This document shows, piece by piece, positions 1 through 64,000 of a stretch of DNA of 64,000 nucleotides (position 1 is the stretch's first letter; each line of letters opens with the position of its first letter). The stretch is from Obrimoposthia wandeli. Its lineage: Eukaryota. A program made the translations under genes and the position numbers. Under the pieces are notes generated by a model. It made no database searches and was not told the DNA's origin. It saw nothing but the letters and a program-made list of their open reading frames with translations. Where the stretch lies: NCBI GenBank assembly GCA_977020255.1, contig CDROCS010005164.1, forward strand, positions 1-64,000. The letters run 5' to 3'.

Positions 1-956
1 TAAATGTGCATTGGTGCAACTTCGTGTTTTGAACCTAAAGCAACAGAGACACGCTCATGAATGTCTTGTGGTTCTACATCCATAATGTCGCTATAGCAGT
101 TTGTGGCAAGTCCACCTGCTTGTTCTATTAACATGCTCATCGGGTTGCCTTCGTACATCAAGCGCAATTTACCCGGCTTTTGAGGTACACGTGTATCCCA
201 TGGGTAAATGAAGATGCCACCGCGAGTTAATATGCGATGTATTTCAGCGACCATTGCTGCAACCCAACGCATGTTGAAATTCTTCTTACGAGGACCGTCA
301 ACACCTTGTAATACATCATCAATGTATGAGCGCATTGCAGGCTCCCAATGACGATAATTTGACATGTTGATAGCAAATTCTTGTGTCTCTTGCGGAATCA
401 TTACTTTTTCACGCGTTAGTAAGAAATCACCCGTCTCGGATAAGGTAAACATATTAACCCCATTACCCGTCGTCAATACGAGTAATGCAGAAGGACCATA
501 CAGAACATAACCGGCTGCTAATTGCTTGCGTCCAGATTGCATGTAAGGTGCTTCATCATGATAACCTTCAGCAGGAGTAGCCTCTAAAATAGAGAATATA
601 GTGCCGACTGTTACATTGATGTCGATATTTGATGAACCATCTAAAGGATCAAATACTACTAAATACTTACCTTCAGGGTTCGCTAGTACGGGTTCGCTTT
701 CTTCTTCAGAAGCGAGGCCTGCAACAGTGATGTGACCTTGTAAATATTTTTTGATAATCTCATTGGATATAACATCTAACTTTTTCTGCGTCTCACCTTG
801 TACATTGATATCGGTGGTTGTCCCTAATATCCCTGAAATAGCTCCTTGACGTAGCTTTAACGTGATTTCTTTGCAAGCGACCATTAAAGTTGCAATTAAA
901 TCGGTTAGTTCTTCGTTTATTTCTTCGCGGCGCAAAAACTGGCTGAGCAGTTGCAT
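1..956 (-). CDS. fbp: Fructose-1,6-bisphosphatase class 1 (3' end runs off the window)
   Basis: Manual translation from ATG at 956: MQLLSQFLRREE...NVQGETQKKLDVISN...AGLASEEE...FDPLDGSSNIDINVTVGTIFSI...GKLRLMYEGNPM. Missing from the ORF track because it has no stop inside the window. Confidence 0.95.
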   Translation of the reverse strand, partial: MQLLSQFLRREEINEELTDLIATLMVACKEITLKLRQGAISGILGTTTDINVQGETQKKLDVISNEIIKKYLQGHITVAGLASEEESEPVLANPEGKYLVVFDPLDGSSNIDINVTVGTIFSILEATPAEGYHDEAPYMQSGRKQLAAGYVLYGPSALLVLTTGNGVNMFTLSETGDFLLTREKVMIPQETQEFAINMSNYRHWEPAMRSYIDDVLQGVDGPRKKNFNMRWVAAMVAEIHRILTRGGIFIYPWDTRVPQKPGKLRLMYEGNPMSMLIEQAGGLATNCYSDIMDVEPQDIHERVSVALGSKHEVAPMHI

Positions 957-1239
957 GTTAAATTTACCTTTGAGTTTGAGTTATTCGTCGGGCGCATTTT
1001 ACGTTAATCGCTGATAAAAAACACAAATCACGCTAAAAAAAACAGATTAATCTTATTTTTTTGACAAATCATTCTAACTTAGATAATCGAGTCATATAAT
1101 TTGTTGTATCATAGCGCATTTATTTTTCAATGTGTTTTAGACTTAAGGCTTAAGACTTAAGTTAAATGTAAGATTATAGTAGTCACATATACATCATTTT
1201 AAAGATGCTAACTCGTTCAATTTACAAAGGATATACACT

Positions 1240-2679
1240 GTGCATATTCACATTCTTGGTATTTGTGGAACCTTCATGGGGTCAATGGCGATACTTGCTC
1301 GCGAATTAGGGCATACCGTGACAGGGTCTGATCTAAATGTTTACCCGCCAATGAGCACTCAGTTGCAAGAACAAGGCATTGAGCTGATGCAAGGCTATAA
1401 AGCTGAGCATTTAAAAGCTACTGACGATCGCAGCGCACCTGATTTAATCGTCATAGGTAATGCACTGAGTCGTGGCAATGAAGCAGTTGAGTATGTTTTA
1501 GACCAAGGGTTAGCTTACACATCAGGTGCTCAGTGGCTTAAAGAAAATGTATTAAAAGACCGTTGGGTGCTGGCTGTCGCGGGTACGCACGGCAAAACGA
1601 CCACCGCTTCAATGTTAGCCTGGATACTAGAGCACGCCAATATGGCACCGGGCTATTTAATTGGTGGCGTACCTGCGGATTTTTCAGTATCAGCACGTTT
1701 AGGTGACACGCCATTTTTTGTGATTGAAGCTGATGAATATGACACAGCATTCTTTGACAAACGCTCTAAGTTTGTACATTACATGCCACGCACCGCCATT
1801 ATTAATAATATCGAGTTTGATCATGCGGATATATTTGATGACATCAGTGATATTCAGCGCCAATTTCACCACCTATTAAGAGTGGTTCCAAGTTCTGGCC
1901 AAGTCATTTTCAATGCGGATCAGCAAAATGTAGCGCAAGTGCTTGATATGGGTTGTTGGAGTGAAAGAGTCAGTGCTGGTGATATCACCGAAACCCTGCC
2001 TTTATCCAATGATGTAAATCCTGCCAAGAGTGCTAAACAAGATTGGGATTTTGAATTACTTAGCGCTGATGGCTCTCATTTTTCATTGCTGCTTAATGGC
2101 GAAGCAATGGGTGAAGTGAAATGGACGTTAACCGGCAAACATAATGTCTTTAATGGCATGATGGCGGTTATCGGTGCGCGCCATGCCGGTGTTGAAGTCA
2201 AACAAGCGATGCAAGCTCTCACCTTATTTCAAGGTGTTAAGCGACGCATGGAACTGTTGGCAGAAGTAAATGGGGTAAAAGTGTACGATGATTTTGCTCA
2301 TCACCCCACGGCTATATCAACCACCTTAGATGGCTTACGTAAAAGCGTAGGTAAAGATCGTATCATTGCGGTGATAGAGCCAAGATCAAATACTATGCGA
2401 TTGGGGTGCCATACGCAAAAGCTAGCAGCGTGTGTTGAAAATGCTGATTCAGTGATTTGGTATCAACCTAAAGGGTTAGATTGGCAGTTAGATACGCTGT
2501 TTTCAGGGCAAAAATCAAACAGTGTGGAGCAGAGCATCGAAGGTATTATTGATACGGTGATTAGCGCCACTAGAAAAGCACAAAAAGAGCATTGCAAAAC
2601 CCACGTTGTTATCATGAGCAATGGTGGTTTTGAGGGCGTTCATCAACGCTTACTCACACAATTGGCCGATGAAGGCTAA
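1240..2679 (+). CDS. mpl: UDP-N-acetylmuramate:L-alanyl-gamma-D-glutamyl-meso-diaminopimelate ligase
   Basis: N-terminus MHIHILGICGTFMG, P-loop GTHGKTTT, EADEYDTAFFDKRSKF and DDFAHHPTAI motifs. Confidence 0.95.
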   Translation: MHIHILGICGTFMGSMAILARELGHTVTGSDLNVYPPMSTQLQEQGIELMQGYKAEHLKATDDRSAPDLIVIGNALSRGNEAVEYVLDQGLAYTSGAQWLKENVLKDRWVLAVAGTHGKTTTASMLAWILEHANMAPGYLIGGVPADFSVSARLGDTPFFVIEADEYDTAFFDKRSKFVHYMPRTAIINNIEFDHADIFDDISDIQRQFHHLLRVVPSSGQVIFNADQQNVAQVLDMGCWSERVSAGDITETLPLSNDVNPAKSAKQDWDFELLSADGSHFSLLLNGEAMGEVKWTLTGKHNVFNGMMAVIGARHAGVEVKQAMQALTLFQGVKRRMELLAEVNGVKVYDDFAHHPTAISTTLDGLRKSVGKDRIIAVIEPRSNTMRLGCHTQKLAACVENADSVIWYQPKGLDWQLDTLFSGQKSNSVEQSIEGIIDTVISATRKAQKEHCKTHVVIMSNGGFEGVHQRLLTQLADEG

Positions 2680-2711
2680 ATTATGCACAAAGGTAAAAGG
2701 TAGCGATATAA

Positions 2712-3359
2712 ATGAGTGATTTTAAAGGCTGTATTACCTTAGCAATTACAGGTGCATCAGGTGTGCAGTACGCCATACGCTTGCTAGAAGTACTGGTGAA
2801 AAAAGAGTTACAAGTATTAGTGATGGTGTCAAAGGCGGCTCAAGTAGTCGCGGCCACTGAAACCACGTTAAAGTTGCCAAGTAGCGCGAGTGCGCAGCAA
2901 GCTTATTTAACGCAGTTATTACAAGCAGCACCTAATCAAATAAAAGTATTTGCCAAAGAGCAGTGGATGGCGCCTGTTGCTTCTGGCTCAGGATCGCCTA
3001 ACACCATGGTGGTTTGCCCTTGTAGTACCGGTTGTTTATCAGCTATTGCCACCGGTGCCAGTAATAACCTCATAGAAAGAGCGGCAGATGTCGTACTAAA
3101 AGAGCGCAAGAAGCTTATTTTAGTGCCGCGTGAAGCACCGTATTCGCAAATACATTTAGAGAATATGTTAAAGCTGACTCAAATGGGTGCTGTCATTCTA
3201 CCGGCGAGCCCAGGGTTTTATCATAACCCGCAAACAATTGACGACTTAATCGATTTTGTCGTTGCCCGTATTTTATCGCAAATAGGTTTAGAGCAAGATT
3301 TGCTTAAAATCTGGGGCAGCGAATATTTACAAACACCAGAAGGTAACGATAATGGCTAA
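2712..3359 (+). CDS. ubiX: Flavin prenyltransferase UbiX
   Basis: ITGASG, APVASGS, PCSTGCLSAIATGASNNLIERAADVVLKE, PREAP and PASPGFYH motifs. Confidence 0.93.
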   Translation: MSDFKGCITLAITGASGVQYAIRLLEVLVKKELQVLVMVSKAAQVVAATETTLKLPSSASAQQAYLTQLLQAAPNQIKVFAKEQWMAPVASGSGSPNTMVVCPCSTGCLSAIATGASNNLIERAADVVLKERKKLILVPREAPYSQIHLENMLKLTQMGAVILPASPGFYHNPQTIDDLIDFVVARILSQIGLEQDLLKIWGSEYLQTPEGNDNG

Positions 3360-4065
3360 CATTTTGGCCTTAGATACATCAACGGACGCATGCTCAGTTG
3401 CACTTGAAGTAAACGGCGAGCGCACAGAGATTTTCAAAGTAATACCCCGTAAACATACCCATGAGTTACTCCCAATGGTTGAGCAGATATTGGCGCAAGC
3501 TCAGTTAAAGGTAAATCAGTTAGATGCCATCGCCTTTGGCAGAGGCCCCGGCTCTTTTGCTGGTATTCGCATAGCCACAGGCGTTGCCCAAGGGTTTGCT
3601 TTCGCTGCTGATTTAGCTGTAGTGCCGGTTTCTACATTGGCTACACTTGCGCAAGGGTATTATCGCCAGCATGGCAGCCCTGAGCAATTAGAAGCGCAAC
3701 AACTCATCATTACAGCACTCGATGCGCGTATGGATGAAGTGTATTGGGGCGGCTATAAAATAGTAGATAACATAGTACAACGGGTGATAGATGAAAGTGT
3801 TTGTGCACCCGCGAAAATGCAAATCAACATCGACAATGGACAGTCTTGTGTTGGAGTGGGTAGTGGTTTTAATTATCAAGAACAGATGCCGACTTCGTTT
3901 ACGCAAATTTTGGCCAGTGTTAATAATGAAACACATCCGCATTCTCAAGACATACTCGCTATCGCAAGTGTTGAGTTTGCATTAGGAAATACAGTGCGCG
4001 CAGAAGATGCTCAGCCTGTGTATTTACGCAACCAAGTAGCATGGAAGAAAAAGGATCAGCAATAA
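3352..4065 (+). CDS. tsaB: tRNA t6A biosynthesis protein TsaB
   Basis: ILALDTST, GRGPGSFAGIRIA and DARMDEVY motifs, C-terminal PVYLRN. Confidence 0.93.
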   Translation: MANILALDTSTDACSVALEVNGERTEIFKVIPRKHTHELLPMVEQILAQAQLKVNQLDAIAFGRGPGSFAGIRIATGVAQGFAFAADLAVVPVSTLATLAQGYYRQHGSPEQLEAQQLIITALDARMDEVYWGGYKIVDNIVQRVIDESVCAPAKMQINIDNGQSCVGVGSGFNYQEQMPTSFTQILASVNNETHPHSQDILAIASVEFALGNTVRAEDAQPVYLRNQVAWKKKDQQ

Positions 4066-4872
4066 ATGGAATGGTTACACGTTTTTGTCTTGGCCATAAT
4101 ACAAGGTCTCACTGAGTTTTTACCCGTATCAAGTTCAGCACATTTAATACTACCTTCACAAATTTTAGGCTGGCCTGATCAAGGGCTGGCGTTTGATGTT
4201 GGGGTGCATGTAGGCACACTGGCCGCGGTATTGGTTTATTTTCGCAAAGATGTATTAGTGATGTTAACCGCTTTTTTCAAAAGCTTAACGGGTCAGCAAA
4301 GTGTTGATGGGCGTATTGCGTGGTTTATTATTGCTGCGACGATACCTGCCTTAGCTGCCGGTTTATTATTAAATGACATTATCGATCAATATGGCAGAAC
4401 CACATTGGTCATTGCAGGAGCTACATTAATTTTTGGTGCCTTGCTGTGGTTTGCTGATACGCGTGAAAATGCACAAAAAAAGATTGAAGACATAGGTATA
4501 AAAGAAGCGATAATTATTGGCTTCTCTCAGGCTATTGCATTAATACCAGGTACTTCTCGCTCAGGTATTACGATGACCGCGGCGTTAATGCTCGGTTTTA
4601 GCCGCCAAGCAGCTGCCCGTTTTTCATTTTTATTGTCTATTCCTATTATATTAGCCGCAGGCTCATACAAAGGGTTAGAAATGATCAGCTCTGATGTGTT
4701 GGTACGCTGGGATATGGTCTTCACCGGTATCGTGGTTTCTGCTTTGGTGGCGATTGCGTGTATTCATTACTTTTTAATCGCTTTAGAGAAAGTCGGCATG
4801 CTCCCTTTTGTGATTTACCGTTTTGTTTTAGGTTTTGGCTTACTGGCAATGTATTTCACGACAGGCGCTTAA
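4066..4872 (+). CDS. uppP: Undecaprenyl-diphosphate phosphatase
   Basis: QGLTEFLPVSSSAH and PGTSRSGIT motifs; multi-pass membrane protein. Confidence 0.95.
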   Translation: MEWLHVFVLAIIQGLTEFLPVSSSAHLILPSQILGWPDQGLAFDVGVHVGTLAAVLVYFRKDVLVMLTAFFKSLTGQQSVDGRIAWFIIAATIPALAAGLLLNDIIDQYGRTTLVIAGATLIFGALLWFADTRENAQKKIEDIGIKEAIIIGFSQAIALIPGTSRSGITMTAALMLGFSRQAAARFSFLLSIPIILAAGSYKGLEMISSDVLVRWDMVFTGIVVSALVAIACIHYFLIALEKVGMLPFVIYRFVLGFGLLAMYFTTGA

Positions 4873-4881
4873 GTAAAAGCA

Positions 4882-4951
4882 TTTAATAGAGATGAATTAG
4901 GCACGGCCTAAATCATCAGAGGATTAATGCCCCGCAGCTTACAGCGGGGTA
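4882..4951. repeat. Dispersed hairpin motif, copy 1, followed by a second GC-rich hairpin
   Basis: TTTAATAGAGATGAATTAGGC-acg-GCCTAAATCATCA (4882-4918) matches 9108-9143 except for the loop. It is followed by TGCCCCGC-N8-GCGGGGTA (4928-4951). Confidence 0.85.
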
Positions 4952-4996
4952 GTTGATTGAAGTAAACTGTTGAATTAACAATATAAGATATTAAAC

Positions 4997-5794
4997 ATGA
5001 CTGAATCAGCTATCCAAGTCGGTGCAACGCACATGGCGTATCAAAACCAAGCGCAGTTATTAGCCCAAAGTTTGCAGTTAGAATATGTAAAAGTGGTGAG
5101 TGACATTAAGCGCTGCCCATACCAAACACTCTTGTTAGTAACTGATCAAGGGGTGCAGTTACAACAGTGCGGTAAAAAAGCACCCGGCCCTATATGGGTT
5201 GATTTTGTGACAGGTAGTGTGGCCCATAGGCGAATATTTGGTGGCGGCTCAGGGCAGATGATTGCGAAAGCAGTGGGCATTAAAAGCGGTGTGCGCCCCG
5301 ACATATTAGATGTGACAGCAGGGCTGGGTAAAGATGCTTTTGTACTGGCTACGTTAGGCTGCAAAGTACAAATGATCGAGCGCTCACCTATCGTACATTG
5401 CCTATTAGCTGACGGTTTATTACGTGCAGAGATTAATTACGATGTGATGGATATCATCGCCAATTTGAAATTATTAAATACAGATGGCATCACTTACATG
5501 CGTGAATGCGCACAAAAGCCACAAGTTATCTATGTTGACCCAATGTTTCCTCACAGCACAAAAAGTGCAGGTGTGAAAAAAGAGATGTTAATATTTAGAG
5601 ACATAGTGGGAGATGATGCCGATGCAGGTGAACTCCTCGCTTGTGCACTTGAAACAGCCAGCGCGCGAGTTGTGGTAAAAAGGCCGCGTAAAGCACCTAT
5701 TATAGATGTCGCTAACAGTGATATTAAGCCCAGCTATGTACTTGAAGGTAAATCAAGTCGTTATGATATTTATGCGCTAAAGAAGGTTGTTTAG
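4997..5794 (+). CDS. rsmJ: 16S rRNA m2G1516 methyltransferase RsmJ-like
   Basis: [41 protein letters not shown] and [11 protein letters not shown] motifs. Confidence 0.9.
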
Positions 5795-6591
5795 TTATCA
5801 CTTATAGTCTTTAAATGTGCTGATTTTATGCGCAAAAAAGTGCCGTCTTTTTGAATCATTGCTAAGCCTTTATTGAAATCTTGCATGATTGATTTTGAGT
5901 CACGTAGTTTCTTTGACAGTGTAATATAAACATTATTAGTTTTTAAACTGGGGTTATACACGGTTAAAGCGGCTGTTTTTGGTGCATGTTTCTCAACTAA
6001 AAAATTCAGATGCTCTTTACCTGTCACCATAAAATCAATGCGCCCAGAGAGTAGCTTTCTTAAATTTTGGGCGCCACTGTTGCTGTAAGAAAAATTTAAA
6101 CCAGTGGCATGGTCTAGTTCAGTGGAATTGACAGCACCGCGCATTACACCAATCTTGTAAGGGGCTAAATCAGCAAGCGAGTTGTAGCTTAATTCATTTT
6201 CGGCTAATGCCACTAATACCGTATCCTCTTTACCTAGGACATTAGAATAATAATAAAATTGAGCTCGTGTTTCTGTGTGATAAGCACCTAGCAAACCGTC
6301 ATATAGGCCTCTGCTAGCGCCTTTGACCGCGCGTTTCCAAGGCATGAATTTAACCTCTAGATTATAACCCATCGCTTTAAATGCCGCTTTACATACCGCT
6401 ATCATAAAACCACCATGCTCAAGCTCTGGTCCATAAAATGGCTGCCATTGATCGGTTGCCAGCGTAATTTTTTTTCTAGGATAAAGATCATCAGCAAAGC
6501 TACTGACAGGCATGCACAAAGTGATAACGAGCGCAGTGCATAAAAGAGAGCGCGCATAAAAGCGATAAAGTGAAGTAAACGTATACTGCAT
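5791..6591 (-). CDS. Solute-binding protein family 3 (amino-acid ABC type), stand-alone
   Basis: [10 protein letters not shown]...MPWKRAV...G.YDGL signature. Start moved from the track's 6765 to ATG 6591, which has an AAAGG SD and a following signal-peptide-like segment. Confidence 0.75.
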
Positions 6592-6764
6592 ATAAACATC
6601 AACCTTTGTTGATAGCATTCCATCCATTGGATTTACGACCGACTTGGAACTAATATTGATTAAGCTATGGTCAATGCTGTTGTTCAATATACCTTGAAAT
6701 ATGGATTTAAAACAAGTGATCAACAGTGAACAGTAATTGAGATGGGGCCTATAAGCATAAGTCA

Positions 6765-7223
6765 CTAGATAATGTGATCAAGTGGCAGCTGCGTTTGGTA
6801 CTTTAGCTCCTCCATAACAAAGCTTGAACTGACATCAAAAATATCGGCTTTAATAAGCTGTTTATATAATTGGTCAAAATCAGACATATCAGAAACCACT
6901 GCTTTTAACAGGTAATCTAAATCACCACTCATTCTGTACACTTCTAAAATTTGCGGCAAGTTTTTGATTACATCACGAAATTGCCCTACCCATTCATCAT
7001 TGTGTCGGTTGGTACGAATTGAAATGAATACACTTAACGATAAATTGACACTGGCAGGTGTGAGCAGTGCCACACGATCACGAATAACATTACTTTGCAT
7101 TAACTTTTGAATACGACGCCAGCAAGCTGTTTTAGAGACATTTACTTTTTCAGCGACTTGCGCCACTGATAAGGTGTCGTCGTGCTGCATTGAATCTAAA
7201 ATGGCTATATCTATTTTATCCAT
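6765..7223 (-). CDS. Lrp/AsnC family regulator (DecR/YbaO-like)
   Basis: MDKIDIAIL...SKTACWRRIQKL HTH and EVYRMSGDLDYLLK...SSSFVMEELK. Start refined to ATG 7223. Confidence 0.88.
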   Translation of the reverse strand: MDKIDIAILDSMQHDDTLSVAQVAEKVNVSKTACWRRIQKLMQSNVIRDRVALLTPASVNLSLSVFISIRTNRHNDEWVGQFRDVIKNLPQILEVYRMSGDLDYLLKAVVSDMSDFDQLYKQLIKADIFDVSSSFVMEELKYQTQLPLDHII

Positions 7224-7423
7224 GATGTTCTCGCTAATAAAATGCTGTTTTATATTAGTCGTTATCATTATTTTACAATAGATTAACGATCGTTCCGTTA
7301 ATTTAGCATAAAAAGAAACAATGTTCTAAAATTGCTTTGTTTAAGGTCGTAATAGGAAGTAATGTTTCTATTTTTTTTAGTTATACTCTTGCTCATTGAA
7401 ACAGTAAAAATTTGGAGAGCAGC

Positions 7424-9052
7424 ATGACAATAACAATAGAGAAAATCCGAGAAAGCGTTATCGGAGAAGGTATGCTGTTTGATACAGTTTTTGGTAAAAA
7501 ACCGATGGTATATGCAGATTATACTGCATCAGGGCGCGCCTTAAGTTTTGTAGAAGATATGATCAGCAAACAGGTATTGCCTTTTTATGCCAATACTCAT
7601 TCAGAGACATCTTTTACCGGTAAGCAAAGTACACAATTTAGAGAGCAAGCAAGAGCGGCTATTCACAGTGCACTTAATACAGGTGAGCAACACAAAGTAA
7701 TATTCACCGGAGCAGGTGCTACTTCTGCCATCAATAAGTTAATAGATATGCTCAATATACGCTTACCGGCAGAGCTAAATGCAGCGTATAAATTTGAGCA
7801 ACAAATTGATGAGGAGAGCAAGCCTGTTGTTTTTGTTGGCCCTTATGAGCATCACTCAAATGAACTGCCGTGGCGCGAAAGCATTGCCACACTAGTATCA
7901 ATACCTTTTAATAGCGAAGGCATGATTGATACGCAGTATCTTGAACAGCAATTACAGCACTACAAAGCTAGGCCTTTATTGATCGGCAGTTTTTCAGCAG
8001 CCTCTAATGTTACCGGCATCAAAACTGATATCGCTAAAGTGTCATCAGTATTGAAAAAGCATAATGCCATGTCTTGTTGGGATTACGCCGCTGCCGCACC
8101 TTATGTTGGCATTGATATGCAACGTGATCAATTAGATGCAGTGTTTATATCTACTCACAAATTTATTGGTGGGCCAGGTACTCCAGGCTTATTAGTTGTT
8201 GATCAAACCTTTTTAAAGAACTCAGTACCCGCAATTCCAGGTGGCGGCACCGTGATGTTTGTATCACCGCAATCACATACCTTTATTGATAATGTTGAGC
8301 GCAGAGAAGAGGGCGGTACCCCAGGTATTGTAGAGTCTATTCGTGCAGGGTTAGTGTTCAAAATTCAACAGATTATAGGTACTCAAAATATTGAAGAGCT
8401 AGAGCATGGTTACATTCAACGTGCAATAGCACATCTATCAAGTTTGGATAATTTTGAAATACTAGGCAATACTACCGCTGATCGTTTATCAATATTATCA
8501 TTTAACATCAAGCATGAAGACAGCGTGTTGCATTACGGTTTTGTAGTGGCACTACTGAATGATTTGTTTGGTATTCAAGCGCGTGGCGGCTGTTCATGTG
8601 CAGGCCCTTATGGCCATGAACTACTCGCTTTATCACTATTAGAAAGTGAAGCAATAGAAGGCCAGTTACATAAAGGTAATATGGTATTAAGACCTGGCTG
8701 GACGCGATTGAACTTTAACTACTTTATTGATGAAAATACTTTCGTGTATTTACTAGAAGCACTAAGTTTAGTGGCGGAGCACGGCTGGCGTTTATTGCCA
8801 AACTATCAATTTAACAAAGCATTAGGCACGTGGGAATTCATTGCAGGGCGCGATACATCTACCTTGTCACTTGATGATTTATTAAATAAAGAAGCAGTAA
8901 CGATTGAAAGTATCAGTAGTACACAAGTATTAAGTGATTACATAGCGCAGGCAAAACAAACATTGCTGGCAACCCATGCCTCTAACCAGGTCACGCCTTT
9001 AGAACTTAGCCCTGAGGCAGAGGCATTACGCTGGTTTTCATTAGCAAAATAA
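7424..9052 (+). CDS. PLP-dependent class V aminotransferase / cysteine desulfurase-like enzyme
   Basis: YADYTASGR, EHHSNELPW, PLP lysine in STHKFIGGPG, and QARGGCSCAGPY. GGAG SD upstream of ATG 7424. Confidence 0.88.
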   Translation: MTITIEKIRESVIGEGMLFDTVFGKKPMVYADYTASGRALSFVEDMISKQVLPFYANTHSETSFTGKQSTQFREQARAAIHSALNTGEQHKVIFTGAGATSAINKLIDMLNIRLPAELNAAYKFEQQIDEESKPVVFVGPYEHHSNELPWRESIATLVSIPFNSEGMIDTQYLEQQLQHYKARPLLIGSFSAASNVTGIKTDIAKVSSVLKKHNAMSCWDYAAAAPYVGIDMQRDQLDAVFISTHKFIGGPGTPGLLVVDQTFLKNSVPAIPGGGTVMFVSPQSHTFIDNVERREEGGTPGIVESIRAGLVFKIQQIIGTQNIEELEHGYIQRAIAHLSSLDNFEILGNTTADRLSILSFNIKHEDSVLHYGFVVALLNDLFGIQARGGCSCAGPYGHELLALSLLESEAIEGQLHKGNMVLRPGWTRLNFNYFIDENTFVYLLEALSLVAEHGWRLLPNYQFNKALGTWEFIAGRDTSTLSLDDLLNKEAVTIESISSTQVLSDYIAQAKQTLLATHASNQVTPLELSPEAEALRWFSLAK

Positions 9053-9069
9053 ATTCTTGTCAATAAAAT

Positions 9070-9099
9070 AAAACAAGTGTAGCTTCATGCACTTGTTTT
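9070..9099 (+). terminator. Intrinsic terminator after the aminotransferase
   Basis: AAAACAAGTGT-N8-GCACTTGTTTT. Confidence 0.7.
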
Positions 9100-9107
9100 A
9101 TATTAGT

Positions 9108-9170
9108 TTTAATAGAGATGAATTAGGCGAGCCTAAATCATCAAGGGTTCACGCTCTTTGGTGCGTGGAC
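9108..9170. repeat. Dispersed hairpin motif, copy 2, followed by a second hairpin
   Basis: TTTAATAGAGATGAATTAGGC-ga-GCCTAAATCATCA (9108-9143), then GTTCACGC-N8-GCGTGGAC (9147-9170). Confidence 0.85.
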
Positions 9171-9269
9171 ATGTTAGAACCAGTAGCAGCTATAAATACC
9201 CTGCTTCACGTAGTGAAGTCGAGGTTAAGCAAGAGTGCTTATCCCGGGAATTTTTATTTGGAAGATTTA

Positions 9270-10322
9270 ATGAAGCGCATCAGTGTAGAGCCGGCTTGGA
9301 TATTTAAAGATGAAAGTGGCAGCCGTTTAGACCCTCAACTTTTTTTACTTATCAGTGCCATTCACGAGCACGGCAAGTTAACACTGGCCGCTAAGCAAGT
9401 GGGCATATCGTATCGTCATAGCTGGAATATACTCAATCATTGGGCTGGTTTTTTTGGTTGCGAGCTAGTGCACTTACAAAAAGGGCGTGGTGCTACATTA
9501 TCACCTCTTGGAGAAAAACTTTTATGGGCACAGCAACGTTTAATTGCTCGTCTTGAGCCACAGTTACAAAGCTTTGCCTCTGAAATTAACCTTGAAATAC
9601 AGCGCAGTTTAGAGGGGGTAAAACCTTTACTGAATATCTACGCAAGTTTTGGCTATGCCGTAGAGCTACTACCTAAATTCGCCTCAAATTATCAGTTAAA
9701 CTTGCAATACAAAGGTGTTGAAGAAGCGCTGATTGCACTGAATCGTGGACAGTGTGATGTGGCAGGTTTTCATTTGCCGGTTGAACTGAAAGATGCTAAA
9801 TATCTCACAACCTATCTACGCCATTTACGCCCAAGAGCACACAATATAGTGCGTTTTATTACTCGGCGAATGGGGCTAATGGTGCGTGCGGGTAACCCTA
9901 AAGGCATTGAAGGTTTACACGATCTAATAGAAACGGATGTGAAGCTTATCAACCGTGAGCCATACTCAGGTACCCGTCATTTGTTTGATGAGCTATTAGA
10001 GCGCGAAGACATACCAGAAGAGTCCATTATTGGTTTTGATGATGTTGAGTACACACACTCAGCCATTGCCGCATATGTCGCCGCAGGTATGGCAGATGTT
10101 GGTTTTGGAGTAGAAGCCGCTGCTAAGAAATTCTCGTTGGATTTTATCCCTATCACCACAGAAAAGTATGTATTTGTTTGTAACAACAAAACATTGCAAC
10201 AAGAATCAATGCGTCGCTTCTTAGAAGAAATTCGCTCTACTGCTTTCTCTGATCAAGTAAAAAAACTGGCTGGCTATTCTCCAGAGCTTTGCGGTGATGT
10301 CGTTAATGTTGAAGATTTGTAA
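9270..10322 (+). CDS. ModE/LysR-type HTH plus PBP-like domain transcriptional regulator (FdsR-like)
   Basis: GKLTLAAKQVGISYRHSW HTH and GRGATLSPLG, then PBP_like INREPYSGTR...EYTHSAIAAYVAAGMADVGFG. Start refined to ATG 9270, because the upstream in-frame extension in the track runs through the structured leader. Confidence 0.8.
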   Translation: MKRISVEPAWIFKDESGSRLDPQLFLLISAIHEHGKLTLAAKQVGISYRHSWNILNHWAGFFGCELVHLQKGRGATLSPLGEKLLWAQQRLIARLEPQLQSFASEINLEIQRSLEGVKPLLNIYASFGYAVELLPKFASNYQLNLQYKGVEEALIALNRGQCDVAGFHLPVELKDAKYLTTYLRHLRPRAHNIVRFITRRMGLMVRAGNPKGIEGLHDLIETDVKLINREPYSGTRHLFDELLEREDIPEESIIGFDDVEYTHSAIAAYVAAGMADVGFGVEAAAKKFSLDFIPITTEKYVFVCNNKTLQQESMRRFLEEIRSTAFSDQVKKLAGYSPELCGDVVNVEDL

Positions 10323-10370
10323 GCTTAATCTATCCCAATTGTAACCCTTCTCAACACTTGATTATTATTG

Positions 10371-10400
10371 AATTAGCAAGGTAGTTAACTTTGCTAATTT
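10371..10400 (+). terminator. Probable intrinsic terminator
   Basis: AATTAGCAAG-N-TTGCTAATTTT inverted repeat downstream of the regulator. Confidence 0.5.
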
Positions 10401-10917
10401 TGTCTTACTAAGTACTTATTGTCTGCGCCTAACACTAAAAGTAGATATATATCCCTAAAAAATGCTGCAACAAATACCATAAATAAGAGTCTGCTGGCTT
10501 AGAACATCATTATTTGATTCTTTTTTGATTAATCTGGTGCAATAAAAAGACATTAATAATTAAAGTTAAACCGCGTCACTGTTTGAATCGTTATTTGTAA
10601 GACCGTGATTTATTAAGCAAACCCGCTGGCAACTCGTTAAATCTATACTATTATTAGTTTAAAGGCCTACATTGTGCGCGGGTAATTTTGGCAAACTGGC
10701 AAGTTTGAATATACCAGCGCCTAACATAAAACTGATGATATAAAATCATAGTTTTTTGCAACCACAGCCCTTTTTAGATCGCCGTTTTTTTCAAAACATA
10801 AGCCTATTGAAGCCATACGTATGAACGCATAGCTTCGAAGAGCTTTGTTGCCGGTTAAGTGTAATAGATAGAATATTGTTGAATTAGTCGTTATTTAAAG
10901 TACATAGAGGGACCATC

Positions 10918-13065
10918 ATGCTACAAAAATTATCTTTTAAAACCAAATTACTTTCAGGTTACGGTGTCGTTTTATCGTTGATGTTGGTCATTGCGTTAGT
11001 GGTCTTTTTTAGCGTGCGCTCCCTCGTTGATACTTTTCACTGGGTAGATCATACCTATAAAGTGCTTGATAAAGCATCTCAAGTAGAAGCGGCAGCCGTT
11101 GATATGGAAACAGGGATGCGAGGCTACTTGCTGGCAGGGAAAAGCGATTTTCTAGGCCCGTATTCTGCAGGTGGAAAAAAGTTTGATGCGTTAGTTCAAG
11201 AGCTTACTCAAACAGTCTCTGATAACGAAGCTCAAGTAACATTGCTCAATGAATTGTCAGCTACAATAAAGGATTGGAAAAGCCAAGTAACTGAACCGGT
11301 GATTGCCTTAAGAACGCAAATAGGTGACTCTAAATCGATGAACGATTTAGCCACTGTCATTAAAAAAGCTGAAGGTAAACAGTACTTTGATAAGTTTCGC
11401 GGGCAGCTAAAAACCTTTATTGATAAAGAGCGAGTGTTATTAGTTAAAAGGCAGAAAGAAGCGTCGCAAAGTGATGATATTGCTAGGTTGCGACAGTTAA
11501 CAAAATGGGTAACACATACCTATAACGTGATAGCCAGCGCTGAGGCGATAGTATCAAGCGCTGTTAATATGGAAACAGGCATGCGTGGTTTCTTACTTGC
11601 AGGTCAAGATGAGTTTTTAACCCCTTACAATGACGGTAAAATTGAGTTTTATAAGCTAATAGAAAGCTTATCGAAAACGGTATCTGATAACCCAGCGCAA
11701 GTGGCTTTGCTTAAAGAGAGCAAATTAACCATAGATAATTGGATTGGCAAGGTAGTTGAAAAGCAAATAGCTTTACGCCGTGATATAGGCCATGCAAAAA
11801 CAATGGATGACATGGCAGATGTGGTTGGTCAAGCGAAAGGAAAGGTATATTTTGATAAGTTTCGCGAGCAAATAAAAACCTTTAAATCGCGTGAGAGCGC
11901 TTTAATGGACGCTAGAAATGTCTTGTTAGAAGATACCAAAAGTAGCGTCATAAATAGCACTATATTTGGAACAGTCATCGCGATGGTATTAGGTATATTT
12001 ATTGCGCTCGCGTTAACGCGTTACATCATGAGATTGTTAGGTGGAGAGCCTATTTACATTATGAAACTTGCTAAAACAGTGGCCTCAGGTGATTTGTCAT
12101 CTGAGTTATCAGCTGATCAAGGTGAAACCAGTATTTACGCAGAAATGGTCAGTATGATGGATAACCTACGTAGTAAAGTTGAATTGGCAGAAAGAATTGC
12201 CGATGGCGAATTGCACCACGACATACCGCTGGCTTCAGATAAAGATTCGCTTGGCTTAGCTTTACAAAATATGAGTGATAAATTAAATCAAGCGTTAGCG
12301 CAGACGCAAAATACTTCAGAAGAAATTTCGCAAGGCAGCGAGAAAGTTTCAATTAACAGTAGTGCGCTTACATCAAGTGCAGCCGAGCAAAGTGATAGTT
12401 TAGGGGAAATCAGTGACTCACTTACTGATCTAACCAGCAAAATAAATGTTAATGCAACCAGTGCCAATAAAGCACGAGATTTAGCGGAACGCGCGCAGCG
12501 CCAAGCTAATGATGGTAGTAAGAAGATGGAAGAAATGATTGAGTCTATGAACGGTATAAGCCAAGCAGGGCAAAGTATTGCTGGGTTTATTAGTATCATC
12601 GATGAGATAGCTGCCCAAACTAATTTGCTGGCACTTAACGCAGCGATAGAAGCCGCTAGAGCAGGCGAGCAAGGCCGTGGTTTTGCGGTAGTAGCCGATG
12701 AGGTGAGAAACCTAGCGGCCAGAAGTAGTGCCGCTGCTGAGGAAACATCTAACTTAATAGCAGGTTCTGTAGAGCAAACAGAAACGGGCTCTAAGATAGC
12801 AAGTGAAACAGCAAGTAGCTTAGCTCAAATTTTAGAATCGATTAAAGAAACATCAGAACTGATTGGAGAAATAGCGTTAGTCAGTAATGAGCAAGCCACC
12901 CAGGTTGAAATAATCAACCAAGGGGTTTCTGTGATCGGCAGTGTAACTCAAAAGAATAATGAGACAGCTCTAGAAAGCTCTGAAGCAGCAACTGAGCTTT
13001 CAAATCAAGCTGAGAGCTTACAGCATATGTTAGCCAAGTTTGAACTGAAAAAAATGGCTTCATAG
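10918..13065 (+). CDS. Methyl-accepting chemotaxis protein with two tandem CHASE3-like sensor domains
   Basis: Two copies of WVxHTY...DMETGMRG(Y/F)LLAG...FLxPY between TM helices, then HAMP and the signalling hairpin [34 protein letters not shown]. Confidence 0.93.
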
Positions 13066-13094
13066 CAAGTAAATATCAGTAATGCATATCAATG

Positions 13095-13120
13095 AATGGC
13101 GCGTAAGCGCCATTTTTATT
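13095..13120 (+). terminator. Intrinsic terminator
   Basis: AATGGCGC-GTAA-GCGCCATT-TTTATT. Confidence 0.8.
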
Positions 13121-13397
13121 GGTTATTAACTAAACTAAGCTAAACCAAGCCAGATCAAATATCCCCACCTTTATTTTCAACATGCAAGCATCAATAAAAA
13201 GGTATAGGCTAGATTTACCTTATTATCTTGAGAGTTATGCCTTTGTGTAATGCCCCGTCACCACAACAATCAGTGCATCTCTTTTTACAAACCATTCGCT
13301 TATCTACTTTTTGGGGCAAAGTGAAAATACTGCTTAACTGTTCACCTGCAAGATGTAATGCCATTTTTAAAGTCAGTGCCGTAAGCGCTTTTAAAGC

Positions 13398-13988
13398 ATG
13401 AATTATCTAGCGCATTGCTTTTTATCACCACCAAATAGCGCCGCCTTGGTGGGTAATTTATTAGGCGATTTTTGCAAAGGTGTTGACGAATCTTTATTAA
13501 TCCCTCAAATAAAACAAGGCTTGCTAAATCATCGGCTGGTGGATAAGTTTACTGACGCTCACCCAAATGTAATAGCAGCAAAGTGCTTATTCTCAGCACA
13601 GCGACGACGCTTTTCAGGCATCGCCTTAGATGTGCTGTTTGATCACTACTTAATCAAACATTGGTCGCTGTATTCACCTATCTCTTACTTACAGTTTAAA
13701 CAACAAACCTTCGAGCACATCAGCCAAGGTTTTCATTTTATGCCAGCACCCATGGCACATACTATGCAACGTGTCATAAGCCAAGATTGGTTCGCCAGTT
13801 ACGAAAACCTTGAGGGCATAGGCTATGCACTTGATCGCATCGCGAACAGAATACGCTTCGCCAATCAATTTGATGGCTGTATCGAAGATATCTACCAGCA
13901 TGAAAGCGCGTTAGAGCAGTGCTTTTTAGTGTTTTTTCCACAGCTCATAGCGGTAGTGAAAGATCAAAACTTGATATCTGTTAACTAA
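13398..13988 (+). CDS. acpH: Acyl carrier protein phosphodiesterase
   Basis: MNYLAH...GNLLGDF...HRLVDKFTDAHP...DVLFDHYL motifs. Confidence 0.88.
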   Translation: MNYLAHCFLSPPNSAALVGNLLGDFCKGVDESLLIPQIKQGLLNHRLVDKFTDAHPNVIAAKCLFSAQRRRFSGIALDVLFDHYLIKHWSLYSPISYLQFKQQTFEHISQGFHFMPAPMAHTMQRVISQDWFASYENLEGIGYALDRIANRIRFANQFDGCIEDIYQHESALEQCFLVFFPQLIAVVKDQNLISVN

Positions 13989-14561
13989 TTAGCCCTCACC
14001 TCAGAAAAACTCTGTAACGCTTATTCAAATTGTTCTTGATCAATTAACTGATTGGTTTTTGATCTTGCACCGTGTCTGTGAAGCTCGTGTACATCTTTGT
14101 GCCTGTATTATTGAATTATAGGTAGTTAGTCGTTAGTAGATTGAATTTAACGGGTTGTTTAGTTTAAGCAGAAGTATCAAAGATATAGCTAGAGAGTGTT
14201 AAGGACGTGCTTTGTATATCAGATAGGGCGTTATAAGCTTGGTGTGATTGCACAGAATATTTGAATTATGGATATATTGCTGAACGCTTAGATGGCGTTT
14301 CTTAATGTAATTGACTTAAAGCTTACAATGTCTTCGCAACAATTCTTATTGGTTTGGGTCTGTTATTAGTGGCTGAATCACAATTAACTTTTCTACAAGC
14401 TATACTTATTTCTATACTGAAAAGCTTATTAGGTCCATTCATCACTATTTAATGAACGCTGACCTAAAGCAGTACAAAGGCTGCGCTATAAAAATAGAGT
14501 CAATTGGGGCATTTACAAATTTATATGTATTAGGCGAGAGTTAGGTTGGGGGAATAATTGA

Positions 14562-15422
14562 ATGGCTCATAAATACTACTCACAAAGAATCGGTACCAAT
14601 CCAAATGCTGATGGGTTACCAATTGAAGATACTCTTGATTTGTTTTCTGGGGTATACAAACAGTTGGAAGCAGATGGTTACTTCGATGAAGCATTTGGGT
14701 TTTTGTGTGTTGATGAGGGGTATGTTGAAGGAAACGTAAAAAACATTGATTTGGAAATGTTGTTATCGATTCGTAAGAAAAACTTATGGCCCATATCAGA
14801 GTGTGCTTTTATTTATACAGAGGATGATTTTCTTGATGTAATTGAATTTCTTTATCAGCACGTTTCCAAACCAGTTGACGGCACGGTGCATTCATATAAC
14901 GATTGCGGTATGCACTGGGAAACCTTTAACAAACAAGATGGGAAAAACTATTTTCGTGAAAAGATAAATTCAGTTTTAGCCTATTATAAAAATAAATTTG
15001 AGCTCTCGCAAAAAGGCGATATTCTTCACAAGCCCGAAGCAGGATTCGAGCAAATTTTTAATGCTGATGTGCCATCAAAAGATATAAATATTGTAGATAG
15101 GATTAACGCTGCGACTACCACTTTTCGTCAACATGGCTCTAGCATAGATGAGCGGCGCCAGGCCGTTCGAGACCTTGCTGACGTTCTTGAATATTTAAGG
15201 CCGAAGGTTAAAGAGTTTCTTATCAAAAAAGATGAAGATGATTTGTTTAATATCGCAAATAACTTAGGTTTTCGTCATCACAATGATAGACAAAAGACGT
15301 CCTATGACGCAGTTATATGGCTAAACTGGATGTTTTATTTTTACTTATCAACCGTGCATGTCGTATTACGTAAAATAGAGCACGATAAATCAAAAAAACT
15401 AACAGAAGTATTATGGTTGTAG
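14562..15422 (+). CDS. Hypothetical protein, possible AbiJ-like/HEPN-type anti-phage effector
   Basis: The 286-aa ORF itself is clear. The C-terminal DLFNIANNLGFRHHN resembles the R-H motif of Abi-associated HEPN domains; the function is inference. Confidence 0.5.
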   Translation: MAHKYYSQRIGTNPNADGLPIEDTLDLFSGVYKQLEADGYFDEAFGFLCVDEGYVEGNVKNIDLEMLLSIRKKNLWPISECAFIYTEDDFLDVIEFLYQHVSKPVDGTVHSYNDCGMHWETFNKQDGKNYFREKINSVLAYYKNKFELSQKGDILHKPEAGFEQIFNADVPSKDINIVDRINAATTTFRQHGSSIDERRQAVRDLADVLEYLRPKVKEFLIKKDEDDLFNIANNLGFRHHNDRQKTSYDAVIWLNWMFYFYLSTVHVVLRKIEHDKSKKLTEVLWL

Positions 15423-15552
15423 CCTCTTAATATTAATAAAAGGTAATTAGTTTATCCAGTGAAAACAGTTTTTTGCAATGGTATTAATCGACAAAAAACA
15501 AGCTACATACAAGCCACCATTTACCACATCACGCATAAAAGGAAATTATTTA

Positions 15553-15960
15553 ATGTCTATGACACAATTATTTAAAAGATTAAATGCACCCTTAGCTAAT
15601 TCAAGATGGTCATGGGGAAGTGTTCGTGAATCCGATAGCGCAGTGGTGCTGAGAGTCTGGCAAGATAGAACAATGAAACATGAGGGTCGTCATTTTATGA
15701 AGCTTACCCAGCATGAAAAATATGAAGGCGATGAAACAAACGTAGGGTATGCTGAAAGAAATCAGCAAGTTGAGCACCTTAAACAAGGTAACAAATGTTT
15801 GATGATTATGTGCCTTGCAAAAGATGTTAAAGCGAGTGCAAGAGTCATTAAAAGTTTTAACGCGGCTGAGATTTTTGTCGGAGGCGAAGTGATAGAGCTA
15901 AACGGCGATACTTGGGTAGAGCTAGTGGCTAGAATACCGCTTAAAGAAGCGGCTGCTTAA
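15553..15960 (+). CDS. Hypothetical protein (RWSWG...LRVWQD family)
   Basis: AAAAGGAAA SD before ATG 15553, in frame with the track ORF 15478-15960. No function can be assigned. Confidence 0.7.
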   Translation: MSMTQLFKRLNAPLANSRWSWGSVRESDSAVVLRVWQDRTMKHEGRHFMKLTQHEKYEGDETNVGYAERNQQVEHLKQGNKCLMIMCLAKDVKASARVIKSFNAAEIFVGGEVIELNGDTWVELVARIPLKEAAA

Positions 15961-16013
15961 AAGTAAAACACTACTTTTAACCATCTAAATTATTAATCTG
16001 TAAAGGTACCAAA

Positions 16014-16670
16014 ATGAAAAAAAGATCTTTTCTATTACTCAGCGCTGCTTCCCTTTTTATCGCGCCTTTTTTGCAGGCAAACGATACTCTCTCTACTACA
16101 ACGCAGGCGCCTACGGTAAATTATAGTGAAGGTGCTCATTATACTGTTTTAGCTAAACCGCTAAATTTTTCTGCAGACAGCTTAGTTGAGTTTTTTTGGA
16201 TAAGATGTCCTCACTGTTATGCGGTTGAGCCTGCATTAAAAGCGTATTTGGCTGAAAATCCAACGCAAAAGTTCATTAGACATGCGCCACCGCTATCCAA
16301 GCGTTGGAAAGCTGCTTCTGCTCTTTACTATGCCATTATGTCTCTTAATAAAGAGGGGCTGTTTGACAGCGCATTTAAAGATGTGCAAAAGAAACAGCTT
16401 AAATCAGATTCATTACAGTCAATAGAAGCTTTCTCTTCACGAAACAATGTAGAGGTTGGCAAAATAGCAGCGCTAATGGCCAGCGAAGCGATTATTACAC
16501 AATCAAATGAAGCCTTAGCATTAGGAGAGCAAGCACAACTAACAGGGGTACCTTCTTTTGTTATTGGAGGTAAGTACGTGCCCAAGCTTGGTGCCCCTGG
16601 TGTTGATAGTTACGCGAAGCTAATGTTGCTTATTGATCACTTAATCACATTGAGTAAAGAGCAGGGTTAA
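16014..16670 (+). CDS. DsbA-family thiol:disulfide oxidoreductase
   Basis: Signal peptide, EFFWIRCPHCY active site and cis-Pro loop GVPSF. Confidence 0.85.
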   Translation: MKKRSFLLLSAASLFIAPFLQANDTLSTTTQAPTVNYSEGAHYTVLAKPLNFSADSLVEFFWIRCPHCYAVEPALKAYLAENPTQKFIRHAPPLSKRWKAASALYYAIMSLNKEGLFDSAFKDVQKKQLKSDSLQSIEAFSSRNNVEVGKIAALMASEAIITQSNEALALGEQAQLTGVPSFVIGGKYVPKLGAPGVDSYAKLMLLIDHLITLSKEQG

Positions 16671-16796
16671 TAGCACTATTATCGGTTTCAATCATAACAT
16701 GCTGTAATTTTTTACTGGTGCATTGGTTATTAACGAAACGGATAAAGCTACAAATCGGTGCTAATTTAGCATCGATATAAAATATCGTAGTAATAA

Positions 16797-16819
16797 GTAA
16801 TGTTATGATATAACATTAC
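16797..16819. promoter_or_regulatory. Zur box
   Basis: Perfect palindrome GTAATGTTAT-GAT-ATAACATTAC matching the gammaproteobacterial Zur consensus (AAATGTTATA-N-TATAACATTT), directly upstream of a zinc-type operon. Confidence 0.88.
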
Positions 16820-16845
16820 TACTAACCTTGTTTTAAGATATCATT

Positions 16846-17151
16846 ATGACGTTAATGACCGATACATCAAAAAGCGCGTTTAAAGTACGCTTGCATTACT
16901 GTTTGATAATAGTGCTGTTGCTTGTCGGTCAATTAGTTATTTTGCATGATTCAGACGCTGATCAACCCACGCATCATCAGCACGAGTGCAGTGTATATAA
17001 CACTTGTGCCGTTACCTTATTTGCAGATGTAATTACTGTTGATGTACTTCCTCCTATGCTGCTATTGCTGGCAGTATTTAGCATTCTTGAGCTGCTTTTT
17101 GGGCAAGTGTACGCCTTGCGTGCTCGCGGCCCGCCTTTGTATTCGTTCTAG
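16846..17151 (+). CDS. Small His/Cys membrane protein, first gene of a Zrg-like zinc operon
   Basis: Two hydrophobic segments flanking HHQHECSVYNTC, C-terminal RARGPP; lies directly after the Zur box. Confidence 0.65.
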   Translation: MTLMTDTSKSAFKVRLHYCLIIVLLLVGQLVILHDSDADQPTHHQHECSVYNTCAVTLFADVITVDVLPPMLLLLAVFSILELLFGQVYALRARGPPLYSF

Positions 17152-17282
17152 TTTAATAAAACTTAGTCTCTATCAGTTTATTTACCTGACATAACAGCCT
17201 TCCTCAATAGGCCGTTGCTAAGGATTTTTTACGCCTGAAAGAGACGCCATTATTTTTGTTATTACATATTTTTGGAGAACGT

Positions 17283-17906
17283 ATGCCAGCACATTATTGG
17301 TTAAAGAACACCTGTATTCTTATTTTAGCTTCACTCACACTTAATTCTGCTTATGCGAGCAGTGATGCTGATAATCACTCAGCTCATGATGTGACAGGAG
17401 AATCTCTTGAGGCCCATCAACATGGGGTTGCACAGATGAATATAGTACAAGAGGGCCAAGTTATATTGATTGAAACACGTATATCGGGGGCTGATATTGT
17501 TGGCTTTGAACACCAAGCAACTAGCGTTGAGGAAAAGCAAAAAGTATTGGCTGCCCAGCAAATAATGAATGACCCTTACCGGTTATTTAAGTTTGCTGAG
17601 CAAGCGACCTGCGCCTTTGTGACATCTTCTGTTGCTACTCAAAGTGAAGAACATGAAGAACATGAAGAACATGAAGAGCACGCAAAAGGAGTTGAAGAGG
17701 ACGAGCATGATGATGAACATGCAAAGCACAATGAGTTTATCGTCTCTTATGAAGTGAAATGTAAACACTTAGAAAAGGCGCAGAGCTTAACGCTACTTTG
17801 GTTTAATGAATTTAAAAGTATTGAAAAAATAAATGTGCAGGTTGTAACTGATCACTCACAAAGTGCCAGTGTATTAACTAAAAATAACAATCAATTGCCC
17901 CTTTAA
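17283..17906 (+). CDS. ZrgA/DUF2796-like zinc-uptake protein
   Basis: EAHQHGVAQ, GADIVGFEH, a His/acidic linker and HNEF. GGAG SD before ATG 17283. Confidence 0.82.
   Translation: MPAHYWLKNTCILILASLTLNSAYASSDADNHSAHDVTGESLEAHQHGVAQMNIVQEGQVILIETRISGADIVGFEHQATSVEEKQKVLAAQQIMNDPYRLFKFAEQATCAFVTSSVATQSEEHEEHEEHEEHAKGVEEDEHDDEHAKHNEFIVSYEVKCKHLEKAQSLTLLWFNEFKSIEKINVQVVTDHSQSASVLTKNNNQLPL
17646..17681 (+). repeat. 9-bp coding tandem repeat (EEH)x4
   Basis: GAAGAACAT x3 followed by GAAGAGCAC. Confidence 0.9.
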
Positions 17907-17944
17907 CTTATCGTGAGAAGGTGGCAACACCTTCTGAGTGACCT

Positions 17945-18649
17945 ATGAATATTATTGAATTAAATCATGTCAATTTTCGCTGGCAAAAAACCGATAATTT
18001 AACGTTAGCGATTGATTCATTAACCATAAAACAAGGGCGAAAGGTGTTACTTAATGGCGAAAGCGGCAGTGGGAAATCGACACTTCTGAGCTTGCTGACG
18101 GGCATAAACAAACCTGAAACAGGCAGCATTAAATTATTAGGCACTGATATAACCGCGCTATCCAATGCTCAAATGGATCGTTTTAGAGCGGACCATATTG
18201 GCTATGTTTTCCAGCAGTTTAATTTAATCTCTTATTTGTCAGTCATCGAGAACGTGTTGTTATCTTGCCGTTTTTCGACAAAGAGAGGGAGCAAGTCGCA
18301 CAAAGAGAATGTTGAACAAGCTCAAAAATTACTCTCAGGGTTAGATATTGGCAGCCATTTATTTGATCGTAATGTCACTCAATTAAGTATTGGTCAACAG
18401 CAGCGTGTGGCTGCCGCAAGAGCTTTAATAGGCGCACCAGAGATCATCATTGCTGATGAGCCTTGCTCGGCGCTAGACCCTGTTAATAGTCAGCGTTTTA
18501 TTGAGTTATTGATGCATGAGTGTGAGCAGCAGGGCAGCACTTTGATTCTGGTGAGCCATGATGAATCTTTATCAGCTGGGTTTGACTATCAGTTAGCTCT
18601 GTCGCAAATCAATCAGGCCTGTCAATCAGCATCAGGAGACTTAGTATGA
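17945..18649 (+). CDS. ABC transporter ATP-binding protein (Zrg-type operon)
   Basis: Walker A GESGSGKST, signature LSIGQQQR, Walker B IIIADEP. Confidence 0.92.
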   Translation: MNIIELNHVNFRWQKTDNLTLAIDSLTIKQGRKVLLNGESGSGKSTLLSLLTGINKPETGSIKLLGTDITALSNAQMDRFRADHIGYVFQQFNLISYLSVIENVLLSCRFSTKRGSKSHKENVEQAQKLLSGLDIGSHLFDRNVTQLSIGQQQRVAAARALIGAPEIIIADEPCSALDPVNSQRFIELLMHECEQQGSTLILVSHDESLSAGFDYQLALSQINQACQSASGDLV

Positions 18650-19893
18650 ATTCAGTTATGTATTTAGCGTGGCGTAGTTTGTCTAGTCGTCGAAGCAGCA
18701 CAGTATTAACTATTTTGACCATCGCCATTTCGGTTTTGTTATTACTTGGGGTTGAACGAATGCGTACCCAAGCTAAGCAAAGTTTTGCCAACACTATATC
18801 GGGTACTGATTTAATTGTTGGGGCACGTGCAGGGCAAATTAATTTGCTGCTTTACGCAGTTTTTCGATTGGGAAATCCAACGCAAAATATTAGCTGGCAA
18901 AGCTATCAAAAAATAGCAGCTGACCCAAAAGTTGCCTGGACAGTGCCCATTTCTCTTGGTGACTCGCATCGCGGATTTAGAGTATTAGGTACTAATACCG
19001 ATTACTTTAAATATTACCGACATGGTAGTAAGCAGCTATTAGCTTTTTCACAAGGTGGTGAATTTAAAAACATGTTTGGTGCTGTGGTAGGCGCTCAAGT
19101 TGCTAAAAAATTGGGTTATAGCGTGGGTCAAAAAATCATTATTGCCCATGGCATTAGCGATCAATCTTTTAACCAACATAAAAACTCACCTTTTAAAATA
19201 GTGGGCATATTAGCACCGACAGGGACATCGGTTGATCATACTGTACATGTGACACTTGAGGCGATTGAGGCTGTCCATAGAAGTGGAAAGCCTAGTGCAA
19301 ATATCAGTAAGCAAGCGCAGAAGGAAAAGTACCAACCCCGTCAAATTACGGCTTTCTTGCTGGGTGCTCATTCAAAAATGAAAATATTTACATTGCAGCG
19401 ACAAATTAGCACCCAAAAGCTAGAACCACTGAGTGCTATTTTACCGGGTATCGCGTTGCAAGAGTTATGGTCAATCATGTCAATTGCAGAGCAAGCGCTT
19501 TTTGTAGTGACTGTTTTTGTTGTTATTGCCGGCATGTTGGGCATGTTAAGTACTTTGCTCATTAGCTTACAATCACGCAGGCGTGAGATAGCTATTTTAC
19601 GAGCATTGGGCGCAAGGGCTACTTATATAGTGGCTTTAATATTGACTGAAACCGTTTTTCTGACAGCGATGGGTATTTTAGCGGGTGCCGGTTTGTTGTA
19701 TTTACTGATTGGCGTATTTGCACCTATTGTGCGTAGTCAATACGGGTTGAGTATCGAGATGAGTCTGTTTTCTAGCAGTGAGCTTTTCATGCTGTTTAAT
19801 GTACAGATCATTGCTTTAGTGGTGGGTGTGATCCCAGCAATAAGTGTTTATAGGCAATCTTTAGCGGATGGCATCAGTGTGAGGGCATATTAA
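18646..19893 (+). CDS. ABC transporter permease (MacB/FtsX-like, Zrg-type operon)
   Basis: SGTDLIVGARAGQINLLLYAVF, PISLGDSHRGFRVLGT and RRREIAILRALGA; overlaps the ATPase by 4 nt (ATGA). Confidence 0.9.
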   Translation: MNSVMYLAWRSLSSRRSSTVLTILTIAISVLLLLGVERMRTQAKQSFANTISGTDLIVGARAGQINLLLYAVFRLGNPTQNISWQSYQKIAADPKVAWTVPISLGDSHRGFRVLGTNTDYFKYYRHGSKQLLAFSQGGEFKNMFGAVVGAQVAKKLGYSVGQKIIIAHGISDQSFNQHKNSPFKIVGILAPTGTSVDHTVHVTLEAIEAVHRSGKPSANISKQAQKEKYQPRQITAFLLGAHSKMKIFTLQRQISTQKLEPLSAILPGIALQELWSIMSIAEQALFVVTVFVVIAGMLGMLSTLLISLQSRRREIAILRALGARATYIVALILTETVFLTAMGILAGAGLLYLLIGVFAPIVRSQYGLSIEMSLFSSSELFMLFNVQIIALVVGVIPAISVYRQSLADGISVRAY

Positions 19894-19894
19894 A

Positions 19895-20377
19895 ATGAGA
19901 AAGTTTATATTCGTGCTAAGTTGCCTGTGGGCAATGTCAGTTAATGGGCAGCAAATAACTAAATTGAATTGGGAAGATTTAATACCTGAAACAGAAAAGA
20001 AACTGCTAGCGGCATGGGAGCGTGAGTCAGGTGTTGCAGAGGGATTATCTTCACCTTTGCCCAGTGCTTTTGGCAAGGTTCGGCGCAACTTAGATGGCAA
20101 GCACATTAAAATTGCCGGCTTTGTTATTCCTTTAGAAGGCGATGAGGAAAAAATATATGAAATGCTGCTAGTGCCTTATTTTGGTGCTTGCTTTCATGTG
20201 CCGCCGCCACCTGCTAATCAAATCATCCATATTACCTTCGAACATGGGGTGAAAATAAAAGATCTTTGGGATGTGGTGTACGTCACAGGCGCGCTGAAAA
20301 CAGAAAAAATAGCCAGCGAGTTTGCTGAATCGGGCTACTCAATGCAAGGGACTGGTATTGAAGCGTATGAAGAGTAA
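19895..20377 (+). CDS. DUF3299-family protein
   Basis: WEDLIP and GFVIPLE...LLVPYFGACFHVPPPPANQII motifs. Confidence 0.85.
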   Translation: MRKFIFVLSCLWAMSVNGQQITKLNWEDLIPETEKKLLAAWERESGVAEGLSSPLPSAFGKVRRNLDGKHIKIAGFVIPLEGDEEKIYEMLLVPYFGACFHVPPPPANQIIHITFEHGVKIKDLWDVVYVTGALKTEKIASEFAESGYSMQGTGIEAYEE

Positions 20378-20419
20378 GAAGCGTTAGCTGAAATTTATAT
20401 TGCGAAATAGATGCATACT

Positions 20420-20457
20420 AAAACTTGTCATCAATAGCAAAGATGATGACAAGTTTT
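20420..20457. terminator. Bidirectional terminator between convergent operons
   Basis: AAAACTTGTCATCA-N10-TGATGACAAGTTTT. Confidence 0.82.
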
Positions 20458-20519
20458 TATACCCAATCTATTTTGAGTCTGATCAGCGTATTGATATTAA
20501 CAGCAATTTTAAAGCGCTG

Positions 20520-21380
20520 TTAGCTCATTGCTTGTTGATCAAAAAACGAAGCAGTTGTTGGTTTCTCTGGTAAATCTATTTCATAAGCAACAGAGCGAAC
20601 TTTGTTCGTTTTTTCACCGCGCACAATGAGCCCTTCATACTTCCAACGCATAGGATTGCTTGAGTAAGGGATAGCATCTTCACTTGAATATACAGTGATG
20701 AATAAGGTGCGTGGATCTGTACCGATATTAGGCTTTGATCCGTGTAAGAGTCTTGTATGCATTAAACAAACAGCACCCGCTGGGCCGATACAAGTAGTCG
20801 CTTTTTGCTGGCAGTCTTTAGTGATTTCATCGGTGACTGAGCCGGTGAAAACACCGTTTTGCCATAACCCGTGAATCTCTCCTTTGTGTGAGCCTGCGAC
20901 GACTTCAAGTGGGCCATTTTCTAATGTGACTTCATCGACCATCAATAACGCAGTGATCAGGTCATCGTTAGAGTGGGGTGTAAAAGGAAAATCTTGATGC
21001 CATTTAACGGCTGTTTGACCGCCGGGTAGTTTGGAGTTTATTTTTGAGTGATGCATTTTGACGTTAGGGCCTATTAGATCAGCAATACAGTCAGTCATCT
21101 TACTTGATGCCATTGCATCGTAATAAGCTTGCGATATTTCAACGGGTGCGTTGATGCGACGTAGCTCAGGTTTTTCAGCACTGTGGCCCACGGCTAAATC
21201 AAAACGCGGTCTATTGTCTATTGTTTCTCCATAAGGCTGACTATGCTGGCGGCTCTCTTGAGTCCACTTTGCAAAATCATCTTTCAGTGCTTGTAATGAA
21301 TCACTATCAACAGCGTTTTCGACGACTAAGTATCCTTGCGCCCAGAATTGTTCTTTTTGTTGTGCAGTTAATACGTGCAT
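20520..21380 (-). CDS. PhyH-family Fe(II)/2-oxoglutarate dioxygenase
   Basis: QGYLVVEN, iron ligands WHQD and LLHGS, NGPLEVVAGSHK, and the 2OG-binding Arg in PRTLFI. Confidence 0.88.
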   Translation of the reverse strand: MHVLTAQQKEQFWAQGYLVVENAVDSDSLQALKDDFAKWTQESRQHSQPYGETIDNRPRFDLAVGHSAEKPELRRINAPVEISQAYYDAMASSKMTDCIADLIGPNVKMHHSKINSKLPGGQTAVKWHQDFPFTPHSNDDLITALLMVDEVTLENGPLEVVAGSHKGEIHGLWQNGVFTGSVTDEITKDCQQKATTCIGPAGAVCLMHTRLLHGSKPNIGTDPRTLFITVYSSEDAIPYSSNPMRWKYEGLIVRGEKTNKVRSVAYEIDLPEKPTTASFFDQQAMS

Positions 21381-21480
21381 AGGGATATCTCTCTCTACTA
21401 ATTGTCAGATTTATAGGCATACTAGCAGCTATAATAAGATGGTAAAAATTGGTTTAATTTGGCTTTAAGGAATATTTTAT

Positions 21481-22383
21481 ATGGTTAAGCTTACAATAAA
21501 ACAATGTGTTTATTTCGTGGCCGTTGCTGAGCAAGGAGGTATAGCGCAGGCTTCAAGGGTGCTTAATATTTCTCAACCGGCAGTTGCGCAAGCGATTGAG
21601 AAGCTTGAGCAATTGTATCAATTTCGCTTGTTTGAAAGGCATCATGCTCGGGGGACTGAGCTAACGCTGCAAGGGCGTGCGTTTCTTGAATCAGCACGTA
21701 GCTTTTTATTACAAGCTGAACAAATTCAGCAAGATGCGCAGGCCATTGCCGCTGATATGGCGGGCATTATTCGTTTAGGTTGTTTTCATACCATTGCGCC
21801 TTATTATCTTGCGCAAGTAGTCAGTGCTTATAAAAAGGAATTTGCCAATGTGCAACTTACCGCCTCTGAATTACGACAAGATGAAATTATGCACAGCTTA
21901 GCGGTTGGGGATATAGACCTTGCGCTCACTTATGATATGTCGTTGCAGCATTATCCGGTGGAGCGAAAAGTATTAACGCAATTAAAGCCCTGTATTTTGC
22001 TCAATAAGGATCATCCTAAAGCATCGCAACCTTCAATAACATTAGCAGAGATGGCAAAAGAGCCTTTTGTTATGTTTGAGGGACCATCAAGTCGTGAATA
22101 TTTTGAAAGCATTTTTGCGCTACAAGGTATTGCTCCACTGGTGGCTTATCGTTCAAAATCAATGGAGTCAGTGCGCAGCGCGGTAGCAAATGGTTTAGGT
22201 TTTTCGCTAGCGGTAATGCAGCCACAGCATGGCAAAAGTTGCGATGGTAACACGGTAGTGAGTGTGGCTATTGCTGATGATATAGCGCCTCTGGCGATTG
22301 TTTTAGTACGCAAGCAAGGTACGCCTTTATCAGGACAAATAGCTAAGCTTGCATCTTTTTGTGAGGATTATTTTAAGCAATAG
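21481..22383 (+). CDS. LysR-family regulator, divergent from the PhyH gene
   Basis: AEQGGIAQASRVLNISQPAVAQAIEKLE HTH followed by a substrate-binding domain. Confidence 0.92.
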   Translation: MVKLTIKQCVYFVAVAEQGGIAQASRVLNISQPAVAQAIEKLEQLYQFRLFERHHARGTELTLQGRAFLESARSFLLQAEQIQQDAQAIAADMAGIIRLGCFHTIAPYYLAQVVSAYKKEFANVQLTASELRQDEIMHSLAVGDIDLALTYDMSLQHYPVERKVLTQLKPCILLNKDHPKASQPSITLAEMAKEPFVMFEGPSSREYFESIFALQGIAPLVAYRSKSMESVRSAVANGLGFSLAVMQPQHGKSCDGNTVVSVAIADDIAPLAIVLVRKQGTPLSGQIAKLASFCEDYFKQ

Positions 22384-22517
22384 TTAGCTTTGGTACTGCA
22401 TAACTTAAACGGTGAAGGTTATAGTTTGTTAAGCGTAGAGAAGCTAAGCAGTACTGGCGAATCCAGTTCGCTAGGTACAACGTATTATCTAAATACGTTT
22501 AATTTTTAGAGGTTTAT

Positions 22518-23435
22518 ATGCAAAAAAGGATTAAAGCATTAATTGCTATAGCAGGTTTGTCGGTTAGTTTTTCTGCGATTGCAGGGCAATGTAATAGCGA
22601 TGATTTGAAATTACAGGTATTAGGCTCAGGTGGGCCTGAATTGAATGATAATCGTGCTTCAAGTGGCTATCTAATTTGGTATAAAAACAAAGCGCGTATT
22701 CTGGTAGATACAGGGCCAGGTTCGAGCATTAATTTTGGTAAGTCAGGCGCGAGTTTTAAGGATTTAGAAGCGATCGTGTTGTCTCATTTACATGTAGATC
22801 ACAGTGCTGATTTACCGGCCTATATTAAAGGATCTTTCTTTAGTGATCGCATTGAAGATATGACACTTTTTGGCCCCACAGGTAATGACATCATGCCTTC
22901 AACAGCCAGTTTTATAGAAAGTATGTTTGGTAAGAAAGGGGCGTACCAGTATTTAAGCGGTTACTTCGTACCTTTTGGCCGTAACTATACTGTTGAAATT
23001 GCACAAGCTGATATCACTAGTGATGAAATACAAACCTTTAAGCTCAATAAGGAAGTAACTATTTCAGGTGTGGCGGTTGAGCATGGTCCACTACCTGCTA
23101 TTGCGTGGCGTGTTGATATTGAAGGTTGCTCTGTCACGTTCTCTGGGGATATGAATGCACGAAGAGGTAACTTACCTCGCTTGGCTAAAGGCAGTGATAT
23201 TCTAGTAGCCCATAATGCGGTACCTCAGTCGGCACAAGGAGGAGCAATAAACCTGCATATGCGACCTGCTCAAATTGGTGAAATAGCCAAGCAAGCAGGC
23301 GTTAAGCAGCTGGTTTTAAGCCATAGAATGTCACCTAGTTTAGGTAAAGAAAAAGATACTTTGAAAGAAATTAACAAAAGCTATTCTGGTAAAGTAAGCT
23401 TTGCTAATGATTTAGATATTTTTACACTTAAGTGA
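22518..23435 (+). CDS. Secreted MBL-fold metallohydrolase (RNase Z/AtsA-like)
   Basis: Signal peptide, LGSGGP, SHLHVDH (HxHxDH), FSGD and LSH motifs. Confidence 0.85.
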   Translation: MQKRIKALIAIAGLSVSFSAIAGQCNSDDLKLQVLGSGGPELNDNRASSGYLIWYKNKARILVDTGPGSSINFGKSGASFKDLEAIVLSHLHVDHSADLPAYIKGSFFSDRIEDMTLFGPTGNDIMPSTASFIESMFGKKGAYQYLSGYFVPFGRNYTVEIAQADITSDEIQTFKLNKEVTISGVAVEHGPLPAIAWRVDIEGCSVTFSGDMNARRGNLPRLAKGSDILVAHNAVPQSAQGGAINLHMRPAQIGEIAKQAGVKQLVLSHRMSPSLGKEKDTLKEINKSYSGKVSFANDLDIFTLK

Positions 23436-23629
23436 TTTATCTTTTTAGGAGCGATAGCGTATGCAATCGCTCGTAATAAGAGAAAGTGTTATAAAACTAA
23501 GCACAAAGAGAGCTGCTGTCTTTTAGATAAAGACAGATGTAAAAGTGACTGTTTGTTGCTCTTAACCCTAACGACTATTATATTATGGATGTTCTTCTTA
23601 CCTTTACACTATAGATTAATGGCAACGCT

Positions 23630-24166
23630 ATGATCAAAATATTCTACTTCTGTATATTCTCTTTATTTAGTAATAGCCTAATGGCACTAACCCTTAATGA
23701 TGAAGAGCTAGCTTATTTCAAAACTTTTTTTCACAGTATTCAATTACAATCATTTGCCAATAATGCAGAGTACTGTGGCTATATCGGTTACAACGAGCAG
23801 GATCAGTTTATTGCAACCGAGGCACACAAAGGCAGCGCTGATGGCTGTTTACCTGATGAGCCGCCTGAAGGTTTTGATCTTGTTGGCTCATATCATACCC
23901 ATGGGGCATTTTCAGAAGATGCTGATTCTGAATTACCTTCTTTTGAAGATATGCAGGCTGACATAGCTGAAGATGTTGATGGATTCATCGCAACACCAGG
24001 CGGTAGATTATGGCATATAGACACTGTTGAGAACGTTGCACGCCAAGTGTGCGGCAAAAACTGTGTGGTAGCAGACCCGAACTTTGATGCTGATTTATTA
24101 GCGCCAGTGGAGAAAACCTATACGTTGATACAGTTAAAAAACCGTGAGGATATTGATTTTTTTTAA
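23630..24166 (+). CDS. Exported DUF4329-like protein with a JAB/MPN-like motif
   Basis: Signal peptide, then EYCGYI...GSYHTHG...PSFED. Confidence 0.65.
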   Translation: MIKIFYFCIFSLFSNSLMALTLNDEELAYFKTFFHSIQLQSFANNAEYCGYIGYNEQDQFIATEAHKGSADGCLPDEPPEGFDLVGSYHTHGAFSEDADSELPSFEDMQADIAEDVDGFIATPGGRLWHIDTVENVARQVCGKNCVVADPNFDADLLAPVEKTYTLIQLKNREDIDFF

Positions 24167-24254
24167 TCTCAGTAATGCATTGAGCGCTGCTTTTGAAATA
24201 AAAAGCTGTGCTCAATTTGCTAGTTACCCAGTAATAAAACTACCCAATTTATCC

Positions 24255-24902
24255 TTATACGTTAGCTTTATGATGCGAGAGCTCAATGTAGAGGTTTATT
24301 AATTCTAACTCTTCAGCACTTTTCGCAGTATTTGATACGAGCGCTGCTTCAAGTTCTGGTAAATGGTAGTGTTTATAATAGTTATTCATGCCTTTACTAA
24401 GTAGAGTAGCCTCAAGCTCAGTTGCTTTGTGTTCTAAAGTAATTGTCTTTGAAGCATCTGAAGGTTCAGGAATCTCTGTCGTATTTAGAGCTTCTAGGCT
24501 TTCTGTAAAGAGGTCCAAGTATGCACCTTCTTGTCCTTCTATTTTTGTGGGTACTAAAACCGCACCTTCTGGAAACGAGCTATCAGGGTCTAATTGGTAA
24601 CGATCTGCTTCTTGTATAATCACCTTCTCGATGCCTGAACCAAATGCACTACTAATATAAAACATGGCTGCACCAACGGTTGTAACTGGGCCTGGCGCCA
24701 TGTAAATATGCTGCCAGAGAGATAGACTACCTGTGTAATATAATTCGCTTGGGGCGAAGATGAAACTACCAATGCCGATGACAAGCAGCACAGAACCTAG
24801 CACTGTAAAAAATGTTGCACCAGAGCTATTGGTATTAACTTCTAGCTTCATTGGTAAATCTTCTGGCTTAAGTGAAATCTTATTTAAATAACTGTATTCC
24901 AT
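24255..24902 (-). CDS. Hypothetical membrane protein (2 TM)
   Basis: Long ORF with two hydrophobic helices. Start refined to ATG 24902 because the track start is not an ATG. Confidence 0.6.
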   Translation of the reverse strand: MEYSYLNKISLKPEDLPMKLEVNTNSSGATFFTVLGSVLLVIGIGSFIFAPSELYYTGSLSLWQHIYMAPGPVTTVGAAMFYISSAFGSGIEKVIIQEADRYQLDPDSSFPEGAVLVPTKIEGQEGAYLDLFTESLEALNTTEIPEPSDASKTITLEHKATELEATLLSKGMNNYYKHYHLPELEAALVSNTAKSAEELELINLYIELSHHKANV

Positions 24903-25189
24903 AATATTCTCGTTAGGGGCTAATATCGGCCGCAATTAGAATATAAATAGAACGATTCCACTATAGTATTTATACCTAGTTCATATTCCGCTCTAGGTTA
25001 ATAAGAAAAACACTTACTTAGATTTCAGAGCACTTAGCATAACAAGGGTAAGAGGGTGCTTATTATAGTAATGCGCTTTGTAAAAGCGTTGTAATCCGGC
25101 GGTTTTCTTCGTGCTTGTTATGCCACTATTTCTTCGTACAAAGCATCACTGTCTGATATTCTTTATCTATTTGCTTAGAGGTGCCATTT

Positions 25190-25864
25190 ATGAAATTAAA
25201 CACTGATCACTTTGTATTAGCAGCAAATACTCTTGAGCAAGGTATCTCTTTCTTAGAAGAGCGCTTAGGGGTAAATATTCCATTTGGCGGGGTGCATCCA
25301 GGGATGGGTACTCACAATTGTTTAATGCAGTTAAGCGAGGATGTTTTCTTTGAAATAATAGCCATTAACCCTGAATCTTATACTAATAGTGCACTGCAGG
25401 TTCAGCAGCCACGTTGGTTCTCTCTTGATGATCCGTCTTTACAAGCGCAGCTTAAGCGCCAGCCTCAATTACTCACTTGGGTAGTTAATAGCCGGGATAT
25501 GCTGCATAGCACGAATACTGGCATGTACCAACAATGCACAGCGCGTACTATAACAAGAGGCGATTTAAGCTGGTCTTTTGCATTGCCTGATGATGGCTCG
25601 TTACTTGCTGGTGGCCTTGTCCCTTATGTACTGCAGTGGTTTGGTGACACTCCAGTTATTAATATGCCCAATTTAGGTTGCTCAGTACTAGAAGTGAATT
25701 TATTTCATCCGTTAAAGCGCTGGCTAGACATGCAATTACAAGAGATAGGCGCTGCGCATTTAGTCAATGTAGAAGGTTTAGCGCCAACGCAAGCTCCTTA
25801 TTTTGAGCTGGTACTGCAATGCCCTAAAGGCAAAGTAAGTTTGAATTCCAAGCTAATTGTTTGA
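25190..25864 (+). CDS. VOC/glyoxalase-like protein (Glyoxalase_3 type)
   Basis: DHFVLAA...GGVHPGMGTHN...EIIAINP. AGAGG SD before ATG 25190. Confidence 0.82.
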   Translation: MKLNTDHFVLAANTLEQGISFLEERLGVNIPFGGVHPGMGTHNCLMQLSEDVFFEIIAINPESYTNSALQVQQPRWFSLDDPSLQAQLKRQPQLLTWVVNSRDMLHSTNTGMYQQCTARTITRGDLSWSFALPDDGSLLAGGLVPYVLQWFGDTPVINMPNLGCSVLEVNLFHPLKRWLDMQLQEIGAAHLVNVEGLAPTQAPYFELVLQCPKGKVSLNSKLIV

Positions 25865-26134
25865 TATGGAAAATGATAATTTCATAGTGGGTTTATGACA
25901 CTTAAACTAGGCTAAATATTATTGTACTCTCTCGCTCTTCATTGATAATACGATGATGTAAATAGGGTTTTACGTGTTGCCGGTATTTTACGTTTAGTGG
26001 GTAAAGTTCGCCCTTAGCGTGCTATATACTCAAGTATTCAATACCTCTTTCTGCTAAAATAAATTATAGCTATATCTTCATGCTTTTTGATGATAAATAA
26101 ATATTAAACTGATATTAAATAAAGGGTAACGGCA

Positions 26135-26818
26135 TTGGGCAATACAAATGAGCTCTCGATATATCAGATCATACGCGACATGACTATCGCATTTAAATTT
26201 AAACCTGGAGAGCGAATTAACGAAGGGCGTTTGGCGAAAGAACTCAATGTGAGTCGCACACCATTACGTGAAGCTATGCAGCAATTAGTGTCTGAAAAAC
26301 TATTGCGTTGGGAGCGAAATAAAGGCTTCTTTTGCCGTGATTTAGATGAAAAAGAAGTAAGCGATCTCTATGAATACCGCGCAATGTTAGAAGAGCAAAG
26401 TATTAAACTTGCTTGTTTACGTGCCAGTGATGAGCAAATACAACAACTAGCTGCCTTTCTTGATGATAACCAGCTTGATTATGAAGCGGTTAATTGTGAT
26501 CAGCAGTTACAGGTTGATCAAGAGTTTCATCAAATGATTGCTCATGCGGCTGGTAATGCAGAACTTTATAGTGCGTTGAAGCGGGTGAATCAGCGTATCT
26601 ATTTTATCCGCTGGATCGATATGGCAAATATAAAGGGCAGTTATGAGCCTAGCCACCGCCAGCTATTAGCTGCCATGGTTGCGCGTGATGCAGATAAAGC
26701 AGTACGTTTGATGGGTGAGCATGTAGGGCGCAGACGCGAACAAATATCGCATTCAATTCGCGAAGCTTACGGCTCTATTTTTACCGGTAATACCCCAACA
26801 TTACCTGTTTCTTCTTGA
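26135..26818 (+). CDS. GntR (FadR/FCD) family regulator
   Basis: PGERINEGRLAKELNVSRTPLREA HTH and DQEFH...GN FCD domain. Confidence 0.9.
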   Translation: MGNTNELSIYQIIRDMTIAFKFKPGERINEGRLAKELNVSRTPLREAMQQLVSEKLLRWERNKGFFCRDLDEKEVSDLYEYRAMLEEQSIKLACLRASDEQIQQLAAFLDDNQLDYEAVNCDQQLQVDQEFHQMIAHAAGNAELYSALKRVNQRIYFIRWIDMANIKGSYEPSHRQLLAAMVARDADKAVRLMGEHVGRRREQISHSIREAYGSIFTGNTPTLPVSS

Positions 26819-26847
26819 TACCTCACATTATCTGTTTGTGAGGTATC
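26817..26847. terminator. Hairpin between convergent units
   Basis: GATACCTCACA-N9-TGTGAGGTATC; it has no long U tract. Confidence 0.55.
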
Positions 26848-27041
26848 ACTTAGCCCGAATATTGCACCCAATTGCTCGTGCGCTTGCTTTCTCCTTGTTC
26901 CTACAGGCTTTTCTTTCTCAATCAACCGGACACACCGGTACGGCACTCAATCGAAAAAAATCCTGTAAAAACAACTAGCAGTGCAATCATCACGGCATTG
27001 CATGCAATATCCGGGTTAGAGCTCGTTCTAGAAAATCGTCT

Positions 27042-28043
27042 TTATTTATCTTTATCGTACTGGGTAAAGGCTTTGCGATTTTTCCCATCTATATATTGTG
27101 CAACGCTTACTTTTTCATGTTTTCTTGGTTGATCAGCCAGCTTTTTAAAATCTTTATAATCGATGGTGACATCTGGATCGGGATCAAAAAAGATTGGCAT
27201 AGAAAAGCGCTCGTTACCTGAGCGGTTTATCACTCTATGTAGGTTTGAACAGAGATAATCATTAGTCCAACGATGTAGCAAATCTCCAATATTACATACA
27301 AATGTATTATCTATTGGTGGTGCTTCTATCCATTGCTCTTGTTTATTAAGCACTTGTAGACCGCCGTTGTTATCTTGTAACAGCAAAGTGAGCACGCCAA
27401 AATCAGTATGAGCAGCCGCGCCAAAGCGCTCTTGAGCTTCATCTTCTTGGGTTGAACGTGGATAGTAAACCAGTTGGCCACGTCCTAATGGGCTTTGGTA
27501 ACGCTGTTTGAAAAAGTCACTTTCTTCGCCTAACCCTACGGCTAAAGCTGATAGCACTTTATGTCCTAAATCACATACTGCATTGTAGTAGGGCAATATA
27601 GCTTCGCGTAATTGTGGATGAAAATCAGGCCATAGGTTATCGGCAATCAATGGGATTTTATCGCGTTGCGCGGCTATTTTTTCTGACCATGTTTCTGGTC
27701 CAATAAAGAATATTTCTTTTAAATCGTGGGTTTTTGACCCCTCTAAATTCGCCATGCCAGGTGCTAGCCAGCCGCGTTGTTGCTGGTTTACCGCGACGCG
27801 TTGCTTATCTTCTTGCGGTAAATGGAAAAAGTTTTCACTTGCTGTAATAGCGCGCTCAATGATGGCTGGGTCGATACCGTGATTTTTTATGTAAAAGAAA
27901 CCGGTATTAAGCGCAGCACTGAGTAATTCTTTACCCACTTGTTCAGTTTGGCCATGCTCAATTAGAGGCGCTATATCGATAAGCGGGATATCTTCTAGTG
28001 AGATGCTATTGGCTTTAGCAAAATCCGTTGATGTTGTGCTCAT
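27042..28043 (-). CDS. Isopenicillin-N-synthase-like Fe(II)/2OG dioxygenase
   Basis: IPLIDI, GFFYIKNHGI, HTD and HRV iron ligands, RFS motif. Confidence 0.9.
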   Translation of the reverse strand: MSTTSTDFAKANSISLEDIPLIDIAPLIEHGQTEQVGKELLSAALNTGFFYIKNHGIDPAIIERAITASENFFHLPQEDKQRVAVNQQQRGWLAPGMANLEGSKTHDLKEIFFIGPETWSEKIAAQRDKIPLIADNLWPDFHPQLREAILPYYNAVCDLGHKVLSALAVGLGEESDFFKQRYQSPLGRGQLVYYPRSTQEDEAQERFGAAAHTDFGVLTLLLQDNNGGLQVLNKQEQWIEAPPIDNTFVCNIGDLLHRWTNDYLCSNLHRVINRSGNERFSMPIFFDPDPDVTIDYKDFKKLADQPRKHEKVSVAQYIDGKNRKAFTQYDKDK

Positions 28044-28072
28044 GTTGTTATCCGTTGTTAATGCTGCTGTGA

Positions 28073-29992
28073 TTATTTGGTTTGAAGTTTCAATTTACGG
28101 CGTTTATTCAAATTAATGAGCGAAAAGCTTGCAAAAATGGCCAGTAAGACACCATCGCGCCACAATATATCTAGATCTGAATAAAGCGCAATAACGGCGC
28201 CTATCGCGATAAACAGCAAACGTGTAAAAGTGTTTAAATGACCGTTCAAATAGCCTGCTATACCGCCAGAAACGAGCGATAAGCCACCGACAATGGCAAA
28301 CAGATTAACGACGATATCTGTAAAGCTTCCCACCATTCTCATTTCGGGTACAAACAGATAGCTAAAGCCTACGGCGTAACCTGCAATCGCCATGCGAGAG
28401 GCGTGCAATCCCGTTAATATCGGGCTAGCCCCTGAAATAGACGCTGCCGCATAAGAGGCAATAGAAACAGGCGGTGTGGCATCGGCAAGGATGGCAAAAT
28501 AGAAAATAAACATATGCGCTGCCAGTACCGGTACTGCAAACTCATTAATCAGTATGGGTGCACCAATAGCAGAGGTAATGACATAAGCGGCGGTGGTGGG
28601 AACACCCATCCCCATCACTAAGGTAACGAGCATTAAAGCCATACCCGCTAGCCATAATTGGCCGTCTGCAAAATCAGTGACGATAGAGCCAATAGAGACA
28701 ACTAAGCCCGTTTTAGTCAGCACTGCTACTAACATGCCAGCACCTGCACAAGCGATAGCAATTGTTGCTGCATTTCGCCCAGCGGTTTCTAATACTTTCA
28801 ATAGCCTTTTGATATTAAAGCGTTCAGAAGTGAAGCTAGTGACTATTAAGGTTGCAAAAATAGAGTACAACGCAGACATATGCGGCGAGTAACGCTGCAT
28901 CAATAAAACCACTAAAACGACGATAGGGATCAGTAAATATAGTTTTTTAGCAACCTCCGATAGCTTAGGTAATTCACTTTTATCTAAGCCTTTAAGATTG
29001 TGTTTTTTTGATTCAAAATGAACAGAAACAAAAATCAGCGTGAAAAAGCATATTGAGCCTAATACCGCAGCGACGATGATTTCGCTATAAGCAGTATTGG
29101 TGATTTCAGACATAATAAAAGCACCCGCGCCCATAATAGGCGGTGCACTTTGCCCCCCAACACTGGCTGCTGTTTCAATGCCGCCGGCCACTTGTGGGCG
29201 AAATCCCATGCGCTTCATCATCGGAATAGTAAATGATCCGGTGGTGAATACGTTGGCAGATGCAGAACCGCTCATGGTGCCAAAAAAAGCGGAGGTTACC
29301 ACTGCAACTTTTGCCGGGCCGCCACTAAAGCGACCAGCGATTAGCTGCCCACCTTGGCTAAACAGCTTGCCAACACCGCTGGCTTCCATGAATGCGCCAT
29401 ACGCTATGAAGATGGCAACCATAGTAGATGAAATACCGGTGATAGAGCCGAAAATGCCTTGGCCGCCAAATAAATATAACGTTTCAACAATTTCAGGAAA
29501 CTGCATATTGCGATAATACAAAATGCCGGGCATGTATTCGGTGGTAAATAAATAGAAGATGCCAATACTCACCAATATGGCTAATACTGGAGATACAGCG
29601 CGTCGCAACCCTTCAAGTAATAAGACTACTGCTATGGTGCCCATGATCAACTCGGCAGTTAGTAATTCGTCAATGCCTTCTAAACGCAAGTTTATGCGAT
29701 CAGCTTCAAACCATGAGTAAATAAACGGCAAACAAGCGATAACAAATATCATCAGCGCGATAGGATTAGGCACATAAGACACACGCTTTGTGTGCTTGCT
29801 AAAAGGGGTGATCAATAGTGCTAGGGGTAGCATAAATAATAAGTGGATAGAGCGCTGCGTACGAGGTTCTAGAAAACCAATATAAGCCGTGTACAGTTGA
29901 AAAACAGTTGCACTGATGGCCCAAAGAGCAATAAAGCCTAATACCAATCGAGCATAACGGCTGCTGTTTTCAGCCTGAGAGATAGATGTCAT
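28073..29992 (-). CDS. TRAP transporter fused 4TM/12TM permease
   Basis: GGPAKVAVVTS, GSASANVFTTG, PPIMGAGAFIM, GMGVPTTAAY and ATPPV motifs. Confidence 0.92.
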   Translation of the reverse strand: MTSISQAENSSRYARLVLGFIALWAISATVFQLYTAYIGFLEPRTQRSIHLLFMLPLALLITPFSKHTKRVSYVPNPIALMIFVIACLPFIYSWFEADRINLRLEGIDELLTAELIMGTIAVVLLLEGLRRAVSPVLAILVSIGIFYLFTTEYMPGILYYRNMQFPEIVETLYLFGGQGIFGSITGISSTMVAIFIAYGAFMEASGVGKLFSQGGQLIAGRFSGGPAKVAVVTSAFFGTMSGSASANVFTTGSFTIPMMKRMGFRPQVAGGIETAASVGGQSAPPIMGAGAFIMSEITNTAYSEIIVAAVLGSICFFTLIFVSVHFESKKHNLKGLDKSELPKLSEVAKKLYLLIPIVVLVVLLMQRYSPHMSALYSIFATLIVTSFTSERFNIKRLLKVLETAGRNAATIAIACAGAGMLVAVLTKTGLVVSIGSIVTDFADGQLWLAGMALMLVTLVMGMGVPTTAAYVITSAIGAPILINEFAVPVLAAHMFIFYFAILADATPPVSIASYAAASISGASPILTGLHASRMAIAGYAVGFSYLFVPEMRMVGSFTDIVVNLFAIVGGLSLVSGGIAGYLNGHLNTFTRLLFIAIGAVIALYSDLDILWRDGVLLAIFASFSLINLNKRRKLKLQTK

Positions 29993-30075
29993 AAAAAACC
30001 AGTTCGTTCAATTAGATATTCGTTGTGCGCACAAGCTAAAAAGGCACGGTACTAGTATGAGCTGTGTGTACATGG

Positions 30076-30107
30076 CTCCCCCACTATTCATTTGAACAGC
30101 AGGGGAG
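30076..30107 (-). other. Intercistronic mRNA stem-loop between the TAXI and permease genes
   Basis: Sense strand CTCCCCTGCTGTTC-AAAT-GAATAGTGGGGGAG forms 14 bp including three G-U pairs. Confidence 0.65.
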
Positions 30108-30130
30108 AAGACACATACAAAGAATATAAA

Positions 30131-31102
30131 TTAAATATCAAAACCTTGTTCTTTAAAGTACTTCGCAGCGCCTGGGTGAACAGGTGCAGGTGCATTCTTA
30201 AAGGCAGTAGAGCAATCAAACACTTTCATACTATTGTGAATGCTAACGAGCTTGTCAGTGTTTTCACACAATGTTTTAGTCACTTTATAAACTGTATCAA
30301 CGCTAACATCTTTGTTAACTAGCAATGTTGTGGCCATTCTAATGGTATTAGCCGCATTCACGTTTTTATAAGTGCCAGCAGGGATGTTGCCGCTTAAGAA
30401 GCCGAATTTCTCATTTAGCTGTTTAAGAGTGTCATCTGAAAAGTTGATAAGTTGCATTGGGCGAGCTTGGCTCATATCAATGATTGTAGCGCCAGGTAAT
30501 CCTGATCCACCAAAGACATAATCGACTTGGCCATCTTTGAACTGTGAACTCATTTCACTGAAGTTACCGTGGTTTATTTTGAAACCGCGTTTTTTAAGAT
30601 CATCGTAACTTGTGCCATAAGCATCCATTATCCAACGAAAAGCTTGCTCGCCAGAAGATCCACGTTTAACAACGGCAATATTCACGTCTTTACCGTTTTC
30701 CATTAAATCTTTAACAGTGGTGTACTTAGCATCTTTTGTCGCTACTAAATGATAATAAATATCAGAGAAGCTCATACCAACCATTTGCAGGTTTGGGTGA
30801 GGCTTGCCTTTGTACAAAACAGTGCCATTGCTGGCTTGATAAGTAAAAGTATCTAAACCCCATGCAAACTGGCTTAGGCCACGTTCAACTTTAGTTGGGT
30901 TAGTGGTGCCGCCACCGGGTACAACTTTAATCGTAAGTTCAGGGTTAGCGCCTTTAATGACATTGGCAATACCTGAAGCCATAGTGAACCAACCGCCACC
31001 AAGTTGGCCTGACGACCATTCAACAGTTTCTGCAAAGGCCGTAAATGACATACCAGTAGCGGCAGCGATAATTAAGCCTTTTTGTAAAGTTTTTGAAAAC
31101 AT
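30131..31102 (-). CDS. TAXI-family TRAP solute-binding protein
   Basis: SSGQLGGGWF, signal peptide, RGSSG and PVHPGAAKYFKE motifs. Confidence 0.92.
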   Translation of the reverse strand: MFSKTLQKGLIIAAATGMSFTAFAETVEWSSGQLGGGWFTMASGIANVIKGANPELTIKVVPGGGTTNPTKVERGLSQFAWGLDTFTYQASNGTVLYKGKPHPNLQMVGMSFSDIYYHLVATKDAKYTTVKDLMENGKDVNIAVVKRGSSGEQAFRWIMDAYGTSYDDLKKRGFKINHGNFSEMSSQFKDGQVDYVFGGSGLPGATIIDMSQARPMQLINFSDDTLKQLNEKFGFLSGNIPAGTYKNVNAANTIRMATTLLVNKDVSVDTVYKVTKTLCENTDKLVSIHNSMKVFDCSTAFKNAPAPVHPGAAKYFKEQGFDI

Positions 31103-31588
31103 AATGAACTCCGGTTCTTATTATAAATTTTGGTGTTTTTTATTGTATACAGTTATGAATTTAGTTTTCAAGCTATTTCATGTTATTTATTTTTACGCTG
31201 TAGAGGAGAAAACCTGAATTTATGTATTTAAAGCAATGGCAGTAAGCGAATGCGGCGGGGTAAAAAGCACATTGAGCGTTGGCTAAGAAGAATTAGAAAT
31301 TGGAGTTTGATCAAACCAGTAGCATTAAATTTTAAAGAAAATTTCTAGTATAAATCTCTATACGAGGGCTACTTAGTCGCAGACTGTGTGGAGAAAGGTC
31401 ATAAACCGGCTATCAATAGGTTTTTATCAAGGCTGCGACAACGAGGTCGCAGCTTTGTAGTGTTTCTTAGGGATGATTTTATTGAATAAGAATTTACTTT
31501 TGGCCAAGTGCTTTTTATATAGTATTAGGGAGCCGATCCAAAATGAGTGTTACGGAGAATTGGCTATAAGCTGTAAGTTTTTACGGCA

Positions 31589-31921
31589 CTAGCCACAGCA
31601 TTTTTTATATTTTTTGCCACTATCACATGAGCAAGGATCATTTCGCTCAGGTTTTTTTTCAATTTTCACAGGGCTAGGCTTATCGATGATGGCACTCAAT
31701 TGATTAATATTTTCTTCAGCTGTTTCATCAATAGTAATATTTGCTATTAGTTGATGTTTACTAAGAATCAGCTCAATTTCAGCTTTTCTATTTTCGCTGT
31801 TGAGCGTTAATGACAAAGGTGATTCTGTAGTGCCTAATTTAACATCACGGTTAGTTTTGTAGCATGGGCTTACATGGTTAAGCCGAGTATGGATACGGCC
31901 TTTGTAATATAAATCGTGCAT
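31589..31921 (-). CDS. SEC-C motif protein (PBPRA1643-like)
   Basis: C-terminal PERNDPCSCDSGKKYKKCCG. Confidence 0.82.
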   Translation of the reverse strand: MHDLYYKGRIHTRLNHVSPCYKTNRDVKLGTTESPLSLTLNSENRKAEIELILSKHQLIANITIDETAEENINQLSAIIDKPSPVKIEKKPERNDPCSCDSGKKYKKCCG

Positions 31922-32160
31922 GTGTGATTTAAACTCTCAGTAATAAAAACTGCGCTGTGCGCAAAATAAGGGCGCTATTATCCCATGTTTGTTAATAGAT
32001 GAAATGTTTAAATCACTAGATAGGCGATGGTTTGTTACTGTTCATGATGATTTCTCACTTAAGTTTTAGATCAAGCTGTTTAATATAGTCCCATTCTATT
32101 GAGTTAACTTAGCGGTAGCGCTTTGTGATGGTTGAGATGATGCCCTAATATAAGAAAATT

Positions 32161-32560
32161 TATACTGTGATACCTGTGTCACTTAACAGCGATTACCAGC
32201 TTAAAGCGAATGGGTAGTAAGTTTTAATCAGTATCAGTATCAGCATCGCATCATTCAAAGTGCCTTTTAATATCATGTTCACAAGAGTGACTTTATCATT
32301 GTGTTTGCCCGCGGTACTTGATATTTCAATGTATTTATTAACGCGTGACTAGAGCCTCTGCGTTAGTGCTTTTATAATCAGCTGACACCACGCTCGCCTA
32401 AGTTGCGATAATGAACATGGATGAAGCGGGAGATACAGCACCGGCTGCTGCAATGGCGGTACTGTTGATGGGGATGGCGTTAGCCGTGAAAGGAGCGCAT
32501 TGGTTGCTTAGTTGGCTGTTATTAAATAATGCTCAAGCTTGGCGCAATACTAAAAAATGA
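32161..32560 (+). pseudogene. Decayed 3' fragment of a putative 2-aminoethylphosphonate-type ABC permease
   Basis: Pieced translation YTV..HLTAITSLK..F*SVSAS.KVPF..FTRVTLSLCLPAVLDISMYL/NA.T..SALVLL*SADTTLA*VAIMNMDEAGDTAPAAAMAVLL...HWLL...QAWR, with in-frame stops at 32375 and 32399 and frameshifts. Confidence 0.78.
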
Positions 32561-32646
32561 TCTATTAATTATTCGAAAAATAGCTTACTCATTGCCTATT
32601 TTGATTACTTGTAAGCATGGCTTTCGTCACAACTTATCAAAAATTA

Positions 32647-33411
32647 TTAAGTGTCTGCTTGTTGATTCCATGAAACGCACTGGTTTAAAGTAATACCAGT
32701 GCCGCCGAAAATATCAAGGGCGCTGCCAATAGTTAAATCTATTTTGCCGTTTGATAATTGCTGCACATATTCAAGGTCAGCTAATGATCGGGCACCGCCT
32801 GCATAAGTAACAGGGATATCACAATGTTTTGCGAGTAATGAGACAAGTGCGTGATCTATGCCGCCTTGTAAACCTTCAACATCAGCGCTGTGGATTAAAA
32901 ATTCACTGCAATGTTGGGACAGTGTTTTAAGTGTCTCTTCATTGATAAGCGTATCAGTAATAGTTTGCCAGCGATTGGTTGCAATGTGCCATTGATCACC
33001 CACTTTACGACAGCTTAAATCTAACACTAAAGAGTGAGCGCCTATTGTATCAACCAGTGCGGCTAATCTATCCCAGCTAAATTGATTATTCTCGAATAAA
33101 AACGAGGTCACAATGACATGGCTAGCGCCGGCGTCTAACCAGCTTTGTGCATTACTTAAATTAACACCGCCACCAAATTGTAAGCCTTTAGACCAGCTTG
33201 CTAAAGCGAGCTTGGCTTGTGTTTCATTATTAGGGCCTAAGGCGATGACATGGCCGCCTGTTAATTGCTGATCTTTGTACAGGTTTGCGAAGTAAGCTGC
33301 GTCGTGTTCACTAACAAAATTGGTTTGAGCTCCATCATCATTCAGGCTCCCCCCTACAATTTGTTTTACTTTTCCTTGGTGTAAATCGATACACGGGCGA
33401 AAGCGAGTCAT
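32647..33411 (-). CDS. ProFAR isomerase, eukaryote-like (His6-type) HisA
   Basis: MTRFRPCIDLHQGKVKQIVGGSL, GGHVIALG, LDLSCRK, HSADVEGLQGGID and DLTIGSALDIFGG are typical of the His6-like clade. Confidence 0.85.
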   Translation of the reverse strand: MTRFRPCIDLHQGKVKQIVGGSLNDDGAQTNFVSEHDAAYFANLYKDQQLTGGHVIALGPNNETQAKLALASWSKGLQFGGGVNLSNAQSWLDAGASHVIVTSFLFENNQFSWDRLAALVDTIGAHSLVLDLSCRKVGDQWHIATNRWQTITDTLINEETLKTLSQHCSEFLIHSADVEGLQGGIDHALVSLLAKHCDIPVTYAGGARSLADLEYVQQLSNGKIDLTIGSALDIFGGTGITLNQCVSWNQQADT

Positions 33412-33553
33412 GAGCAGTCCTATCTTAACAATGATTAAAAATGGCTATTGTATCGGCAATTAAAATTAAAGATATACAAACTCTAATTAAAACTATGCAA
33501 AATATAGTTTACACTCAAGCACCTGAAAATTAGCTGTAGCGTTAGGAGTTTGA

Positions 33554-34702
33554 ATGAATTACCCCCCATCAAAGTTACCGAATATCGGAACCACTATTTT
33601 TACCGTCATGTCGCAAATGGCTTCAGAACATAAAGCGATCAATTTAGCGCAAGGGTTTCCTGACTTTAATGGTCCACAATTATTGTTAGATGCGGTGGGT
33701 AAACATGTAGCGAACGGTGCCAATCAATATGCACCAATGGCGGGTATTATTGAGCTGCGTGAGCAAATTGCTAATAAAGTTAGCAATATATATGACAAGC
33801 AAGTGTGCCCAGAAACTGAGGTGACGGTAACATCAGGCGCTACTGAGGCCATTTACGCCGCTATAAGTGCTGTGGTTAGCCCAGGCGATGAAGTCATCGT
33901 ATTAGACCCAGCTTTTGATTGCTATGACCCAGCCATTGTATTAAATGGAGCGAAGGCTGTGCATGTGCAGCTAGCACCGCCAATGTTTGAGCTTAATTGG
34001 GATGGGCTTAGAGCAGCAATTAGTGATAAGACACGTTTAATTATTTTTAACTCGCCCCATAACCCAACCGGTATGGTACTGACAGAAACTGATATTGAAA
34101 AATTGACGGATCTAGTCAAAGGCACTGATATTTTATTGATTGGCGATGATGTGTATGAGCATATAATTTTTGATGATCAACAGCATTTAAGTTTCATCAA
34201 ATATGAAGAGCTGTATAAGCGCAGTTTTGTTATTTCATCTTTTGGTAAAACCTACCATGTTACAGGCTGGAAAATTGGCTACTGTATAGCACCTGCTCAT
34301 TTAACAGCAGAACTTAGAAAGGTGCATCAATTTCTGAATTTCTGTACTGCTTCACCATTACAGTATGCCTTAGTCGATATTATGAAAGCGCAGCCAGAGC
34401 ATTATTTGCAGCTACCTAGTTTCTATCAACAAAAAAGAGATTTGTTTAATCAGTTGATGGAAAAAAGCCGATTTACCGGCATTAAAGCGGCAGGCACTTA
34501 TTTCCAAGTGCTCGATTATAGCCAAATAAGTGATTTAGATGACATGGCGTTTTGTGAATACTTAACTAAAGAGGTGGGTGTCGCTGCGATCCCTATGTCT
34601 GTTTTTTGTGAAACGCCACCGAGTATGAAATTAGTTAGATTCTGCTTTGCGAAAAGCGATGAGACCTTAATGAGCGCTTGTGAAAAACTAGTGAAGTTAT
34701 AA
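33554..34702 (+). CDS. ybdL: Methionine/class I PLP aminotransferase (YbdL-like)
   Basis: SKLPNIGTTIFTVMS, AINLAQGFPDF and PLP lysine SFGKTYHVTGWK. Confidence 0.85.
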   Translation: MNYPPSKLPNIGTTIFTVMSQMASEHKAINLAQGFPDFNGPQLLLDAVGKHVANGANQYAPMAGIIELREQIANKVSNIYDKQVCPETEVTVTSGATEAIYAAISAVVSPGDEVIVLDPAFDCYDPAIVLNGAKAVHVQLAPPMFELNWDGLRAAISDKTRLIIFNSPHNPTGMVLTETDIEKLTDLVKGTDILLIGDDVYEHIIFDDQQHLSFIKYEELYKRSFVISSFGKTYHVTGWKIGYCIAPAHLTAELRKVHQFLNFCTASPLQYALVDIMKAQPEHYLQLPSFYQQKRDLFNQLMEKSRFTGIKAAGTYFQVLDYSQISDLDDMAFCEYLTKEVGVAAIPMSVFCETPPSMKLVRFCFAKSDETLMSACEKLVKL

Positions 34703-34725
34703 TTATTAACACATTGGATATAAAA

Positions 34726-35505
34726 ATGAATCAGCTGCGAGTTTCTACCGTTCAAGACATGCTGCATTGGCAAGATGCGCCCGCCAATTTGTTAATGTAC
34801 CGCGAGCTATTAGCGCCATTAAAAGATAAAACGGATTTAATAGTACTACCTGAAATGTTTGCTAGTGGCTTTTCAATGGCACCTGAAATAGTGGCGCAGC
34901 CAATAGATGGGCCAGCAGTTACATGGATGGTGGAGCAAGCGAAAGCACTTAACAGTGCAATTTGTGGCAGTTTAGCGATTAAAGAAAAGCAGCAGTTTGT
35001 GAATAAATTTGTATTTGTGCACCCTGACGGTGCAATTGATGAATACAATAAACGCCATTGTTTTCGTATGTCTGGTGAAAATGAGGTGTACCAAGCAGGT
35101 ACTGAGAAAGTATTGATACACTATAAAAACTGGAAAATATTACCTCAAGTCTGCTATGACTTACGTTTTCCTGTTTTCTCTAGAAATGATGCTAATTATG
35201 ACTTATCTATCTATGTGGCTAATTGGCCACAGGTTAGGCGTCAGCCATGGATTACGTTACTGCAAGCTCGAGCAATTGAAAATCTAGCTTATGTGGTAGG
35301 GGTTAATAGAATAGGCGAAGATGGGAATGGCGTACTTTATAGTGGAGATTCGTGTGTGGTCGACTTCAAAGGCGAACTCGTTTTTGATCACGAAGATTCA
35401 CAAAGTATTAACACACAAGTGCTAAGTTTGGATGATCTACAAGGGTTTAAGGAAAAGTTTCCTGCGTGGATGGATGCTGATGACTTTAAACTGCTTGAAA
35501 AATAA
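34726..35505 (+). CDS. yafV: Omega-amidase, nitrilase superfamily (YafV-like)
   Basis: Triad LPEMF / YNKRH / VCYDLRFP, plus RAIEN. ATG at 34726. Confidence 0.82.
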   Translation: MNQLRVSTVQDMLHWQDAPANLLMYRELLAPLKDKTDLIVLPEMFASGFSMAPEIVAQPIDGPAVTWMVEQAKALNSAICGSLAIKEKQQFVNKFVFVHPDGAIDEYNKRHCFRMSGENEVYQAGTEKVLIHYKNWKILPQVCYDLRFPVFSRNDANYDLSIYVANWPQVRRQPWITLLQARAIENLAYVVGVNRIGEDGNGVLYSGDSCVVDFKGELVFDHEDSQSINTQVLSLDDLQGFKEKFPAWMDADDFKLLEK

Positions 35506-35876
35506 TCCATACCGTTAACAAAATATCGTAAATTATTGTATTAACGAGAAGAAATTAAAGAATAAACAGAGAAAACTAAATTTATTCCTATCTTTTTATT
35601 AACAATAACTGCTATGGTTTATGTACTGGTGCTGAACGTTCCAGTAACTTTACGTTTTATGTAGATGTTTAAACTCCTCAGTCGTCTTCATGACATTAGT
35701 TGGATATTTTCCCGACGATAGAAGCAATTTATTCTAAATTGCTTCTAATTATTTCCTTTGTACTATTAAGCCTTAAATAAATTTTTGAATGTGAAATCGT
35801 TATACGTTGTATAATCTAATCTCATAGCACTGATTTTTATGGTGTTAATTAATAGTTCTTATTTGAGAGTTGCGCT

Positions 35877-36281
35877 TTGTCTAAAAAATCACAGAATAAA
35901 AAGCAAGAGCGTTTAGATGCGCTAAATTATTTTGGAAAAAATTTAGTACGCCGTTGCGGTGCACATTGCGAGCTATGTGGTGCCGGTTCTGTTTCACTGA
36001 GTATTTTTGAAGTAGAGCCCTTACCGAGCGAGCCTGTGTTGGAGCATTGTTTAATGATTTGTGAAGTGTGTGAGCAAAGTTTAAAGCAACCTAAACGAAT
36101 GCAAGCGAATCATTGGCGCTGTTTAACGACCACGATGTGGAGTGAAGTAACAGCCGCTAAAGTCACAGCGATTGTAATACTCAATTATTTACAAGGTGAG
36201 CATGCTTGGGCTCAAGAGTATTTAGAGCAAGTGTTTTTAGATGAGGCAGAGCAGCAATGGGTTGATGATTGGCAGTTATAA
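35877..36281 (+). CDS. Zn-ribbon protein of the 'PhnA-like' hypothetical family
   Basis: RRCGAHCELCG...ICEVC...HWRCL...MWSEV. The TTG start is uncertain. Confidence 0.65.
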   Translation: MSKKSQNKKQERLDALNYFGKNLVRRCGAHCELCGAGSVSLSIFEVEPLPSEPVLEHCLMICEVCEQSLKQPKRMQANHWRCLTTTMWSEVTAAKVTAIVILNYLQGEHAWAQEYLEQVFLDEAEQQWVDDWQL

Positions 36282-36341
36282 TAGATTCTTTAACGCTTAG
36301 TTGTGTGCACAAGCTTCATTGAATAAGTAAAAAAAAGACAA

Positions 36342-36378
36342 AAAAAAGCGATGAGAGTGAAACTGTCATCGCTTTTTT
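36342..36378. terminator. Bidirectional terminator
   Basis: AAAAAAGCGATGA-N11-TCATCGCTTTTTT. Confidence 0.85.
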
Positions 36379-36392
36379 AGTATTAGCTAATA

Positions 36393-38219
36393 CTATTTTT
36401 TACCAGAACGAGCATGACGCTTACGATCATTTTCAGTCAAACGCTTTTTACGTAGACGAATATGGCTTGGCGTTACTTCAACTAGCTCATCATCTTCGAT
36501 GAAATCTAATGCTTGCTCTAACGTGAATCTGATTGCAGGTGTTAACTGGATGTTTTCATCAGTACCTGAAGCACGTACGTTAGTTAGCTGCTTACCTTTA
36601 ATCGGGTTAACGGCTAAGTCATTTGAACGTGCGTGTATACCAAGTAACATACCTTCATATACTTCAATGTTAGGCGTTGCAAATAAACGACCACGTTCCT
36701 GTAGAGCCCAGAGTGAGTAACCTAGTGCTTTACCGGTAACCATTGAAACGAGTACACCGTTTTTACGGAAAACTACTTCACCTTGCTTAACCGGGCCATA
36801 GTGATCAAATACTGATGTCATGATGCCAGTACCTGAAGTCATAGTCAGGAACTTACTTCTGAAACCAATCATGCCACGTGATGGCATAACAAAGGTAAGA
36901 CGAATACGTTCAGCATCCACTTCCATGTTAGTCATGTCGCCTTTACGTGCACTTAGCTCTTCGATGATAGCGCCTTGATGTGCTGTTTCTACATCAATAA
37001 GTACTTCTTCGTAAGGCTCTTGAGTAACACCGTCAATAACACGCTGAATTACTTCAGGACGTGAAACGCCCATTTCAAAGCCTTCACGTCTCATTGTTTC
37101 TATCAATACAGATAGATGTAATTCACCACGACCTGAAACGATGAATTTCTCAGGAGAATCACCTTCAGCTACACGTAAAGCAACGTTATGAATTAATTCG
37201 CGTTCTAGACGCTCTTTAATGTTTCTGCTGGTTACGAACTTACCGTCTTGACCTGCAAACGGAGAATCGTTAACCATGAAAGTCATCGCAACAGTTGGCT
37301 CGTCGATGCTCAATGGCGGTAATGCTTCAACTAATTCTGGATCACACAACGTATCAGAGATAAATAGCTCTTCGATACCAGAGATACAAATGATATCACC
37401 AGCATGAGCAATATCTAAATCAATACGATCTAAACCTAAGTGGCCTTGGATCTTTTGAACCTTACCCGAACGCTGCTTACCATCGGCGCCCATAATAGCG
37501 ACTTTTTGGTTGATCTTAACAGAACCACGTTGGATACGACCCACACCGATTACACCAACATAGCTGTTGTAATCTAATGCAGAAATTTGCATTTGGAAAG
37601 GACCGTCAGAATCTACTTTAGGAGATTCAACATGCTCAACAATCGCTTCAAAAAGAGGCGTCATATCTTCAGCTAGGTTTTCATGTTCAAGACCAGCAAC
37701 ACCATTTAGTGCAGAGGCGAATACGATTGGAAACTCTAGTTGCTTATCAGTAGCACCTAAGCTGTCAAACAGATCAAAAACTAAATCAACAGCGTTATCA
37801 GGGTTAGCGCCTGGGCGATCGACCTTGTTGATAACAACAATAGGGTTTAAACCTTGCTCGAATGCTTTTTTAGTTACGAAGCGAGTTTGTGGCATAGGAC
37901 CATCAACTGCATCAACTAATAATAGTACGCAATCAACCATAGAAAGAACACGCTCTACTTCACCACCAAAATCGGCGTGACCAGGGGTGTCAACGATGTT
38001 GATGTGGTAACCATTCCATTCAATAGCAGTGTTCTTTGCAAGGATAGTTATACCGCGCTCACGCTCCTGGTCGTTAGAATCCATGACTCTTTCTTCGCCT
38101 GAAGAGCGGCGATCCAAAGTACCAGATTGCTCTAATAATTTGTCTACTAAGGTTGTTTTACCGTGGTCGACGTGAGCAATGATTGCAACGTTGCGTAACT
38201 TATTAAGATCTTTAGCCAT
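36393..38219 (-). CDS. typA: Ribosome-dependent GTPase TypA/BipA
   Basis: [32 protein letters not shown] and C-terminal ELVEVTP..IRLRK. Confidence 0.97.
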
Positions 38220-38497
38220 TATTTCTATTTAGCCTGTAATGTTTAATTAATTCTTTGCAGTTTCATTGCTGAGGACCACAAATTATAGCGGACACGAGCG
38301 TCACGCTAAAAAAAGAGCATGCAAAGATATTATCCTTGCTGCGAAAAATGTGAGGTATTATACATGTTCATCAAAGGATATGTGGAAATAATGTAGGCAA
38401 TCATAAAATAAAAAGGTCTAGCGTCATTGTATTAAATGAAAAGTAGCGCTTAAGCTTTAGATATTGATTAAGAGAGGTAATAATGATGAAATATTTA

Positions 38498-38545
38498 TGC
38501 GCTATTATGGTGCGATAATATAAAGCTTTGCGTGATAATGGTGCT
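38498..38545. promoter_or_regulatory. Tandem NtrC enhancer sites upstream of glnA
   Basis: TGCGCTATTATGGTGCG (38498) and TGCGTGATAATGGTGCT (38529), 31 bp apart; consensus TGCACCA-N3-TGGTGCA. Confidence 0.8.
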
Positions 38546-38596
38546 TTTTCTGTGAATGGGTCAGCTGAAATGATTAATAATGACCATTTTATTTAT

Positions 38597-38612
38597 TGGC
38601 ATGGCGTTTGCT
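38597..38612 (+). promoter_or_regulatory. Sigma-54 promoter of glnA
   Basis: TGGCATGGCGTTTGCT with GG at 38598 and GC at 38610 (-24/-12 spacing). Confidence 0.85.
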
Positions 38613-38791
38613 TTGTAAGAGATCAAATACAGTAACGTGCTAAGTTTTATTAATAGCTTTGCATGAGAGTAAAAAATTTAGAAACACTTATAAATCAGCT
38701 CATATCAATGATATAAGCTGGATAGAAGGGTTTGTGATTACCATACAGCGGATATATTCGCTTTATTATTATAGTTGAACGGAGATTAGCA

Positions 38792-40195
38792 ATGTCAAAA
38801 ACAATGGGTTTGATCGAAGAACATGGCGTTAAGTGGATTGATTTACGTTTCACTGATTTTAAAGGTAAAGAGCATCACATTACAGTACCTGTATCAGATA
38901 TGGGTGACGAGTTCTTTGAAGAAGGCAAAATGTTTGATGGATCTTCAATTGAAGGTTGGAAAGGCATTCAAGATTCAGACATGATTCTACAGCCAGATGA
39001 TTCTGCTTCAGTTATTGATCCATTTACTGAAGAGTCTACCATTATTGTACGTTGTAACATTATAGAGCCAGCGACAGGTCAAGGTTATGATCGTGATCCT
39101 CGTTCAGTTGGTCTACGTGCACAAGAATACTTGAAATCAACGGGTATTGCTGACTCTGCATTATTTGGGCCTGAGCCTGAGTTTTTTGTTTTTGATGAAG
39201 TTCATTTTGATATTGGCATGAGTGGCTGTAGCTATTCAATCACCTCTGAAGAAGCGGCATGGTCAACTAACCGTAAGCTAGAAAACGGCAACTCTGGACA
39301 TCGTCCAAGAGTAAAAGGCGGTTACTTCCCAGTACCACCTGTTGATTCGTTACATGATATTCGTGGCCAAATGTGTAATGCAATGGAAGCGATGGGTCTT
39401 TATATTGAAGTACACCACCATGAAGTGGGTTCTGCTGGACAATGTGAAATTGGTGTAGGCGCGAACACTCTTGTTGCTAAAGCTGATGAAGTGCAAGTAC
39501 TGAAGTATTGTGTACATAATGTAGCACATGCTTTTGGCAAAACTGCTACGTTTATGCCTAAGCCTGTTGTGGGTGATAACGGATCAGGTATGCATGTTCA
39601 TCAATCTTTATCAAAAGATGGTGTGAACATTTTCGCAGGTGATGCTTATGCTGGTATGAGTGAAACAGCGCTACATTACATTGGCGGTATTATTAAGCAT
39701 GCTAAAGCGTTGAATGCAATTTGTAACCCATCAACTAACTCTTACAAGCGTTTAGTTGCAGGCTACGAAGCACCTGTTATGTTGGCATACTCTGCACGTA
39801 ACCGCTCAGCTTCTATTCGTATACCTTACGTTACAAGCCCTAAAGCACGTCGTATCGAAGCGCGTTTCCCTGATCCGGCAGCAAACCCATACTTATGCTT
39901 TGCGGCATTAATGATGGCGGGTCTTGACGGTATTCAAAACAAGATCGATCCAGGCGAATCTGCAGATAAAGATCTGTATGACCTTCCTCCAGAAGAAGCA
40001 GCTGAGATCCCTGTAGTAGCAGGATCACTACAAGAAGCATTAGATGAGCTACATATTGATCGCGAATTCCTTACCAAAGGTGGCGTTTTCTCTGACGAGA
40101 TGATCGATGCTTACATCGCGCTTAAGCAAGAAGAAGTAAATACTTTAAATATGACAACTCACCCAATTGAATTTGATATGTACTATTCAGTTTAA
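38792..40195 (+). CDS. glnA: Glutamine synthetase type I
   Basis: [37 protein letters not shown] and RIEARFPD motifs. Confidence 0.98.
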
Positions 40196-40332
40196 GGGTA
40201 TGAGTTGAGCAATAGATAATATATTTCTGGGTGATTGTATAACTCAATTACTTATTTAAATATTATCTGTTGTTTAAAGGGTTTAGTAAAAAGCGTGTTA
40301 GTAAAATGCGCCTTTTTATATCCCTTATAAAG

Positions 40333-40364
40333 AGCCCTCTTATCAATGATTGGAGGGCTTTTTT
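40333..40364 (+). terminator. Terminator between glnA and glnL
   Basis: AGCCCTCT-N11-GGAGGGCT-TTTTT. Confidence 0.7.
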
Positions 40365-40462
40365 ATGTCTAAAACTCTGTAATGATGAGAGTAATACCTT
40401 GCTGTTATGTTTCGTTGTAATGTGCTTTTTAACACGGATATGATTCACAAAAAACACACCAA

Positions 40463-40479
40463 CGCACTAAAATGGTGCA
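40463..40479. promoter_or_regulatory. NtrC site upstream of glnL
   Basis: CGCACTAAAATGGTGCA, at the position of the glnLp operator in enterobacteria. Confidence 0.78.
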
Positions 40480-40623
40480 TAATGAAAGCATGAAGAATGG
40501 TTGACCAAATAGCTGATTAAAGAATGTGGTGTGTAACAAATACTAAGCCATCATTAAATTTTAGTGTTGTATCGGTAAAATTATTGTTTTATGTAAGAGG
40601 CTTTCAATGGTGCTATGTGATTT

Positions 40624-41685
40624 ATGATAAATGATGAAGATTTTAAAGCGCTGGTGGGTAATTTAGCAACGGGCGTTATCGTGCTAGATGAGCATTTGAA
40701 TGCAGTTATAATGAATAGCTCAGCTGAGGTTTTAATTGGCGCAAGTGCGAGTAGGTTAACCCTTAAGCCAATTACAGATTGGTTTCAACTTAAGCCCGCT
40801 GAATTTCTGTTGCTAAAAAATGCATTAGCTCAAAATGACCCTTATACGATTCGTGAAGCGACTATCGTGACGATGAAAAATCGCGAAATTACCATTGATT
40901 ATACTGTTACTCCGATGGAGTTATCTTCAATACCCCATTTATTAATTGAGATACAAGGGCGCGATCGGTTATTAAGAATTGAAAGAGAAGAAGAGCTAAT
41001 TAAACGCCATACCACTACGCGAAACTTAGTTAAAGGCATGGCGCATGAAATTAAAAATCCACTCGGAGGCATAAGAGGGGCGGCTCAGCTTCTGGAGAGA
41101 CAATTGCCTGATAAATCATTGACCGAATACACCCAAGTGATTATTGATGAAGCAGATAGGTTAAAGGATTTAGTCGATAAATTGTTAGGCCCAAGATCGC
41201 TCCCTGAATTAAACGCGATTAATGTACATAATGTATTAGAGCGTGTTTATACCTTGGCCATGGTGGCTATTAATGGCGAATTTGAGCTGGTAAGAGATTA
41301 TGATCCGAGTATTCCTGATATCAAAGGTGACAGAAACCAATTGATTCAGGCGATGCTTAATTTGTTATTAAATGCCGTTCAATCTCTGAGCGAAAACCCT
41401 GTTGAAAACCCTAAAATACTCATAAGAACACGCACTAAAAGGCAAGTCACCTTAGGCGCTACTAAGCATAAGTTAGTGTGTTTGATTGAAGTGGTCGATA
41501 ACGGTGTCGGCGTGGCGCAAGCGCTTAAAAGTAGTATGTTTTTCCCGATGATAAGCGGTCGTGCCGATGGCAGCGGCTTAGGCTTATCTATCTCGCAATC
41601 CATTGTGAATCAGCATGCAGGCTTGATTGAGTGTAGAAGCGAGCCTGGCAATACCGTTTTTTCAGTGTGGTTACCGCTTTACTAA
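40624..41685 (+). CDS. glnL: Nitrogen regulation sensor kinase NtrB
   Basis: PAS domain, H-box GMAHEIKNPLGGIRGAAQLL, VRDYDPSIP and G-box GSGLGLSI. Confidence 0.95.
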   Translation: MINDEDFKALVGNLATGVIVLDEHLNAVIMNSSAEVLIGASASRLTLKPITDWFQLKPAEFLLLKNALAQNDPYTIREATIVTMKNREITIDYTVTPMELSSIPHLLIEIQGRDRLLRIEREEELIKRHTTTRNLVKGMAHEIKNPLGGIRGAAQLLERQLPDKSLTEYTQVIIDEADRLKDLVDKLLGPRSLPELNAINVHNVLERVYTLAMVAINGEFELVRDYDPSIPDIKGDRNQLIQAMLNLLLNAVQSLSENPVENPKILIRTRTKRQVTLGATKHKLVCLIEVVDNGVGVAQALKSSMFFPMISGRADGSGLGLSISQSIVNQHAGLIECRSEPGNTVFSVWLPLY

Positions 41686-41740
41686 AAAGCGTAACATGCG
41701 CAATGTTTTGATATGAATCTATTAACTAGCTAGGTGTGAT

Positions 41741-43162
41741 ATGAGTAAGGAATCCTCGGTTTGGATTGTTGATGATGATACGTCAATTAGATGGGTATTA
41801 GAAAAGTCATTGACTAGTGCTACTGTAAAAACACGCACGTTTGAAAATGCCGATGCGTTAATAGAGCAGCTTAAAAAGCAACAGCCAGATGTTATTATTA
41901 GCGACATTCGTATGCCAGGCACAGGGGGTCTTGAGTTACTTGAATACCTAACCCAGCGCTTTTCACATATACCAACAGTGATCATGACTGCGCATTCTGA
42001 TTTAGACAGCGCCGTAGCGTCGTATCAAGGTGGAGCGTTTGAGTATTTACCTAAGCCTTTCGATATTGATGATGCCATTGCTATTGTTGATCGCGCGTTA
42101 GTCTATGGCGCAGAGAAAACACAAAATAAACCAGTAGAGGTGGCGCCCCAAAGTACCGAAATTATTGGTGAATCGCCAGCAATGCAGGAGGTTTTTCGAG
42201 CAATAGGGCGTTTAGCTAAATCCAATATTACTGTTTTAATAAACGGTGATTCAGGTACCGGGAAAGAGCTAGTGGCTCATGCTTTGCATTATCATAGCCC
42301 ACGTAAAAGCAATGAGTTTATCGCTTTGAATATGGCAGCAATCCCTAAAGATTTAATTGAGTCTGAGTTGTTTGGCCATGAAAAGGGTGCGTTCACTGGA
42401 GCAAATAGTGCTCGACGTGGTCGTTTTGAACAAGCAGATGGCGGCACTTTATTTTTAGACGAAATTGGTGATATGCCAGCGCAAGCACAAACGCGTTTAT
42501 TAAGAGTGCTAGCTGATGGAGAGTTCTATCGAGTAGGCGGGCATACATCGGTTAAAGTGGATGTGCGCATCATTACGGCAACCCATCAAAATTTACAAGC
42601 GCTAGTCGCAGAAGGGAAATTTCGAGAAGATTTATTTCATCGTCTTAATGTTATTCGAATACATTTGCCTAATTTAAGTGAGCGACGTGAAGATATATTA
42701 AAGTTAACTAATCATTTTTTATACCAAGCATCTAAAGAACTTGAAGTAGAATGCAAAGTATTATCAGATGAAGCTGCACAGTTAATACAGACACTACCTT
42801 GGCCTGGAAATGTTAGACAACTCGAAAACACCTGTCGCTGGTTAACAGTGATGTGCGTGGCTCGAGAAATATTAGTACAAGATATGCCAGCTGAGCTGTT
42901 ATTAGAGAGAGACGACACGTCACCAGTGTTTGAAAACCAAAACAATTGGCAGCAGTTGTTGAGCGTATGGGTCCAAGAGCAGTTGCATTTAGGGCGCGAG
43001 AATGTCCTTGAAACAGCGCAGCCAGAATTTGAAACGGTGATGATAAAAGCGGCACTAACTTTTACTAAGGGGCGCAAGCAAGAAGCGGCTAAATTGTTAG
43101 GCTGGGGAAGAAACACATTAACAAGAAAACTCAAAGAGCTAGAAGTTGATGTGAAGTTTTAA
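41741..43162 (+). CDS. glnG: Nitrogen regulation response regulator NtrC
   Basis: REC domain, AAA+ ESELFGHEKGAFTGA and HTH LGWGRNTLTRKLKEL. Confidence 0.97.
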   Translation: MSKESSVWIVDDDTSIRWVLEKSLTSATVKTRTFENADALIEQLKKQQPDVIISDIRMPGTGGLELLEYLTQRFSHIPTVIMTAHSDLDSAVASYQGGAFEYLPKPFDIDDAIAIVDRALVYGAEKTQNKPVEVAPQSTEIIGESPAMQEVFRAIGRLAKSNITVLINGDSGTGKELVAHALHYHSPRKSNEFIALNMAAIPKDLIESELFGHEKGAFTGANSARRGRFEQADGGTLFLDEIGDMPAQAQTRLLRVLADGEFYRVGGHTSVKVDVRIITATHQNLQALVAEGKFREDLFHRLNVIRIHLPNLSERREDILKLTNHFLYQASKELEVECKVLSDEAAQLIQTLPWPGNVRQLENTCRWLTVMCVAREILVQDMPAELLLERDDTSPVFENQNNWQQLLSVWVQEQLHLGRENVLETAQPEFETVMIKAALTFTKGRKQEAAKLLGWGRNTLTRKLKELEVDVKF

Positions 43163-43213
43163 TACTCCATCGATAACCACTAATTTTATTGATCTAAGAA
43201 GGAAGTTAAAATA

Positions 43214-43678
43214 ATGTTAAACGTAGTGCTTTATGAGCCTGAAATACCACCAAATACCGGGAATATCATTAGGCTTTGCGCCAATACAGGATTTACGTTG
43301 CATTTAATTGAACCTTTGGGTTTTGAGCTAGAAGATAAGCGTATGCGCCGTGCTGGGCTTGATTATGCCGAATTTGCGAAGATGCAAATTCATCCGAATT
43401 TAGAGGCGTGTTTGAAAAGTTTGCCAGACGCTAAAATTTGGGCTTTAACCACTAAAGCAGAAGCGGTTCATAGTGATGCTAAATTTTCAGCGGGTGATAT
43501 TTTGTTGTTTGGACCTGAAACACGAGGCTTACCTGTTGATGTGCGAGAAAGTATTCCACAAGAGCAATGGTTGAAATTACCGATGATGGCTAATAGCAGA
43601 AGCTTGAATTTGTCAAACGCAGCAGCCGTAACCGTGTATGAAGCGTGGCGACAGTTAGATTATGCGGTTGCAGAATAA
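43214..43678 (+). CDS. trmL: tRNA (cytidine/uridine-34-2'-O)-methyltransferase
   Basis: [29 protein letters not shown] and RSLNLSNA motifs. Confidence 0.95.
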
Positions 43679-43844
43679 AATTTGTCGGCTATTAGTTTAG
43701 TATGCGTTAAAAAAATTTAGCTCTAACATGCTTGACGCTCGCAGGTGCTTGATAATCAGTGTATAAAGGTTTTAATTTATAATGAACACTGTTGTTTGAA
43801 GTTTCATTTCCTTATTAAAAACAAATAGTCATAGTTTGTAGCCA

Positions 43845-44753
43845 ATGAAAATATATCGTATAAAATTAAAATCTTTTCTGACGATCGCCCTCTTAACAAC
43901 GATTGCACATAACGCTGTAGCAAAAGAAATGAGCGTTGATGAAGTGTGTAAAAAAATTGGCAAGAAACTATCAAGCGTTTCTGTCAGTGAGTGTAGAAAA
44001 CTTAAATTCAATAAGCCCCGTTTTTATTCAGTCAACGGGATTCCGCTTTTAGAAAAGCATTACAAAGCTTCAAAAAAGAAAAAATATGCTCCCAAGATAT
44101 TATTTATCGGCGGTATTCATGGTGATGAATACTCAAGTGTAAGCGTGACGTTTAAATGGCTTAAAACGCTGAATAAATATCACAGTGGCTCATATGATTG
44201 GCATTTTTTACCCCTGGTAAATCCTGATGGATTACTAACAAAGAAATCTACGCGGGTTAATGCCCATAAAATAGATCTTAATCGCAATTTTGAAACAGCG
44301 GGAGACAGCATTGCGCCTTTAGATCACTGGAAAAAGAAAACTAAGCAAAGAAAGCGTTATTATCCAGGAAAGATGCCATTAAGTGAGCCTGAATCACTCG
44401 CTATACATCAGTTGATAGAAGAGCTTAAGCCTACCGTTATCGTGTCTGTTCATGCGCCTCATGGTATTTTAGATTTTGATGGTAAGGTTAAGCCGCCTAA
44501 AAAACTAGGCCCGTTACGCTTGCGTCAATTAGGAACTTACCCAGGGTCATTAGGTAATTATGGTTACCACATTAAAGGTATTCCGGTGATGACCATTGAA
44601 TTAGAACATGCAGGCATTATGCCTAAAAAGGCGCAGATTTCGCAGATGTGGACTGATTTAGTGCGCTGGATAAAAGTAAAAACAAAATCAAAAGAAATAG
44701 TCACTTTACTTGAAGAGCCACAAAGTGCAGCGCCCAAAGTCGTAAATAAGTAA
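43845..44753 (+). CDS. M14 zinc carboxypeptidase (MpaA-like murein peptide amidase), exported
   Basis: Signal peptide, GGIHGDE, DLNRNF, VSVHAP and TIEL motifs. Confidence 0.85.
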   Translation: MKIYRIKLKSFLTIALLTTIAHNAVAKEMSVDEVCKKIGKKLSSVSVSECRKLKFNKPRFYSVNGIPLLEKHYKASKKKKYAPKILFIGGIHGDEYSSVSVTFKWLKTLNKYHSGSYDWHFLPLVNPDGLLTKKSTRVNAHKIDLNRNFETAGDSIAPLDHWKKKTKQRKRYYPGKMPLSEPESLAIHQLIEELKPTVIVSVHAPHGILDFDGKVKPPKKLGPLRLRQLGTYPGSLGNYGYHIKGIPVMTIELEHAGIMPKKAQISQMWTDLVRWIKVKTKSKEIVTLLEEPQSAAPKVVNK

Positions 44754-44761
44754 GCACTGGG

Positions 44762-44936
44762 CATTATCCTAAATTCGGCAGTTGAATCACGAAATTAAGC
44801 ATAAGCTCTTGATGCACCTAGAAAACCAGAAAATGTTCTCATCCTCAATAAGGCGACCACAAGTTTTTTGGATTTACTATGCACACCCATATCTAGCACC
44901 TCTTTTCCGTGCTCAATCACCGAATCTAGGATCATG
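44762..44936. mobile_element. 175-bp MITE-like element or IS remnant with terminal inverted repeats
   Basis: Left CATTATCCTAAATTCGGCAGTTGA versus reverse-complemented right CATGATCCTAGATTCGGTGATTGA (19/24). No transposase and no evident target-site duplication. Confidence 0.62.
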
Positions 44937-44956
44937 TTATCTTGAAAAAAAGGCAT

Positions 44957-44985
44957 AAAAAAACAGAGCATCGCTCTGTTTTTTT
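44957..44985. terminator. Bidirectional terminator
   Basis: AAAAAAACAGAGC-ATC-GCTCTGTTTTTTT. Confidence 0.88.
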
Positions 44986-45000
44986 TAAACGCATTATTAA

Positions 45001-45474
45001 TTAATGCTGAGTGCTTTCTTCTTCTGTTTCAGCGTTAGCTTCATTATGCATATTTTCTAACTGCTGAGCGAACAACGCATCAAAGTTAACAGGTGCAAGC
45101 ATAAGCGCAGGGAAACTTGCTTTAACGACTAAGCCGTCAATCGTTTCTCTTGCATAAGGAAACAAAATATTAGGGCAGAATGCGCCAAGAGCATGATGCG
45201 TTTCAGCCTCTTCCATTCCTGAAACAACAAAGATACCTGCTTGTTGTACTTCAATTAAGAAAGCCGTTTCATCTTCGTTTTTAGCCGTAACAGTTAATGT
45301 TAGAACTACTTCGTAAACACTGTCACCTAATTCTTGAGATTGTGTGTTCATCTCTAGATTGATTTCAGGTTTCCACTCTTGCGTAAACGATTGCGGGCTG
45401 TTTGGCGCTTCTAGTGAAATATCTTTAAGATAAATACGCTGAATGCTAAATTGCGGTGCTTTTTCTTCAGGCAT
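45001..45474 (-). CDS. secB: Protein-export chaperone SecB
   Basis: [27 protein letters not shown] and [11 protein letters not shown] motifs. Confidence 0.96.
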
Positions 45475-45491
45475 GGTAAGTCCTTAATTTT

Positions 45492-45746
45492 TTATTGTGA
45501 AAGTAGTGTATCTAATTGGTCATTGCGATCAAGCGCATAAAGCTCGTCGCAGCCACCGATATGTTTTTTATTGATAAAAATTTGCGGCACAGTGCGTGCT
45601 TTGCTTCTAGCCATCATTTCTTTCTTGAGGCTGGGCGTTTTATCAACGGCAAATTCTTTGAAAGTCACATTCTTTTGTTTTAACAACATTTTAGCGCGCA
45701 CGCAGTACGGGCAAAATTTTGTAGTATAAATCTCGATATCAGCCAT
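45492..45746 (-). CDS. grxC: Glutaredoxin 3
   Basis: CPYC, TVPQIFI and GGCD motifs. Confidence 0.93.
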   Translation of the reverse strand: MADIEIYTTKFCPYCVRAKMLLKQKNVTFKEFAVDKTPSLKKEMMARSKARTVPQIFINKKHIGGCDELYALDRNDQLDTLLSQ

Positions 45747-45747
45747 G

Positions 45748-46161
45748 TTATTTTACCAAAGGTAAATTTTGAGCTTTCCACTCAACAATGCCACCTTTAA
45801 GGCGGACAACCTTTTCAAAACCGGCAGCCATCAATTTTTTGCTAACACTACCCGCTGTTTGGCCCATATTACAAACAACAATAATGTCTTTGCTTTTATG
45901 CTTGTCTAGTTCGCCTAAACGCTTGTCGAAATCAACTACCGGTATATGGATTGAATTAGTGATAGCACCTGTTTCCCATTCTTTTTTAGTGCGAATATCG
46001 AGAAGTACTGCGTCTTGCTTATTGATCAACTGCACAGCTTCAGTGGTGCTGACGCTAGCGCCAGATTTTTTGCTTTCACTAAAAAGCAGCATGCCAAGTG
46101 ATAAAACGAACGCTAAAACTAGCATGTAATTATTAGTGACAAATTCGATTAATTGTTCCAT
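45748..46161 (-). CDS. Membrane-anchored rhodanese-like protein (YibN-like)
   Basis: N-terminal TM helix and rhodanese fold; conserved position upstream of grxC-secB. Confidence 0.88.
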   Translation of the reverse strand: MEQLIEFVTNNYMLVLAFVLSLGMLLFSESKKSGASVSTTEAVQLINKQDAVLLDIRTKKEWETGAITNSIHIPVVDFDKRLGELDKHKSKDIIVVCNMGQTAGSVSKKLMAAGFEKVVRLKGGIVEWKAQNLPLVK

Positions 46162-46463
46162 TTTTTACCTTATGACCAGATACAGAGAGTAATATTTGGG
46201 CGCAAGTATACATCGACAGATCAATGCTGATAAGAGCTGGCACAATATATTCGACAATAAACTGAGATAAGGTTTATAAAAGGGGTGTTAAGCGAGATGT
46301 TTTCTTTTAGCTGCTGTGTTTTTTCGGTAGGATTAGCATCTTATGAATCAATGTGATTTTAAATTGTCACACTGGGACTAGTCGCAAGCTATGAGTAATG
46401 ATTATTACTTTTTTACGATCATCTTAGCCTGTGAAATCAAAATACTGTATTAAAGGAAAATAA

Positions 46464-48008
46464 ATGACTGGCAAGATTGCGACCGCCCTAATAATTTTAG
46501 ATGGCTTTGGTGTCGAACAAACAGAATCTTCAGCTGTAACGGCTGCTAATACGCCAGTATGGGATGCTTTAATGCGTGAAAACCCACATGCGCTCATTGA
46601 TACTTCAGGTGCTGCAGTTGGATTACCTGATGGCCAAATGGGCAATTCAGAAGTGGGGCATATGAATATTGGCGCCGGTCGTGTTGTTTATCAAAACCTG
46701 ACTCGCATTACCAAGGCGATTGAAGACGGCGAGTTTCAGAAAAACCCTGTGCTCACACAATCAATTGATAAAGCGTTAGCTAATGACGGTGCGGTACATT
46801 TTGTCGGTTTATTATCTCCAGGTGGTGTGCATTCTCATGAGCAGCATTGCTTTGCTGCTATTAGAATGGCGATTGCGCGTGGTGCCAAGAAAGTATTTTT
46901 ACACGCCATCCTTGATGGCCGTGATATGCCGCCTAGGTCAGCTCAAAGTTCGCTTGAAAAGGCACAAGCACTATTCTTAGAGTACGCCGATACACTTGAG
47001 CAAGGTGGAGTGGCAACTGTGGTAGGTCGCTATTATGCAATGGATAGAGATAACCGCTGGGACAGAGTACAGCAAGCGTATGATGCCATGGTTGAAGGTC
47101 GTGGTAAGTACACTAGTCAGTCGGCAGTAGATGCACTAAAAGATGCGTACGCACGTGAAGAAAACGATGAGTTTGTGGCCGCGACTTGTATTTCAGGAGT
47201 TGAAGGGCAGATCAACGACGGCGATAGCGTTATTTGTTTTAACTTCAGGCCTGATAGATCAAGGGAAATAACTCGTGCGATACTAGAGCCTGATTTTGAT
47301 GGCTTTGTACGTGGCAAGTGCGTTGAGTTAGCTGATTATGTCATGTTGACTCAATATGCGGCAGATATAAAGGCCAGTTGTGCTTACCTACCCAGCGCTA
47401 TTTCTAACGATTTAGGTGAGTATGTTTCTGGGTTAGGTAAAACTCAATTACGCATTGCTGAAACAGAAAAGTATGCGCATGTGACCTTCTTTTTCAATGG
47501 TGGGCAAGAGCAAGAGTATCCTGGAGAGCAACGTATATTGGTACCATCACCCAACGTAGCAACCTACGATTTACAACCGCAAATGAGCGCGCCTGAGGTT
47601 ACTCAAAAATTGTGTGCTGCGATTGATTCAAAAGCGTTTGATCTAATTATTTGTAATTATGCCAACCCTGACATGGTAGGGCACACCGGCGTATTCAGTG
47701 CCGCAGTGGAGGCCGTTGAAGCAGTTGACTTAGCGGTTGGTGAAGTAATTAAAGCGATGCGTAAGGTAGGAGGCGAAGTATTAATTACCGCTGATCACGG
47801 TAACGTAGAAATGATGCGTAATCCAGACACTGGGCAAGCACACACCTCTCATACGTTATTCCCGGTAGCCCTTGTTTATGATGGCCCTAAAAACCAAACG
47901 TTGTCACTTAACAATGGTGCGCTGTGTGATTTAGCGCCAACGCTATTAGCACTTATGCAGATTGAAAAGCCAAGTGAAATGACGGGGCAGTCGCTTGTCA
48001 AAAAATAG
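46464..48008 (+). CDS. gpmI: 2,3-bisphosphoglycerate-independent phosphoglycerate mutase
   Basis: [39 protein letters not shown] and NPDMVGHTG motifs. Confidence 0.97.
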
Positions 48009-49239
48009 AAGCCTTATCAAGTGTGGTATCAGCGCTGCTCGTAAGCTATTAGTTGTCTTGATTGGCCTTAGTTTTATAGGGTTTCAAATGCCGCTGCATG
48101 CAGCAAGTGCTAAAAAGCCGGCAGTAGAGGCCAAGCAATTACAGCGGTTACTGAAAAAGCTCAAAGTTGAGTTGAAAAAAGAGCGCTCCAAGCGCTCTAA
48201 CGAAGAAAGAGCATTGCAAAAAAATGAGCAGAGTATTGCCACTCTTGCTTCTCAAATTAGCTTAATTGATTTGAAACTCAATGGATTAAACAAAAATCTA
48301 AACTCTTACAAAGCGAATAGAGAGAGTATTCAAAGCCAGTTAGATGTATTGCGAAATAGCTTGAATTTGTTACTCAAGCAGCGTTACCAAATGGGAGAGC
48401 AGACCCCGTTAAAACTGCTTATTAACCAAAAGGACCCTGAGCAAGTGTCGAGGATGTTGATGTATTTTGAAAAGATACGTCTGCATCAAACCTCCAAAGT
48501 ATTGGCTTATCGAGAACTGTTAGCAGAGCATACCAATAACAATGTTAAAATTGATAAAACAGAAGCCCAACTGTTAAAAGAAAAACAATTACTCAAAAAG
48601 CAGCAAAAAAAATTAACAGCGACTAGAGCGCTACGTAAAAAAAGCTTAGCTAAGATCGACGGTAAGATTTCAAAAAACACTTCTAAAATACGTAAAATTG
48701 CAGCAGATAAAAAACGCTTAGATAGAGTTGTCTCTCGTATTCAAAAAGCAGTCGCTAAAGATAAGGCGGCAGCTAAAGTTAAGGCAAAAGCGGCTAAACG
48801 TAAGAAAGAAAAAAAATTGGCACAAGCAAAAAGAGTGATAGATAATCGTCCTTTTAAACAGCTTAAGGGTAAGTTGCCTTGGCCGTTGAAAGGAAAAATT
48901 GGGCGTAAGTTTGGATCCACAGAAAACAGCTTACGCTATGACGGAATACTGATTTACGCACGCCAAGGTACTCCAGTTAAAGCAGTCCACACAGGAAAAG
49001 TCGTTTTTGCGGATTGGTTGAGAAGTTATGGCATGGTAATGATAGTTGATCACGGTGTTGGGTATTTGACTCTGTATGGGCATAATGATCAATTAAATAA
49101 AAAAGTAGGACAAAAAGTCTATCCAGGTGAAGTGATAGCACTAGCGGGTAGCAGTGGCGGTAATCAGCGCTCAGGATTATATTTTGCTATTCGTCGTAAC
49201 GGTCAAACGACCAATCCGCAACCATGGTTTGCGCGATAA
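47995..49239 (+). CDS. envC: Murein hydrolase activator EnvC-like (coiled coil plus M23 domain)
   Basis: Long coiled coil and an M23-like domain lacking zinc ligands (YDGILI, LTLYGH, LYFAIR); located between gpmI and the S41 peptidase. Confidence 0.85.
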
Positions 49240-49276
49240 TAAAACAAAGCTGCTGTTTGGCTTATAAAGGATAAAT

Positions 49277-50581
49277 ATGTATAAATTGTTAGTTTCGTTA
49301 ACAGTAGTAACTGCATTGACAGCGACAAGTTTTGCATGGGCTGAAGAAAAGAGTGACGTGAAGCTTGCTAAAGAAGAAGCGCAAAAGCGTTTACCGTTAG
49401 CAGAATTACGCCGTTTTAGTGAAGTATTTGATCGCATTAAGAAAGCATATGTAGAACCAGTATCTGATGAAAAATTAATTGAAGATGCGGTACGTGGCAT
49501 GCTGACAGGGCTAGACCCTCACTCGACTTATCTTGCACCAAAAGAGTATTCAGAGTTACAAGTTCAAACCTCTGGTCAGTTTGGCGGAGTCGGTATTGAA
49601 ATTAGTCAAGAAGATGGAGTTATACGTGTTATTACCCCGATTGATGATACACCTGCGCAGCGAGCAGGCATAAAACCGGGTGATTTAGTCATTAAAATTG
49701 ACGATAAAGTAATTCAATCGATCGGTACTGATAAAGCTATTTCTTTGATGCGCGGCAAGGTTGGTTCAAAAATTGTATTAACAGTGGTGCGCGACGGTGA
49801 ACCCGCACCTCTTGAGGTGAGCTTAAAACGTGCGCTTATTAATCTCACCAGCGTACGCTCCAAGTTTGTGGATGAAAAAATTGGCTATCTACGAATCAGC
49901 CAATTTCAGCAACACACCGCAAGGGATTTAAAGAAGCAGCTAGAAACACTACAAGAAGAACAAACGTTATCAGGATTAATACTCGATTTGCGTAACAATC
50001 CTGGCGGTGTTTTACGAGGTGCTGTTGATGTAACAGATGCTTTCGTTAACGAAGGTGTGATTGTTTCAACAAAAGGGCGTCTAGCGAGTTCTCAAATGAG
50101 TTTCAATGCAACTTCAATGATGAGTGTTGCCGATATACCGATGGTAGTGCTTATTAATGAGGGCTCAGCCTCTGCATCAGAAATAGTGGCCGGAGCATTA
50201 CAAGATAAAAGCCGCGCCATCATCATGGGTGGTACCAGTTTTGGTAAAGGTTCTGTACAAACTGTTTTGCAATTGACCGGTGATCGAGCAATTAAACTGA
50301 CAACGGCTAAATACTTCACGCCCAGCGGAAAATCAATTCAAGCAAAAGGTATTGTGCCGGACATTAGTGTCGCGCAGGAAAGTGTGAAGCAAAAAAAGCG
50401 CTCGAAACTAATCAAAGAAAAAGACTTAGATGGTCATCTTGCTAATGAAGATGATACGACTGTCAAAGTTGAGAAAACCAATTTGATTGAGACTGATTTT
50501 CAATTATATGAAGCACTTAACTTAATTAAAGGTTTGGTGATAGTACGCGAGTCTAATCAGGTGAAACAGGCTAAAAAGTAG
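49277..50581 (+). CDS. ctpA: S41 carboxy-terminal processing protease (CtpA-like)
   Basis: LDPHS, PDZ domain GVGIEI, DLRNNPGG, SASASEIVAGALQD and FGKGSVQ motifs. Confidence 0.9.
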   Translation: MYKLLVSLTVVTALTATSFAWAEEKSDVKLAKEEAQKRLPLAELRRFSEVFDRIKKAYVEPVSDEKLIEDAVRGMLTGLDPHSTYLAPKEYSELQVQTSGQFGGVGIEISQEDGVIRVITPIDDTPAQRAGIKPGDLVIKIDDKVIQSIGTDKAISLMRGKVGSKIVLTVVRDGEPAPLEVSLKRALINLTSVRSKFVDEKIGYLRISQFQQHTARDLKKQLETLQEEQTLSGLILDLRNNPGGVLRGAVDVTDAFVNEGVIVSTKGRLASSQMSFNATSMMSVADIPMVVLINEGSASASEIVAGALQDKSRAIIMGGTSFGKGSVQTVLQLTGDRAIKLTTAKYFTPSGKSIQAKGIVPDISVAQESVKQKKRSKLIKEKDLDGHLANEDDTTVKVEKTNLIETDFQLYEALNLIKGLVIVRESNQVKQAKK

Positions 50582-50700
50582 TGAATTGAATAAAATTTTG
50601 TGTAATTATGCCCAGCGTTGACTATTTGTAGACAGCTACTATTCATTTTTTACGTTGGGTTATTCTTATCAAAATCATTAGCAAAAGTATCAAGTTTAGT

Positions 50701-51918
50701 TTGTTATTGTCAGTCGTGCATATCAACGCCGTTAGCGCTCAAGATTCTGCTCTTATCATTGATAAGGCATTAATTAATGAAGAATTAGTTGATAAGATCT
50801 TAATTGATAAAGCACTGATTAATAAGGCACTTGTCAATGAATCACTTACTAATAAAGAACAGATAAACCAAAGTGCGATTGCAGAGGTTGTCGCTGTTAA
50901 TGATTTGTCTCAGATAACCAGTGACACACATATTGTAGAAATACTGCCACCTTCAAAGCGTTTATTAAACAACACAGATCTTAAAAATAAAGCTCAGCCA
51001 CCAAACAGTGCAGCACATCAGCCGTCAGTGCAAAGCGCTACAGCAAATGTATTAATAGAGAAAAACAACACATCCATAGCGCCCATACCTTTACTCACGC
51101 CTATATTCATACCCAATGCAAAACAAAAAGTTGCAGCACCTGCTCCTAAGAAAGAAAGAGTGGCAGGAAAAAGCGCCAAAATAGTCATTTTAATTGATGA
51201 TATGGGTAATTCATTAAAGTTAAACAATGCTGCATTGAATTTGCCTGGTGCTATTAGTTTTGCGTTTTTACCACATGCGCATTTTAGTAAGCGATTAGCG
51301 AAAGAAGCTAAAAATTCATCAAAAGATGTTTTATTGCATGCGCCGATGGAAAATATTCATAACTACCCTCTAGGTAAAGGTGGTATGACCTCTAAAATGT
51401 CAGAGGTAGAGTTTAAAGCAGTATTAAATAATAATATTGATGCTGTTCCTGATCTTATTGGCGTTAATAATCATATGGGCAGTAAGTTGACCTCTTTACC
51501 GTTACAAATGCGTTGGACTATGGAAGTGGTTAAAGCACGTGGCTTGTTCTTTTTAGACAGTAAAACAACGGGTAAGAGTGTTGCATGGGATCAAGCGAAA
51601 ATAGCGGGTATTGCAGGTCTTAAACGAGATATCTTTCTTGATCATGATCGCAACTTGCCCGCTATGAAAAAGCAATTTAACAAAGCAATCGCTATGGCTA
51701 AAAAATCTGGGTATAGCGTTGTTATTGCGCACCCTTATGCAATAACGATTAAGTTTTTAAATAAAGAATTAAAGCAATTAGCAAAGAGAAACGTGGAGCT
51801 AGTGTCTATATCTGCACTTATTGCACAGATAAAAAGTAATAGCCAAATGGTTGCTGCCACTACATTGTCTGCTGATCTATTATCAAACGAGACTTCGGTC
51901 GATAAAAAGAAGCAATAA
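50701..51918 (+). CDS. Divergent polysaccharide deacetylase (YibQ-like) with a long low-complexity N-terminus
   Basis: ILIDDMG, LLHAPME, GVNNHMGS, FLDSKT, RDIFLD and IAHP motifs. The start codon is uncertain. Confidence 0.85.
   Translation: MLLSVVHINAVSAQDSALIIDKALINEELVDKILIDKALINKALVNESLTNKEQINQSAIAEVVAVNDLSQITSDTHIVEILPPSKRLLNNTDLKNKAQPPNSAAHQPSVQSATANVLIEKNNTSIAPIPLLTPIFIPNAKQKVAAPAPKKERVAGKSAKIVILIDDMGNSLKLNNAALNLPGAISFAFLPHAHFSKRLAKEAKNSSKDVLLHAPMENIHNYPLGKGGMTSKMSEVEFKAVLNNNIDAVPDLIGVNNHMGSKLTSLPLQMRWTMEVVKARGLFFLDSKTTGKSVAWDQAKIAGIAGLKRDIFLDHDRNLPAMKKQFNKAIAMAKKSGYSVVIAHPYAITIKFLNKELKQLAKRNVELVSISALIAQIKSNSQMVAATTLSADLLSNETSVDKKKQ
50761..50865 (+). repeat. Degenerate 15-bp coding tandem repeat, 7 units
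   Basis: Encodes DKALI NEELV DKILI DKALI NKALV NESLT NKEQI. Confidence 0.8.
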
Positions 51919-52011
51919 ATAACATAGAGGGATAGCGCCTTAACAATTATGAATTGCTAAGAGCGCTGCTAATAACCTACCTACCTACCTTTCTATTCTA
52001 TCTCCATACCA

Positions 52012-53436
52012 TTATTGTTTAGTTTTTAAGCGCGTTTTCAAGTTAAATACCGTGACACTGTTCGCCTTTACTTTTATTTTCCAGTCAGCTCTAGCAGCCT
52101 GTTTTTGATGAACAGGATAAGTGCTACTGATAATTTCCCACTGGTGGCTAAAGCTTGAGGACAAATCTAAGGTAGTGTCCTGGGCAGAGCTATTATTAAT
52201 TTTAAGCTCTATTCCAACGAGTGCACCATTGAATGTTTTTTCGTAACTGCTTTGGCGCTGTTTTATGGTGATATCAAATGCTCTGCCGGTGGAGAGTTCA
52301 ATCACATCATTGACGGCACTTTGTTTAAAGTGGCTAGCGCCAATGAACTGTAAATCACCGGTTTTATCTGGGTTAAATACGCGTGCTTGACCTGCGGGTA
52401 GTGCAATGCCCAGTTTGCTTTTTTTATTGTTATGGAAAGTTAAAAATGAGTCAGGGTTTACCTTAATATTATTACTGTCTAAGTAAGGCGAAATATGAAA
52501 GCGATAGCGAGTGGTTGCTTTAACCGGTACCTCTGCTGCTTGTAATAAAGGGAGTTGAGTTTGCTGATTAGGGCGCAGGCTAGCACGGTTAGGCAAAGGG
52601 TATAATTGTAAGTCACCAATGGCTTGTGGTGCAGCTTCTATTCTTCTCGCTTTAGACATCACGGCTTGACCTAATAAAGCTGTCGATTCAAGATTTCTAT
52701 TAGGGGGTGCCGGTTGAGAAATGCTGCCCGCAATCAGCTTAATGCTGGCATTATTAAAATCTGTGTTGGTATTGTTAAATAGAGAGGCTAAACCTTTAAT
52801 TTGCAGTTTATCGCGTGTTTTATTGAGTGCTAAAAGATAATCCATTTGCCATTGTAGCCCATTGGTTAAATAGCTTAGTTTAATGTTGTTTGTTTCTTTT
52901 TTCCCTTCGGATTTAAACGTTAGGCTGGGCTTTAATAGTAAATAGTCGGGTTTGCTTGGAAAAACAAAACGCCATTTTTCGCTGTTTAGCGGTATGGTCT
53001 CTATTGCACCATTGATTTCCACAATCGCAGTATTGTTACTGGCATTTAGAAGCTTAACTTTTTGTCTTATTTCTTGTGCGTTACCTGCCGAATCTTTTAC
53101 TAAAATAATGTCTTGGCCTATAAAGCTATTGATCAAAGCGCTGTAACTAATAATCGCTTTATTCAGCGTTTGCTCGCTAATTTTTCCGGCATTGTGTATC
53201 TGTAAACTTTGTGGGTGCATTTGCTGGCTTATGTTATGCACTATCACTGTATCGTTTTTATTCAAACTGCCTAAAATTCGGCTGTCTTGCACTAACGCCA
53301 AATTATCAGAATATAAAGTAATAGCTAAATTTGTCTGCTCTTTTTGTGTGACAGTGAAGGTTTTAGCGGCTAACGTAGAAGAGATGCAAGGCGCTGCGAT
53401 GACTATGAGGGCGACGATAGAACGTGAGAACTTCAT
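52012..53436 (-). CDS. Exported DUF4139-family protein
   Basis: Signal peptide, LAITLYSDNLALVQDSR, LSYLTNGLQWQMDY and GDLQLY motifs. Confidence 0.75.
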   Translation of the reverse strand: MKFSRSIVALIVIAAPCISSTLAAKTFTVTQKEQTNLAITLYSDNLALVQDSRILGSLNKNDTVIVHNISQQMHPQSLQIHNAGKISEQTLNKAIISYSALINSFIGQDIILVKDSAGNAQEIRQKVKLLNASNNTAIVEINGAIETIPLNSEKWRFVFPSKPDYLLLKPSLTFKSEGKKETNNIKLSYLTNGLQWQMDYLLALNKTRDKLQIKGLASLFNNTNTDFNNASIKLIAGSISQPAPPNRNLESTALLGQAVMSKARRIEAAPQAIGDLQLYPLPNRASLRPNQQTQLPLLQAAEVPVKATTRYRFHISPYLDSNNIKVNPDSFLTFHNNKKSKLGIALPAGQARVFNPDKTGDLQFIGASHFKQSAVNDVIELSTGRAFDITIKQRQSSYEKTFNGALVGIELKINNSSAQDTTLDLSSSFSHQWEIISSTYPVHQKQAARADWKIKVKANSVTVFNLKTRLKTKQ

Positions 53437-53712
53437 TAAATAACCTTTGTATTGTTATGCATCATTGCTAAATATATATTTCGTTTGTCTCTATTAATTA
53501 TTTTGATATTACCTGAATTCACATTAACTAAGACATTAAAGTATTCAAAAAATTCAGTTTAGATGCTTAAGAATGATATTGGAGATAAATAATAGCTAAG
53601 TGGGATGACAATGGGTACGCGTGTTGAGGTAATAGCTAAAGCACATAGGGTGTTAACAGGATTTCAATTGAGCATAGTATCGCAAGTTAATGATATGAGT
53701 TAAGAGGCGCGC

Positions 53713-55701
53713 TTAGCCTTCAATTTCAAGTGCAACCCGAAATCCCCACGCATTGCGTTTAGTTTTGGGTGGATGTCTGTAACGACTAGCTGATCTTGTA
53801 ATGCGGGAGATATCAAACCATGATCCGCCTCGCATAGTATAGTTTTTACAACCGGATGTTTGGTAAGGGCTACCATCAGATTTGGCCTTTTTATGATCTG
53901 GGGTATAACAATCGAGCACCCATTCATCAACATTGCCATTAAAATCATATAGCCCCCAAGGGTTTGCTTTGAGAGATCCTACGGGTAATGGCTGTTTACC
54001 ACTCAAAGGATGTCCGCAGTCACTACATTGTGCATACCCAGGTTTGCTTTTATCTCCCCACCAGTAGTTAGTTTTTGTGCCTGCTCTGGCGGCGTATTCC
54101 CACTCAGCTTCGGTAGGCAGTCTATAAGCTAGCTTTGTTTGCTTAGAAAGCCATCGAGTATATGCTCTCGCGTCGCGCCAAGTAACGTTAATGACAGGTT
54201 GTGAGCCTCGACCCCAGCCTTCATCATCGGGTAATGCTCTATTAGTTTGTTGCGCAAAAACATCGTATTGAGCGAATGTTATTTCATGACGAGCAATGGC
54301 GAATTTTTTGGTAAAAGTCACTTTGTGCGCAGGTTTTTCGTTATCATTAGCATCGTTGCTGTCATTACCCATGATAAAGCTACCTGGAGCAATAACGACC
54401 ATGTGCGGGCCGTATTTACCACCGGGTAAAGGATCTCGAAAAACACTGAGAGGGGAGTTTCCTGTACCTTCACCTATTTGTAAGCGCATTGCTTTATTTT
54501 TGATAGTTAAGGTGTTTATGCGCTCAATAGTGCCGCGAAGCTGCTCGTTAGCGGTATCTGACTCTGCTTCGAATTGGGCTGCTTGTTGTTGTGATGCCGC
54601 AAGCTGTTCATTGACGGCATCTATTTTTTGAGAGCTTGAAAAAACACCTAAAATGAAACCAAGCCCTGTGCCTGCGATGAAAATAAGTAAGGGGATAGCA
54701 AAAAAAGGCAAACGAAAGTTAATTGATAGTTTGCCTAGTTTGAAGTTTATGGGCGCTGATTTTGATTTGTTTTGTGATGAACTCTCTTCGTTACCTTCGT
54801 TATTTTCGCCGTCTTCATTTGTTGCGCTGTCAGATGCAGCAGAGGCTGCGTTATTGTCGGGTGGATAAAACTGTTTAATGAAATCTAATGCGCTGGTAAA
54901 CCGGCTATGATCTTCATCGCTAAAAGCATCAAGCAGGCATTGCCATTGTTGGTCGTCAATATCGCTGGGTCGAATGAAAGTGTATTCTTTGCGTTGTTGC
55001 TCACTATCATTGATACCTAACTCGTCATTACCAAGGAGGGTGTAAGCAGCTGATGCGATAGTGTACGTGTCTGATTCAGCACCAATGGCTCCTTTAGCTA
55101 GCGCTTTAGGTGAGCAGAAGCTTTTGTAGGTGTACACACTTTTGGGCATCTTCTCTGCTTCATGAAAAAATTCTCGCATAGAGATTGGCAGCAATTTGAC
55201 GCCGCCTTTTTTATTCACAAAGACAAACTGTGAATCAAGACCACCCAAGGCACTATGCCACTGCTTAACGCATCCATGGATAGCGCTGGCTAATTGCGTG
55301 AGTAAGCCTTGGGTTTGTTTTGGGTTGAGGTTTTTGCTAGCACTAGAGCTAATTAACTGCTCTAAAGTGAGCCCGTCTATCGGTTCAAAAGCAAAAAATA
55401 GCAAACCTCCTTTATGAATGAAGTAGCCATAAATATCGGTAATATGTGAGTGATTAATCGCTTTGGAGCGAACAATTTGTTTTTTGAAATTTGCTAAAAA
55501 ACTTTTATTATCAAGAAAAACGGGGTCTAAAATAATTAAGCTGACATTGATAGGGTTTTTTGTACTAACATCATCTGCTTGCCATAGCTGGCCTAAAGGA
55601 CATTGCGTTGGTTTATCGCGCAATTGGAATTTATGATGATCAGGTCCGATCAGCTCTCCAGCACTTAACGCTTTGTATAGTTTTTCTCTTGATTGAGGCA
55701 T
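53713..55701 (-). CDS. Ser/Thr-kinase-like (pseudokinase) domain - TM - coiled coil - FGE/SUMF1-fold fusion
   Basis: N-terminal kinase-like fold remnants. C-terminal MVVIAPGSFIMG...EITFAQY...YRLPTEAEWEYAARAG...NPWGLYD..GNVDEW...RGGSW...GFRV. Confidence 0.82.
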   Translation of the reverse strand: MPQSREKLYKALSAGELIGPDHHKFQLRDKPTQCPLGQLWQADDVSTKNPINVSLIILDPVFLDNKSFLANFKKQIVRSKAINHSHITDIYGYFIHKGGLLFFAFEPIDGLTLEQLISSSASKNLNPKQTQGLLTQLASAIHGCVKQWHSALGGLDSQFVFVNKKGGVKLLPISMREFFHEAEKMPKSVYTYKSFCSPKALAKGAIGAESDTYTIASAAYTLLGNDELGINDSEQQRKEYTFIRPSDIDDQQWQCLLDAFSDEDHSRFTSALDFIKQFYPPDNNAASAASDSATNEDGENNEGNEESSSQNKSKSAPINFKLGKLSINFRLPFFAIPLLIFIAGTGLGFILGVFSSSQKIDAVNEQLAASQQQAAQFEAESDTANEQLRGTIERINTLTIKNKAMRLQIGEGTGNSPLSVFRDPLPGGKYGPHMVVIAPGSFIMGNDSNDANDNEKPAHKVTFTKKFAIARHEITFAQYDVFAQQTNRALPDDEGWGRGSQPVINVTWRDARAYTRWLSKQTKLAYRLPTEAEWEYAARAGTKTNYWWGDKSKPGYAQCSDCGHPLSGKQPLPVGSLKANPWGLYDFNGNVDEWVLDCYTPDHKKAKSDGSPYQTSGCKNYTMRGGSWFDISRITRSASRYRHPPKTKRNAWGFRVALEIEG

Positions 55702-55989
55702 GATGTTGTTATCTTAGTCGTGGTGAAGGCTTTAACAGTAAAGAATAAAGCACATCGAACAGTGAGGCTAAATTTATTATCATTAGGTCTCACCCTATTT
55801 AAATCTCGTTAATTACTTATATACCATTGTTTAGCTTAAGTTTAGCCTAATTTCTAGCGATAGATAACTACCGCTAACAACAAAAAATAACATCAAAATA
55901 AAGATTCCCTGTTTACTTCTCGTCATATACCGGTAGGAAACAACACGCCTAACGCATTGAATACTTTTTATACTTAAGGCATTAAGTGT

Positions 55990-56838
<849 letters not shown>

Positions 56839-57054
56839 TTAAATACCTATATAGCACGATAATATTGAAGATGTTAAAGCGCTAAGAATGAAATTTAGAC
56901 GAATGATAATGCTTTAACTGAATGAAATAGCTAATGAGATTAACATGCTACAGATTATCAATAAACTATTGTGTTACCCATTCAATTGAAAGCTGTCACT
57001 TAAATGGAGTAAATCATTGTATGTATAATAAATTGCTTTATGGTTAATGCAAGT

Positions 57055-57073
57055 GATAATGATAATCGATTAA
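57055..57073. promoter_or_regulatory. Fur box
   Basis: GATAATGATAATCGATTAA, 14/19 to GATAATGATAATCATTATC with the first 13 identical, just upstream of the HugZ/HutZ-like gene. Confidence 0.75.
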
Positions 57074-57091
57074 TATAAAAGAGAGGCAGGT

Positions 57092-57593
57092 GTGGATACC
57101 CAAACGTTATTAGAGAATTGTCTTGAATTACAGCAGCAATTTAAATGCTTACTGCTATCAACAGTCAATGAGCAAGGTGAACCGCTGGCAAGCTTTGCTC
57201 CTTATGTTCAAGAGCAAGGTAGTTTTTATGTGTTTGTGAGCGATTTAGCACAGCATACTAAAAATATGCTCGCAACTCCCATTGCCAGTGCCATGTTCAT
57301 TGAAGGTGAGCAAAGTGCAAGAAATCTGCATGCTAGAGAGAGAGCGGTCATTCAAACGAGTGTACATAAAGTAACGGATGGCGCATTAATGCAAGTGTTG
57401 TTTGAAAAGATGGAGCAGAGCCATGGGAAGACAATCAATCTGTTACGCACATTAGAAGATTTTAATATGTTAGAGCTGCGACCAGAAAAAGGACGCTATG
57501 TAGTTACTCTTTTGGTAAAAGCTTTATGATTGGGATGTACGAGGTAATAAGATGACGCATGTATCTGAGGATACATTAAAAAAAGCTAAGTAA
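57092..57593 (+). CDS. HugZ/HutZ-like heme-utilisation protein; 3' end apparently frameshifted
   Basis: ASFAPYV, VSDLAQHTKN and DF..LEL.P..GRYVV. The track ORF stops at 57529, but a family-like tail (FGK / AY / DWD...THV...KKAK*) is split across frames and ends at 57593. Confidence 0.65.
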
Positions 57594-57629
57594 TTAGAGT
57601 GTAAGCTGTGAGCACTAGAGAGATGTATT

Positions 57630-57830
57630 CTAACGTTCCATTAAGCCCACAATAACTGCTTTAATAAGAAAAGCAAAAAGACCTAATCCGAGAGCAAAAA
57701 ATAAAATGAAAGTGCCGAATTTTCCAGCTTTAGATTTTTTGGCCAAGTCGTAGATAATAAAAAATACAAAACATCCTAAGCCGAAAATTCCGACGTTTAA
57801 CATGATGGATTCTATTTCTGCTAGGCGCAT
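57630..57830 (-). CDS. DUF2788-like small membrane protein
   Basis: FFIIYDLAKKSKAGKFGTFILFFALGLG signature. Confidence 0.8.
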   Translation of the reverse strand: MRLAEIESIMLNVGIFGLGCFVFFIIYDLAKKSKAGKFGTFILFFALGLGLFAFLIKAVIVGLMER

Positions 57831-57865
57831 TGTGTATTACTCAATGGATCAGTCAATCACTGAGG

Positions 57866-57894
57866 TGTCTTAAGTTAAAGTCTAACTTAAGACA
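57866..57894. terminator. Hairpin downstream of tRNA-Tyr
   Basis: TGTCTTAAGTTA-AAGTC-TAACTTAAGACA, 12-bp stem. Confidence 0.55.
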
Positions 57895-57910
57895 AAGGCT
57901 AAATAAGAAA

Positions 57911-57994
57911 TGGTGGTGGGAGGTGGATTCGAACCACCGAAGCTTTCGCGTCAGATTTACAGTCTGATCCCTTTGGCCACTCGGGAACCCCACC
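57911..57994 (-). tRNA. tRNA-Tyr (GTA)
   Basis: GGTGGGGTTCCCGAGTGGCCAAAGGGATCAGACTGTAAATCTGACGCGAAAGCTTCGGTGGTTCGAATCCACCTCCCACCACCA: cloverleaf, GTA anticodon, long variable arm, encoded CCA. Confidence 0.97.
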
Positions 57995-58099
57995 ACGTGT
58001 ACTTAACAGTACATTATCAAAATATTTTTGTTACCAAAAACTATCGATAATTCTCAACTAATACTGATGCTCTTTGTCCAAGCAATCTGCAGTGGTTGA

Positions 58100-58136
58100 G
58101 GGCGCGTATAATAGATATACCGGAATCATTTGTAAA
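58100..58136 (-). promoter_or_regulatory. Sigma-70 stable-RNA promoter of tRNA-Tyr
   Basis: TTTACA-N17-TATTAT followed by the GC-rich discriminator ACGCGCCC, as in tyrT-type promoters. Phased A-tracts lie upstream at 58195-58224. Confidence 0.8.
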
Positions 58137-58322
58137 TAGCTTTTTAGCATTTTTATCGATTATTTTTAACAAATATTTTAGCGAGCAAAACTGTAAAAAA
58201 AACTAAAAAAAAGCAAAAAAAAAATTACATCTTGCTGCCCCCATCAGCTCTGGATTCGTGTCAGATTTTAGCTAAATGAACGCTAGTTTAAAAAATGTCA
58301 AGAGTTGAAATTATGTATGAAG

Positions 58323-58369
58323 TCTCTATATTTGGTGTCTGTTTTAAGTTGATTGACTATATGTGGTGT
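58323..58369. promoter_or_regulatory. Tandem NrdR boxes
   Basis: TCTCTATATTTGGTGT (58323) and TGACTATATGTGGTGT (58354), 31 bp apart, upstream of nrdA. Confidence 0.78.
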
Positions 58370-58589
58370 ATCGAAAAGTTGTTGTTCATAAACACCTTCC
58401 TGAATTATATATGAAGTCAAGTCAATATCGGTTTTTAATAAACTTAATAGATCACCCGTTAATACGCTAAGTTGATACGCTAAAAAGCTAAGTACGCTAA
58501 AAATAGTAGCGATTAGTAGATATGAGCAATATTAGGTTGATTTTAATAAAAGTATCACGTTTTAACTATACAAAGAGGAATAGCATTCG

Positions 58590-60854
58590 ATGCCACAAGA
58601 TTTAATGGTTACCAAAAGGGACGGTCGACAAGAAAAGTTAGATCTTGAAAAAATACATCGCGTTGTTATATGGGCTGCAAAAGGGCTTGATCAAGTATCG
58701 CCTTCAGAAGTTGAACTAAAAGCACATATTCAATTTTTCGATGGTATGAAGACAGCGGACATACATGAAACTTTAATTAAGTCAGCTGCAGATTTGATTT
58801 CTGAAGAAACCCCTGACTACCAATATTTATCTGCACGTTTGGCAATATTCCATTTACGCAAACGCGCTTTTGATCAATTTGAGCCACCCGCTTTGTATGA
58901 ACATACAAAAGCAATGGTCGAAGCTGGGCGTTACGATAAGCATTTAATTGAAGATTACAGCCAAGAAGAATTTGAAATACTAAATACCCATATTGACCAC
59001 TCAAGAGATATGAGTTTTTCTTATGCTGCTGTTAAGCAATTAGAAGGTAAGTATTTAGTTCAAAACCGTGTAACGGGTGCTATTTACGAAAGCCCGCAAA
59101 TTCTATACATGTTAGTCGCTGCTTGCTTATTTGCTAATAGTGCAAAAGAAACGCGTCTTGATTATGTTAAACGCTTTTATGATGCAACCTCTTTATTCAA
59201 GTTGTCTTTACCGACACCTATTATGGCCGGGGTACGTACACCTACTCGCCAATTTAGCTCGTGTGTATTGATAGAAACGGGTGATAGCTTAGATTCAATC
59301 AACTCAACTACGTCTGCTATTGTTAAATACGTATCACAGCGCGCAGGCATTGGTATTAATGCAGGTCGTATACGTGCTTTGGGTAGCCCTATTCGTGGCG
59401 GAGAAGCGTTTCATACTGGTTGTATCCCGTTTTATAAGCACTTTCAAACTGCCGTGAAATCTTGCTCCCAAGGTGGTGTAAGAGGCGGTGCAGCGACTTT
59501 GTTTTATCCTATTTGGCACTTAGAAGTAGAGTCTCTTTTAGTATTGAAAAATAATAGAGGCGTAGAAGAAAATAGAGTACGTCACTTAGATTACGGCGTA
59601 CAACTGAACAAGTTGATGTATCAGCGCTTGATTAAAGGTGGAAATATCACCTTGTTTAGCCCACACGAAGTGCCGGGTTTATACGATGCATTCTTTGCTG
59701 ATCAAGAAGAGTTTGAGCGTCTTTACGTACAATATGAGCAAGATGAATCAATACGTAAAACTACCATTAAAGCTGCTGAGTTGTTTGGCATGCTCGCTTC
59801 AGAGCGAGCATCGACTGGCCGTATTTACATTCAAAATGTAGATCACTGTAATACGCACAGTCCTTTTGATCCTAAAGTTGCCCCTATAAAGCAATCTAAC
59901 TTATGTTTAGAGATAGCATTGCCAACAAAGCCGCTAGAGCATATTCATGATGAGAATGGGGAAATAGCCCTATGTACTTTATCTGCTTTCAATTTAGGTG
60001 CTATTGAAGATTTAAATGAGTTAGAAAACTTGTCTGATCTCATTGTACGCGCGCTAGATAGTTTGTTGGATTATCAGAATTACCCAATTTTGGCCGCTAA
60101 ACTCGCTACAGATAACAGAAGAACATTAGGTGTAGGTGTCACTAACCTTGCTTATTATTTGGCCAAAAATGGTGTCAAATACTCAGACGGTTCAGCAAAT
60201 GCTATGGTACATCGTACTTTCGAGGCGATTCAGTTCTATTTACTGCAAGCGTCTAACAAGTTGTCGAAAGAATTAGGGCCATGTCTTAAATTTAATGAAA
60301 CGACTTATTCTAAAGGTATTTTACCGATAGATAGTTACAAAAAAGACATTGATAATTTTTGCGATGAACCTTTGCATTATGATTGGGAAGCGCTACGTGC
60401 ACAGATTCTCACTGATGGCTTGCGTAACAGCACTTTAACCGCATTAATGCCTTGTGAAACCTCCTCTCAAGTCACTAACTCTACTAACGGTATAGAGCCC
60501 CCTAGAGGCTTTGTGTCAGTTAAGGCAAGTAAAGACGGTATTTTGAAGCAAGTGGTGCCTGAGTACCGTAGCTTGAAAGACAAATATGAGCTGTTGTGGG
60601 ATATTCCTAACAATGATGGTTATTTGCAATTAGTTGGCATTATGCAAAAATTTGTCGATCAGTCAATTTCGGCAAATACCAATTATGATCCAACTAAGTT
60701 CCCCGCTGGAAAGGTCCCTATGAAGCAGTTATTAAAAGATTTACTGACCGCTTATAAATTGGGTGTAAAAACACTTTACTATCACAATACACGTGATGGT
60801 GCTTCTGAAAACCATTCAGAAGAAGAGTGTGAAAGCGGCGCGTGTAAATTATAG
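58590..60854 (+). CDS. nrdA: Ribonucleoside-diphosphate reductase class Ia, alpha subunit
   Basis: ATP cone VTKRDG, RQFSSC, SNLCLE and C-terminal CESGACKL. Confidence 0.98.
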   Translation: MPQDLMVTKRDGRQEKLDLEKIHRVVIWAAKGLDQVSPSEVELKAHIQFFDGMKTADIHETLIKSAADLISEETPDYQYLSARLAIFHLRKRAFDQFEPPALYEHTKAMVEAGRYDKHLIEDYSQEEFEILNTHIDHSRDMSFSYAAVKQLEGKYLVQNRVTGAIYESPQILYMLVAACLFANSAKETRLDYVKRFYDATSLFKLSLPTPIMAGVRTPTRQFSSCVLIETGDSLDSINSTTSAIVKYVSQRAGIGINAGRIRALGSPIRGGEAFHTGCIPFYKHFQTAVKSCSQGGVRGGAATLFYPIWHLEVESLLVLKNNRGVEENRVRHLDYGVQLNKLMYQRLIKGGNITLFSPHEVPGLYDAFFADQEEFERLYVQYEQDESIRKTTIKAAELFGMLASERASTGRIYIQNVDHCNTHSPFDPKVAPIKQSNLCLEIALPTKPLEHIHDENGEIALCTLSAFNLGAIEDLNELENLSDLIVRALDSLLDYQNYPILAAKLATDNRRTLGVGVTNLAYYLAKNGVKYSDGSANAMVHRTFEAIQFYLLQASNKLSKELGPCLKFNETTYSKGILPIDSYKKDIDNFCDEPLHYDWEALRAQILTDGLRNSTLTALMPCETSSQVTNSTNGIEPPRGFVSVKASKDGILKQVVPEYRSLKDKYELLWDIPNNDGYLQLVGIMQKFVDQSISANTNYDPTKFPAGKVPMKQLLKDLLTAYKLGVKTLYYHNTRDGASENHSEEECESGACKL

Positions 60855-60930
60855 ATCGCGTGATTTAACAGCAAAGGAGCCCAGTGTAATCTGGGCAATT
60901 GTGTAATTACCATTTTTTGGCAGAACCCCC

Positions 60931-62061
60931 ATGTCTTATACAACATTTAATGCGAAAAGCTTTGATTCAACAAAAGAGCCAATGTTTTTCGGGCAAAATG
61001 TTAATGTCGCTCGTTATGATGTACAAAAATACCCTATATTCGAGAAACTAATAGAAAAGCAGCTGTCTTTCTTTTGGCGTCCTGAAGAGGTTGATCTATC
61101 AACTGATAGAAAAGATTTTATCGATATGCCAGAGCATGAAAAGCATATCTTCTTGAGTAACCTAAAATATCAAACGCTCCTTGATTCAGTGCAAGGGCGC
61201 TCACCTAATGTAGCGTTCTTACCTATCGTATCTATACCGGAACTAGAGACGTGGTTAGAGACTTGGGCGTTCAGTGAAACGATACATTCGCGTTCTTACA
61301 CTCATATTATTCGTAATATTGTGACTGACCCATCGGCAATATTTGATGAGATAGTGACCAACCCTGAAATCGTCAAAAGAGCTGAGTCTGTTACGCGCTT
61401 ATACGATGAGCTTATTCATTTAATCAGCATTCAAAATGTGCATGGTTACGGTGTTCATCGAATAGGTGATAAAGAATACGATTGCACGTTGTGGAATATG
61501 AAGTGCAAAGTTTATCTGACAATGGTTTCGGTCAATGTATTAGAAGCTATACGCTTTTATGTCAGCTTTGCTTGTTCTTTTGCGTTTGCTGAAAGAGCGA
61601 TCATGGAAGGCAACGCTAAGATTATTAAGCTGATAGCTCGTGATGAAGCACTTCATTTGACAGGCACACAGAATATTTTAAACACTCTGGCTTCAGGTGC
61701 AGATGATGCTGAATTTAAAGAAGTAGCATTAGCTTGTAAAGAAGAAGCAATTGGCTTGTTTGCAGAGGCAGCTGAGCAAGAAAAAGAGTGGGCTACTTAC
61801 TTGTTTCGTGAAGGTTCAATGATTGGCCTCAACGCACAAATTTTAAGCCAATATGTTGAGTACATCACCAATGTGCGTCTAAAAGCGGTAGGATTTGATG
61901 AGATATTCGAATCTAGACAAAACCCACTACCTTGGATGAATGCTTGGTTGAGTAGCGACAATGTACAAGTCGCACCGCAAGAATCTGAAATCAGCTCTTA
62001 TTTAGTGGGGCAAATAGATAACTCGCTCGAAGAGGGTGATTTTGATGATTTCGATTTTTAA
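60931..62061 (+). CDS. nrdB: Ribonucleoside-diphosphate reductase class Ia, beta subunit
   Basis: [33 protein letters not shown] and [11 protein letters not shown] motifs. Confidence 0.98.
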
Positions 62062-62103
62062 GAAAATTTAGCTACTACTTAACTAATTGATACTCTTAGC
62101 AAT

Positions 62104-62385
62104 ATGAGCGATAAAAAGAAAAATTTAGGTATACCTCGTATAAAAGTAGGTAATGAAACATTTTATTACCAATACGAACATAGCTTATTAGATTCCTTAG
62201 AAGCACAAGAGATAACAGCACCTTATAACTGTCGTGGTGGATACTGCGGTTGTTGTAAAGTGCGGCTGTTAGAAGGGGAGGTTAAATACACTGATGAAAG
62301 CATGGTTGATTTAAAGGGTGATGAAATTTTAACCTGTATTTGTATTCCTAAAACACACATCGAAATTGAAATACCTGACGATTAA
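62104..62385 (+). CDS. yfaE: [2Fe-2S] ferredoxin, RNR maintenance (YfaE-like)
   Basis: CRGGYCGCC...ILTCIC; directly follows nrdB. Confidence 0.88.
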   Translation: MSDKKKNLGIPRIKVGNETFYYQYEHSLLDSLEAQEITAPYNCRGGYCGCCKVRLLEGEVKYTDESMVDLKGDEILTCICIPKTHIEIEIPDD

Positions 62386-62473
62386 CTTATTTCGTAAATA
62401 AGCAGTATTTTATGGCTACTTTATTAACTGAATATTTATTGATATAAAGCAATATAAATAAAACATTCAGATT

Positions 62474-62669
62474 TAATCCACAAATTAAAATAATCAATAT
62501 TCGTTTTATTTTTTCAATTGTGAATAAGTTTTATACAGTTGTTATTGTTCGTAATCGATTGAAGTTAAACTTTTTTTCGTGCCGCCCACCCATTTTCAAA
62601 ATCAAATTGAATTTAACAAGTGTGTTTAAGCTTAATAGGAAATAAAACTTATCCCTAGAATTATCCACA
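62474..62669. promoter_or_regulatory. Cluster of DnaA boxes
   Basis: TTATCCACA (62661) and TGTGAATAA (62519) fit TTWTNCACA exactly. TAATCCACA (62474) and TTTTATACA (62529) have 1 mismatch, and TTATCCCTA (62649) has 2. Confidence 0.6.
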
Positions 62670-62798
62670 GATTTTTATTGCATATTTAAAATTAAAGCGG
62701 TAAGAGTTATTTACTGTTTTGAATAGTTGTTCAAGAGTGAAATATTGAATTTATAGGCGGTTGTGTCAGTTAAAGCTAATATTCTGACGAGTACATCA

Positions 62799-63764
62799 TC
62801 AGCTATCGTTGTTAAGCACTGTCGCTTGATCACGGCCATTTTGCTTTGATAAATAAAGTGCTTTATCTGCCATATCAATCCATTGATCATGTTTGGTAAA
62901 ATGGCTACTTATTTTGGTTAAGCCAAAGCTTAAAGTGATGTTGATTTCTTGCCCGTCATGAATAATTTTTGTATCTATTAATTCTTGCGTCAAATTCTTT
63001 ACCAATACCAAGGCTTGTTCGGTCGTGGTATCTAGTAATAATATACCAAACTCTTCACCACCATATCGTCCAATGATGTCGGTATTGCGATATTGCTGAG
63101 TTAAAATTTTACCCAGTGCACGTAACACCATATCTCCACCTAGATGCCCGTAAGTATCATTCACTTTTTTAAAGTAATCGATATCTAACATTATCAATAC
63201 AGAAGGCGTCTTAGCTCTAGAATAGCGGTGAAACTCTTCTTCTAAGCGACTTTCCCAGTAACCACGATTATAAAGGTTCGTCAGCGGGTCTATGCGGCTC
63301 ATTTGCGTCAGCTCATTATTGTTATCCTTCAGTGCAATGAGCGCTCTAGCGGCGTCAGTGACATCGTAGATAACAATAGCAATATGATCAACAATGGCAT
63401 TAGCGTTCATTAGAGGCATAATACGAATGTTTTGATACATGTGTTCTGCATAGCTTGTAATAGGTCGATAGCTACTCATTTTAAATAGATAAGGGCGCTG
63501 CTGCCAAGTAATGGTTAAGGAGCTTTGGAGCGTAATAACCGATTTGAATTTGTTGGCTAAATACTCTTGGTCGAGATCAGAATAAGTTTCAAATAAAGGC
63601 TTGTTTAATGCGTCAATTGCTTCAATAGAGGTATGGTTAATCATGAAGCTATTCCATAACTTTATTTCAAGCTGTGTGTTGATTACAACGAGGCCTATAT
63701 CTAAGTGTTGTAATAAATCTAACTGCTGCTGTGAGTTAAATTCCAATGCTGTTAAAGAGTCCAT
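62799..63764 (-). CDS. PAS-GGDEF diguanylate cyclase
   Basis: N-terminal PAS-like domain, DPLTNLYNR, LDIDYFKKVNDTYGH and GRYGGEEF motifs. Confidence 0.92.
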   Translation of the reverse strand: MDSLTALEFNSQQQLDLLQHLDIGLVVINTQLEIKLWNSFMINHTSIEAIDALNKPLFETYSDLDQEYLANKFKSVITLQSSLTITWQQRPYLFKMSSYRPITSYAEHMYQNIRIMPLMNANAIVDHIAIVIYDVTDAARALIALKDNNNELTQMSRIDPLTNLYNRGYWESRLEEEFHRYSRAKTPSVLIMLDIDYFKKVNDTYGHLGGDMVLRALGKILTQQYRNTDIIGRYGGEEFGILLLDTTTEQALVLVKNLTQELIDTKIIHDGQEINITLSFGLTKISSHFTKHDQWIDMADKALYLSKQNGRDQATVLNNDS

Positions 63765-64000
63765 GAAAGTAGCTCCGAGCGTTGATCCATTGATTCAATT
63801 GAATCTAAGGTAAAGATCAGCAGTAAATCACAATGAATATTATGACTAGGTATGCTGTAGGTGACTTCAATGGCTAATAATTTATCGACGGGATTATCAT
63901 CTATTAAATGATCTAATTGACCTTCGTAATCTAAAAATGAGGGTATGCCTTGGTTTATATGCTGGATGCCTATTTGCTGAAAAAACGCTTTTAAAAATGA
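63752..64000 (-). CDS. 3' end of an upstream gene (probable response regulator with a CheC-like C-terminus), truncated by the window
   Basis: Open frame SFLKAFFQQIG...LLAIEVTYSIPSHNIHCDLLLIFTLDS...* overlapping the start of the GGDEF gene. The family call is from recollection. Confidence 0.6.
   Translation of the reverse strand, partial: SFLKAFFQQIGIQHINQGIPSFLDYEGQLDHLIDDNPVDKLLAIEVTYSIPSHNIHCDLLLIFTLDSIESMDQRSELLSWTL

What the first reader, a model, noticed from the sequence alone, without database searches (positions are those of the whole stretch)
4882..4951. Dispersed two-hairpin element found twice (4882 and 9108) with a conserved architecture but a diverged second stem
Seen: 34 nt are identical in two unrelated intergenic regions (TTTAATAGA-GATGAATTAGGC-loop-GCCTAAATCATCA), and only the 2-3 nt loop differs. 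Hairpin 1 has the same internal A-A mismatch in both copies. Each copy is followed within 3-9 nt by an 8-bp stem with an 8-nt loop and one G-T pair, although the sequences differ (TGCCCCGC/GCGGGGTA versus GTTCACGC/GCGTGGAC). Both copies have the same orientation and sit 5' of a + strand gene. Inference: tolerance of loop length and structure-only conservation point to a folded RNA or ssDNA element rather than a transcription-factor site. Candidates are an undescribed cis-regulatory RNA, a REP-like repeat, or a non-autonomous HUH-transposase substrate. The second stem of copy 1 reminds me of IS200/IS605-type end hairpins, but I cannot confirm that.
Basis: partly seen in the sequence, partly recalled or inferred. 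Interest (0 to 1): 0.72.

Follow-up and report, generated by a model that had tools for sequence, protein, structure and literature searches.

The report
Hairpin-headed mobile intergenic repeat family
The two look-alike hairpin stretches are complete copies (77 and 151 bases) of a small non-coding repeat that has spread into hundreds of gaps between genes in a narrow group of marine Nitrincolaceae bacteria; it is an apparently undescribed family of a well-known kind of element, not a gene-control RNA.

Summary
Window 4882-4918 and 9108-9143 share TTTAATAGA plus a 12-bp-arm hairpin (hp1) with an A.A mismatch, and each is followed by an 8-bp GC-rich hairpin.

It is not a two-copy curiosity. The exact hairpin occurs 75 times in this assembly, which is 1.35 Gb and carries bacterial contigs. 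It occurs 57, 23 and 7 times in three Nitrincolaceae MAGs and 70 times in metagenome contigs. It is absent from 186 of 190 species genomes of that family.

Copies are extragenic in 158 of 159 intergenic regions and show no orientation bias toward neighbouring genes. Their ends are sharp: TTTAAT-AGA-hp1 ... GGGGATC-NTTAWT. Internally deleted forms keep both ends. Both window copies are missing at the same loci in relatives, so they are lineage-specific insertions.

One clean empty site reads TTTAGT|GTTAT, which suggests insertion between two AT-rich half-sites with no target duplication. Tandem arrays arise by local amplification.

There is no Rfam match and no RAYT or IS200 partner. No paper in the searched library contains both arm sequences.

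Verdict: a new family of REP/MITE-like mobile intergenic repeats whose mobilising enzyme is unknown. A cis-regulatory RNA is not supported.

The parts
4882..4958 (+). Copy 1: complete short-form element (77 nt) between bacA/uppP (4066-4872) and rsmJ (4997-5794)
   Evidence: nhmmer with the family profile covers 4882-4948, E 3.5e-15. The right end is set by analogy with short-form relatives L011, L057 and L110. The locus is empty in three related MAGs.
4882..4890 (+). Left terminal motif TTTAAT + AGA of copy 1
   Evidence: Information content jumps from about 0.1 to 1.4-2.0 bits exactly at this motif in 49 copies.
4891..4917 (+). hp1 of copy 1: GATGAATTAGGC-ACG-GCCTAAATCATC, with an A.A mismatch at arm position 6
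   Evidence: RNA fold -13.2 kcal/mol, z -5.5.
4928..4951 (+). hp2 of copy 1: 8-bp GC-rich stem with an 8-nt loop
   Evidence: The same variant occurs in L011, L057, L110 and L071.
4952..4958 (+). Right terminal motif GTTGATT of copy 1, a variant of NTTAWT
   Evidence: The same variant ends the short forms L057 and L110. It also ends the L007 element, at the position of ATTATT in its orthologue L062. Inferred.
9108..9258 (+). Copy 2: complete long-form element (151 nt) between the aminotransferase terminator (9068-9101) and the start of a PBP_like/HTH regulator gene (9270)
   Evidence: nhmmer profile positions 1-157, E 2.2e-37. Aligned with 35 other long forms. The locus lacks it in MAGs G001 and G004.
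9108..9116 (+). Left terminal motif TTTAAT + AGA of copy 2
9117..9142 (+). hp1 of copy 2: same arms, 2-nt loop GA
   Evidence: RNA fold -10.7 kcal/mol, z -4.3.
9147..9170 (+). hp2 of copy 2: GTTCACGC-tctttggt-GCGTGGAC
   Evidence: It aligns to family hp2, columns 55-71 of A1, where 5 of 6 pairs show changes on both sides somewhere in the family.
9204..9218 (+). hp3 of copy 2: CTTCAC-GTA-GTGAAG. Present in most subfamilies but broken in one.
9246..9258 (+). Right end of copy 2: GGGAATT + TTTATT (family consensus GGGGATC + NTTAWT)
   Evidence: Sharp drop of conservation immediately after this motif in 49 copies.

Best explanation
Both stretches are complete copies of a small, non-coding, non-autonomous mobile repeat. 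The family is confined to a narrow clade of marine Nitrincolaceae (Oceanospirillales-type Gammaproteobacteria), and the window's contig belongs to that clade.

An element consists of:
- a left motif TTTAAT-AGA;
- a nearly invariant 27-nt hairpin (hp1) with an A.A mismatch and a free loop;
- a variable body of 0 to about 120 nt, with a GC-rich hairpin hp2 and, in long forms, further stems;
- a right end GGGGATC-NTTAWT.

Shown:
- It is dispersed in hundreds of copies.
- It is strictly extragenic and independent of orientation.
- Its ends are sharp.
- Deletion derivatives keep both ends.
- It is present or absent at orthologous loci.
- It is secondarily amplified into local tandem arrays.

Inferred:
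- It is moved in trans by an enzyme that recognises hp1 as a DNA hairpin or cruciform, mismatch included.
- It is inserted between two AT-rich half-sites (TTTAAT | NTTAWT) without target duplication.

Any effect on neighbouring genes, such as stable hairpins placed between bacA and rsmJ or an added 5' leader for the regulator, would be a by-product.
For: Copy number and range:
- 75 exact hp1 in the assembly against 0 for the reversed control, and about 319 both-strand hits at up to 3 mismatches.
- 37 exact hits in species genomes, all Oceanospirillaceae/Nitrincolaceae MAGs apart from one probably mis-binned contig.
- Present in 4 of 190 genomes of that family.
- 70 metagenome contigs; none in viral contigs or plasmids.

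Host: RsmJ is 71-76% identical to the Nitrincolaceae MAGs and 48% to Colwellia.

Location: 158 of 159 regions are extragenic, with no strand bias.

Ends: sharp in 49 copies, with random flanks. Short forms of 77-107 nt retain both ends.

Mobility:
- The bacA-rsmJ gap is 0-25 nt in three relatives and 124 nt here.
- The element is missing upstream of the regulator gene in G001 and G004.
- A clean pair at 91-95% flank identity: L081 filled, L093 empty.
- Coordinates indicate further empty sites.

Constraint on hp1:
- BLAST from the window copy gives 86-98% identity over the 42-nt core but 70-75% over whole elements.
- The A.A mismatch is kept in 218 of 225 copies.

Arrays: one full element in L062 corresponds to a 5-unit array of flank + hp1 + 40 nt in the orthologous L007.
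Against: No transposase, integrase or other partner gene was found next to any copy. No autonomous-sized element bounded by the two ends was found in 1.24 Mb of held sequence.

The insertion mechanism rests on a single high-identity empty/filled pair in AT-rich DNA. A 6-bp duplication of a preferred TTTAWT target plus local divergence is less parsimonious but not excluded.

The extreme conservation of hp1 is partly an ascertainment effect. Copies found through their tails carry 1-5 mismatches in hp1 or lack it.

No expression or biochemical data could be obtained.
Confidence: 0.8

Rival explanations
1. It is a classical REP/REPIN family spread by a REP-associated tyrosine transposase (RAYT), which binds the hairpin and cuts at the conserved 5' tail.
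For: The architecture resembles REP: a conserved tail (..ATAG-A) directly 5' of an imperfect palindrome with one mismatch, an extragenic location, many copies, and tandem clusters that include flanking DNA. RAYT-like genes exist in MAGs G001 and G004, scoring 57-80 bits against NCBIfam NF047646.
Against: None of 27 Y1_Tnp loci (20 in the assembly, 7 in MAGs) has hp1 within 1.5 kb, apart from one IS200-type pseudogene that looks like an independent insertion. The RAYT-like genes are flanked by their own, different 25-26-nt inverted repeats. G003 has 23 or more copies but only Y1 fragments. Copies lie head-to-tail, not in inverted pairs. The elements also have a defined second end.
Confidence: 0.08
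2. It is a cis-regulatory or small RNA (riboswitch-like leader, attenuator or mRNA stabiliser) selected for its fold.
For: The hairpins are stable, with z from -3 to -5.5. Loop length is free. hp2 has compensatory changes. In the window both copies point toward a downstream gene, and copy 2 ends 11 nt before a start codon.
Against: There is no orientation bias over 159 regions. Neighbours are unrelated (ABC transporters, LysR, SDR, response regulators, rsmJ). The reverse strand folds as well. G.T and A.C mismatches are roughly balanced. hp3 and hp4 break in a whole subfamily. Rfam gives nothing even at E up to 10. Relatives do without the element at the same loci.
Confidence: 0.05
3. It is a non-autonomous derivative of an IS200/IS605-type element (a PATE), moved as single-stranded DNA by a Y1 HUH transposase that inserts 3' of a short target.
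For: There is no target duplication, the ends are asymmetric, a subterminal imperfect hairpin has a conserved mismatch, and TTTAAT always precedes the left end as a target would. IS200-type tnpA genes are present in the same assembly.
Against: The right flank (NTTAWT) is conserved as well, which this family does not require. The right end has no hairpin resembling hp1. hp1 starts only 3 nt from the presumed cleavage point. No tnpA is bounded by these ends.
Confidence: 0.1
4. It is inserted by a site-specific recombinase that reads a 12-nt target, either IS110/IS1111-like (guide-RNA directed) or another recombinase. The conserved TTTAAT and NTTAWT would then be target DNA rather than element DNA.
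For: The clean empty site reads TTTAGT|GTTAT, including the copy-specific G of the right motif. No duplication is seen. A short imperfect inverted repeat AATARAGAT/ATCNTTATT straddles the junctions, matching 7-8 of 9 positions in 33 of 49 copies. Target-like 12-mers with up to 1 mismatch are common, 20 in 64 kb. IS110-family genes occur in these MAGs.
Against: There is only one informative pair. IS110-family genes are also present in relatives without the element (G187) and in G186, which has one site, and none lies near a copy. Non-autonomous IS110 derivatives are, to my knowledge, not established.
Confidence: 0.12
5. It does not transpose. hp1 is a host-protein or uptake/recombination signal, and the mosaic spreads by homologous recombination and local duplication, as proposed for Neisseria dRS3/NIME arrays.
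For: Arrays alternate a constant hp1 with array-specific segments. Arrays grow by local amplification and vary in unit number between metagenome contigs. No transposase was found.
Against: Single copies with identical sharp ends lie at more than 150 unrelated loci. Deletion derivatives keep both ends. Both are the signature of end-dependent transposition.
Confidence: 0.07

Closest known systems
REP / BIME / REPIN elements with RAYT (TnpA-REP) of Enterobacteria and Pseudomonas
   Same: A 25-35-nt imperfect palindrome with a conserved 5' tail and one mismatch. Strictly extragenic, with tens to hundreds of copies per genome, lineage-specific, and forming clusters and tandem duplications that include flanking DNA.
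   Different: No RAYT is flanked by it, and the RAYT-like genes present carry other repeats. Copies are head-to-tail rather than in inverted pairs. The hairpin heads a 77-160-nt element with a second defined end. The stem is AT-rich.
Bacterial MITE-like repeats (Correia/NEMIS, ERIC, RUP, BOX)
   Same: Size of 70-160 nt, non-coding, intergenic, present or absent between relatives. Modular bodies with internal deletions that keep the termini, and a potential to form stable RNA hairpins in operons.
   Different: No long terminal inverted repeats (only about 9 imperfect bp straddling the junctions). No visible target-site duplication. No parent insertion sequence identified.
IS200/IS605 family and its palindrome-associated derivatives (PATEs)
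   Same: Asymmetric ends, a subterminal imperfect hairpin, no duplication, and a conserved short sequence 5' of the left end.
   Different: The right flank is also conserved. There is no hp1-like hairpin at the right end and no tnpA within such ends.
Neisseria dRS3 repeats and intergenic mosaic elements (NIMEs)
   Same: A short constant palindromic repeat alternates with variable segments in intergenic arrays.
   Different: Here the arrays can be traced to local amplification of one insertion plus flank. Most copies are single elements with fixed ends.
CRISPR arrays (considered because of 59-62-nt periodicity)
   Same: A 27-nt palindromic repeat spaced by 32-35 nt in some arrays.
   Different: The 'spacers' within an array are near-identical copies of one another, so these are tandem duplications rather than spacer acquisition.

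Membership tests
REP/RAYT system | Short imperfect extragenic palindrome in many copies | tested here: met
REP/RAYT system | A RAYT (Y1 HUH) gene flanked by the same palindromes in inverted orientation | tested here: not met
   27 PF01797 loci carry no hp1. The RAYT-like genes in L133 and L135 are flanked by different inverted repeats. The MAGs are incomplete, and 15 hits in the assembly were not fetched.
MITE (DDE-transposase derived) | Terminal inverted repeats matching a parent insertion sequence | tested here: inconclusive
   Only a 9-bp imperfect repeat, 7-8 of 9 in 33 of 49 copies, offset by 3 nt at the left. No element longer than 320 nt is bounded by the two ends without another hp1 between them.
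MITE (DDE-transposase derived) | Target-site duplication flanking each copy | tested here: not met
   Flanks beyond the motifs are random and not repeated. The left motif is TTTAAT while the right is mostly NTTATT, so they are not identical. The empty site holds both half-motifs, but this rests on one pair.
MITE (DDE-transposase derived) | Presence/absence polymorphism and deletion derivatives that keep both ends | tested here: met
IS200/IS605 PATE | Similar subterminal hairpins at both ends on the same strand | tested here: not met
   The right end has only the CCCCG...CGGGG closing stem, with no hp1-like hairpin.
IS200/IS605 PATE | Insertion 3' of a fixed 4-5-nt target without duplication | tested here: inconclusive
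   TTTAAT always precedes the element and no duplication is seen, but the right flank is constrained too.
Rfam cis-regulatory or small RNA families | Match to a curated covariance model | tested here: not met
   cmscan of 4000-10500 at E up to 10 gave only a chance rncO hit of 15.9 bits against a gathering score of 43.
Cis-regulatory RNA in general | Fixed orientation and position relative to the regulated gene, with coherent gene functions | tested here: not met
   68 same and 79 opposite to the downstream gene. Neighbours are unrelated.
CRISPR | Unique spacers between repeats | tested here: not met
   Spacers within each array are copies of one another.
IS110/IS1111-type site-specific insertion | DEDD transposase and guide RNA inside the element, with conserved target on both flanks and no duplication | tested here: inconclusive
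   The flank pattern fits. No transposase lies inside any copy. IS110 genes are present but uncorrelated with the element. Their flanks could not be read.

The most novel reading that the evidence does not exclude
The mobile unit may be as small as AGA + hp1 (about 30 nt, as in L125 and the 41-nt arrays). It would be placed, without any duplication, exactly between two AT-rich half-sites (TTTAAT | NTTAWT) by a hairpin- or guide-directed recombinase that is encoded elsewhere and not yet recognised. That would make it a trans-mobilised, site-specific mini-element of a type not described for bacteria.
Probability: 0.15. Interest if true: 0.7.

Novelty: new member of a known kind. Interest (0 to 1): 0.4.

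Why it matters
Families of small intergenic repeats shape bacterial genomes. They affect mRNA stability, operon polarity and recombination hotspots, and they serve as strain-typing markers. For most such families outside the REP/RAYT pairs the mobilising enzyme is unknown.

This family offers three things:
- A clean, narrowly distributed case in an ecologically important marine group (Nitrincolaceae).
- An almost invariant hairpin with a conserved mismatch, which gives a handle for pulling down the protein that reads it.
- Junctions that hint at duplication-free, site-specific insertion.

Practically, it should be masked or annotated. Its periodic arrays can be mistaken for CRISPR, and its copies for regulatory RNAs. 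It also flags contigs of this bacterial clade inside a eukaryotic assembly.

Tried and rejected
- **CRISPR**: rejected because the spacers within each array repeat.
- **Known RNA family**: the permissive Rfam scan found nothing.
- **RAYT or IS200 partner**: Y1_Tnp was searched in the assembly and four MAGs. No locus is flanked by hp1, and the adjacent pseudogene in L037 is an independent IS200.
- **Recurrent neighbouring gene**: all-against-all comparison of 621 flanking ORFs found only large housekeeping paralogue families.
- **Autonomous parent**: none in held loci.
- **Phage or plasmid carriage**: none.
- **IS110 correlation**: uninformative.
- **Colwellia occurrence**: rejected as probable mis-binning.
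- **L093/L081 at the first site**: this looked like an empty site but is a decayed remnant.
- **More empty sites**: only one clean pair was found among held loci.
- **Literature**: no paper pairs Nitrincolaceae with REP, and none holds both arm sequences.
- **Not needed**: the large protein searches and structure prediction were not used.

Full report
**Observation**

The two stretches are as described. TTTAATAGA plus the left arm GATGAATTAGGC is exact at 4882-4902 and 9108-9128. Shuffles of the window give no such match. The right arm GCCTAAATCATC follows a loop of ACG or GA. The arms pair at 11 of 12 positions, with the same A.A mismatch.

The second hairpins lie at 4928-4951 and 9147-9170. 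Each has 8 bp, an 8-nt loop and one G.T pair. Folding as RNA or DNA returns exactly these hairpins, with z-scores from -4 to -6. The reverse strand folds equally well.

**Scale**

The assembly that holds the window is 1.35 Gb in 6912 contigs. It is a eukaryotic assembly with many bacterial contigs. The exact hairpin occurs 75 times on about 33 contigs, and the reversed control gives 0. At up to 3 mismatches there are 319 both-strand hits.

Elsewhere the counts are:
- A scan of one genome per species found 37 exact hits. All are in three Oceanospirillaceae/Nitrincolaceae MAGs, apart from one 'Colwellia' contig. That contig is 99.4% identical to a contig of one of those MAGs and is probably mis-binned.
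- Within the 190 species genomes of that family, only four carry the hairpin: 57, 23, 7 and 2 hits (the last is one palindromic site counted on both strands).
- Seventy metagenome contigs carry it.
- Viral contigs and plasmids do not.

The window's own bacterium belongs to this group. Its RsmJ is 71-76% identical to the three MAGs and 48% to Colwellia.

**Anatomy**

Lining up the copies showed that hp1 is the head of a longer element. Thirty-six long forms of 140-160 nt align over their whole length at 81% mean column identity. Window copy 2 (9108-9258) is one of them, and copy 1 matches the first 67 profile positions.

Conservation starts abruptly at TTTAAT-AGA-hp1 and stops abruptly after GGGGATC-NTTAWT. 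The flanks beyond are random. Many shorter forms (77-107 nt) lack internal parts but keep both ends. Copy 1 is such a form and ends in the variant GTTGATT at 4952-4958.

Across 225 distinct copies the loop is free, mostly GGA, GCA, GTA or ACA. The A.A mismatch is kept in 218 copies. One stem pair has switched from T-A to G-C in 17 copies, with G.A intermediates.

For the stems downstream of hp1:
- In hp2, 5 of 6 pairs show changes on both sides. The two pairs next to the loop alternate between CG and TA.
- The 3' stems are weakly supported and are broken in a whole subfamily.
- G.T and A.C mismatches are roughly balanced, so nothing points to one functional strand.

**Location and mobility**

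I counted each intergenic region once, using crude ORF calls. Of 159 regions, 158 place the element outside genes. Orientation is random with respect to the upstream gene (76/66) and the downstream gene (68/79). Neighbouring genes are unrelated.

Both window copies are lineage-specific insertions:
- Copy 1: bacA and rsmJ are separated by 0-25 nt in three relatives and by 124 nt here.
- Copy 2: the spacer before the regulator gene is 60-95 nt and lacks the element in two relatives.

From the window copy, BLAST identity to copies in the MAGs is 86-98% for hits confined to the 42-nt head but 70-75% over whole elements. The head is therefore under stronger constraint. Copies found through their tails do show decayed hp1, so part of the apparent invariance is ascertainment.

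**Insertion chemistry**

One pair with 91-95% identical flanks is informative. The filled site reads TTTAAT[AAAGATG...AAAGATC]GTTATT and the empty site reads TTTAGT|GTTAT.

The most parsimonious reading is insertion between two AT-rich half-sites without duplication. The motifs TTTAAT and NTTAWT would then be target DNA. This also explains why N and W vary between copies. A 6-bp duplication of a preferred target would need more changes to fit, but it cannot be excluded from one AT-rich pair.

Such 12-mers with one mismatch are frequent, 20 in this window. A 9-bp imperfect inverted repeat straddles the junctions. Coordinates from a further search indicate more empty sites, but their letters could not be fetched.

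**Tandem arrays**

Arrays have periods of 41, 59-62 and 100 nt. They share hp1 but have array-specific filler that is repeated within each array, so they are not CRISPR.

An orthologous pair shows how they arise. A single full element in one MAG corresponds, in the assembly's contig C2422, to five tandem copies of 25 nt of flanking gene end plus hp1 plus the first 40 nt of the element. Unit numbers differ between metagenome contigs.

**Who moves it**

This is not settled. The evidence is:
- Y1 HUH transposase genes are present, but none of the 27 loci examined is flanked by hp1. The one adjacent case is an IS200-type pseudogene with its own leader.
- The RAYT-like genes of the MAGs carry different flanking repeats.
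- No gene family recurs next to copies apart from large housekeeping families.
- No long element with these ends exists in 1.24 Mb of held sequence.
- IS110-family genes occur both with and without the element.

I therefore commit only to a trans-acting enzyme that reads the hairpin together with its mismatch. The class remains open: HUH, IS110-like or another recombinase.

**Comparison and novelty**

The permissive Rfam scan gives nothing. No paper in the searched library pairs Nitrincolaceae with REP elements, and none holds both arm sequences.

The family works like REP and MITE elements but fails the defining tests of each:
- REP/RAYT: no cognate RAYT.
- Classical MITEs: no long inverted repeats and no duplication.
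- IS200/IS605 derivatives: no second similar hairpin.

I file it as a new family within the known kind 'small mobile intergenic repeats'. The insertion mode is the one feature that could make it more than that.

**Limits**

- Gene calls in the loci are ORF-based.

Noticed in passing
L103 about 1555-1690; also L054, L087, L080 and the minus-strand copy in L092: A second, unrelated small element with terminal inverted repeats AGGCTGTCGCAA...TTGCGACAGCCT is inserted into hairpin 2 of several copies. It looks like another MITE family of the same bacteria.
   Followed up: no
L037 1501-1890 (minus strand), G000 contig C1143: An IS200-type tnpA pseudogene (five in-frame stops) lies about 170 nt downstream of a long-form copy. 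It shares 93% identity with an intact copy on C2866 (L031).
   Followed up: partly
L133 1380-2217 and L135 1413-2320 (MAG JABSRB01): Two RAYT-like genes (257 and 281 aa) are each bracketed by their own 25-26-nt inverted repeats. This indicates at least two other REP-type families in these genomes. The same repeat as in L133 recurs in L132.
   Followed up: partly
L056 versus L067: A contig binned as Colwellia (JALJPA010000328.1) is 99.4% identical over 3.5 kb to a Nitrincolaceae MAG contig (JABSRB010000068.1). This is probably a binning error in the public MAG.
   Followed up: partly
L151 2915-3290, L160 7604-7727, L188 12940-13712: Arrays of a minimal 41-nt unit (TTAATAGA + hp1 + AAGGGC) carry a T-A to G-C double change at stem pair 8. 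Unit numbers differ between metagenome contigs.
   Followed up: partly
L092 1401-2740: A 309-aa gene is bracketed by two outward-facing copies. Its stop codon TAA lies inside the TTTAATAGA end of one copy. The other copy begins 8 nt upstream of its start codon, just beyond the RBS.
   Followed up: no
L128 1433-1498: A decayed copy sits directly on the rsmJ stop codon in MAG G001, at a site that is empty in the window and in two other MAGs.
   Followed up: partly
window 9068-9101: A 14-bp-stem intrinsic terminator of the aminotransferase gene lies immediately upstream of copy 2. The regulator gene at 9270 therefore has no obvious promoter of its own between the terminator and its start codon, other than within the element.
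   Followed up: no
window as a whole (contig C5164 of a 1.35-Gb assembly): The window is a bacterial (Nitrincolaceae-like) contig inside a large eukaryotic assembly. Earlier notes of this scan describe several other marine Gammaproteobacteria (Oleispira, Moritella) in that assembly.
   Followed up: partly
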